DNA of 64,000 nt. Source: Eledone cirrhosa (Eukaryota). The notes under the pieces were generated by a model that had not been told where the DNA came from, ran no database searches, and worked only from the letters and a program-made list of their open reading frames with translations. Location: positions 31,800 through 95,799 of the forward strand of contig CAXHJY010000134.1 in the NCBI GenBank assembly GCA_964016885.1, given 5' to 3'. This document shows, one piece after another, positions 1-64,000 of this stretch; positions within the stretch are counted from its first letter, which is position 1, and each line of letters starts with the position of its first letter. The position numbers and the translations under genes were made by a program.

Positions 1-180
1 CATATATACATACATATATATGCACATATATTTTTTTGTATTGCACCATAGAGCATGTGTGTTTACGTGTGTCATTGTGTTTATATGTGGGTAGAGATGT
101 GTGCTATTCCGTTTACCAATATATAATAACTTGTGTGTTACACCTCTATTCTTTTAACTATATATATATATATATATATA

Positions 181-1313
181 GTAAAAAATTGAACGGGAAC
201 AAAACAGAGAGACAGTACGAACAAAGGTTTATTAGTTTCACGCTCTTGAGAGTGGGGTGGTGGTGGGGAACAACGTTTCGGGCATAAGCCCTTCTTCAGG
301 TGAAAAGTGTGTGGGAAGAGAGTTCAAAGGGTGTGTAGGGGAGTGGTGGAGAGACATATAGAAAAGAGGGCGTGAGAGGAAACGGTACAAATGAAATTAA
401 ATATAAAGGCATGATAAAAATAAAAATAAAAATACACATGAAGTAAAACAGGTGGTGGAAGGGTGTGGGGCGTGTAGGGGTGGTGGCGGGTGGAGTGGGG
501 AGAGGGAGACGGGGTGTCCGAGCGGGGAGGGCTGAAGGTGGTGTGTGTGTGTAGGTGTAGGTGTACGTGTGTGTGTGTGTGTATGTGAAAGTAAGAGTTG
601 GGAGAAGAACGGGGTTGCATGTTCAGGAAGAGGTGTGTGTAGGGTGGGGTGTAGGTCGGAGTGTGTGTACGTGTGTGGATAGAGGGGTGGGGGGAGAGGA
701 TGGGTAGGTGTGAAAGTTGGAGTGAGAGGGTGTGTGTGTGTATTATAGAGGTGTTAGTGGGATGTGTGTGTGTTTGAGAAAGGGTGTGGGTGGAGCGGGG
801 AGAGAAGGGTGTGGGGGCCGATGGAGGGAGTGTAGTGTACTGGTGTGTGTGTGCGTGTTTGGATGAGTGTGTATGTGGTGAAGGGGTGTTAGTGGGTGTT
901 AGTATACTGGAGGTGGAGAAGGGGTTGAATGCGGGTGTGAGTGGGGGTCAGTGGTGGTAGGGTGTGTAGAGTGGGTGGTGTAAGAGGGTGTGTGTGTTCG
1001 TGTGCGTAGGGTTGGGGGGGGGTAGTGATGTTGGTTGCGTGTAGAGTGGGTGGTGTAAGTGGGTGTGTGTGTTCGTGTGCTTGGGGTCGGAGGGTGTTAG
1101 TGATGTTAGTTGCGGGGTGGTGGGGTGGATGTGTGGGGGTGAGGGTTAGTGGTGGTAGTAGGGTGTGTGTTTAGTGTGAGCGCGTGTATATATGTACCGG
1201 TGGGTGTGTGTGTGTGATAAGGAGAGGGAGGAGAAGAAGGGAGGGATATTAGTATGTTAGTTGGGGAAGGGTGGTCGGGTGTGGGGCGGAGGTGTTAGTA
1301 TTGTTAGTTGTGG

Positions 1314-1316
<3 letters not shown>
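181..1316 (-). mobile_element. Penelope-like pseudo-LTR remnant (GT-rich low-complexity body) between (TA)n tracts
   Basis: The minus strand carries CTGAAGA-A-GGGC-TTAT-GCCC-GAAACGTTG followed by AATAAA, a layout typical of PLE pLTR ends. Flanked by (TA)n; no ORF seen. Confidence 0.4.
268..305 (-). ncRNA. Minimal hammerhead-ribozyme-like motif
   Basis: Core CUGAAGA, stem II GGGC/GCCC with UUAU loop, then GAAAC and the palindrome AACGTT. Stem I is not clearly formed. Confidence 0.45.
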
Positions 1317-1371
<55 letters not shown>

Positions 1372-1598
1372 AGTGAAATGACAGGAGGCCAAATATGTTG
1401 AATTTCTTTGATCTTTTTATTACTGTAAAAGCTATGCACATTTCAGTGGCCAGGTTGCGTAAGAACCTGGTGACCTCATCAGGTGTAAATTGCGTAATAG
1501 ATGTATACCAACGGAATGATGGTAAGCTTTAACGAAACAAGCAAAGAAAAAACAAAGAGGAAAAAGCGTGTGCTATGCTTTTGACCCAGAGACAGACG

Positions 1599-2054
1599 TG
1601 TAGCGAAATCTGTCCACGCCTTGAACCCTGGGTGACACCTAAAAGTCAAATTCTAGGTCAGCATCGTTTTCGGTGTGGACAGGTTCATGCGTGGGCGATC
1701 CCTCAAGGTAGGAGATAGAAAGCGACAGGTATACACAGCCTGTATATTCCCACGTTTTACACACAGAGCGATCGGAGCAGTACGTTATTACAAGCTATGT
1801 AAAGATCACCGCTATCTACAGGTCACAGTGGTCTACAGCCAACTACAGATCATTACTCTCTCTCTCTCCTGGTCTCAGACTACACCAGCCTCACAACAAC
1901 AACAAAATAACATTCTCAACCTTCGCAACTCATGGTAACTTGTTTATTGTTCTTTTTGACTGAAGTGAAGTAAACCTTTATATATAAAGTAAATTACTAT
2001 TCTTGTTATTACATCTAACAACCATGTTATTCATCTAACAATTTCTTACTAACA
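1599..2054 (+). mobile_element. Putative solo LTR
   Basis: TGTAG...CTAACA termini with a C/T-rich interior and AT-rich 3' part. No TSD found. Confidence 0.3.
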
Positions 2055-2441
2055 CCACTTCGTTAAAAACGAAGTAGTACATTGCTCGCTCGTCTCTGAG
2101 TGAGGTTTTTATTTTTAACAAATCTTCCCTGATAGTTTGCTTGCGGGTATGGGGATGTATAGTTTACTTGGCGAATCAATACTACCCTCAACTCCAGCAG
2201 CCTTCGGACTGCAGGCCAGAGAGGGAGAGAATATCGTGTTACAGAAAATGGTAATTCTCCTGGGTCAAGCTAAAGTCTATGCACAACATATGGGGGGGGG
2301 GGGGGGGGGCATATTAAGTAGAGAAACAAATTCCGGTTAGGAATGTATATAAGTTGGAGTTAGGAATATTAGGAATTTTAGAAATTGAAGATTCCAATGA
2401 TAGAGTTGTGTAAATCAGGGACCTAATAAGACAAATATAAT

Positions 2442-2616
2442 TATTTCTACTTTTGGCACAAGGCCAGCAATTACCCAGTGCATTACTGGTACTTTATTTT
2501 ATCGACCCCGTAAGGATGAAAGGCAAAGTTAACCTCGGTGGGATTTGGACTCAGACCATAAAGGGCCGTAACTCTTTGCTGCAAAGCAACCCTCTACGAT
2601 ACTGCCAATCCACCGC
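2442..2616 (-). mobile_element. tRNA-derived SINE (Octopus-type, short variant) with 20-bp TSD
   Basis: Box A/B-like head and central GCCTTTCATCC...GGTCGATAAA..GTACC domain. TSD CCTAATAAGACAAATATAAT at 2422-2441 and 2617-2636. Confidence 0.85.
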
Positions 2617-2918
2617 CCTAATAAGACAAATATAATGTTAGTTAAGCTAAGCTCAGTTGCTATCCGCTTCATATTCCCCTCATAGTTCAATGTTATATTA
2701 AATTACGATAGTAATAAGGTATGGCGGTTACCAACCGAGAAAGGCAACCCCCCATAACACACAGGGACCAAGGTCCGCCGACCGTTCCGAGTAATTACGG
2801 TTTACCGTAGAAAAAGGAAATTTTATTTATTTCCAAGCACTCAAGGGGGTGGACAGACCTAGTTGCCTCGAGTGCAGCTAGAAGGGTATCCATAGCCAGT
2901 CGGTGTCGTAACATGCCA

Positions 2919-3080
2919 TGTATTCTTAGCCATCCATGATAGGGAAGTTAGTTCTAAAATCGAAAAGTATCAAAATTGAAGCTACATAGGGAATGGTGCC
3001 CGTAGCCTTGTATTCTTAGCCATCCATGCTGCTGAAGTTAGTGCTAAAGTCGAGAAGTATCAACATTGAAGCTACGTAGG
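2919..3080. repeat. Diverged 72-bp direct duplication
   Basis: TGTATTCTTAGCCATCCATG...GAAGCTAC(A/G)TAGG at 2919-2990 and 3009-3080. Confidence 0.75.
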
Positions 3081-3399
3081 ATACAATGAGATAGGAAAAA
3101 ACTATACACAGTCCCCAACAGTCCCTAGGTTCCACGTACCGGTCAGTCCCATAATCATACTCGGCGATATCCACACAGATAAGGTACATACATTCAAACC
3201 AGGTTATCACCATAATATGAAGAATGTATCCCTAGGGGTAGGTGGGACAATCAATCAGACATATATACATATAGCTAATGGTAAATATGGGAAGGATTAT
3301 TTAATGGAAAGTATAATGTATTGAGGACATAGAAAGTAAAAGAATTTAGGTAAAGGATGAGTGAGATAATACATCCTAGTAGTCATGGGAGTGAAAGAT

Positions 3400-3401
<2 letters not shown>

Positions 3402-3470
<69 letters not shown>
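3402..3470. repeat. (CA)n microsatellite
   Basis: Direct reading. Confidence 0.95.
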
Positions 3471-3475
<5 letters not shown>

Positions 3476-3588
3476 GTATATATATATATATATTAGGGAG
3501 TGTTAAAGTTTGCTTGAAACATTGTGGAATATGAAAAATAGTCGTTTTGGGAGCCTCATCTGCATTGTTGAGGCTTCCAAAACGACTA

Positions 3589-3619
<31 letters not shown>

Positions 3620-3834
3620 ATACACACACACATATATTCTTTTTTTACAGAAAAGCTTCGTATTTCATATAGCTTAGGGCCTTGGCAAGTGAAGGCCCGG
3701 CCCTGGACGCCGTAGTGATAACGACGTTTCTTGGGCATTTATATCTAGTAGAGCTTATCCCTCTTCAGGTCAATTTCTTCCAGAGAAACAGAGAAAACGA
3801 GAGAGACCGGAAGTGAGATAGAGGGAAAATCAAC

Positions 3835-3980
3835 CCAAGTACTGGACTGATACTTCATTTACCGACATTGAAGCGATGGTAAATTCCACCTCAGTGGCAT
3901 TTGAACTCAGAGCGGAAAAAGCCGGAAGGAATACCGCGAAGCATTTTATTTGACGTTCTAACGACTGCCAATTCGCGGTT
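3835..3980 (-). mobile_element. Degenerate tRNA-derived SINE
   Basis: Recognisable TTTGAACTCAGA and ACTGCCAATTC segments, heavily diverged. Confidence 0.55.
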
Positions 3981-4059
3981 TTATCATGCATACATACTTG
4001 GTGATTGCTTCATCTTTGCTGATGATTGCCGTCTCCTTATGCACCCCCATCAACCGTCA

Positions 4060-5660
4060 CCAACTCCAGACGTCCGTTCATGGTCTCTTAGGTGGCTTTT
4101 AAGTCCAGCTGCATGGTCTGCAGCAAATGTGACAGACAAAAGATGTTCCCTGTAATGGGTTGATTGAGTCAGTTTGAAGGATGTCATCCTTATGTACCCT
4201 CATATGCCTTTTAAGATCAGAAATTTATTTCTAGATTCTTTTGCACACCACACATGTTATCTCACTTAGTATTAGATTGATAGAGCTGCATAGAGTTGGA
4301 TTTTCATGTGATTTAAAAAGCAGTAGACGACCACACACTTCTCAAATCCAGCTCCCTATGTTTTTATTGAGGTTCATACTGTGGCTTTTTCGAAGCTGAC
4401 GTTTAAGTTTTTCATGGTCAAGACGTCCCTCTTCAAACATTCTTCAGCCTTCCTTCACATGCTCTCGCCATTCAACCCTCTTTAAAGCAAGCACTTCCCA
4501 TTTCTGAACTTCAAACTGTAGATCCTGTTGTATTTTTATGCAATCTTTGTATCATTTTCTTGGTTTGTGCTGAAGGCGTTTCCCAGTGTGCAACTGATTG
4601 TAAAATAGTTGTAAAATAGTTGTTTTGCACTGCCCAGGTAAACAAAAGTACCAACTTCACTCAACCTAATTCCATGCACCATCATATTTGGCTCAATGTA
4701 TGCATCCTCTGGTGATGGGGTGAACATTACCTTAGTTTTTTTCAGATTAATTTTCATACCAAAGGCATTACAAGAAGCTACAAAACGATCCATGATGTGT
4801 TGCATGTCATCTTGAGAATGAGCCAGAAAGTCAACATCGTCTGCATACAGTTCTCTAATTAGTATTTTGAACACCTTGGACCTAAGAATTGAACCTTCTT
4901 AGGTCAAAGTTTCTTCCTGTAGTTCTAACTTGCAATAGTCCTGGAATGCATGAGTCAGCATCACAGAAAAAATCATTGAAAACAGTGTGCGAGCCGGGAT
5001 ATCTCCCTGCTTCACGTCATTATCAACTGGGATTTCATTGGACAACTCTCCATTCAAGACAACCCGAGCCTTCATATTTCTGTGCAGTCGGACGAACATA
5101 TCAATAAACTTTGGTAGGCACCCTATTTTCCCTAGTATTTTCCACAGCACACCTCTGTCCACCGTATCAAAGGCCTTTGTCAGATCGACAAAAACCTGAT
5201 ACATTTCTCCTGAGAGAAAATCATATCAATTGTCCCTCTGCCAGATCTAAATCCACTTTGTGATTCAGAGATGACTATACGACAAATGTCCTCCATCAAC
5301 CTGTTCAACAATAATCTAGCAATAACTTTGCCTATGGATTCCAACAGAGTGATGCCACGGTAGTGATCGCAAAATCGTCCAACCCCTTTATCTTTAACAC
5401 ACCTACAGGGTGTCCATCTGATCCAGGTGCCTTACCTGTGTTTAACTTGTTGATGGCAATTTTAACCTCATTATAATCTGGTAATCGATCCAATTTAATA
5501 TTTACTTCACATTGGGGGATGCCATCTAGCACATCATGATCAACTGATGAGGGCTTATCAAATAAATCAGTGAAATGTTCTTGCCAATGCTTAAGGATTT
5601 TCTCTGATTCCTTGATGATGGCAGTGTCGTCTTTGGACCTTATGGGAACAATAGGGCTGC
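4060..5660 (-). pseudogene. Degenerate RTE (BovB-like) LINE reverse transcriptase
   Basis: Fragmented ORFs with KAPGSDG, VFVDLTKAFDTVDR, VKQGD, YADD, INLKKTKVM and FVYLGS, broken by frameshifts and stops. Confidence 0.85.
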
Positions 5661-6267
5661 TCAGACATAGGATTCTCCATCAAAGTTAGTCCCTGTCAAA
5701 GGAAGACACGACAACAATGTTATGATAAGATCCCTGCCGCCTATGTGCAGATTTACAACTGCGTGCTTCCAACTGATCAGGTCTGTACACGTCGCCACTC
5801 CTCCATCGCCATAAGATTTTCATCTGATAAAATGACAGGTGAGATCACAAGAGAGGCATCTGTATATCATGGGATTATAGTGGTGGGATTATAGTGGTGA
5901 TTTTTGTATGGTGACAAGCCTGAACCTGATGAACCGTAATCACATCAACTGCAGGATTTATTTTTTTTAGAAAGGTAATGTAACAACACCTTGGGGTCCT
6001 TCACTCCCAGTTTATTTTCTTTTTACTCACACCTGTAAATGAGTTGCAATAATTCGCTTACTTTTTCATAAACGTAGACCAGGGACCCGTTTGAAAGTTA
6101 AAATGTTAAAAGGGTTATAAAACAAGTATATATAAAAATAATTATTTAAAAGTTTTTATTTTAAAGTTAAAAAAAAATCTTTTATCAAGTATATATATAT
6201 GGACACACAGACAGGCGGGCAATCAATTACCCCCACGCACCCACACAATATATTCATATTTACACAC

Positions 6268-6762
6268 AAGCTTGGTGGGGTTGCCGGTTTAGTCGCCGAC
6301 GACTCGACTATGCGACAGGTTGTACTGGGTTACATGTTACCAGTACCACTGAAGAGCGACCTGACATACATACATACATACATACATACATACATACATA
6401 CATACATACATACATACATGCATGCATGCATACATACATACATACATACATACATACATACATACATACATACATACATACATACATACATACATGGTGG
6501 CTGCCAACTCGTTTTCGAGTACGGCCACTACTTTATATCCATGTAGGAGAACCCCTACCGATGCGCTGAACGAGTGTGACTTTTTAGTCCAGCCAGCGAC
6601 TTGAAAACTCTGGTACAAACACCACACTTGTGACAATTACTGACACATAGTGTTGGGCCCATGGTACCATGTGACGACAAGTGTAGAGAGATCTCCAGAT
6701 ATAAAGCAATGCCTGTGCCGTGAAGCTTTTATAGTGAGCAAAGGCACTGCACAAAGCCAGTC
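6268..6762 (-). mobile_element. Fragments of the short RTE-derived non-autonomous element (5' piece 6268-6333, 3' piece 6495-6762) separated by (TACA)n
   Basis: Near-identical to segments of the copies at 10612-11194 and 17691-18266. Confidence 0.8.
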
Positions 6763-7034
6763 ACACACATATATATACACATACATATACACATATATGT
6801 ACACACACACATACATACACATGTACACACACATATATACATATATATGTACACACACATATACACATATATGTACACACATATACATATCCATGTACAC
6901 ACATATATACACATATATGTACACATACATATACACACACATGCACACATACACATGTACACACATATACATATACATATACATATATATGCACACACAC
7001 ACACACATATACATACATATGTACACATATATAT

Positions 7035-7991
7035 ACTAGACATGAAAAATGCGCAAGCTCAAAAGTGCCACAGAATGTTATAATAAACCTTCAAAAGTGT
7101 GGGACTAGAGTTGTTGCTAAAAAATATTGTAATCATTATATATCGTACATTCTGTGGCATCCTTTATAAAAATAGCTTAAACCAACGAAGCCTTTATTTT
7201 TACGCTATTTCACTTAGTTAATTCTTAGAGTGTAGCATATAAAAATATGATTTACAACTATAAAATAAATTAATTAATATAATAACAGAGCTGCGGAGCT
7301 GACATTTAGGAAATAATGGAGTATCGGATCCTGAGTTGGAGCCAGTCAATTTTTGGCCGACTCCGCAGCCCTGTATAATACATTTCATATTAAAGTTATT
7401 AATAAACCTATTTTACACTTCATGCAAATTACCACGAGATATTGATATTAGATATAAGATACAGCGCAATATCTACAGCTGTAAAAGTACGAAAGCGAAG
7501 TAATAATAAGTGGCTTAAGGTAATTCCAATATGAAAGTTTGTAGTGATAAAAATTTGATAATGCAATACGATTGTTAATATTATAGTTCTATGAAAATGT
7601 AACAATAGATAACTAAATTATTTTACTATTAGTATATTTAAGAAATTATCATTATAGATTTGATCGTTCATATAAGCATCATATTAAGTTTCAACACAAT
7701 TATTTTGTTACTATGAGTATATGATAATAATATTACGTAATTATTTATAGCTGTTATTACATTAAACATAGATGTATTTATTTTTATATGTTACACTCTA
7801 AGAATTAACTAAGTGAAATAGCGTAAAAATAAAGGCTTCGTTGGTTTAAGCTATTTTTATAAAGGATGCCACAGAATGTACGATATATAATGATTACAAT
7901 ATTTTTTAGCAACAACTCTAGTCCCACACTTTTGAAGGTTTATTATAACATTCTGTGGCACTTTTGAGCTTGCGCATTTTTCATGACTAGT
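7035..7991. mobile_element. Foldback/MITE with ~210-bp terminal inverted repeats
   Basis: 7035-7246 is a near-perfect reverse complement of 7779-7991. Interior is AT-rich and non-coding. Confidence 0.85.
7286..7373. mobile_element. Tiny hAT-type MITE nested in the foldback
   Basis: TIRs CAGAGCTGCGGAG / CTCCGCAGCCCTG and 8-bp TSD TATAATAA/TATAATAC. Confidence 0.7.
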
Positions 7992-8549
7992 TTAATATTT
8001 TTTTAAGGCAACGCTTGTAATAACTCTAGTTAAACAGGATATATATTAATAATAAATTATCGTTGTAATATAATTAGATTATGTAATTGTTATTATAAAT
8101 TATCTTATAAATATTAGTGTAAGATGTATAAAAATATTTTCAGACTTTTAATATAAACAACTACAAAAAACAATCAATATTAAATCAATATATTATACAT
8201 AACATAAAACATAAAATATACAATACAAAAACAAAATATTTACATACAATTGCAATTATCAGTGTATATACATTTTCTTTATATTCCCTGAGCAAATTAA
8301 TAAGATTTGTTTTTATTGTACATAATTTGATGACTTGTTGGAGTGTATTAAAAGATAGCAACAATTTGTGATTAAATTGTTATCTTAAGCAACTCACTTT
8401 TTAATAGTTGTTGGCTGAGCGAAATTGTAAAAGCCTATGAGCAAATATAAAAAAAAATACACAAACAACATTTCCTTGTGTTATTACAACATTAGATAAA
8501 ATAATTGAGCAATGTCGTTATATTTTGCTCTTATTGCACATTAATAGTG

Positions 8550-8715
8550 TTTCTATTTTTCGGCACAAATCCATTACGGCAGTCCATTACTGGTACTTTA
8601 TTTTATCGAATTAGTAAGTATGAAAGTCGAAGTTAACCTCGGCAGGATTTGAACTTAGAATGCAAAGGACCATAACAATACTGCAAAGCATGGTGTCTGA
8701 CGCTCTACCAATACT
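8550..8715 (-). mobile_element. tRNA-derived SINE (diverged)
   Basis: Same core as the 2442-2616 copy. Confidence 0.7.
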
Positions 8716-9105
8716 TGTGTTGAGCTGGTCATTAATTTATGGTGGTCGTGCGTGGAGTAGAGCAATCGCTAGTTGAAATATTATGAACAAAACATTTTTA
8801 TTTGCCGAAGAACATATTTTCAATACTGTTTGTGAATGTGACGAAGGAAATACATTCTGATATGGAACAGTGTACAAAGTGTGTCTGTGAATAACATAAT
8901 GTTACCTCATGTTGTTGTCAAGACATAATGGATTTCGTATATCCAGTTAGAAGATGAAACCTAGCCATCTCGGATTAGTTATATTTCATGCCATGTGTAA
9001 ACGTGTTTGAGGATAGCAAAATATGCGCGTTAATTATAATAATTAGTTAATAATATTACAAAATATACCTAATTAAACTCTTTGCTTGAAATTTTATCAT
9101 TCTTC

Positions 9106-9196
<91 letters not shown>

Positions 9197-9569
9197 GAGA
9201 GAGAGATTTATCTAGTCCTTCGCTCAAGATTAATCTATAAGTTTAGATGTTTGCCTTCGTTTAAGTAAATATTACAGTAAGATTTTTAATATAAACAACT
9301 ACAAAAAACAATTAATATTAAAACGAAAAAATTATCAATGATAAAAGAAGCGGATGCAACTTTTTTTTTTATAAAGTTATATTCCTATTTCTTTAAAGAA
9401 CATTTCATTTTTGTTCTATTGTAGGCGAAATAATGCAATGGTTTAATAGGGAAGATATAACTTACGAATTATGTCTCTAACCGTGTAACGCTTTTTAAGT
9501 AGATAACTACAATTGAAAATACTAAAGAAATGGAACCAACAATTCAATTTGAAAGTCGTCTAGTGACAG

Positions 9570-9620
9570 TGTATTACTGGTACTTTATTTTATCGACCCC
9601 GTAACGATGAAAGGCAAAAA
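9570..9620 (-). mobile_element. SINE core fragment
   Basis: TACTGGTACTTTATTTTATCGACCCCGTAA...GAAAGGCAAA. Confidence 0.65.
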
Positions 9621-10611
9621 TGCAAATGCTTAAAATTTAAATTGCCTTAATTCTATCGTCTGCTGTTTCATTAAAGGGAGATTATCGTCTGTATTTAATT
9701 CTATCGTCTACTGTTCCACTAAACAGATATACCTCCACTATCGTCTCTATTTATACATTTTAACTTATAACTTATACACATTTGATTTGAAATATTTTAT
9801 CTAGTCCCCCCTCTCAATATTATGATGATTTCTTTCGAATGAAACAGTTCTAGTCCTGTAGAAGCCATTTATATATATAATTGAACTGAGTTAAAAATTC
9901 ACAATATTTATAATTAAATAAGCTCATATATATATGTGTGTATTTATCTGTTTATTGTATTATATATAATGCGTGTATATACAGGATGTCCCCCCAAAAT
10001 ATATACACACTTCAACAGCATTCTAATAACTATTGCCTGTACAGGTAATCAAAGTGTCAATCGAATGTTAGTTTCGTGTTTTAACAGTACAAATTTACAA
10101 TACACACATAAAACCAGTGTATATACATACATGAGTGTGTATACACATACATGAATGTGTATATACAATATATATGTATATATATATAGACACATATATT
10201 CACGGTGCAACGGTACATTAAAATATAGATGCGGGAGAGTGGGGGTGTATATATAGGGGCGCTGGGGATAAAGGAGTGTAAAGCGTGTGTAATTGATATA
10301 TTGAAGGAGAGGAGCGTGCAGCGATAGAGTAACAAATATATAGAGAGGGGGAGAGATGGTATTGAAGGGGAGGAGTGCAAAGCGAAAGAGTAAGAGATAT
10401 ATATAGAGACGGAACAGATAGAGAGAAACAGGCGTAAGTAACAGTGGAAGAGATATAGAGAGAGGTACTCTGATTGGTTGAAAATTAGCCAATGACATAC
10501 GATCACCACCACCACGGCTATCCCCGAAAAATTTTTAAAGAAGCTAGGCATATATGTTAGAACACGAAAAGTGAACATTCTGTTGTTTCACACTTTTCGT
10601 GTTCTAACAGA

Positions 10612-11194
10612 TGGTGGCTGCCAACTCGTTTTCGAGTACGGCCACTACTTTATATCCATGTAGGAGAACCCCTACCGATGCGCTGAACGAGTGACTTTTT
10701 AGTCCAGCCAGCGACTTGAAAACTCTGGTACAAACACTACACTTGTGACAATTATTGACACATAGTGCTTTGCCTTTGGTACCATGTGACGACAAGTGCA
10801 GAGAGATCTCCAGATACAAAGCAATGCCTGTGCCGTGAAGCTTTTATAGTGAGCAAAGGCACTGCACAAAGCCAGTCCCACTCTCTTAACCAAGATGATA
10901 TTTACCAAAAAGAAGAACAAGTCAACATCATTGGATACCATCAGGGTTGCAGGTGTTATATCAGAGTTTTCCTTCTCCTAGAATTCTGCCTTGACAAAGG
11001 CTAAGGGGTCATCTCTCCCACTGATTTTGGATGGCCATTGACTCTTAAGAGCTCCTTTGCCCTTTGACAGGTTTTGTTTTTAGTCCTGCAGGATGTCCAA
11101 AGTCACCCTCCTCACCAAGAAACCTTGGTGGGGTTGCCAGTTTAGTCGCCAACGACCCGACCATGAGACAGGTTGTACTGGGTTGTACTGGGAT
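10612..11194 (-). mobile_element. Full-length short RTE-derived non-autonomous retroelement (~580 bp)
   Basis: RTE-like 5' segment (CTAGGAGAAGGAAAACTCTGA) joined to a C-terminal zinc-finger remnant ([17 protein letters not shown]) and a 3' hairpin CTCG-AAAA-CGAG. Multi-copy in this window. Confidence 0.8.
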
Positions 11195-11281
11195 GTATGT
11201 ATACATACATACATACATACATACATACATACATACATACATACATACATACATACATACATACATACATACATACATACA

Positions 11282-14200
11282 CTAAATTGGAATTGGAAGC
11301 TGTGAACGAAATAGCTGGCAATTATCTGAAGGCTATACGATCTAAAGGTGTAGAAACGACATTTGAAACGCTCAATGTTTTGTTATATGTTTCAGCTGTC
11401 ACATTGCTATCATATAACACACATCTAAAACCACGCAATCAAGATACAAACAGAAAGCCTGAAGCAGCGTGGATGCGAAATTTAAAAACCAAAATTTTGT
11501 CCCTGAGACGAAGTATCTCACACATCGCAGTCGTTATGAAATGCAACATAGAGAGCAACTTCACACGACACCAGGAAGACCTAAAGAAAAAGTTAGAGAG
11601 ACGATTTGGAGATGCCAAATTTAAAACTTTGAACTCCAAATTACACCAGTTGAAACAACAACTCACAGCTCCAACAGAAAGACTAAAATATAAGTCAACA
11701 GCACATAAACGACAAGTGCTAAATAGATTGTTTGCCAGAGATCCTAAATCAGTTTATCGCAGCTTCGGTGGCAAAAGCTCAATCCCTGTAAACGACACCC
11801 CTTCAAAAGAACAGGTTGAGAACTACTGGAGATCTGTATGGGAAACGGATGACGGATTCAACAGACAAGCTAATTGGCTAAAACAACTGGAACAGGACTA
11901 CTGCCAACATGTCCAGACAAAACAATATGACATAGATGGGTCAATACTGGAAACAGCTCTACAGAAAATGTCGAATAGGAAATCGCCAGGCCCAGACCTC
12001 ATTACAGGATACTGGTTGAAGAATTTCACTTTCTATCGGCAAGATCTCATACGGCTGTTTACAGAAACCATTAAGGGCACACAAGAACTGCCCAGATGGT
12101 TATCAACTGCCACTACTCTCCTTATTCCCCAAAATAGCCAAACCACCCTTGCTAAAAATTACCGCCCAATTGCCTGCCAAAACATCATGTATAAATTATA
12201 TACTGGGTGCCTTAACCTGTTCTTACAGGATCACTGTGCTACCAACAACATCATAACACCTGAGCAAGCTGGTGGAAAGAGGGAGGTGTGGGGTTGCATA
12301 GATCACCTACTAACTAACAAAATGATTCAGGAAAAAACAACAAAGAATCGCAGAAACATGACTGTCGTGTGGCTGGACTATCAAAAAGCATTTGATAGTG
12401 TACCTCATGGGTGGATTATTAAGGCTTTACAGTTAGCTAAAGTCCCACAACCATTAGTAGCTGCTGTTGAACGCCTGACCAAGAACTGGTACACCAATTT
12501 GATCCTTAGAGGTGAGAAGGAGCAGGTTAAGACTGATAGGATACATTACCAGAAGCGCATCTTTCAGGGTGATAGCTTGTCAGTACTACTCTTCGTTCTC
12601 TCACTGAATCCACTATCTTACCTACTCAGGAAACAAGGTGGACAAAGAAGTGGGCCCAGAAGTATCTCCCATCTTTTCTTTGTTGATGATCTGAAGTTGA
12701 ATGGGCCAAATATCAATGACATCAAGAAACAATTGGACCTCATTACACAATTTTCAACCGACATCAAAATGAAATTTGGTGAGTCCAAGTGTGCATATTT
12801 GGCAGTAAAACGTGGAAGAGCTGTGCCCTCCTCTAGAAATCTAGAGATGAACGGCCTGACAATACAACCTCTGCAGTCAGGTGACAACTACAGATATCTT
12901 GGACAGGATGAGAATGTCAGATATGATGGACCCATAAATAAGGAGAGAACCAGAACTGAATACCTCAGAAGAGTAAAAAAAATATGGTCATCAGAACTGT
13001 CAGCATACAACAAATACATTGCCCACAATACCTATGCTGTGCCAATTCTAACGCCAACATTTGGCCTACTGAACTGGTCATTGCAAGAACTAAGTGAGAT
13101 GGATGTTAGAACTCGAAAACTTCTCAGTGTTACTGGGAACTTTAACATCAATGGTGATGTGGATAGGCTATACTTCTCACGCAAGGAAGGTGGCCGGGGT
13201 CTAAAATCAATATTAACAACATATGAGACCCGGATAGTAACACTGAAGCAACACCTTCAACAGAGGAAAAAGGTTGGCGACCATCTTGCTCAGGTTTATG
13301 AGCATGAAAAAAGAAATATCATTAGAATAGCGACTGATCTGGAGGAGAGATATGGAATAAAGCCTGATATAAATCTCTCACCCAGAGAAATCGGAAGATC
13401 CTATTCAATGTTCAAACAAGAAAAAAAAATTGACCAATTTACAGCGAAAGTTGTGCATGGATACTTGAGGCGTAAAACACAGACCATAGAGGGGATAAAC
13501 CACTCAAAAAGCCTGGCATGGAGTTCCGACAAGTTTATGACATCACACCTTGAGGGATATCTCTATGCAATACAGGAACAAGAACTCCCTACCAAATATC
13601 TGCTGCACAAAAGAGGAGGGCCAGCAGCTGACAATAAATGTAGGCTATGTAAAACAAAGATCGAGGATGTAAGCCACATTGTTGCCAGCTGCGAAAGAAT
13701 GTCATCTCGCTACTACCTCCCCATGAGACACGATGGGATAGCTAGAACTATCTGGAACGCACTTCGGAAAACAAAATTAACAACAAACGAGGAAGAATAT
13801 ATTGAGACAGATGGCACTAAGGAATACTGGTGGAACCTGAAAATAAAAACTGCCACCAAATTAAAGCACAACCGGCCTGATATTGTAGTTTGGGACCACA
13901 CATTGAAAACGTGTTCTGTTGTGGAGATCAGCTGCCCACTTGATGTAAACGTTGTCAGAAAAATACAGGAGAAGGAGGACATCTACGGACCATTGATGAG
14001 GAGTTTACAAATCCAGTATCCAAGATACACCTTTAGCTTCATACCCATCATTATTGGTGCTACGGGTTATATACCAACCCGCTTGGACCAAAGTATGACC
14101 GAACTTGGATTTGCGGACAAAAAGCGCAGCTCCCTAATTCATAGTCTACAAATGGCTGCGATAGATGGCACCTTCAAAATTTGCAAAACATTCTTGCGAT

Positions 14201-14292
14201 TCAAGGGATGACAATTTCTTTTCTTTTACAACCTTGCCACCAGGAAGGTGGCCGGTCAAAAAAATATACTCGAAATTAAGAGAAAGAGAAAA
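11282..14292 (+). mobile_element. R4/Dong-clade non-LTR retrotransposon, 5'-truncated, embedded in (TACA)n
   Basis: Both flanks are (TACA)n. One uninterrupted ORF and a short 3'UTR ending AAATTAAGAGAAAGAGAAAA. Confidence 0.9.
11284..14211 (+). CDS. RT + CCHC zinc knuckle + restriction-like endonuclease (R4/Dong ORF, N-terminally truncated)
   Basis: Motifs KSPGPD, NYRPIAC, WLDYQKAFDSVPH, IFQGDSLS, FFVDD, YRYLG, CRLC..HIVASC, RHD and RPDIVVWD..VVEISCP. The first ~37 aa of the track ORF come from the flanking repeat and microsatellite. Confidence 0.9.
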   Translation, partial: KLELEAVNEIAGNYLKAIRSKGVETTFETLNVLLYVSAVTLLSYNTHLKPRNQDTNRKPEAAWMRNLKTKILSLRRSISHIAVVMKCNIESNFTRHQEDLKKKLERRFGDAKFKTLNSKLHQLKQQLTAPTERLKYKSTAHKRQVLNRLFARDPKSVYRSFGGKSSIPVNDTPSKEQVENYWRSVWETDDGFNRQANWLKQLEQDYCQHVQTKQYDIDGSILETALQKMSNRKSPGPDLITGYWLKNFTFYRQDLIRLFTETIKGTQELPRWLSTATTLLIPQNSQTTLAKNYRPIACQNIMYKLYTGCLNLFLQDHCATNNIITPEQAGGKREVWGCIDHLLTNKMIQEKTTKNRRNMTVVWLDYQKAFDSVPHGWIIKALQLAKVPQPLVAAVERLTKNWYTNLILRGEKEQVKTDRIHYQKRIFQGDSLSVLLFVLSLNPLSYLLRKQGGQRSGPRSISHLFFVDDLKLNGPNINDIKKQLDLITQFSTDIKMKFGESKCAYLAVKRGRAVPSSRNLEMNGLTIQPLQSGDNYRYLGQDENVRYDGPINKERTRTEYLRRVKKIWSSELSAYNKYIAHNTYAVPILTPTFGLLNWSLQELSEMDVRTRKLLSVTGNFNINGDVDRLYFSRKEGGRGLKSILTTYETRIVTLKQHLQQRKKVGDHLAQVYEHEKRNIIRIATDLEERYGIKPDINLSPREIGRSYSMFKQEKKIDQFTAKVVHGYLRRKTQTIEGINHSKSLAWSSDKFMTSHLEGYLYAIQEQELPTKYLLHKRGGPAADNKCRLCKTKIEDVSHIVASCERMSSRYYLPMRHDGIARTIWNALRKTKLTTNEEEYIETDGTKEYWWNLKIKTATKLKHNRPDIVVWDHTLKTCSVVEISCPLDVNVVRKIQEKEDIYGPLMRSLQIQYPRYTFSFIPIIIGATGYIPTRLDQSMTELGFADKKRSSLIHSLQMAAIDGTFKICKTFLRFKG

Positions 14293-14557
14293 CATACATA
14301 CATACATACATACGTACGTACGTACGTACATACATACATACATACATACATACATACATACATACATACATACATACGTACGTACGTACGTACATACATA
14401 CATACATACATACATACATACATACATACATACATACATACATGACTTTCTAGTTGACCTGTCTAATGAAAGCTTTGTTTCTGGGCTAGAGACTTAATCT
14501 TTCTCTATTGGTGAGAAAATTTATAACTAAAACCTGAAGAATATGCACACATACATA

Positions 14558-14835
14558 TGTAGCCGTAAGTTGATACTCTCCCCAATAGAGTTTCTTCTTC
14601 ACTATGAAGCGGTCACCTTTAAAATGGTCTTTGGTGGCCTCATAGATAGGTTACCATTGTGAATCGGGTTTTATCTGAGGTTTTGACATAACAAACAGTC
14701 ATCTGCTTGTTTTTGTACTCCGGAAACTGAATGAGCGATAGTGATAAATAGCAGGCTCCCAGAGTCAAAGACAACAGTTAGAGTTGATTCCGAGCAGTTA
14801 AGATGTGGTCCACTGTCTCACACAGGCCCCGTGCG

Positions 14836-14874
<39 letters not shown>

Positions 14875-15233
14875 GTCCCCTCTCTCTCTGCCCCCCCCCT
14901 CTCTCTCTCTCGCTGGCTGCCAGGCCAACGACCATCATCACATTACAGAAGGGCGGTAAATGACATATTTTGAATCATTGCACACACGCATACACAACAA
15001 CAACTTAAGCCTTGTTTTCTTATATTGTCAACAATAGCCAGGTAACAGGTTATTTGGTTTATAAAGTTAGGTTTCTAAAATTAGGTTTGTAAGTAGCGAC
15101 AATGTTTTATATCTTCATTCAACAGCATTTCACACAGCGCTTTATATGGGACAATCCTTACAACTACAACAGCCACGCTAAAGTGAACAAAGAACCACAG
15201 TATCAACATCGCTAACTCATCTCTATCACTACA
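14558..15233. mobile_element. Putative solo LTR
   Basis: TGTAG...CTACA termini with an internal (CT)n tract. No clear TSD. Confidence 0.35.
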
Positions 15234-15424
15234 TCAAACAAAAAATAGACACATAATTACATACATACATACGTACATACACACGTACATACATACACAT
15301 GTACGTACACATACATACGTACGTACATACATACATACATACATACATACATACATACATACATAAATACATACATACATACATACATACATACATACAT
15401 ACATACATACATACATACATACAT

Positions 15425-16641
15425 AAATATGATCATCAGAACTGTCAGCGTACAACAAATACATTGCCCACAATACTTATGCTGTGCCAATTCTAACGCC
15501 AACATTTGGCCTGCTGAACTGGTCATTGCAAGAACTAAGTGAGATGGATGTTAGAACTCGCAAACTTCTCAGTGTTACTGGGAACTTTAACATCAATGGT
15601 GATGTGGATAGGCTATACTTCTCACGCAAGGAAGGTGACCGGGGTCTAAAATCAATATTAACAACATATGAGACCCGGATAGTAACACTGAAGCAACACC
15701 TTCAACAGAGGAAAAAGGTTGGCGACCATCTTGCTCAGGTTTATGAGCATGAAAAAAGAAATATCATTAGAATAGCGACTGATCTGGAGGTGAGATATGG
15801 AATAAAGCCTGATATAAATCTCTCACCCAGAGAAATCGGAAGATCCTATTCAATGTTCAAACAAGATAAACAAATTGACCAATTTACAGAAAAAGTAGTG
15901 CATGGATACTTGAGGCGTAAAACACAGACCATAGAGGGGATAAACCACTCAAAAAGCCTGACATGGAGTTCCGACAAGTTTATGACATCACACTTTGAGG
16001 GATATCTCTATGCAATACAGGAACAAGAACTCCCTACCAAATATCTGCTGCACAAAAGAGGAGGGCCAGCAGCTGACAATAAATGTAGGCTATGTAAAAC
16101 AACGATCGAGGATGTAAGCCACATTGTTGCCAGCTGCGAAAGAATGTCATCTCGCTACTACCTCCCCACGAGACACGATGGGATAGCTAGAACCATCTGG
16201 AACGCACTTCGGAAAACAAAATTAACAACAAACGAGGAAAAATATATTGAGACAGATGGCACTAAGGAATACTGGTGGAACCTGAAAATAAAAACTGCCA
16301 CCAAATTAAAGCACAACCGGCCTGATATTGTTGTTTGGGACCACACATTGAAAACGTGTTCTGTTGTGGAGATCAGCTGCCCACTTGATGTAAACGTTGT
16401 CAGAAAAATACAGGAGAAGGAGGACATCTACGGACCATTGATGAGGAGTTTACAAATCCATTATCCAAGATACACCTTTAGCTTCATACCCATCATTATT
16501 GGAGCTACGGGTTATATACCAACCAGCTTGGACCAAAGTATGACCGAACTTGGATTTGCGGACAAAAAGCGCAGCTCCCTAATTCATAGTCTACAAATGG
16601 CTGCGATAGCTGGCACCTTCGAAATTAAGAGAAAGAGATAA
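15425..16641 (+). mobile_element. Second R4/Dong copy (3' third, with deletion near the 3' end)
   Basis: Near-identical to 12981-14292. Flanked by (TACA)n; lacks the segment containing the normal stop codon. Confidence 0.9.
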
Positions 16642-16653
16642 CATACATACATA

Positions 16654-16930
16654 GTAAACGTTGTCAGAAAAATACAGAAGGAGGACATCTACGGACCATT
16701 GATGAGGAGTTTACAAATCCAGTATCCAAAGTATGACTGAACTTGGATTTTCGGACAAAGAGCGCAGCTCCCTAATTCATAGTCTACAAATGGCTGCGAT
16801 AGCTGGCACCTTCAAAATTTGCAAAACATTCTTGCGATTCAAGGGATGACAATTTCTTTTCTTTTACAACCTTGCCACCAGGAAGGTGGCCGGTCAAAAA
16901 AATATACTCAAAATTAAGAGAAAGAGATAA
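16654..16930 (+). mobile_element. Third R4/Dong 3' fragment with internal deletion
   Basis: Matches 13945-14292 minus an internal block; flanked by CATA repeats. Confidence 0.85.
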
Positions 16931-17242
16931 CATACATACATACATACGTACATACGTACATACGTACATACGTACATACGTACATACGTGCGTACATATT
17001 CAGTTGGTGTCTAAATTCCAATGAAAGAGCTTATTGTTTGGATCAGAAACCGGATCTTTCTCTATTGGTGAGAAATTTCGATTCTAGATCCGGAAAAATA
17101 TACATACATACGCACGCATACATACATACATACATACATACATACATACATACATACATACATACATACATACATACATACATACATACACACGCATACA
17201 TACATACAAACATAAACACGTATACATACATACACACATACA

Positions 17243-17652
17243 TGGTGGCTGCCAACTCGTTTTCGAGTACGGCCACTACTTTATATCTATGTAGGAGAAC
17301 CCCTACCGATGCGCTGAACGAGTGTGACTTTTTAGTCCAGCCAGCGACTTGAAAACTCTGGTACAAACACTACACTTGTGACAATTACTGACACATAGTG
17401 CTGGGCCCATGGTACCATGTGACGACAAGTGCAGAGAGATCTCCAGATATAAAGCAATGCCTGTGCCGTGAAGCTTTTATAGTGAGCAAAGGCACTGCAC
17501 AAAGCCAATCCCACTCTCTTAACCAAGATGATATTTACCAAAAAGAATAACAAGTCAACATCATTGGATACCATCAGGGTTGCAGGTGCTATATCAGAGT
17601 TTTCCTTCTCCTAGAATTCTGCCTTGACAAAGGCTAAGGGGTCATCTCTCCC
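17243..17652 (-). mobile_element. Short RTE-derived element, 5'-truncated
   Basis: Matches 10612-11020. Confidence 0.85.
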
Positions 17653-17690
17653 GGTGATGTCAGGTCACCAGTTGGTGCTACTGGTGACAT

Positions 17691-18266
17691 GTATCCCAGT
17701 ACAACATGGCTCATGGTTGGGTCGTTGGCGACTAAACTGGCAACCCCACCAAGGTTTCTTGGTGAGGAGGGTGACTTTGGACATCCTGCAGGACTAAAAA
17801 CAAAACCTGTCAAAGGGCAAAGAAGCTCTTAAGAGTCAATGGCCATCCAAAATCACTGGGAGAGATGACCCCTTAGCCTTTGTCAAGGCAGAATTCTAGG
17901 AGAAGGGAAACTCTGATATAACACCTGCAACCCTGATGGTATCCAATGATGTTGACTTGTTCTTCTTTTTGGTAAATATCATCTTGGTTAAGAGAGTGGG
18001 ACTGGCTTTGTGCAGTGCTTTTGCTCACTATAAAAGTTTCACGTCACAGGCATTGCTTTATATCTGGAGATCTCTCTCCACTTGTCATCACATGGTACCA
18101 TGGGCCCAGCACTATGTGTCAATAATGGTCACAAGTGTAGTGTTTGTACCAGAGTTTTCAAGTCGCTGGTTGAACTAAAAAGTCACACTCGTTCAGCGCA
18201 TCGGTAGGGGTTCTCCTACATGGATATAAAGTAGTGGCCGTACTCGAAAACGAGTTGGCAGCCACC
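17691..18266 (+). mobile_element. Short RTE-derived element, full-length, (ATGT)-type tail
   Basis: Reverse complement of 10612-11194. Confidence 0.85.
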
Positions 18267-18269
18267 ATG

Positions 18270-18300
<31 letters not shown>

Positions 18301-18411
18301 GTATGTATATGTATGTGTGTATGTATATGTATGTGTATATATATGTATATATATATGTATATATATATTTATATGTATGTATGTGTGTGTATATGTATGT
18401 ATATGGTGGCA

Positions 18412-18577
18412 TGAATCCCAGTACAACCTGTCGCATGGTCGGGTCGTTGGCGACTAAACTGGCAACCCCACCAAGGTTTCTTGGTGAGGAGGGTGACTTT
18501 GGACATCCTACAGGACTAAAAACAAAACCTGTCAAAGGGCAAAGGAGCTCTTAAGAGTCAATGGCCATCCAAAATCA
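18412..18577 (+). mobile_element. 5' fragment of the short RTE-derived element
   Basis: Matches 17694-17855. Confidence 0.8.
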
Positions 18578-18669
18578 CGCACATACATACATACATGACT
18601 ATGGCTGTCCCCTCGTTATCGAGTATGGCCATTGCACGAAAAAAACAACAACATAATAACGACAATAAT

Positions 18670-18841
18670 AATTGTTTCTACTTTTGGCACAAGGCCAGCA
18701 ATTATCCTAGTGTATTACTGGTACTTTATTTTATCGACCCCGTAAGGATGAAAGGCAAAGTTTGAACTCAGATCATAAAGGGAGGTAAAGGTAACTCTAT
18801 GTTTCAAAGCATGGCGTCTGACCCTCTACCGATACTGCCAA
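18670..18841 (-). mobile_element. tRNA-derived SINE abutting a Tx1 tail
   Basis: Same family as 2442-2616; followed by (AAT)n. Confidence 0.85.
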
Positions 18842-18910
<69 letters not shown>

Positions 18911-19228
18911 TTCTTTATTGGCCACAAGGGCTGACATCAAGAAAAACATTACAGACGGCACAGGACGGTACAGGACGGTACAGGACGGTACAAGACGGTA
19001 CGATGTGGGTTTTGTGCGTGTAAATATTTTTATTATTTATATAAGAAAAGAAAAAAAGGACATAGAAACATATATATATATAAACAATAAAAATGAAAAT
19101 TGAAAAAATGAAAAATTCCCCAATAGGGAGGAAACCTCCGAGGGTTACTCGTGGCGAAAACCACACAAAAGACCATGGCCACTCTGACCCCCAGGGCAAG
19201 CGCCCTCTCAATTTTTCCATTTCTCAAA

Positions 19229-22200
19229 CTACAGGCGTATATTCAGAGTGGTCCCGTTCACTCGGACCATTCTCGCTACATTCACCCACCTTTCAACAAA
19301 CTTGCTAGAAGGCAGCACTTGCTTCTCCACCCTGATTTTCCTCTTCAAGTGAAACTTGAAAAAGTTAATTAGGGATTCGCCGAAGAGGAAAGTGTCTGTC
19401 TTTAACCCTTTCAACCTTGTCCACCACACAATCTCTTTCGCCATGGCCACCAGGCAGATAAAAACCACCTGCCCTTCCTCCTCGAAGGAAGACGGCGAGA
19501 CCATCTGCACAATGGAGTCAGTCGATAACCGGATCAGTCCTACACGCGACAGCAACTGTTCGACATAGCTCCACAAGTCAGCAATGCTCGGGCACTGAAC
19601 GAGTGCGTGAACGACGGTTTCGTCGCTCTGCGCGCATCTCGGACAGGCTCGGCTGACGGCACTTCCGTGCCTGTAGAGCTTATCTCGAACCGGCAGCGCT
19701 CCCCGGTAGCACTGCCAGGCCAGGGATTTTTGGAAGTTATCCATAGGCCCTGGGCTGAAAGTTCTCCGGAAGAGAGCAAACAGCTGATCTTCTTCGACGC
19801 CCAGGATCTCTCCGAGAACGTCGTCGCTCATCCCCTCCACTAGTCCTCTACAGAACGCCGAGGTGGATGTTCCACCGATACTGGTGCCCAGCTGGCAGAG
19901 GGCAGTGAGCGCCTGGAGACATTCCAGTTTCCAAGCGCTATCCCTCGGTCTTTTTCTGACCCAGGACTGCAGCTCCGTCAAGGAGACGAGCTGTGGGAAA
20001 ACGTGCCTGGCGAAAGGCGACTACACCGGTTCACCGTCAAGGAAGCACCAGAGATGTCGCAGCCTCCGCGCATGTTTGCGCATCATCAGCCATGGCATGC
20101 CCAGTCCTCCACGCAACGGGTGTTGACAGCAGATGGATCGTCTGACCATGGGAGCGCATCCCTTCCACAAAAAGCGGAAGAGGGGGCGCTCCATTTTGGC
20201 TCATTTCTGGGTGAGGGAGGCCACCTTGCTCGTTACCTCGTTCCAGTTTTTTTCCATCTGGAGATCCGGTCCGAACCAGACCCCGAGCAATTTAACCAGT
20301 CCGTCTGTCCAACGCCCCACGACGCTGTCGGACGGCATGGACTTGCCTCTCCAGGTGCCGAGCTGCAGGCCCACCGACCTTTTCTAGTTTATCTTTGCTC
20401 CTGTCACCGCTTCGTATTCCTTGAGAGCGGTACCGAGCATCTGGACTTGTTTGGTGCTCGACACCACCACGGTGACGTCGTCGGCGTAAGCCGACACGGA
20501 TTTCCCGCTTCCCAGTTCGCGTGGGACGCCCCTCATCGCCCCCAGTTTGTGCAGTAACGGCTCGAGAGCCAATAAGTACAAGAGGGACGAGAGGGGACAA
20601 CCCTGGCGGACTGAGCGCATGATGCTGAACGGCTGCGACAGGTGACCGTTCACCCTTACAACTTAGCAGATGTCGCTGAACATCGCTGCGATCCAACCCC
20701 TGAAAACGGGCCCGAAACCGGCTGCCTCGAGGACCGCCGCCAGGTACCGATGGTCGACCCTATCGAATGCTTTGGATTGATCCAAATTGATCAGGGCCCC
20801 ACCCGTGCCAGGTTCCTTAACCACCCTCTCTATGATGTATCGCATGAGGTGGAGGTTGTCGTGTATGGATCTGTCCGGAATGGCGCATGTCTGCGCCTCT
20901 CCCACCAGAGCCTTGGCGACAAGCGCCAACCTCGTTGCTAACACCTTGGCCAAAATCTTGAACTTTGCGTTTAGCAGGGTTATGGGCCTGAAATTATCGA
21001 CAACATCCCCCTTGTTCGGGTCTTTTCTCAGCAGCACCACCGCTCCCCGGCTCACAAAACTTGGAAAGCTCCCGTTCTGCTGCCAGTTTCAGTAGACGTC
21101 TGCCAAGAGGTCACCGAACAAGTGTGGCATAAATGCATAAAGCTCGTAGGGCAGACCATCCAAACATGGCGATTTACCCCTCGTGCAGTTAGCCATCGCT
21201 TCCCGTATTTCACCGGCTGTTATTGGCTTTTCGCAACACTGTGCTGCGGTCGTCGAGAGCCGAGGCAGTCCGTCGAGGTATGCACTGAAGTCCATGCCCC
21301 GATCCGGGCCGCCGCTGCTCCCGAACAGTTCAGCAAAGTGCTGCTGACAAGCTTCACACATCCGCTAGGGTTCGAGCGTCACGCACCCGTTTTGGTTAGA
21401 CAAAGACCGAATTGTGGCTTTGTTGCCACGTCACGCCTCTGCCACCCGGGCCCATTGGACGGCTTTTGTCCCTTCGTGTTTCAGAGCACGCGCTCTAGCT
21501 CTGACAACGCAGCCTTCGTGTTTTGCGTTGAAGAATTGGTCGAGTGCCAATCTCGCCGCAAGCACCTCGGTTGCGATGCCTGTCCTAAACGCCTCTTTTA
21601 GCTTTCTGACTAGCTCTCCCTCTACTCTATTTTCCTCTATCACTACTCCTTTGCTAAACCTAATCGACTCTACTTTAATTGCCCTTTTCAGGGCGAACCA
21701 CCACCTGTTGTTGACGACCGCTCCCGTCAACGCCCGCTTAACTAATAAGCTAATCCGGTCTCTGTAGGCTTTGCGCGCCAGGAAAGACGTGTTCAGCTTC
21801 CAGTAACCGGGCCCTTGTCGATGAAGTCTGTCTATGTCGATCTCACAGATCACAAATTTGTGGTCTGTGTAGTCGACTATTTTAAATTGTGGACAACTTA
21901 TACTAGCCTTATCTAGTTCTCTGCAGAATACCCTATCGAGATACGATCTGGATGACTCGATGCGGTTTGTCCATGTCCACATTGGCACATTCGGGTGATC
22001 CAGTCGATACCTGTCAGACAGTTCAAAACGTCTGAGTTGGTGAGGCGTTGCACCCTCCTCCCCTATCCAGTAGCCCCACACAATCCCAGCGTGCATCCAA
22101 GATACTGTTCTAGTCGCCCACTAACACTAAGATCGGGACGTTTCAAGAAAGGACTCTAGACGTCTGAAGAAATCTGTTGGAGTGTAGACGGCTACTAGCC

Positions 22201-22518
22201 TGAAAGCATTGCCTTCGCTGCCGGTCACGTCCAGCACCACGGACTTACCTTCTGGGTCTAGGAAGATGGCCTGTATGGCGAGATCCAAGCCTCTCCGAAA
22301 AAGGACGGCAACCCCGCCCCCGATCCTGGACGGCTGGGAGATGCGTATACATCGTAGCCGCCGAAGATCGGTGCGAAGGCTTGTGCTTCGGAGATTCTGG
22401 TCTCACTGATGCCCACCACATCTATATTTAGTGACCTGAGGTCGTTGAGCAGGTGACCCTACTTCCAAGATGACCCCAGGCAACGTGCATTTATACTGCC
22501 TATTCTGAGTACGGCCAT
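19229..22518 (-). pseudogene. Tx1 #1 ORF2 (APE endonuclease-RT-zinc finger), disrupted
   Basis: MAVLRIG start, SYLDR, TDHK, PGYWKLN, NFRPITLLN, LDQSKAFDRVDH, VRQGCPLS, YADD and CPRC..ETVVHALVQC across several frames. Confidence 0.9.
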
Positions 22519-22548
22519 GTTGGATGAGAAACGAGGCAAGTGAGAAAG

Positions 22549-24040
22549 GGTCACTTACCTTGATCGTGTGGTGAAGGGACAGTAGAACCGTCCCTTTGGC
22601 TGGTCATGGGTGTTTCCAAGAGGATGTCAGTGTATATCCTCTTGGTAACCGACCCTCTGAAGTCTCCAACTGCGTTGGGGAATTTTTGTTTTAAAGGTTT
22701 GTACTGCTCTATTGAGATTTCAATGATGCTTATGTTTGTCGGGAGAGTTCTTGGTGTTGGTGGGGTGTAGTAGTTTTTTTTCTGTGATGTCTGTGTGCTG
22801 CTTTATATATTGTATGAGTTCTTTTTTTACCATGTTTATGGCTGTGTACTTTTTTGGGGGAGGGGTGATTTTGTTGCTGTTTTCCTCTTGTTGCTGTTTG
22901 GTGTGTGTGTTTTGTTTTGTTTGCATTGTTTGGTGTTTTTGGTGATGCTGGTGGTGGTGTGGTTGTTGTTGGCGGTGGTGCTTGTGGTGGTGATGGTGAT
23001 GGTGGTGGTGTTGCTGCAAGTTTCCTTGCTGCCTTTACCCCTCTTTGTGTGCCTTCGCTTTTGGAGGGTGAATCTAAGGGTTTTTTGTTTTTTGTTTTTT
23101 TGTGGCAGACCGTTTGCCACTTCACTCCCGCCTCAAACTCCATGTCGGATTCCGTGGCGTCTGGGAGGGGTATGTGCTCCACGGCTGTTGGTGGTGGTAG
23201 TAAAGCCCTCTTCGGCAATTTTGTTGCTGTGTAGCTACTACAAATGTAGCTACTGGTGTTGCCGCCACTGATGCTGCTGTTTTAGTTGTCCGTGGCCTTG
23301 GTACGGGTGCCATGGACGTTGCCCTCCTACTCACCGTGGAAGGGGCTTTTGCGTTTGTTGCCTGCCCTGCTCTTGGTAGCAGCGGACCAGGTATTGGAAG
23401 GAGAGGGGCCTTCTTCTTCGCTGCCTTCTGCGGGAAAAAGGCCCTGAGGTGACCCTTCGACCCACAGAGATAACATTTTGGCCGTCTTCCTTCTACGTTT
23501 ATAGGGAGTTGGAGTCCTTTCTCGATGTTTATGATATCGGGGATAGCGTCGATACATTCCTGGTTAGTTTGTATAAGCATTTGCATGCCTATACCTGACC
23601 AGTTCTCTCTCCCTATTTTCTCTACTTGCAGCATGGTCGTCCTGTTCTCGATTCCAGCAAGGACAGACGCGGCCAGCCAAGGTATGGGCACGTCGGGTAG
23701 GACCTGGGTCACTTTGGCCCTCACAATTTTCTGCCCGCAGTAGGAGGGCACCAAGACTATCTCCTCACTCTTTGGGGTTTCCAAAGAGTGAGACTTTGCT
23801 TCCTGGGGGGTGGCGAAAAGTACGTCTACTGTGACGTACTTTCTGCCTCGGGTGATGTGGGTTTTGCGTGCCCAGACGCACCCCAAGGCCTTTTGGATTT
23901 GAGCCTCCGTGGCTCTCTCCACCCGATGTGAGATTTTGCTTACGGTGCGGTAAGTCACCGTCCGTAGCTGCTGGTCCTTGAAAAAATCGGGTGGAGACTC
24001 TATTGGCGCTTCTTGTCACCATGGCCCTTGCGACTGCCAT
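22549..24040 (-). pseudogene. Tx1 #1 ORF1 (gag-like, zinc knuckle), disrupted
   Basis: VEGRRPKCYLCGSKGHLRAF followed by a Pro/Thr/His-rich low-complexity region; homologous to ORF1 of copies #2 and #3. Confidence 0.75.
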
Positions 24041-24589
24041 CTCCTCTTATGTGACTAACACTGTCTCGATATTTCGGGCGACACCTGCAAAAGAAGTGGT
24101 CCCTTTTTCAGCAGTATCACTATTGCTGCCGCTACTGGTCTTACTGGTGGTGTGCCCGACCGACTAAACTCACTCGATATGCAAATTAGGCTGCTCAGCC
24201 GTTAATATGCATAAGGAAAGTATATACTTTCAGACGTTCAACCATCTAGCAGGAAGGTATACGATGCTGACGATAGCTAATAAGATTGAAACTAGTACAT
24301 CGTTCCTGTGTCAGTGCTGAACAAAAAGGTGACGTGGTTGCCTAAACACCGTACGGCGTAATTCGGGCTGTTTGTTTGTTTACAAACAAACCGAGCATTA
24401 TAATAAATGTTCGGTAAACCGATACGTGCATATATATATATATATATATATATATGTGCATGTATGTATATATATACATACTACTGTACGTCTGTATACA
24501 TATATGTATGTACGTATACATACATACTTACATTTAAGTAACTGCCGTACTAAGACTGAGAAATAAAATTTCGTTTCATTCTATTCCAT

Positions 24590-28185
<3,596 letters not shown>

Positions 28186-28249
28186 AGAGCGTGAAATTAA
28201 TAAACATTCGTTGTACTGCCTCTCTGCTTTGTTCCTGTTCAAATTTTCC

Positions 28250-28288
<39 letters not shown>

Positions 28289-28435
28289 TATTTTCCGTTG
28301 TGTTGTAATATAAATATTACACACAGTAGATTGACAGCTCACGTAGAGTTTGCTCGACGGTTCCAGTTGTAGTTCCAAAAGTAATCTGGAGAAAAATAGA
28401 AAGATTTGAATGGATACAGTTTAGTTGAAAGGAAT

Positions 28436-28556
28436 TTATTGACACGTGTTTCTATAACAGTTACATAACCTGAAAACAGCTGCTATCTACAAAGTATTAG
28501 TTATGCAGACATTCAATATTTCAATGTTATTATTTACTGTCATTTCATCAGAATAA
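28436..28556 (-). ncRNA. Mirror copy of the hammerhead-like motif in the left arm
   Basis: Reverse complement of 31072-31192. Confidence 0.65.
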
Positions 28557-29078
28557 TATTACTGAGGACCTGTTTGGTTTTTATAGAGAATATTAGGAGG
28601 GAGGGGTGAAGTTGTTAGAAGAATAGTTGAGGGAGTGGTTTTTTGATAGCAGTGAGAATTTTTGGTGGTAGTGAGTAATTAGATTCGCATCTGTTGTTTT
28701 GACATTTTTATAGAATATATTATTGGTTATTTTTCTAAATCTATAGAAGGATTAGAGATAGTATAGATATGCGTGGTTGGTTTTGTGTTTGCACTTAATT
28801 AACATTCAGACTTAAATTTTTCTTTCAAGTGTACGTATCCTTTCACCCACGCATTCACACACAAACATATTTGCACACCTCTACAAAATACATATACTCA
28901 CATTCACATAGTAACATGTCCATACTTACATACATATACACATGCATACATATATATATACACACATGTATTCATGCACATACATACGCGTTCATGTGTA
29001 TACATTTTTATACTCAACTTATCTTTATATACACACGTATAGACACACACATATATACACACATACTCCAGTCTATGT

Positions 29079-29132
<54 letters not shown>

Positions 29133-29774
29133 ACTTTAATACATGAATGCACTTACATCTAACTATACACATCAAACATATATATATATTTACTTATTTA
29201 TATACATTTTCACATATATATACATACTTATGGTCGCTTTTAGACACATTCATTATCGCATATTTGCACCTATTCTCATCAGCATATCTTTCCATTATTA
29301 GTGTGGTAATTTAAGGTTATTAATATATGTTGAGAAGAGATTGTTTTTATATTTTTCTAACTAGATTGAGGTTTATATAGTTGGGGGGATGTCCCTCTTT
29401 TATGTAATATTCGGCTTGTAGTGAGAAAAAAGGGTTTTAGTTCGGTGACGGCAGAATAATGTTCGTTCAATTCTGTTATTCAGCAGTTTCTTCTTGTGTG
29501 TGATTATGTAATAAATCTCAAGATTACACAATTTGCAGAAATTTTGGCTCCTGGAAAAGCTTTGGGTTTTAGCTACCACTATAAGACTGTCATACTCTAC
29601 AGCGTTAAACCGTGAACAACACATAAAAAAGATCAATACTAGAAGGTTAAACGAAAACACTAAAAACTTAAGTACAAAGAACACAAAAAAAAAACAGTAG
29701 ACAATACACTACAGAACATAAATAAACCACACCTAAGTTCGTCCGCAATACTACTCCAGAGAAAACCCAACGTA

Positions 29775-30182
29775 CACAACTGTAACTGCACCTATCCTGA
29801 CAACTGCCCCCTCGGCAATAACTGCCTGGAAAAAAATATTATTTATAAGTGTACCATTAAATCCGGAGGCAACGAGTGGTATTACGTGGGATCAACGGCA
29901 ACATCGTTTAAATCTCGATTATATAGGCATTCTTACTCAATAAAACACCAGAGCCAAAGAAATGTAACAACTTTAGCAAAAAAAGCTTGGACGCTCAGGG
30001 ATAGCGATCAAAAGTTTACCCTAAAATGGGAGAAATTAGCTAAAACCCAAAGCTTTTCCAGGAGCCAAAATTTCTGCAAATTGTGTAATCTTGAGATTTA
30101 TTACATAATCACACACAAGAAGAAATTGCTGAATAACAGAACTAAAACCCTTTTTTCCCACTACAAGCCGAATATTACATAA
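29775..30182 (+). pseudogene. GIY-YIG endonuclease domain of Penelope-like element
   Basis: CNC..CPLGNNCLEKNIIYKC..YYVGST..FKSRLYRH..TTL..W..CKLCNLE..LLN. Confidence 0.85.
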
Positions 30183-30468
30183 AAGAGGGACATCCCCCCA
30201 ACTATATAAACATCAATCTAGTTAGAAAAATATAAAAACAATCTCTTCTCAACATATATATGTATATTAATAACCTCAAATTACCACACTAATAATGGAA
30301 AGATATGCTGATGAGAATAGGTACAAAAATACGATAATGAATGTGTCTAAAAGCGACCATAAGTATGTATATATATGTGAAAATGTATATAAATAAGTAA
30401 ATATATATATATGTTTGATGTTTATAGTTAGATGTAAGTGTATTCATGTATTAAAGTGCTTATATATC

Positions 30469-30528
<60 letters not shown>

Positions 30529-31071
30529 TATGTATATGTATATATATACACATAGACTACAGTATGTATGTATATATGTGTGTGTCTATACGTGTGTATA
30601 TAAAGATAAGTTGAGTATAAAAATGTATACACATGAACGCGTATGTATGTACATGAATACATGTGTGTATATATATATGTATGCATGTGTATATGTATGT
30701 AAGTATGAACATGTTACTATGTGAATGTGAGTATATGTATTTTGTAGAGGTGTGCAAATATGTTTGTGTGTGAATGCGTGGGTGAAAGGATACGTACACT
30801 TGAAAGAAAAATTTAAGTCTGAATGTTAATTAAGTGCAAACACAAAACCAACCACGCATATCTATACTATCTCTAATCCTTCTATAGATTTAGAAAAATA
30901 ACCAATAATATATTCTATAAAAATGTCAAAACAACAGATGCGAATCTAATTACTCACTACCACCAAAAATTCTCACTGCTATCAAAAAACCACTCCCTCA
31001 ACTATTCTTCTAACAACTTCACCCCTCCCTCCTAATATTCTCTATAAAAACCAAACAGGTCCTCAGTAATA

Positions 31072-31192
31072 TTATTCTGATGAAATGACAGTAAATAATA
31101 ACATTGAAATATTGAATGTCTGCATAACTAATACTTTGTAGATAGCAGCTGTTTTCAGGTTATGTAACTGTTATAGAAACACGTGTCAATAA
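31072..31192 (+). ncRNA. Type I hammerhead-ribozyme-like motif with extended stem II
   Basis: Stem I TTATT/AATAA, core CTGATGA (31077-31083), stem II ATGACAGT/ACTGTTAT, GAAAC (31176), palindromic stem III ACACGTGT and a GTC cleavage triplet. Confidence 0.65.
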
Positions 31193-31223
31193 ATTCCTTT
31201 CAACTAAACTGTATCCATTCAAA

Positions 31224-31341
<118 letters not shown>

Positions 31342-32024
31342 CAAAAGGGATATTCAATTTGTTGGTAATTCAACAAATATATAAATGTTTATCAATAATT
31401 TATGCAAACTATAAATTTATCAAAACGCAAATTTCCCAGTTTGTTTATATCCCAAGAAGACAATCTTCACGTGATTTTATTGAATTTATCACTAAATTCC
31501 CAGTATTTTTACGAAAATCCAGAGGCTATATACTGGTGCACACAAACAAGAAGCTCGAATTATAATAATTTGTTTGTACACTGGAAATATCTACGCTGCT
31601 AAGAAACAGTTAGATTTAAAAGGAAATTAGTTAATATAGGGCTAGAATTTGATTAGGGTTAGGGTTAGGTAGAACTGCCTTCTTAACAAAAAAAAACCGA
31701 CAATAAAAACAAACAAACGAAAAGCAAACACACGCAAACACACACACACACACACAGAAACACACACACATGCACACAGAAACACGCGCGCACACACAGA
31801 CAAACACACGCGCACGCGTGCACACTGTTCTACACAATTAATGCTACAAATACCCAGTCATTAACAAAAATATATTATACAAAAGGGTCGTGAACAAAAA
31901 TAGACTAACTAAAGACTTTTAAAAAATTAACTTTTGGAGTTTTGATCCATAATGTATTTGTAGATATGTTTCTAAAGTTTGAGATATTTGACTGGGTACT
32001 GAGGGTATCCGTTTCATTAATATA

Positions 32025-32354
32025 CTCTCAGGTCTCGAATCGAATAATGCCCCGCACCCAATTTTTCAGACTTCCCTGCCCTTTTTAAATTTTGCTAATC
32101 TATTTTATTTTAAGTGGTAGCATTTCTGCGGTAATTAATTTTCTTTGTTTACATTAAAAACATTATACATGACAAAAAAAAAAAAAAGGGAACATTACAA
32201 AACATCTCATACGTTATAAAATAAATAGGATGAATTGGGGTTCCGATATGTAAATTAAACGACTAATTCAGGTTTAAATGAAACAATATAGAAAACTTAC
32301 CGATTGCACCCGCCCCCCCCCCCCTCCCACGTTCTGTTATTTGGGACTCGTGAG
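32025..32354. mobile_element. Possible TA-flanked MITE
   Basis: Degenerate TIRs (CTCTCAGGTCTCGAAT versus ATTTGGGACTCGTGAG), each bounded by TA. Confidence 0.3.
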
Positions 32355-33156
32355 TAAACTATAGACATTTGTCAGCTTATAACATTAACAGGAAGCTTTC
32401 TCTGAAATAGTGATATCGACAGCTCTATCTGAGAAGAGGTCAGCTATCGGCTTAAGATTAAAAAAAATATATATATATATAACCTCTGATTTTTACTATC
32501 TGCTAAACAACATCAAAAACAAATACATCAACCGCGTGCTCAGTAGTAAAGAGAACAACATATTACGCAAGAGCGAACCATTCTAGAAGCATAAAAGCCC
32601 TAAAAATGTTCAATGTTGGAAATTTATCACATGAAACATCTCGAAAAGAAACAGTCTATGTACTAACGAACGGTTATGATTAAATGTTTACCGAAAACTT
32701 GATAATAATGTCAATAATGACAGGAAGTGCAGCAACCATGGGACTCAACACCACCGTTTCACCACTTAATATTTCATATGCAAGATTAATACAGTTTAAA
32801 CACAAGAGACAGTAAAACTGCGACTGAAAGTCTCAATTATGTCACGTATCTGTGGAAGACAAACAATCAGTAACATCGCTCAAAGCTGTTATTTCCCTAC
32901 GCAGCACGGTTGTGTTGTTAAAACATGACATAATGCTATCTGTAGAAAGAACTACTCTGGGACATAGTTAGAAAAACGTCTTTGAGTATATTCATACTTT
33001 CTGGAATAATGGTGGAATATGCCCATCAAAACTTCCATCAAATACAAACAGGACCTGATATAGTTGTTCGAAAGAGAAAATGAAACTTTGTACTGTTGTG
33101 TTAGTAGGCTGTACAGCAAATGCGAACATTTCATTCAAAATTAGTGATAAAGAAAC

Positions 33157-33537
33157 TGTAGTGACCTACATTCCGCGGGCTCACATACATTCTCTGTGCG
33201 TGATTTGGCTCAGCTCAGCCAATCAACGCCAGTAGAAGAGGATGTATCCCTACGCGTCCTGAGGGAGAAATTCCCGCGAAGATTTGAAGAATCTTCCTCT
33301 CGCACCAGGAACTTCGAACCAGCAACATGTGACGGTGAGATTTTGCACCTTAGCCTGCCGGCTTTCCGGCGCAATGGCACATCCCCTTTTGTAACCTCAT
33401 TTTATGTGTAACTTCAACCATACAAGTTAACCAACATTATTTGTGCTACAACAAAATAAACATACATTTCATCTCTAATTTCTGCTGTTGACATCATTAT
33501 TGTGTTACTCGTGTCTCAATAACATTTATACACTACG
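33157..33537 (+). mobile_element. Putative solo LTR
   Basis: TGTAGTG...CACTAC(G) inverted termini and internal AATAAA at ~33455. No TSD. Confidence 0.45.
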
Positions 33538-34065
33538 CTGCTAAAAAACCATTTATAGACAACTAATTGGAAATATATAGCCTCTCTATTCAAACTTACA
33601 TTTGTACTCTTAATCATTGGTACACTTCGTTATCTTTTTCATGGACAGATTCTATGTCACCCATGCACGAAACTGACTTCTACAAACACCGAGTCATTGA
33701 TGTAAACATATCAATGAAGTGAACAAATATAGAATAACCGAAGAGTTTACTCATGGCTTTAAAAAAATGACAGTCAGAGCTTATTAAAACGAGACGATAA
33801 TACACAATGCCCGGAAACAAATTCAGCAGAGACAGAGAAGCTTTCAAAGTGAATGTGTTTTTTTCTTTTTTGTTTGGAAAGTAATTGTACACCTATTATG
33901 TAGGAATATATATGTTAGCCAAATTCTAACCTCGTATCAAGTGCTACCAATATTTGGCGATGCATAACTGTTCAAGAAGAAATCCGTACTATTGAATATT
34001 TAAAATCCTAATATCAGCTGGAAGTTCCCACGGAATGAATGATATTGATAGAGAGTATATTAGAA

Positions 34066-37000
34066 GAAAATGCCGTTTCCGCTTGGTAGAGGGCTGTGAG
34101 CGCTTGAAGGTACTCGAGGTGCCAGGCACCCATTTTCGGTCTTCGCTTGACCCAGGACTGCAGCTCTGTTAATGAGACGAATTGTGGAAGAGCTTGTCTC
34201 ACAAACGACACCCACACCGGTTCGCCGGTCAGGAATACCTGGAGATGGCGTAGCCTCAGCGCCTGTTTGCGCATCATCAGCCACGGTATGCCCAGCCCTC
34301 CGTTAGAAGGGTGTTGACAGCAGATGGATCTCCCCACCAATGGAACCTGTTTCTTCCAGAGGAAATTGAAGAGTAGGCGTTCCATTTTGGTGAGGTATTC
34401 GCGGGTATAAGGCACGACTATCAAGCGGTAGTAGATGACCTCCGCTCGACCTTTCAAGGAGAGTTTGCACTCACCCCACTTCTGGGTGAGTGCAAACAAC
34501 ATCGCCGTGACCTCGTTCCAGTTCTTGTCCACCTGGAGGTCTGGACCAAACCAGACTCCGAGCAATTTCACCGGTCCTTCCGTCCAGCGTCCAACGACAC
34601 TGTCGGAAGACATGGGTTTGCCTTTCCATGTGCCGAGTTGCAAACCAACAGACTTGTTTGGGTTTAATCTTGCTCCTGTCAATGTTTCGTATTCCTGTAA
34701 TAGGTTGCTGATTACCCCGATTTCCGAGGTTTTCGACACCATTACGGTTATGTCGTCGGCATAGGTCGACGCTGTTTTTGGCAGTCCTGGTTCGATCGGG
34801 ATGCCCTGCAACAGCTCCAACTTCCGCAGTAATGGCTCGAGAGTCAGTACATACAGAATGGAGGAGGGGGCATCCCTGACGGATTGAACGCATGATTTGG
34901 AATGGCTCCGATAAGTAGCCATTCACCTTGACTGCCGAGAAGATGCTGGTGTGCATGGCAGCGATCCAGCCTCTGAAGACGGGACCGAAGCCGGCCACCT
35001 TGAGAACCGCTTCCAAGTATTGATGGTCGACCCTATCAAATGCCTTAGCTGATCTAAATTGATCAGAGCCCCACCGAAGCCAGGTTTACACCCTACACTC
35101 TCTATGATGTGTGAGGTGGAGGTTGTCGTGTATGGACCTGGTCGGGATTGCACACGTTTGCGCTTCCCCTACCAGGTTCTCGACGACAAGCGCCAGCCTC
35201 GCTGCTAACACCTTGGCCAAAATATTTAATTCTGTGTCGAGCAGAGTTATGGGCCTGAATTGCTTATCTCATCCCCCTTGTTCTCATCTTTCCTGATCAG
35301 CGTTACTACGCCTCTGCCTACAGAACTGGGAATCCTCCCGTTCTGCTGCCAGTTGCAGTAGACCATTTCGAGGACGCCAGAGAACAAGTCTGGCATGCCT
35401 ATGTAAAACTCATAGGGTAGACCATCTGCCATTCCTAAGTGCCTCTTCTACTTTAGCTACCAGTTCCTTTTCGGTTTTGTTTTTTTTCTAAAGCTACTTC
35501 CTTGATAAATGCTATCTATTCTATTCTAATTGCTCTCTTGAGAGAGCTCCACCACCTGTTGTTGACGATCGCCCCCGTGCTAATCCGTTTACTGTAGGCC
35601 TTACGCACCGGAAGCGACATGTTTAGCTTCCAGTATCTGGGTCCCTGTCTATGTGTTCTATCAAGGTTGACTACGCAGGTGACTAATTTGTGGTCTGAAT
35701 AGGCAACCATGTGCATTTGTGGTCAGCTTAATGTTTTCTTATCATTCTGTCTAATTAAAAATCTATCTAAATACGACCTAGAAGACTCAGTGCGGTTGCT
35801 CCACGTCCACAGGTCCACAGTGGTAAACTTGGGAAGTCTAGTCGATATCTATCAGCCAGCTGGAATTGGCTGATGAGATTTTTGAGGCTATTACACCCGC
35901 CTCTATTATCACAAGCTCCTACATAGTCCCAACGTGCATCTAAGATGCCATTCCAGTCCCCCGCTAACACTAAGGAGCGAGACGTTCCCAGGAATGGCTC
36001 CAGACTCTTGAAGAACTCTGGTCGCGATGTCCCAGTCGGGGCATATACGGCCACCAGTCTGAAAGCTCCATTCACGTCCAGGACCACCAAGCTGCCCTCC
36101 TGGTCCAAGTGAATCGTCTGTGCTTTGAGATCCAATTTTTTTCGAAACAGAACAGCAACTCCCTCTCCACCTCCTGGCTGATAGAGAGATGCGTAGATCT
36201 CAAAGTCATCGAACATGGGCGTTAGCTGCTGCTTGTCGTGAATCCTGGACTCGGTGATGGCTATCACATCTATACAATGTGACTTGAGATCATTTAAAAG
36301 CTGGCTCTGTTTCCAGGGCATGCCCAGGCCACGTACATTCAAACATCCAACTTATATAGTCGCCATGTTGGTGAAGAAGAGTTAGGGAGAGAAAAGGCAG
36401 GAACACTTACCTTTTCGTTTCCTGGAAGTCGGGTTGTTCGATCTCGATGTCCAGATTGGGGGTGTTTGGGGAGGGAGGGAATCCTTTTAGCAGGACACGG
36501 TTAAGGGTATTTTGGCAAGGGGGACCCACATCATGTGGGAAGGTCCCTTTCAATGTTTCATGATCAGTTTGAGGTTTGGGGGTGGGTTGTTGGTGGGGAA
36601 GGTTTTCCCTTCCGTTTGGATAGTAGGGCCCTTTCGGACAGTTTCTACTAGTTCTTTGTTTGTTGTTTTTAGGTATGTGTAATGTGTTTTGATTTTTTAT
36701 GTGTACTGTTTCTGTTTGTAGTTTTCTTTTTCTGGTTGGGGTTTGTGATTGTAGTGGTGTGGGTGTTTGTTTTGTTGGTGAAGCGTTTGGTTGTGTTGGT
36801 GGTGATTGTGTTGTTGGTATGTTTGTCGTTTGTGGCGGTGTGTTTATGGTGGGGTTGGGTGTGTGCGTGTTTTTTTGTCTCTTTTTTTTGGAGATGCAGA
36901 GGTTCCCGTGTCTGAGATTTCTGAATCAGGGGTAGATTGGAGGGGTATGTTGTGTGGTGGAGTGTTTGTGCAGGTGTTTGTGGAAGTATTTGACAGGGAG

Positions 37001-38300
37001 GGAGGAGGCAATGGAGGGTTTTTCAGTGGGATTTTGTGTGTGTGGTTGTCTCTGCTCTGTGGTGGTGTGGGAGTGGATGCTGCAGGTTTCTGCGTTGTGT
37101 TTGGTTTGGGGTGTTGATGTTGGAGTTTTGGTGTTGGTAATAACACCTTGTTTGTCCTCGGTTTGTTTGAGAGAGGGCAAAAGGCCTTTAAGTGTGTGGT
37201 TTTCCCACACTTATGGCACTGAGGTCTTTTCCCTTCTACTAAAATGGAGATGACATCTTCCTCAAGGACGATCCTGTCCGGGATTTTCTCAACTCTCTCT
37301 GGCCTCATTTGTACCAGAACCTCGATGCAGGTTCCAAACCAGTTATTCCGGTCTGTCCTGTCTACAGATAGGAGGGTGTCCTCATCCTTCTTCAGGATGC
37401 AGCGTAGGATCCACCATATGTTGACCTCTGCTGGGATCCTGGTTATTTTTATTTTGTAGATCTTCTTCCCATGTATGTGAGGAAGATGTGTTGATCCGTT
37501 TTTATTGGGTGAACTGAGTATTTTTGAGCCAGAGTTTCGCTCTTAAAGAGCACTGACACACTTCCATACTGTTTAGCTCTTTGGCGGTATGCCACGTCTG
37601 CCTTGATATCTTTTAGTGCAGCTTCGATAGTGCTTGTTGGGTGCGTTATGGGTTTTTTGGTAATGATGTCAACTGTTCTGTAGATCAGTTTCTTTTTCTG
37701 TATCATCTCTCTTACTTGTGGGTGTATGTGTGGGGTGTCTCCCTCAAACGTCACATAGTTGGAAGCTGCTTCCAAATATTGGGACTCTTGGGAAATGTCC
37801 ATGGGGTAATATTTAAAATCCTGTTGCTTAGCAACGGTTGCTGCAAATGAAATTTTGTTATTGTTGTTGTTGGTGGTGATGATGGTCTCATTCGTTGTGT
37901 TGCCGCTGATTCCTTTTGTTGTGTTGTTGTTCTCATTTATTGTGTTGTTGTTGTTGTGGCGGTGTTAGTATTTGCTACACATTCTTCACTCTGTGTGTGG
38001 ATACATGTGACGTTTGTGACGTCAGGCGTGTTCCTGAAGCTGGTTCCTCTTCTAAATGTTGAAGCGATAATGTTGGCATTCCTTTGTCCATGTCTGCTAC
38101 TACCTGCTGGTCAAGTAAGCATGGCTTTCCTTTCCCATCTTCTTGTATTGACAAAGAAGGAGATGCCTTTGCTTCGGCCATTTTTTTAAATTGAAGTGTT
38201 TTTTCAAAAATCTTTTTCGAAAATATGTTGGATGTTTTTGCCCTGAGGGGCACGATATTTTGGGAGACTGACCAGATCAAAATTTGACCTGTCAGTCCCT
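34066..38300 (-). mobile_element. Tx1/L1-clade LINE #2, decayed and lacking its 3' end
   Basis: ORF1 pieces (MAEA start, VEGKRPQCHKCGKTTHLKAFCP) and ORF2 pieces (NVRGLG, VYAPT, GDWN, SDHK, YADD) collinear with #1 and #3. Confidence 0.85.
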
Positions 38301-38930
38301 GTACAAATTGGTATAAAAATAAAAGTTCACAATGACGAATTTCTAAAGAAATTTAAATAAAACTTACCGAGCAAGTTTAACACGTGTCCATCCCAGATAG
38401 ATAGAAATATCTGGATGTAATAATATACAGTAACTGGGATGTATATAAAGTCACATGGGATATGTTTATGTACAATAAACATTTCATATGCCTTTACATC
38501 CCTACTATAAACCAAGCTATGTTAGTGCTGCTGTTAATTAATCCTACTCAGTCAAGCTCACATTATATGGACATGAGCATTTCAATCGATCTTTTATTTT
38601 GTATTATATGCAAATGAGCATCACCAGCTGATCTTTCATAAGCATTTAAATGTTTATCTTATTCTTGTCTCAATAGCGAGTGAGTAAATATCATCGATGG
38701 CAGATAAACATCCAGAAACACGTATCTGACACTCTTAACGGCTACTGAGATAATTGTAATCAGAGCTTAAAACATTCATAGCGGGAGTCTTATATGTTTA
38801 TTATACATAAGCACATTGTATATGGCTGCAAATACACCTTTATGATAAACCAGGCTACGTTAGTGCTACTGCTAAATACCCCCTACCAAATTAATTATGT
38901 TAGAAACATGTGCTGTTATTTCTTCAGTAG

Positions 38931-39151
38931 GCAGGGTGGTGGATTGGCAGTATCGGTAGAAGATCGGACTCCTTGTGCATAGATCTGAGTTCTTTATGAT
39001 CTGAGTTCAAATCCCGCCGAGGTTAACTTTGCCTTTCATCCTTACGGAGTCGATAAAATAAAGTACCAGTTACGCACTGGGGTCGATTTAATCGACTTCC
39101 CCCGCTCACCCACCAAAAAAGATTGCTGGCCTTGTGCCTATATAAAAAACC
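38931..39151 (+). mobile_element. tRNA-derived SINE (long variant) with 16-bp TSD
   Basis: Box A TGGCAGTATCGG and box B GTTCAAATCC. TSD GTTATTTCTTCAGTAG at 38915-38930 and 39152-39167. Confidence 0.9.
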
Positions 39152-40544
39152 GTTATTTCTTCAGTAGAACGTCGATGACAACAATCGTATCTTTAATGTT
39201 GCAAAATACTTCGACTAGCATGGAGCCATTTTGACTGAATTTCCCGCCTATCTGCTTTATCCTTTTCCTATGATGTATTGGATATGTATTGGATAGAGGC
39301 CTTCTTCTCCCAAGGATCCATCGTAGCATTCATTGACGATACTCTCTATTTCACAGTATATCATTGTGTTGTATCTTAGAGATTAACCTCTACATTAATT
39401 ATCATTAATCTATATAATGCTTTTAACCAAACACACCCACGGCTGTTGTCACACTCACACCCAATAGCACATGTATAATTAAGACCAATGAATGATTCTA
39501 CAATATTCATCTACTACTATGTAACTACCATACATCTCCCAGACTTACTATTTCTCGTGATATTCCCCTTCTCATGGTCTCGGCACTCATATATTTTAAT
39601 AGTGCATCCTCAGATATATAATTTCCTTGAAGTCTTGACTTACCTAACTTTTCCTCTCAATAAACAAAAACAAATAACAAACAAAAATACATAAAAAAAC
39701 AAACAATCAAAAACCAAAGAAGCCGATCAAAAATTCTTTAGGGAATTAAAGTGTCCATCCAGAATGTTCTGAAGTCCTTCATATTATCAAAGCATGGCGA
39801 CGGACCTATCCTTTCATCTTGATTGTTGCAAATATCCTTCAATTAAGCTTATTAATCAGTTATATTTTACTACTACTACTATTGTAGAAGATAGGAAAGA
39901 AGGGCACTTCATATGTCTTTAAAAAAATCAGGCATATTTAATCTTTTTTATTCCAAACCGCCTGAAACTTCCCTGAATTTATGACATAAGATTGTTCATT
40001 TTAGAATGTTTATCTTCATATTAAAGACTTTCATCATCTTTTTATTAAAAAAATTCTCAAGTAATGTTCTAAATGTCAATTTACTAATGAACAACTTGAT
40101 TATTAAATTTTTGCAAATTTTTGGTTATTTTAAATATTTAATGGAACACACAGTCAGTGTATTTCATTAAAAAATATGGTAATGAACGGGTTAATGGTTA
40201 ATCATTGAAACGTTGGAAAATGTGTTCCCTTGAAACATTCATATTTCAATGAATGGTTCAAGATAGAAAAAAAGAAGACAAACAGAGAACAGTTACACAA
40301 CGTTTTATTAATTTCATGCTTGTGGGAAAAGGAAAAAATGTCTCAACGTATCGAACATTAGTCTTTTATCAGGAGAAAGTAAAGTTAGGGCAGAGAGGAG
40401 GTTGAAAAGTAAAAAAAAAAAAAGAAGGAAAATATCAGCTTACAAACATTTAACCCCCGATTTTAGCTATTTGTTAGTACTTACCTTTTCTACAGTAAAA
40501 CTTGCTTTTCAAATCTGATAGTCTTATAAATCTTATAGATAATA

Positions 40545-40710
40545 TTAATTTCTAATTTAGGTATAAGGTCAGCAAATATGATTTAAAAAAACCCAAGTAC
40601 TTGACTGATACTTTATTTAACTGACATCGGAATGATAAAAGGCAAAGTTAACCTCGGCAGGATTTGAACGCATTGTTAAGGGCCATAACAAGTACTGCAA
40701 TGGCATTCTA
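40545..40710 (-). mobile_element. Degenerate tRNA-derived SINE
   Basis: GGCAAAGTTAACCTCGGCAGGATTTGAAC core. Confidence 0.65.
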
Positions 40711-40844
40711 TCTACCTATTCTGACAACCCCCATTCCTTCCTCCAATGTTGCAATTAATTTTTTTTAAATGATTCTCTTCCAACCTCCCTTTAGTCTTTT
40801 ATATATATGTATATGTTTATATATGAGTGTAAGTGAACGCACCA

Positions 40845-41130
40845 TCATCAAATTGTTAAAAAGTTTGCTTTACAATAATTAGGTCCTGGTTTCGATCCCA
40901 CTACGTGGAATCTTAGGCAAGTATCATTTACCATAGTCTTAGATCAACCCATATCTTGTGAGTGAAAAGGGGTCAACGGAAATTATTTGGAAGCCCGTCG
41001 GGTATACTGTACTTAAAATTCAAAGGGTCAACCTTGCTGCACACAGTGTCCTACTAAATCTCCACGAGACCTTTATTAAGGGTATATGTCTGTGTGGAGT
41101 ACTCAGCCACTTGCACGCTTATTTCATGTG
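40845..41130 (+). mobile_element. Second, older SINE family (tRNA/CORE-like)
   Basis: GGTTTCGATCCCACT box B, CTTAGGCAAGT CORE-like motif and GAAGCCCGTCG. Related reverse pieces at 41775-41935 and 51600-51740. Confidence 0.55.
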
Positions 41131-41226
41131 AAACCGACGGATGTCCATTTCACATGAGCGTAACGGATCTTCCGTTGGTTTCGACGATGGATGTTCCAGT
41201 TGGTCAATCAACATTCATTGTATAAT

Positions 41227-41411
41227 AGTTTCTACTTTCTGCACAAGGCCAGCAATTATCCCAGTGTATTACTGGTACTTTATTTTATCGACCCCGTAAG
41301 GATGAAAGGTAGAGTTCACCTCGGCGGGAATTGAACTCAGACCATAAAGGGCCGTAACTTTTTGCTGTAAAGCATGGCGTCCGACCCTCTACTGATACTG
41401 CCAATCCACCG
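41227..41411 (-). mobile_element. tRNA-derived SINE (short variant) with 10-bp TSD
   Basis: TSD ATTGTATAAT at 41217-41226 and 41412-41421. Confidence 0.85.
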
Positions 41412-41774
41412 ATTGTATAATGTAAGTACGAGAGCCATATAATCTGCCAACAGATCATGGATGTTCCTGACTCCAGAACTTGATTCAGATCTATCTACAT
41501 CGAAACTGCTTTATCTCATTTGGTAGATATCCATATAATCTGTATTCTTATACTGGTTTCAGTAATTAAAACTGCGATCATGCTGGAGTACCGCATTGAA
41601 AGGATCTAGTCGATCGCACCAATCCCAGTATTTATAATTTTCAAACCTAATACTTATTTTATCATTCTCCTTTTGTCAAACTGCTAAGTTGTGAGACATA
41701 AAGAAATAGTAAACGTTAAACACACGCACTCTCTTTCTCTCACGCGCATACACATACACACACATATATACATA

Positions 41775-41935
41775 TTGTGGGCTTCTACACAGGTTATGTC
41801 GACCAAATTTCACTCACAAGGCATTGGTCAACTTTTGACTATACTAGACGACACACGCCCAAGATGTCAATGAGTCGGGCCGAGCTCGAAACCACGTAGT
41901 TTCAAAGCAAACTTTTTAACTACAGAGCCATACCT
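41775..41935 (-). mobile_element. Older CORE-like SINE copy
   Basis: Reverse-complement similarity to 40845-41000. Confidence 0.5.
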
Positions 41936-41974
41936 ACACTTATAGCGCAAAATAAATATTCCGATTCAGAGTTA

Positions 41975-42143
41975 CCGTATTTCCCGGTGTCGAAGACACT
42001 ACTTTTCCCCCTAAAATAAATCTCAAAAATCTACCATGCGTCCTGGAGGTCGAAGGGTGTTTATTATTTTTTTTCAAATTTTTGATTGTCAAAATTAGGG
42101 TGCGTCCTGGAGGACGAAGCGTCTTCGGCGCCGGGAATTACGG
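41975..42143. mobile_element. Tc1/mariner-type MITE
   Basis: TIRs CCGTATTTCCCGGTGTCGAAGAC / GTCTTCGGCGCCGGGAATTACGG with TA on both sides. Confidence 0.85.
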
Positions 42144-42449
42144 TAATTATCTTAATTTTTTAGGAATTGCTGAATGTAGCAAGAAGTTGAACAGCACAAT
42201 CAAATGTTTTCCAATACTTGAAACATATCTCCGGCTTTGCTGATATAAATTACTTGTAAGACGCAATGATTCTAGTATTGACTCATAACATCTGATGGTG
42301 TCACATGGATATGTAGTCACAGTGATATGTAGTGTCTTGGCCACTTTAAACTTGGTAGAATTCATCCTCTCTCCATGTCTGAACAGACGATTTCTTCCAA
42401 AAAGGTAGAAAGAGTGGCAGAGAGGAAGTGAGAAAGAGATATAGAGGAG

Positions 42450-42612
42450 GAATCGACCGTAGTACTGGATCGTTACTTTATTTTTAACGAACCCCCGAAA
42501 GGATGAAAAGCAAAGTTTTCCTCGGCAGGTTTCGAACCCAATGAACAAAGAACCAGAATGAATACCGCAAAGCATTCTATTCGACGTTTCAACGAATCCT
42601 CGTCCACCACGC
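42450..42612 (-). mobile_element. Degenerate tRNA-derived SINE
   Basis: CCCCGAAAGGATGAAAAGCAAAG..CCTCGGC core. Confidence 0.6.
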
Positions 42613-42909
42613 AATGATTATAATTATCATAATAATTATAGTTCCCAAATCATAATCTCCAGTTTCGTATCTCTATCCACTTGCGTCTCCATTATGACTT
42701 TGATGACTATACAGTTTTCTTGGAGTCAAGACTAGATTAACCATTAAAAAAAAGCACATACATAGCGCATGAAGGGAAGAAGGGCACCATTTAATTCAAA
42801 TTAAATGTATTTGTCATTCCAAATTTTTGTTGTAGTCTTTATATATGGGGGCATCATTTTCTTCAAATCAAATGTCATTGCAAAAATAATTTTTTTCAGA
42901 TTTTATATA

Positions 42910-43057
42910 CCGTATTTCTCGACGTCGAAAACTTTACTTTTTTCCTAAAATAAGTCTTAAAAATCTACCATGCGTCCTGGAGGCCGAAGGTTGTTTTGGT
43001 TGTCAAAATTAGGGTGTGTCCTCGAGGACGAAGCGTCTTCGGCGCCAGGAAATACGG
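42910..43057. mobile_element. Second copy of the Tc1/mariner-type MITE
   Basis: Same TIRs and interior as 41975-42143, with a deletion. Confidence 0.8.
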
Positions 43058-43074
43058 CATTTCTTAATGTCCAT

Positions 43075-43400
43075 GGGCAACCTCTTGCCCGTTGGTGTCA
43101 ATGATTTCTCACATCCTCCTTTTCCATTGAAACCGGTCCTGTGCTTGTTTGGCGGCGGTTTCCAGAATTGTGCGATACCAGTTTGCGATGTCCTACCATC
43201 GTCTTGCCGGGCGATCCCTCTTCTATTTGCCATCTGTGGCTCCGAGGAACACCGTTTTTATCAGACGGTTGCACAGCATGCGACAGATGTAGCCAAAATG
43301 TCCAAATTTCCTTAGCCCTCATCTTGGCTGAATGTGTCCCATGACTTCTGTGTTGTTGACATGATCGTACCACCTGATGTTCAGCACATATCAGGGTAAT
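43075..43400 (-). pseudogene. RTE LINE C-terminal remnant
   Basis: Minus frame RWYDHVNNTEV..FGHFGYICRM..RLIKTV..RPARRW, with stops. Confidence 0.55.
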
Positions 43401-43458
43401 CTATCTTTTAAATGCTTAGGACATCAAAAAAGACTTAATCTGTACGGAAGCCCTAGAT

Positions 43459-43748
43459 CAGGCATGGGCAACCTTTTTCGAGAAGCGGACCATATGAGAT
43501 ATGACTCATCATCAGGCGGGCCGCAAGCGCTAATTTACATTCGTGCCCACATTAAAAAAAAGGCGGTAACTTAAGTTGTTTTGATTTGTTTCTTCAGAAT
43601 TCCTACACGTTGTTTTCTTTGATCGAAAAGATGATAGAAAGATAAATTACGATTGAAAGGTTAGGGTAAACAAATCAGAAAGATTTCACTTAGGTGACTT
43701 AGGCGAGCCATTCAGAAAGCTTCGAGGGCTACAGGTTGCCCACGACTG
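43459..43748. mobile_element. hAT (Charlie-like) MITE
   Basis: TIRs CAGGCATGGGCAACC / GGTTGCCCACGACTG and a perfect 8-bp TSD CCCTAGAT. Confidence 0.9.
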
Positions 43749-44416
43749 CCCTAGATGTAGCAGCTTGTTTACAATTCGGATGAAGATTTTGGTATCCAAA
43801 CTACCTATAAGTATTTTGCTTTCAATGACTCGCATGAAAGACAGAAACTAATCCAAATACCAACTTCTTAAAACAATTTTAAAACAGAAGGCTAAACATC
43901 GATTACATTCAGAATACATGATACAGCCAATAAAATAATAAACAGACAATATTTCTGAGTTAACAAAAAAATATTTTATTAAGCTTTAAACATGTTTAAT
44001 GTTTGTGAGAGAGAGATAAATATTTTGATGCTAACAGATGCCATTTTCTGGTATTGCTGAGTAAAACATATTTTTACTGACATGGTGTATTTAGTAACAA
44101 TGAGTCCCACAATAATGACCCTCGTATGTCGTTGTTCTATTTTATGTCATGATCAATGTTGGCTTTGTTGCACACTTAAGTATGGAAATAATATTCACTT
44201 ATAGCAGGCAATCATTTTTCAAGGTCAATGAGTAAGTGTATAAATGTTCAGAAATGTATGTAAGGAAGATTTTTCTGCAGAATTAGTACAAAATGTTTTG
44301 ATGCTTTATGTGGAAAAATATAAGTGGAACAAATTTTTATGAATAAAAGTTGTAAAAAATAATTATATATACATTTAGAATCGATATACTTGAAATGAAA
44401 TTTAAAAAGAATATTT

Positions 44417-44552
44417 TTACATATGTGTAGAATGCATAGAAGTATTTGCACGGTTACTTCGCCTATTTTTTGAGTCTAATTCGTCTGTTTCTTCGATGAC
44501 CGTATCTCTCATAGAATGAGCGCTGGAAATGCTGCTGAAGTAATTTGATCCG
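44417..44552 (-). CDS. Candidate terminal coding exon of an unidentified host gene
   Basis: Acceptor CTTTATTTTGCAG, a 44-codon open frame to TAA, and ~450 nt of repeat-free AT-rich sequence with AATAAA at ~43975. No homology recognised. Confidence 0.25.
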
Positions 44553-46547
44553 CTGCAAAATAAAGATTGTAAATTTTATTTCATTTTTCTATAACAATCT
44601 TCGCTTAATAATTTTTGGTACTGATAATTATAATGATTTAAAAGTGTATTTCTTAATGCATACTCATAGCTAATTCTGTGTTTCTGTCATATTTGATGGC
44701 TATATTAAAGCTTTCATTTGTATATTTCTCAGTGGATTGCGAACGATGTAGAAATCTTCTAGTGAGAATCCCAATAAAGACCGAAACTCGTGTCAAACAA
44801 TTCATATTTTTCAGTCTACGCAGAAATATGCAAATAAGATATTTTCATGTTCACACACACATACACACACACACATATTATATATATATATATATGTATG
44901 TGTGTATATGTTTACATAGACAATTATCGCAACTTCAGTTAAATCCTGTATTGTTTGTGTACAGATATATTGTATATTTCAGCAGCTGAGTGCACAATCT
45001 TTACATACATATAAGATTTGCACCAAGCAGCTGAAATAAATACATACACACACATATAGATTCCCAGGATACCTTGTGCATACACAGGTGATTTGAAGCT
45101 CTATTCAACATGCAAACATGGAAGGAAAGGCCCTTCTGGTTGCTTGACCTGGTAAGTGCACATAGACTAATTCCTCGTGCGATGATACATATAAGCATTG
45201 GACACTTTTTTGCATTTCAGATCAGTAACAAGTGGTTCCCTATCTTATATTGGTAATAGACAGCTCTCTTCCAAAGGTTTCAGGACCAAATGGCAGTGAA
45301 GATAGATGGATATCTCGTACTACAGCCACTGCGCTCATTTATGGATGACATTAACGCCATTTTGGGAATAAGGGAAGAAACAAAAACACCCTGACTGGAT
45401 GAGTTACTCCAGCAATGTTAACTGCGCAGTAAAGCTCCAAAATGTCTAACTTCAAAATTCAGGGTCACATTAAGGAATTCCGTTTTGAAATGAGAGAGAT
45501 CATAATTTCGATGATCAGGGATCAAGAAATTAAGAGCCTATATCGTATATATGCGATATTCCTAAATAACGCCAATAGTTTAAGGTGCAATGTTACCAAC
45601 ATAGCTTTTTGTCGAGATCCTTAAGGTCCTTTCTGAGTGTACAAAACACTTTTATCAAGAGCAGGGAAAAAATATATATTAGCAGGTTCCTACAAGAATG
45701 GGTTGGTCTCCCATCAAACTTTACAAAAGTCGAACTGTATAGCACTACTGCAAATGTTAACATCACTGGTGGAGTTTAATGTAGTAGAAGTTCGCTGCCA
45801 TATGATGCTATGAGATTCGGAGGATCCCACTAATTGGGTATCCCAGCCAAGAGTGTTGATAAGAAAAACAAATGGAGCATGAAAAGAATGTAAAAGAGGT
45901 AATAGATGTGGCACAGAACATACAAGGCATGACTGGGACGAACATAGAATAAATGGTTGTGTTGGACCACTGGATTTCCTGTGGTGTCGAGAAGAGTAGA
46001 CAGCAAGGACGGTACTACACTTTGACACAAGAAAGGTAGAAACAATTGTTACAATTGGACCAGCACTTTCCTTTTATCCACTTATTGTGTCTGACACACG
46101 AGTGGCAACGATTTACTCTCTGCAATGTAAAGGATTGAAGAGCGGGATAGCTCACCAAATATTGTTAGTGCTGAGGCGGGTGATGTAATTGAGTGAAAAC
46201 TGTTAAGAAAAGAAGTAGCTGGAAGTACCAACATATGAGAACAGGTCATTTCTAAAGAAAGGGAGGGGAAAAGTGAATTTAAATTAGGACATTGGTGGGT
46301 TTTTTAAGCTGTGTTCGTATGTATGATATTAAATAAAATCAAAGTTTTAGTGTTTTTCTTCGTCTTCAATATACATTTTGACATTACACTGATCCCTATG
46401 TAATGACAAAGAAACGCAGATTAGAGAATAGATCGATTTCTATACATGTGGAAGAGACAGAAATATTCTGGGGTAATTTGTTATTTATAAACAGCGAGTT
46501 CTCATTGTTAATGTAGCTGTGTTTTTTGTACCGAAAAAAAAAAACGG

Positions 46548-46652
46548 TTTATGAGTGTGACACTGTAATAGGATGATTTATGAGTGTGACACACTTTAAT
46601 AGGATGATTTATGAGTGTGACACACTCTAATAGGCCACATTTTAATAGGATG
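46548..46652. repeat. ~30-bp tandem repeat, about 3 copies
   Basis: TTTATGAGTGTGACAC(AC)TnTAATAGGATGA units. Confidence 0.85.
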
Positions 46653-46856
46653 ATGAAATATGAAGATTAATATAACAGCTTTAATTGAAAGCCTATTTTT
46701 GGTACCTTTAGTGGAAAATGTGCAAACCATTCTGTTTAAGAAGTAATGTTACCAACGCGTGCACACACGTTTTGTAATCAGTGCATAAAAGAAATTAAAG
46801 GATAGTTGCCTAAAATAATATAGTAATTAGTAGTTATATTTATTATACACTCAATG

Positions 46857-47055
46857 CAAGGGTGGTGGATTGGCAGTATCGGTAGAGCATCGGACACCAT
46901 GCTTTTCAGCATAGAGTTACGTCCCTTTACGGTCTGCGTTCAAATCCTGCCGAGGTTAACTTTGCCTTTCATCCTTACGGGGTCGATAAAATAAAGTACC
47001 AGTAACGTACTGGGGTCGATTTAATCAACTTTCCTCTCCCCACAAATTACTGGCT
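46857..47055 (+). mobile_element. tRNA-derived SINE (long variant) with 14-bp TSD
   Basis: TSD TTATACACTCAATG at 46843-46856 and 47056-47069. Confidence 0.9.
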
Positions 47056-48731
47056 TTATACACTCAATGATAAAGAAAACAACAACAACAAAAATTATGA
47101 AGTATGAGCATTACCTAATGATAAGAAAGAAAGAAAGAAAGAAGAAGAAGAAGAAGAACAACAACAACAATCATGACGGCGATGACGAAAACAAAAATAG
47201 ACAATGGTCTGTAATATGCAGTCGTGGGCGCCAGAGTATCTTTGTGTGTTAAGGACTTCGCTTTTGGGGAAAATGTCGTCTATCACCGCTTCCAATTGAT
47301 TCAAGATTAGTGAATAAAATTAAATAGTCTGAAACTGCGAAAGCCTGTCAAATGGACTGTACCTACTTTTGAGTAATAGACTCAATCATCACATGGTTCC
47401 AAAACACCACTTGGTCCTTGGCTATCTATAACGGAATTCACTTTATCGCACATTTTTGTTCCCTTTCTCACACCAGGTCACGGTGACTTTTCAAAAAGAT
47501 CATAGGAGCCGCCCTTCCACCTCTGACTAATCCATAAAAATGTGATTTTTAATTTCACAGAAGTTCTGGTTACAATCAAACAATCAATCAAAATTGATAG
47601 CCAAATGAGGTCATAGATACACAGCAAAAAGCATAATCTCCTCCCCCAATATTTACTAATCATCAGATAACACATGTATATCACCATCTCTCTCCCTGCC
47701 CGTTCATTAGTGTTGCTCAAACCCAACCTTTAAAGTTTTTCTTTCTACCTCTTTTACTGGGGGTTGTCAACGCATGTCCATAGAGTTGTGTTACAAGACA
47801 AAACGACTTCCTTTTCTGTCTTTTCACATTTGACTGAAGAGTTTTATAATTCGCAATATTTTCAACAATTTCTTTCCTAACACTCTAATTAATTTGATAT
47901 TCTGTATGTGGGAGACAAAGCATCTTTCTATAACCTTTCATTTCAAAGGCCATGATCTTTTCTTGCTTTCAGTAGCTAATATTCATAATTCAAATCCACA
48001 GACCACAGTTAAAATTATTGCTTCAATTTCTTTCCTAATTAGTTTGATGAAATGCAAAGCATCTTTTTATAACATTTAATTCTAAAGGCCACGGTTTTTC
48101 CTCACTTTCCGTGTTTCATATCTACGAATCAGATCCATATTATTAGTGTTCTTAACATTTTTCTTGCTACCTTACTATTTTTCCAAGTCGGATCTAATTT
48201 TGCCAAAGTCACAGTTGTTGTAATATTTCCTTCTTTGTAGAAAACTATGGTTATGAAAAAATCTAAACAAAGGCAGTATTTGGTGCATGATTATGAGAAT
48301 AGGCTTTGATATGATGGCTAACCTCAGACCGGCTAGTACATTTTCGTAAATTATTCATTACTTGTGTACCTATCCAAATGAGCAGATAATATACATTATC
48401 AGAGTAACAATAAACCTAATCAGCAAATAAAATAAGTTTTTCTAGATATTTTATCTGCAAAACTTCTAAGATTTATGACAACATCAATTTCTTTGATAAC
48501 GATTGATTCATTGCTCACTTTTCCTGAAACAAAATGTCAGATTTGAGACATTGTAGACTTTAGAAAAGCTCTTGATATGTTTGTAGATGAAAGGCAAAAT
48601 AGACGGCGGGATTTGAAGTCAGAATGTAAATAGCCAGAAGAAACATCGCAATGTCATTTTATAATATCAGATGCTCTGCCAATTCTACAAATCCACCGCT
48701 CTGTATATCTTATTAATATTATAGGCGAAGT

Positions 48732-48934
48732 GAGGGTGGTGAATTGGCAGTATCGGTAGACACCATGCTTTGAGTTACGGCCCTTTATGATCTGAGTTCA
48801 AATCTCGCCGAGGTAAACTTTGCCTTTCATCCTTACGGGGTCGATAAAATAAAGTACCAGTCACGCACTGGGGTCGATTTAATCGACTTTCCCCTCCCCA
48901 CATACTTGCTGGCCTTGTGCCTATATAACAAACA
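48732..48934 (+). mobile_element. tRNA-derived SINE (long variant) with 17-bp TSD
   Basis: TSD AATATTATA(G/A)GCGAAGT at 48715-48731 and 48935-48951. Confidence 0.9.
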
Positions 48935-49740
48935 AATATTATAAGCGAAGTTTCCATCTTGGCTCCCGGTAACGCATGAACCAAACCTGTGCAATGAATA
49001 AAACCTACGAACAGCAAATGCACACAAGCAAACTCCCTATTCAGCTGGTATGAATGAATAGATTTTAGAACATTTCCTCCTTTGTCTTATATTTGTATCA
49101 TGAATTTCAAATGAAAATATTCGAATGTTTTTGACAGAACGCAGCGTTCGTGTGACTGGCTGGCAAAATAACTTTTACAGTATTTATGATATCATAACTT
49201 TTACAGTTATGATATAGATTTTTCTCGTGGTTCAGTTCGTACACACTGAGATCAACAACGAGTGTGTATCTGTTAACTTTGACAATACCAATAATGCTAT
49301 GGTGTAACATAGCAGTTATGTAGAATATAGCACTGGTGTGAATATAGCAATGGCCAAAAGAATCTATACTATAAAGCTGACGGCCGTATGTAAGTAACAA
49401 ACTTTCCGCCAAGCGGCTGGACCAAACGGCTCCAAATTTGCACTCTAGATGTAACTTTTTTCAAGTAAGAAAGTGAGGGTATTTTTTGTGTACTGAATTT
49501 TGTTAAAAGATTAAAGACATTATTTAAATATTCACTTCTTTAAAGTTTTCAAATGTCAACACTTCCGGTTATACGACATTCCTAACGTCTTCAAGAACCA
49601 AAGTATCATCTTCCAGTTTTCTTTCGGTTGCAACGCTTTTCGAAATATTTACTTCTCCGTTCACAGATTGATTTTTTTAGTTTCAGAAGATCCCGTTAAG
49701 GGTGAAAGCAGCGATTCTTTGCTTAAACTTTAATCTGTTA

Positions 49741-49790
<50 letters not shown>

Positions 49791-49909
49791 GTGTACCGAT
49801 ATTTTTGCATACACAAAAACAAAATATAAACAAACGTATTTATTTCACGAAAGCACAGACCGCTTATCGTCATTGTTACTGCCGATATGCCACCCAAAAA
49901 GTCCTAGCC

Positions 49910-50070
49910 TGGCCGCAAGATTAAAGAGACTAAGCTTCACGATTACCATCAACAAAGCTCAGGGTCAAACCTTAAAAGTGGCTGGCCTTCATCTGGGAAA
50001 ACCAAGGTCAATTGTATGTAGGATGCACGAGAATGAGCTCGCCAAACAATCTCTTCATTTTTGCTCCTGA
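49910..50070 (+). pseudogene. Helitron PIF1-like helicase C-terminal fragment
   Basis: RLSFTITINKAQGQTLKVAGLHL matches the Helitron helicase motif (AFAMTINKAQGQTL). Confidence 0.75.
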
Positions 50071-50914
50071 GGGCCTAACAATGTAATTTATGTATTTTCT
50101 GTTACTTGGAATTTCCATTATGGTTGTACAAATTATTGTAAAGTTTGTTAAAAAATGTGTTCTCTGTTCAACCTTTATTGTTGTAACTATCAATTTTCTT
50201 TAACGTACTGGCTGAGAAAAGAAACCTACAATGAAAGAACATCTTAAAGTTTACCCAAGCCAAATGTATTTATTAACATTTCTATCTGCAAATTCTTAGC
50301 AAGCTTACTGGCGCTTTAGTATGGTATTCAATTCTCATATCGTTTTTGATTGATATGTTGCATATATCGCAGCTATTTATATGTTTTAAACATTAGATAA
50401 CGATTGCCGATGTATATTGTACGACAGAATTAGCTGGAAAATATTTTGAATGAACAAATAAAAGAGATATAAAAGAGAGATATTTGTTGGTTGGTTCCTT
50501 CGCGTATTACACGAAAAAAACGAAAAGTGACAATGTACAGGATTGGTATAAGAATATATCCAGTTTATTGATACTAATTTTATAACACCAAAGAAGAAGA
50601 AAGACATACCACGTATGCTAACAAACCTGACTGCTATTTCTAGCAGGTTGGGAATCAACCATAAGGGATTCTCTCTGCGAGTTCGTTGTCAGTGATGATC
50701 GTGTTTCGCGGCCTATGTCTCCGATTCCAACAGTGGTTTACACACACACACACACGAACACTCACACAGGCGCACACACACACACACACACTGTAAACAA
50801 GACAATGCATTCAATACAGACATTTTCTCTTCTGCGGGTCTTCTCTTATCATTTGTTAACCTTGGCGAAGCTGGGTACCTCAGCTAGTATATATATATTT
50901 CACACTCTACATGC

Positions 50915-51030
50915 AGCAAATTGGCAGAGTCATTAGAATGTCGGATAGAATATGCTATGATGTATTCGTTCCGGCTCTCAATGCTTTGAGTTCAAAACCC
51001 ACGGGTGTCAATTTTTCCTTTCATCCTTTC
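50915..51030 (+). mobile_element. Degenerate SINE 5' half
   Basis: TTGGCAGAGTCATTAGA..GAGTTCAAA..CCTTTCATCC. Confidence 0.55.
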
Positions 51031-52078
51031 TAGTACTAAGGTAGATTCTTTCTCTATATCTTTTTTCTCACTTTCTTCTCCCTCTTTCTGAGTTCAGACT
51101 TGAAAAAGGATGGGCTCCGGCAGGTTTAAAATGGCGATAAAACGCCGTCGTATGTCTTTACGGCACCCCCATATCTCTACCAGGAGTCACGGGTCCATAC
51201 ATACATTTCCACCCCTCTCTTTGTGGTGGCACTAACATAGCCAAGCCTTCCTGTTTCCCCGAAAAGCAGTAACTTTAAAAATGCCTTTCTTACCAATATC
51301 AATCTCTACAATAGCCACGATGGACCTCTACGTATTAACGTGTAAGTGGCTAAGTATTCCATAGACACGTAAGTGAAATTAGGACAGAATCTGTTAATTC
51401 TATTAAGAAAATAACGCCAAGGGATAGATTGGAAAAGGAGATGGGCGTCAGACTTGAAGAAGCTATAAGAAATGTCATGTAGCGAAAAGGTGTTTTAACA
51501 ATTTCTTCGATGTGAAACCCAATGGTTGCGCTATCTGAGCTAAAATAAAAATGGATCTCCTCATTAAAATATCATGTAGGTAAGTGAGTAGCTGGAGATT
51601 CGATAGACACGCGTACTCTTAAAGGAATAATCCGTGTGGCACAATGTGTGACAAGGCTGACCCTTTGAATTACATCCGACGAGCTTCCATACAGTTTTCC
51701 GCCTACCCAATGTCATTTACAAGGCTTGGATCAAGCCAATCCACTGACCTCGGAGGGATTAATAATAATTAATAATAATAATGGTTTCTTTATTATTTCA
51801 ATAATAATAATAATAAAGATTTCATTTATTGGCCACAAGGGCCGACATATAGGGGACAATACAAAAGACTGGGACAGTGGGGTTTTACAGAAAAATCGAG
51901 TAAACAATATGAATAAACAAAGTAACAATAAAGTAACAATAAAATTACAACAAGAAAAAATTCCCCAATAGGGGGGATGACCACCTAGGGTTCGCTCAGG
52001 TACCCCACCAGTCCTGAACGACCCGACGCTTCGAGAGCACCCTGGAAGGGCACCCCTCTCCTCTTCAAATTTACCTAC

Positions 52079-55000
52079 CTACAGCCGCATGACCAGAGTA
52101 GGCCCACTCACACGGGCCATTCTCGCCACATTCACCCACCTTCCAGCAAATGTATTGGGGGGCAGCACTTCTCTCTCCACCCTAACCTTCCTTTCCAAGT
52201 GAAACTTGAAAAAGTTGATGAGGGATTGGCCGAAGAGAAAAGTGTCTTCAGTCCTTTCAACCTCGTCCACCATGCAACCTCTTTCGCTACTGCCACCAGA
52301 CAGAGGAAAATTGCCTGCCCTTCCTGGCCAAAAGAAGGCGGCGGGTTGATCTTCACTATGGACTCTGCCGATAGCCGGATCCGTTCTACACGCGACAACA
52401 GCTGTTCAACAAAACTCCACAAGTCAGTAATGCACGGACACTGGACGAGTGCGTGCAGAACGGTTTCGTCGCTCTGCGCGCATCTCGGGCAGGTCCGTCT
52501 GAGGTGCCTGTAGAGTTTATCTCGAACCGGCAGTGCCCCCCGGTAGCACTGCCAAGCGAGGGATTTTTGGAAATTATCCATCGTCCCCGGCTCGAAAGTC
52601 TTCCGGTACAGACTGGTTAGTTCGACTTCGTTGACTCCCAGAGCCTCTCCGAGTGCGTCGTCGCACTTGCCCACCACTAATCCTCTATAGAACTCGAGAG
52701 TGGAAGTTCCACTGACCGCATTGCCCGCCTGGTAGAGGGCAGTGAGTGCCTGGCAACATTCCAGATGCCAGTCACCCAGTCTCTTCTTGACCCAGGACTC
52801 AGTCAAAGAAACGAGCTGCGGAAAGGCCCGTCTGACAAACGGCGACCACACCTGTTCACCGTTTAGGCAGAATATCTGGAGATGCCGCAGCCTCAGCGCG
52901 TGCCTGCGCATCATTAGCCACGGCATGCCCAGCCCCCCACGTAGAGGGTGCTGGCAGCAGATGGACCGCCTCACCAGCGGAACCTGACCCCTCCACAAGA
53001 ATTTGAAGAGGAGCCGCTCCAAGATAGCGAGGCGCGAACGGGGGCAAGGGACGACAGTCAGACGGTAGTAGATGGCGGACGCGATGTACGCGTTCGCCAC
53101 CTCCGCCCGACCTTTCAGTGATAGCTTCATTCCAGCCCATTTCTGGGTGAGACTAACTACCCTTCCCGTCAACCTCGTCCCAATTCTTATCCACCTGGAG
53201 GTCTGGTCCGAACTAAACCCCTAGCAACTTTACCGGTCCGTCCGTCCAGCGCCTAACGACGCTGTTGGACGGCATGGACTTGCCTCTCCAGGTGCCGAGT
53301 TCCAAGCCTACTGACTTTTCCGGGTTAAGTTTCGCTCCCGTCAACCTTTCATATTCCTCCAATAAGTTGCCGACCACCTCGATTTCTGAGGTGTCCGACA
53401 CCATCACGGTGATGTCGTCCGCATAAGCCGACACGGCCTTTCCGCGTCCCGGTTCGAGCGGGATGCCCTGCAACAGCTCCAGCTTCCGCAGTAAAGGTTC
53501 GAGATTCAATACGTACAGAAGGGAGGAGAGAGGGCACCCTTGACGGACAGATCGGGAGACCTGAAGCGGTTCCGAGAGGTGGCCATTAATTTTGACCATC
53601 GAGCAGGTGCCGCTGTGCATTGCAGTGATCTAGCTTCTGAAGACGGGGCCGAAGCCAGCCACCTTGAGGACAGCCTCCAGGTACCGATGGTCGACCCTAT
53701 CGAATGCTTTCGATTGATCTAAATTGATCAGAGCCCCACCGAAGCCAGGTTTACACCCTACCCTCTCTATGATGTATCGTATTAGGTAGAGGTTGTCGTG
53801 TATGGACCTGGTTGGGATTGCGCAAGTTTGCGCCTCCCCAACCAAATCCCCGACGACAAGCGCCAACCTCTTCGCTAACACCCTGGCCAAAATCTTAAAC
53901 TCTGTGTTGAGCAGAGTTATGGGCCTGAAATTGTCTAAAGTGTCCCTCTTGTTCTCGTCTTTCCTTATCAGCGTCACTACGCCCCGGCTCACAGAACTGG
54001 GAATACTCCCGTTTTGCTGCCAGTTGCAGTAGAGCGCTTCGAGGAGATTGGAGAACAAGTCTGGCATATTTACGTAAAGCTCGTAGGGTAGACCATCCAA
54101 ACCGGGTGACTTGCGCCTCATGCAGCCGACAAGGGCATCCTGAATCTCGGCTGAAGTAATTGGCCTTTCGCAACGCCCAGCGTCAGCCGTCGAGAGTTGC
54201 GGCAAGCCATCGAGGTAGGGACTGAAGTCCGCCACCATCTCTGACCCCCCACTTCCCCCGAACAACCGAGCAAAATGTTGGCGAAAGGCCTCATACATCA
54301 GCTTGGAATCGCTCAGCTCGTGCCCGTCTCGGTCCGTCAAAGACCGAATCGTGGTTTTATTACCACGCTGCGCCTCTACCACGCGGGCCCATCGAACAGC
54401 TTTGGTTCCCTCGTTGTTCAGAGCACGCGCCTTAGCTCTGACAATGCAACCTTCGTGTTTCGCATTGAAGAAATGGTCTAATGCCATTCTCGCCGCTAGC
54501 ACATCAGTTGCAATGCCACTACCAATAGCCTCGTCTAACTTATCTACCAACTCCCCCTCCTTTCTATTTTTTTCTAATGCTACTTCTTTGCTAAACTCTA
54601 TCGACATTACTCTAATCTCTCTTTTGAGAGCCCCCCACCATCTATTGTTGACGACTCCGTCAACTTTTTCTTAACTAAATTGTTGACCTGGTCCCTGTAA
54701 GCCTTACGTGCCGGAAATGACATGTTTAGCTTCTAGTAACCAGGTCCTAACCTACGCGTCTTATCTAGGTCGACCATACAGATCACAAACTTGTGATCTG
54801 AATAGGCGACCGTTTCAAAACGTGGACAGCTTACACTATTTCTGTCTATTTTCCTAATGAATATCCTGTCTATATACGATCTAGATGACCCTATGTGGTT
54901 AGCCCAGGTCCACACTGGCGCATTAGGGAAATCTAGTCGGTACCTGTCAGACAGTTGGAACTGGCTGATCAGGTTCTTGAGGCTTTTGCACCTCCGGCTC

Positions 55001-55471
55001 CTATCGGATACTCCCACAGTCCCAGCGTGCGTCTAAAATGCCGTTCCAGTACCCCGCTAACAGTAAAGGGCGAGACGTACCCAGAAAGGCTTCCAGGCGT
55101 CTAAAGAAGTCCGGCCGTCCTTCCCCAGTAGGAGCATAGACGGTCACCAGTCTAAAGGCACCACCTTCATTATTGTTCACGTCCAGGACCACCAACTTCC
55201 CGTCCGGGTCCCGGAAGATCGACCTTACCTCGAGATCCAGGCCTTTCCTAAACAGCACTGCCACCCCGCCTCTCATTCCCGGCCGGCTAACAGATGCAAA
55301 GATCTGATAGTCGTCGAAAATGGGGGCTAGTGCGCGCGTGTCGGAAATCCTGGTCTTGCTGACTGCAATTACATCCATTTCTATAGACCTGAGGTCGTTG
55401 AGCAGGTGACCCTGCTTCCAGGACGATCCCAGGCCTCGAACATTTAAACATCCTACTCTTAATACGGCCAT
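52079..55471 (-). pseudogene. Tx1 #3 ORF2 (APE-RT-zinc finger), disrupted
   Basis: MAVLRVGCLNVRGL, VYAPT, SYIDR, SDHK, KSPGLDGLPYE, DQSKAFDRVDH, VRQGCPLS, YADD and CPRC..H..C. Confidence 0.9.
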
Positions 55472-55502
55472 GTTGGCAGGTTAAACAGAGAGAGAGAAAG
55501 GT

Positions 55503-57460
55503 TTACTTACCTTCCGGGCTCTTGTGAAGGTCGGGTTGTTCGACCTCCATAGTTAGTGGGGTTTCTTTTGGGAACCCCTTTAAAAGTCTTGAAGTGGGTT
55601 TTACGTTCGGGGTTCCCACGTCCCGAGGAAAGCTGTCTCGTATTTCTTTGAATATGTCGAGCGACATTCGCACCAGAACCAAATCTTCCGGCACGCGAAA
55701 TGTGCTCGATTTAAAAATTTCCCCCTCTTTTTGTATATTTTCACTTCGTGCTACGAGGGCCATCAATTCCTTGTTGGCCCTTCTGACGAGCACGAAGTTT
55801 TGTATGTTTTGTTGGTGATTTTATTTGTTTGCGTGGCTGTGGTGGTGATGGTTTTGGTGGTGTTGTTTCGGTTGTATCTATGTTTGTTGTGAGTGCGGTG
55901 TCTGTGGTTTCAGATGTTTGTGTGTATATTTGTTCTTGCGTCTGTTTCGGTTGTTTGCGTTTGGGGGATTCTGGATGGTGATGGTGGTGTTGATGTTGGT
56001 GTTATTGGAGAGATGTTTGCGTGGGTGGTGTCTGCGTTTTTTTATTGTGGGTGCTTGTGCTTTGTTGAGTTATTTTTTTCTCTTTGTGTTTCCTTTTTTG
56101 TATTTTGGGGGATTTGGGATTTCCCTCATTTTTACTACTGGTAGATGAGGGGTCTGTGTCTGTATGTATGTTTAAGGTTTTATTGGTGTGTGTATTTTTT
56201 TTTTGGGGGGGGGGGATTTGACAGCTTTCCTCGTTTCCCTCCTGGGTGGTCAATGTTGGTGGTGGTCTTTCTATTGGTGTTGTTGGTGGTTTTGCCGGTG
56301 CAGGTGTTGGTTGTGGTCCTCGCCCCGGCATCGGCAGCAGTGGAGCCTTTCGACCCCTTGCCTCTTTCAGCAGTTGAGGGCAGAAGGCTCGCAAATGGGT
56401 TTTTTCCCCACAAACAAAACACTGCGGCTTTTTGCCTTCGGTCATAAGGTGAATGACAGTCCCATTCTGAAGGCGGATGTGGTCTGGGATTGTCTTCACA
56501 TTCTCGGGCCTGATCTGGAGAAGGATCTCCAGGTCAACCCCGGACCAGTCCTCTCTGGCCGTTCTGGTCACTTCTATAGGGACTGTATCCGTCCCCTCCA
56601 CAATCACACATCCCAGAAGCCACCACATGTCAAGTCCTGGTGGGATTCTGGGAATGCGGAGACGAGCCGTTCTTTTTCCCATGTGGGAGGGGTACATTAT
56701 GACCTTGCTGGTTTTGCAAGGAGTCATGGCGTGTTTCATAGCGAGGGCTTCTGACTTGAACAACACCGAAATGGTGCCGTACTGTCTGCCCCTCTCTATG
56801 TACTGGGTGTCTTCTCTGATGCACCTCAGCGCGACTTCGATATCTTCTTGTGGGATTAACGCTGCCCTTTTGGTTTGTGCTGAGATGCATCTATAATGCA
56901 CCGTTTTGCGCTCCACTGCCTCAATAGCTTCTACCGGGACAGTTAAGTTGGCCCAAGTTTGCTCTTGCTTGATGAGCTTCCATGCCTGGGCCAACTTTTC
57001 ATCTTTGTTTGAGAGGGCCATATTGAAGCATGGCCTCTTTTTTGCTGCTGCCGCAGCGAAAGTGGTCTTGTTTTCGTTGGGGATGTTGTTGACGTTGTTC
57101 TTGTTGGTGTTGTTGTTAGCACTGTCGCTGTTATCATTGTTGTCTTTGTTGCCACCGTTGTTCTCGGTGCAGTTGGTATTGTTGCTGTTGGTGTTGTCGC
57201 TATTTGTTTTCATGTTAGTGGTGTTGATATTGTTGTTTTATTTGTTATTTTTTTTTGTTATCTGTATTTTCGTTGTCGCTGTTACTGTCATTTTTTTCAA
57301 AATTAGAGTTCTTATTGGTATCATTGGTGTCTTTGTTTACCTTGTTTGTGGTGGTGTTTGTGTTATCAATGTGTGTTAATTTCGCTGTAGCGCTCCTCTC
57401 AACTTCTACGTCGTTGTCGCACGACAGCCGACATATCGCTGGGGGGCGTGGCTCAGCCAT
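55503..57460 (-). pseudogene. Tx1 #3 ORF1 (Asn-rich N-terminus, TFAAAA motif, CCHC knuckle), disrupted
   Basis: MAEP start, TTFAAAAAK, EGKKPQCFVCGEKTHLRAFCP; ends EGK-stop. Confidence 0.8.
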
Positions 57461-57672
57461 GTTTTTTTTTCTTCGTAAATTTTTTAACATGTAAAAAAAA
57501 GTTCAAATATTTGGGCCAAAAGGCCAAAATATTATACTTTCCCCTTCACGGGGCAAAGTCTAAGGGCTTATATCCCTTACACAACAAGAAATATTTAACA
57601 ACAAATAATTTAAACAGGCAAATAAAGCGACTTACTGTGAGCGAGCAAAATACGTCCGCTTAGACCAATAAT

Positions 57673-58490
57673 AATTGTTTCTACTATTGGCACAAGGCCA
57701 GAAAATTACCCAGTACATTACTGGTACTTTATTTTATCGACCCCGTAAGGATGAAAGGCAAAGTTAACCTCGGCGGGATTTGAACTCAGAATGGCAAGGG
57801 CCGTAACTCTATGCGTCAAAGCATGGCGTCCGAACCTCTACCGATACTGCCAATCCACCGTAATAATAATAATAATTGTTTCTACTTTTGGCACAAGGCC
57901 AGCAATTGTCCCAGTGTATTACTGGTACTTTATTTTATCGACCCCGTAAGGATGAAAGGCAAAGTTAACCTCGGCGGGATTTGAACTCAGAAGGGCAATA
58001 ATAATAATAATAATAATAATAATTTCTTTATTGGCCACAATAAAGAAAGACATTACAGACGGCACAGGACGGCACGGTGTGGGTTTTGTGCGTGTAATGA
58101 TTTTTATTATTTATATAAGAAAATCCCGCCGAGGTTGACTTTGCCTTTCCTCCTTACGGGGTCGATAAAATAAAGTACCAGTAATGCACTGGGTAATTGC
58201 TGGCCTTGTGCCTAAAGTAGAAACAATTATTTATATAAGAAAAGAAAAAAAAAGACAGAAACATATATATATAAACAATAAAAATGAAAATTGAAACAAT
58301 GAAAAATAATAATTGTTTCTACGTTTGGCACAAGGCCAGCAATTACCCCAGTGCATTACTGGTAGTTTATTTTATCGACCCCGTAAGGATGAAAGGCAAA
58401 CTTAACCTCGGCGGGATTTGAACTCAGACCGTAAAGGGGCATGACTATGCTGGAAAGCATGGCGTCCGACCCTCTACCGATACTGCCAAT
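57673..58490 (-). mobile_element. Nested cluster of four SINEs and a Tx1 #1-family 3' end
   Basis: SINE(-) 57673-57860, truncated SINE(-) 57875-57996, Tx1 3'UTR 58021-58306 interrupted by SINE(+) 58124-58225 with 18-bp TSD, and SINE(-) 58311-58489. Confidence 0.85.
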
Positions 58491-58939
58491 AATAATAATA
58501 ATAATAACAACAACAACAGAAACAACAGTATTGTATTATTGTCGGCAGAGCCCATTCATTTATACAGTAAAACGCATTCAGAGTGGTTAAAAATATACGG
58601 GGATAATTACATGAATGTATTTAAACAGGATGGGGCGACGACGGACGTTACCCAATATATCAATACATGTTAAAACATTTAAATTACACAATAATTTATC
58701 AAGATGATTATATAAGAATCGTCATCATACGGATGTAAATAAAATATATATCGTTAGAAGCCACCAGCTATATTGAATTAAAACAATGCACGACACTGTT
58801 CGCCTGTCACGTGTGTCCACTCAAAAGTTCTTGTGAACACTTTCTGTGTTGGACGGGATAAAAACACCAAACGTCCTGTGAGAATGCCCGTTTTATTCCT
58901 AAGTGATCTTCAACAAGCTTCGGCTACATGCTCCTTACG

Positions 58940-59080
58940 TTGTGAGATCAAATTCCGTCGAGATTAACTTCGCCTTTCAGCCTTCCGAGGTAGATAAAAC
59001 GAAGTACCAGTCAAGTACGGGGGTTGATATAATCGACTTTCCCTTTCCCTGAATTGTTGCCTTGTGTCAAAATTAGAAGT
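58940..59080 (+). mobile_element. Degenerate long-variant SINE
   Basis: Diverged core and 3' CCTTGTGTCAAAATTAGAA. Confidence 0.6.
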
Positions 59081-59365
59081 CATTTCACTTCAGAGCGCTC
59101 AACTTTGACCTCAGGGGGACGTTGCTTATTCACAGGATTGTGAAGCTCAGACGGTCTCGTTTAGGAGCGGAATCCTATTCATGCATCTTATACACCTTAT
59201 GCTTTAGAATAATTGGGTTTCTTTTCTTTTTACTTTCGTCAAGGGTTTGCCATCCCTGTACATTCCATATTTGCTCCTTATCATCGCATGCCAATGGGGT
59301 GGTACTATTGGTAGGTAGGAGGGACTTAGCTTCTTGGCCCTCAAATTATCAATCATTTTCTTCTT

Positions 59366-59608
59366 CTAGGTCGGATTTCCTGCTAATTGGCTTCTGACAC
59401 TGAGTTTATTAGCCATCAGCAGAGTTGGAACCGGCGGTGTCTCACAAACAGCTTCTCCGGGACCCTGTTGCTGTTGTCTATGTTTCTGATACTGCTCAAC
59501 CTCCCCTCTTCTCATCTGCTTTTTTAGTCCTTTTGAGAAGAAAGTCTTCAAGTAGATTGTTATACTTCCACACATGAAACAGCTGGGATTTCTTTCTTGT
59601 AACATCAC
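59366..59608 (-). pseudogene. Tx1-like ORF1 zinc-knuckle remnant
   Basis: ERNPSCFMCGS...LKTF resembles the ORF1 knuckle of the other copies. Confidence 0.4.
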
Positions 59609-59715
59609 TGGTTCTCTTTCTTCTCTGTACGCACGGAGAGATACAGCTCTAAGATGGATCTGTGGCGTTCGGGTGTCATTAGGTCCTGCATGCCTATAAT
59701 AATAATAATAATAAT

Positions 59716-60325
59716 GCTTTCTTTATTAACCACAAGGGTTGACATAAAGTATAACATTAAGGACGGCTCAGGAGGGTACAAATGGGCATTTCTGCGTGTA
59801 AAGAAAAAACAATAACAAAGGAAATGACACAAAAAAGAGGGACACTCATGGAGAAAGCTCCTTAAAAAAGCCACGGTCACCCTGACCACCAGGGCAAGTG
59901 CCCTCTCCCAGTTTTTCACCTTCAATTTACAGGCGCAGACTCAGAACAGGCCCATTCACTCGGGCCATGCTTGACTCTTTCACCCATCTTTCAACAAATT
60001 GCTAGGAAGAGAGCACTTCCCTCTCTACCCTGATTTTACTTTTCAAATGAAATTTGAAAACGTTAATCAGGGCATCAGGGAAGAGGTAAGTGCTCGGCTT
60101 CAGCCCTTTCAAACAAGTCCCCCACACGACCTCTTTCGCCGTGGCCACCAGGCAGATAAAAACTGCCTGCCCTTCCCGGCTAAAGGAAGGCGGCTGGGCA
60201 ATCCTTGCGATGGAGTCAGCTGATAGCCGGATCCGTCCTACACGCGACAGCAGGTGTTCGACATAAACCCACAAGTCAGCAGTGCTCGGACACTGGAAGA
60301 GTGCGTGCAGGATGGTTTCGTCACC
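59716..60325 (-). mobile_element. Tx1 #4, 5'-truncated 3' fragment with (TTA)n tail
   Basis: ORF2 C-terminus (FKFHLKSKIRVERE) and 3' end CCCTTGTGGTTAATAAAGAAA. Confidence 0.85.
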
Positions 60326-60675
60326 CTTAGGTAGATAGAAGTAGATCGGACGACGTACGCTGCCTATTGTGGGGGGTAAGTTTTGTTTTCATTTTGTATT
60401 CCCAAACATCCAAATTCGACAAATTATTGCCTCAGTCAGAAGATGTGAAAGTTGCACAAATATTTTAATATATTTTCCCAATGCAATCGTTGTTTACATT
60501 TTATTTACACCCTAATGCATTTTAATTAAATATGGCTAAATTCAAAATTTAGAAAAGAAAACGGACAGATGAAAGAGAAACATCTCTCTGCTCCCACCAT
60601 CACATTTATGTCCACCTCCTCCCCAGCCTACTACCAAACTCCCGCTTCTTGCTGTGCTGAATGTGCGTAGGTAGG

Positions 60676-60706
60676 TATGTATATATATACATATATATAT
60701 ATACAC

Positions 60707-60737
<31 letters not shown>

Positions 60738-60866
60738 CATATATACATATATATATATATACATATATACATATACATATATATATATACATATATATAT
60801 ATACATATATATATACATATATATATATACATATATATATACATATATATATACATATATATATAC

Positions 60867-60897
<31 letters not shown>

Positions 60898-60900
60898 CAT
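60676..60900. repeat. (TA)n/TACA microsatellite
   Basis: Direct reading. Confidence 0.95.
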
Positions 60901-61539
60901 AATGTAGGAGGTGAGTTTTATTGTAGTACAATAAAGCAATGCAGATATCGGATAAGAAGCACTCTACAGTTTGTAGGACTGGAGTATACATAATATATAA
61001 GATCAAAAGATGGTTAAAGGAGTTCCATGTATTTTATTATGCGCATTTCAAAAAGAAACATCATCATGCAATAATATTTGTGTTTTCATCAGATAAAACA
61101 AGAGAACATGATATGAAGGCTAAAAAACACTTGTGGATAGTGCAGTTTTAAATCAACATATGAAAAGTAGTTTTAGATTGATGTGTGATATTGGGAAAAA
61201 TATTTTATTTAGAGAGGGGGGTGGGTGGAAAGGATGAAAAAAGGGGAGGAGATGAGAGTGAAGGTGGAGAGGGAGAGATGGGTGATAGAGAGAAAGAGAT
61301 AGATTTTATAACTGAGAAAAGATATATTGTTTTACATAGAGAGGTTGAGAACCGTTGGAAGATAATGTATAAATTAAAAGAATTTGAAAATTAACGAAGG
61401 GAAAAAAATATGTACGAGGAAAGAGAGGGATTAAAAAGTTTGAAGATAGAGAGAAAAAATAATAATTGCGGATGAATGTTCTAACGTCAAAAGGTGTATG
61501 TTTATAAGTATTATGGCAATTTCAAAATTAATGAAGAGA

Positions 61540-61734
61540 AAAAATTATTAAGGTTTGCGTGTTGAAGGATTTGAGAAAAAATAATGTGAAGTTAAAGTTT
61601 GTATATTGAAGGAATTGATAATATGTGCGAAGAAAGAGTTAATATATATTAAAAAATTATTAAGGTTTGTGTATTAGATGATTTGAGAAAAACAATGTGA
61701 AGTTAAGGTTTGTATATTGAAGGAATTGATAATA

Positions 61735-61738
<4 letters not shown>
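61540..61738. repeat. ~87-bp direct duplication
   Basis: AAAAATTATTAAGGTTTG...GGAATTGATAATATGT at ~61540-61626 and ~61652-61738. Confidence 0.8.

Positions 61739-64000
<2,262 letters not shown>

Follow-up and report, generated by a model that had tools for sequence, protein, structure and literature searches.

Why should a LINE carry a consensus 5' splice site at the very end of its first gene? The question is raised by the window analysed here, a stretch of 64,000 nt from Eledone cirrhosa (assembly GCA_964016885.1, contig CAXHJY010000134.1), in which three copies of a two-ORF retrotransposon, all on the minus strand, display a splice-donor octamer at the ORF1 end, followed by a pyrimidine tract and by the ORF2 ATG (22518, 36366, and 55471). 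This arrangement had been pointed out in a first-pass annotation of the window and was borne out in all three copies.

The inter-ORF module in the window and the element that carries it

Copy 1, a member of family A, has its donor octamer at 22553..22560 in phase 1; the exon would end at 22559, and the ORF1 stop codon TGA occupies 22553-22551. The spacer (22519..22552) is rich in pyrimidines and contains no AG. The decayed ORF2, with endonuclease, RT, and zf-RVT domains, covers 19229..22518 and ends in a TAG at 19231-19229, a weak candidate acceptor, behind which a 3' UTR with AATAAA and a (TTA)n tail is located (18842..19228). Upstream of the spacer, the likewise decayed ORF1 with a weak zf-CCHC was assigned to 22551..24015, with a provisional 5' limit. 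Copy 2 (family B2) reveals the consensus octamer at 36405..36412 in phase 2, the ORF1 stop TAA at 36409-36407, a pyrimidine-rich spacer free of AG at 36367..36404, and a decayed ORF2 lacking its 3' part (34071..36366). For copy 3 (family C), the octamer lies at 55505..55512 in phase 1, TAA at 55505-55503, the pyrimidine-rich, AG-free spacer at 55472..55504, and the decayed ORF2 at 52079..55471, with a TAG at 52081-52079 followed by G as another weak candidate acceptor. A fourth family, of J type, is represented by a 3' fragment (59700..60322, minus) that has TAA, not TAG, as its ORF2 stop, near 59930.

The gap between octamer and ATG amounts to 34, 38, and 33 nt in copies 1, 2, and 3, corresponding to 40, 44, and 39 nt from the GT of the donor. 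An overlap of octamer and ORF1 stop had been described for copies 1 and 3, which is correct (Gly-Lys-stop, phase 1), but the octamer of copy 2 overlaps its stop as well, in this case as Arg-stop in phase 2. The composite pattern has three matches in the window, a number reached by none of 100 shuffles, while the bare octamer occurs eight times, compared with 2.4 expected, and five of these eight lie outside the module.

Further donor-like sites were seen in the same copies. A second perfect octamer is found within ORF2 of copy 1 (22243-22250, minus), and families A and J1 also have one, about 310 nt past the main donor. Copies 2 and 3 carry a second donor-like hexamer (38362..38367 and 57630..57635, both minus) about 25 and 27 nt, respectively, from the 5' end of the element; this 5'-end hexamer is also present in families B, G, and G2, while F and I show it in a weaker form.

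The complete element is a two-ORF LINE of about 5.8 kb, and its inter-ORF module is abundant, with 2,828 matches in the 3.0-Gb genome versus three for a reversed control. An ORF2 that is intact comprises 1,148 aa with endonuclease, RT, and zf-RVT domains (Pfam Exo_endo_phos, E 7e-13; RVT_1, E 3e-27), and its best match among solved structures is human L1 ORF2p (E 4e-54; R2, E 3e-22). In intact copies, ORF1 is open over 613-712 codons; Pfam returned no RRM domain in it and a zinc knuckle that is weak (zf-CCHC, E 0.0075, below the curated cut-off). The elements end in AATAAA and a microsatellite tail. ORF2 3' ends outnumber ORF2 starts (23,305 versus 6,021, counted with two different patterns), and 5'-truncated copies are present. 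These features support a classification as L1-clade non-LTR retrotransposons, placed to clade level, "Tx1" being the label of the first-pass annotation. Within the L1 clade, the Tx1 subgroup is assigned by RT phylogeny together with reference Tx1 elements, and its ORF2 combines an APE endonuclease, RT, and zf-RVT and its ORF1 a zf-CCHC (PMC5203782); our element has the same ORF2 domains, and its weak zinc knuckle may correspond to the zf-CCHC.

Copies are found within microsatellites, (TTA)n and (ATCT)n among others, and within tandem arrays, families B and F being located in minisatellite arrays. A target preference for repeats is a property of Tx1 elements. Different families were also found inserted head to tail, about 5.8 kb apart (loci L031-L035, L049-L050, and L052-L065).

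Conservation of the donor and its match to U1

A blind search with the ORF2 N-terminus only, ignoring everything upstream, gave 6,021 matches genome-wide. Among 100 of these that were listed, about 86 had the exact donor form (A or G at +3 and +4) when scored by eye, and the remaining ones, about 14 of the 100, carried point or deletion variants of it. From 70 starts, 49 copies with both ORF2 ends were obtained, which fall into 12 families with a DNA identity of 66-88%. The donor occupies all three phases among them, namely phase 1 in families A, C, and D (Gly-Lys-stop), phase 2 in B, E, F, G, H, I, and J (Arg-stop, with all three stop codons in use), and phase 0 in L (Val-Ser, with the stop 36 nt downstream); the phases of A, B, C, F, H, J, and L were read from long open frames, the others by homology of the ORF1 end. 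This means that codon or stop context cannot account for the motif.

Across 17 junction types, which are not independent of each other, positions -1, +1, +2, +5, and +6 are invariant, -2 and +3 are the same in 16 types and +4 in 14, with nothing but A/G swaps at +3 and +4. Family K, represented by one copy outside these types, has a weaker donor variant with T at +5. Within the 12-family alignment, six of the eight motif columns are invariant, compared with four of about 70 columns upstream and none in the spacer until its Kozak-like end; as a yardstick, 72 of 364 fourfold sites of ORF2 are invariant. The region is rich in indels and the spacer varies between 25 and 47 nt. Compared with family J, family A has lost about 45 nt of the ORF1 end, and compared with G, family L has lost 14 nt; in both A and L the frame has changed and the donor has been retained. 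In six families, about 3,800 copies in total, a mutated GT was seen in isolated copies or in local duplicates, and no amplified subfamily without the GT was found, while spacer variants define many subfamilies; in one subfamily of about a dozen copies, one G was lost with the hexamer left intact. The first-pass annotation had named synonymous Gly-Lys codons in other families, or families lacking the motif, as findings that would speak for a constraint on the protein or against the idea altogether. Neither refutes it: no family without the donor was found in this genome, and the alignment of the inter-ORF regions, with its three phases and invariant core, indicates constraint at the nucleotide level.

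We also considered the donor as a general feature of L1/Tx1 elements and rejected this. Distant L1-like relatives from metagenome contigs (22-35% identity; 80 loci fetched, 31 excluded due to a match that fell short of the ORF2 start, 49 scored) revealed a donor-like site in two of the 49, which is near background. Judged from these alignments, the motif is specific to this lineage and is constrained as nucleic acid rather than as protein.

Family L deserves separate mention. It comprises 377 near-identical matching copies, for example at loci L088 and L089 (G000:C1:18372500-18382499 and 11261500-11268000), and its ORF2 starts at an ATA overlapping the ORF1 TAG, the first in-frame Met being codon 35. 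Among 100 of the 377 copies that were listed, none has an ATG at this place; by eye, 98 show the ATAG context and two are point variants, and six carry G at +4, which is still a donor form. ORF2 is open over 1,145 codons in one of three copies examined, and pN/pS on the family L branch is 0.13, versus 0.10-0.14 in three other families. Due to the ATA start, the open frame, and purifying selection, ORF2 of family L is likely made without an AUG, which makes this young LINE family a candidate for non-AUG initiation.

The U1 snRNA genes of the host, with 42 matches in the genome, have the expected 5' end, and the donor pairs with it at 7-8.5 of nine positions. Among the 284-402 GT sites of an element, the donor matches U1 better than any other site in 11 of the 17 types, shares first place in three, and is beaten in three. 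The claim of a selected, U1-complementary 5' splice site thus gains support from the phases, the invariant core, and the 5' end of host U1 as read from the genome, and taking splicing and U1 binding together, the motif is probably a selected U1-binding 5' splice site. A hairpin hiding the donor was rejected as compositional, cognate arms reaching -8.5 and non-cognate ones -8.7 kcal/mol (p 0.68). The U1 genes themselves are tandemly arrayed with a period of 2.67 kb (G000:C1128; C2:180973544-180995099).

Possible uses of the donor

The reading that we lean to, with slightly less than even confidence, is that the U1-complementary site at the ORF1 end works as a real donor and yields an ORF1-only mRNA from some transcripts. 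U1 snRNP would bind the donor, aided by the pyrimidine tract, perhaps through help of the TIA-1 type. Most of the RNA would stay unspliced and serve as bicistronic mRNA and as template, while the spliced fraction would retain all of ORF1 and lose the start of ORF2. The best candidate acceptor, a weak one, would be the TAG stop codon of ORF2, in which case the whole 3.46-kb ORF2 would be the intron. Bound U1 may in addition guard the full-length RNA, as in EVD, a copia element of plants. Since ORF1p is in excess anyway in a LINE with bicistronic RNA, the need for an ORF1-only RNA is weaker than in copia.

At its 3' end, ORF2 passes through a stretch rich in pyrimidines into a TAG stop in 11 of 12 families, followed by G in ten and by T in 11. 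This TAG ranks third for pyrimidines among 33 conserved YAG sites, its conservation does not exceed the fourfold-site yardstick, and joining the donor to it would terminate ORF1 within three codons in seven of the 12 families. No synonymous signal for any other acceptor was detected in ORF2; an acceptor at ORF2 nt 421 was rejected, the A-ending Leu codon there being one of 25 invariant Leu third positions and unexceptional. Family J keeps the donor and has TAA as its ORF2 stop in nine of nine aligned copies, which means that donor and acceptor do not covary. A joint loss of donor and acceptor was accordingly dismissed, as eight copies of family J have the donor and a single, deleted copy is without it. 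Three contig sets placed on the two-family locus L052 gave DNA-like coverage of all parts, and among 15 listed joints out of 423 none connects donor and acceptor, which is uninformative on splicing.

Retrocopies were searched for products of such splicing. In families B, B2, E, G, H, and I, 3,732 copies were screened for a donor joined to the 3' UTR, as in an ORF2-less retrocopy, and none had it; no exact GT-AG join into ORF2 was present among 12, 99, 31, and 34 variant copies listed, most lists having passed an end filter that drops some matches (leaving 99 of 107 in one case). Families A, C/D, J, and F (5, 14, 43, and 0 matches) likewise yielded no GT-AG join with patterns that are blind to exons with T as second base, a join at the ORF2 stop among them; these and the six families above are the ones covered by the retrocopy search. 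An ORF2-less RNA needs ORF2p in trans, and L1 machinery prefers its own RNA in cis, as described in the human L1 work of PMC5860796. Due to this cis preference, ORF2-less copies should be rare, and their absence is modest evidence. In copy L204, the donor continues directly into ORF2, one base beyond the AG at nt 83; at this site, used as a control, about three single deletions were seen among 100 of 344 matches listed, so that singletons of the L204 kind represent background.

A different class of copies bears on donor use. In 18 chimeric copies (L215-L232), the sequence of an E-type ORF1 end breaks off precisely at the exon boundary of the donor, and the ORF1 end of another element follows. 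The junction lands after a CAG 23 nt upstream of the G-type donor in all 18, and four of them have a second junction after a CAG 76 nt further upstream. Ten carry the ORF1 of a G subfamily, two are 5'-truncated, and in six the ORF1 is of type E, with one junction in two of them and with both in four, from which it follows that the two events were independent. In all 18, the last donor is unspliced and ORF2 is of the G type, which is what the copying of RNA in cis should give. E-type ends do immediately precede G-type elements in tandem arrays, which would make read-through splicing possible. The junctions share a microhomology of just 2 nt (AG), in a search conditioned on the donor breakpoint; we infer that a template switch would have used longer in-register homology nearby. 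Two deletions in family J start at the same donor boundary with non-AG microhomology, and a control AG 23 nt upstream (one nearby site, 14 matches) revealed no long-range junction family. The chimeras are therefore suggestive of donor use, and a 2-nt microhomology could produce the same structures. A rather doubtful extension is that the entire ORF2 acts as an intron between a donor at the ORF1 stop and an acceptor at the ORF2 stop, and that array read-through RNA is also spliced from the donor to the element that follows. The spliceosome would then build new active chimeric families, combining the ORF1 of one element with the ORF2 of another. Separately, homologous swaps of ORF1 between families were observed, such as a G subfamily with an E-like ORF1.

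The motif could also be part of a termination-reinitiation signal for ORF2, with a coincidental likeness to a splice site. This would fit its overlap with the stop of ORF1, seen in most families, and the exchanges between A and G at +3 and +4 in phase 2, which are at the same time swaps among TAA, TAG, and TGA; reinitiation across the spacer was proposed for mammalian L1 in the review PMC5972666. It is improbable, given that phases 1 and 0 keep the same nucleotides with the stop placed elsewhere. Indeed, family L has shifted its stop downstream, turned the AUG into ATA, and kept both an intact donor and an ORF2 under purifying selection, which leaves reinitiation as the weakest of the three functions that had been proposed for the motif. 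A mere relic of one ancestor is unlikelier still: the families do share an ancestor, their fourfold sites are unsaturated, the 17 types are not independent, and distant relatives lack the motif, but it persists while both flanks acquire indels and frame changes, and amplification has multiplied many spacer variants and, among about 3,800 copies, no loss of the GT. At the lower end of probability stands a short intron across the spacer that would fuse ORF1 and ORF2 in frame. For this, one could cite an AG in the spacer of families D and E, an AG at ORF2 codon 5 in most families, the YAG at nt 83, which all 12 families possess and which is in frame with phase-2 donors, and the junction of L204. 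Most families, however, have no AG before the ATG, and the phases of the donor and of nearby AGs do not covary, which makes a short fusing intron unlikely; besides, an RNA fused in this way would still code for ORF2 and should be copied in cis, yet no exact join was found among the variant copies listed.

A more serious competitor, which we regard as possible though not the likeliest, is that U1 binds mainly without splicing and either keeps the 5.8-kb RNA from being cleaved and polyadenylated too early during its synthesis or aids elongation, rare splicing being a by-product. The same conservation evidence applies to it, its benefit would act in cis, and it would agree with the lack of a clearly constrained acceptor and of a spliced ORF2-less copy among those searched, as well as with the second donor-like hexamer near the 5' end of several families. 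In EVD, mutation of the U1 site abolished splicing and caused early termination, according to PMC5580714. AATAAA in ORF1 often lies 225-355 nt upstream of the donor, but these sites are not homologous, occur at the level predicted from composition (30 observed, about 34 expected), and follow the amino-acid content, due to which the idea of a poly(A) signal conserved ahead of the donor was rejected. ORF2 is free of AATAAA in 12 of 17 types, and neither AATAAA nor ATTAAA is common to all families there, so that little canonical signal would have to be suppressed downstream. Protection by U1 also leaves the TAG-G at the ORF2 end unexplained, which the preferred reading, an ORF1-only mRNA spliced from the donor, would accommodate as a weak acceptor.

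Related systems and neighbouring elements

The closest parallel is the Arabidopsis Ty1/copia element EVD (Oberlin et al. 2017; PMC5580714), in which a spliced subgenomic RNA expresses GAG and conservation is stronger at the donor than at the acceptor. In both elements, the structural gene ends in a conserved donor of the U1 type. EVD couples splicing to the protection of its full-length RNA by U1, and both are proposed for the LINE. As described there, EVD is an LTR element with a single gag-pol frame, a short intron around the protease, and a poly(A) site that is used prematurely, all shown at the RNA level. Our element is, in contrast, a two-ORF LINE with the donor on the ORF1 stop and an acceptor that is only a candidate, and no conserved acceptor signal and no poly(A) signal common to all families was found in its ORF2, so that the likeness is one of working principle only.

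Human L1 provides functional donors in an L1-clade RNA together with cis preference. Its spliced SpIREs (Larson et al. 2018; PMC5860796) retrotranspose when they keep ORF2; the events concern the 5' UTR or 5' UTR/ORF1 and were called evolutionary dead ends, and splicing in elements of the L1 type is described in that source as dead end or host restriction. The site studied here differs in its position at the ORF1 end, in being kept by 12 families, and in having multiplied chimeric products. Two ORFs with a short spacer are shared with mammalian L1 and SART1, and family L has the overlapping stop and the non-AUG start in common with the models reviewed for them, whose reinitiation schemes, as presented in that review (PMC5972666), include no splice-site motif.

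An earlier description of such a LINE donor was not found in the open literature, subscription papers and Repbase notes being beyond reach. The donor at the ORF1 end is lineage-wide, selected, and, as far as found, new for LINEs, though of a kind known from plant copia; its function we infer. If it is kept for expression, this would be a LINE that uses the spliceosome or U1 for itself and converges on a strategy of copia and retroviruses. The system would allow a direct test of how a LINE sets its ORF1p:ORF2p ratio and maintains the integrity of a long RNA, and it offers a possible splice route for the swapping of ORF1 between families. Thousands of strong donors would also trap host exons.

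The window holds further elements besides the three copies. Upstream of copy 1, a member of another LINE clade has inserted, with an open endonuclease-RT frame of 1,020 aa (24734-27796, minus; Exo_endo_phos_2, RVT_1, and DUF6451). An open RT frame of 1,014 aa with zf-RVT lies at 11167-14211 (plus), accompanied by a second, partial copy at 15433-16641 (plus); we take its C-terminal motif to resemble a restriction-like endonuclease. A 172-aa frame at 29664-30182 (plus) has no Pfam match and presumably resembles the GIY-YIG endonuclease of Penelope-like elements. Finally, one and the same SINE-like repeat on the minus strand borders the 3' end of copy 1 (18700-18840) and the 5' end of copy 3 (57680-57900).
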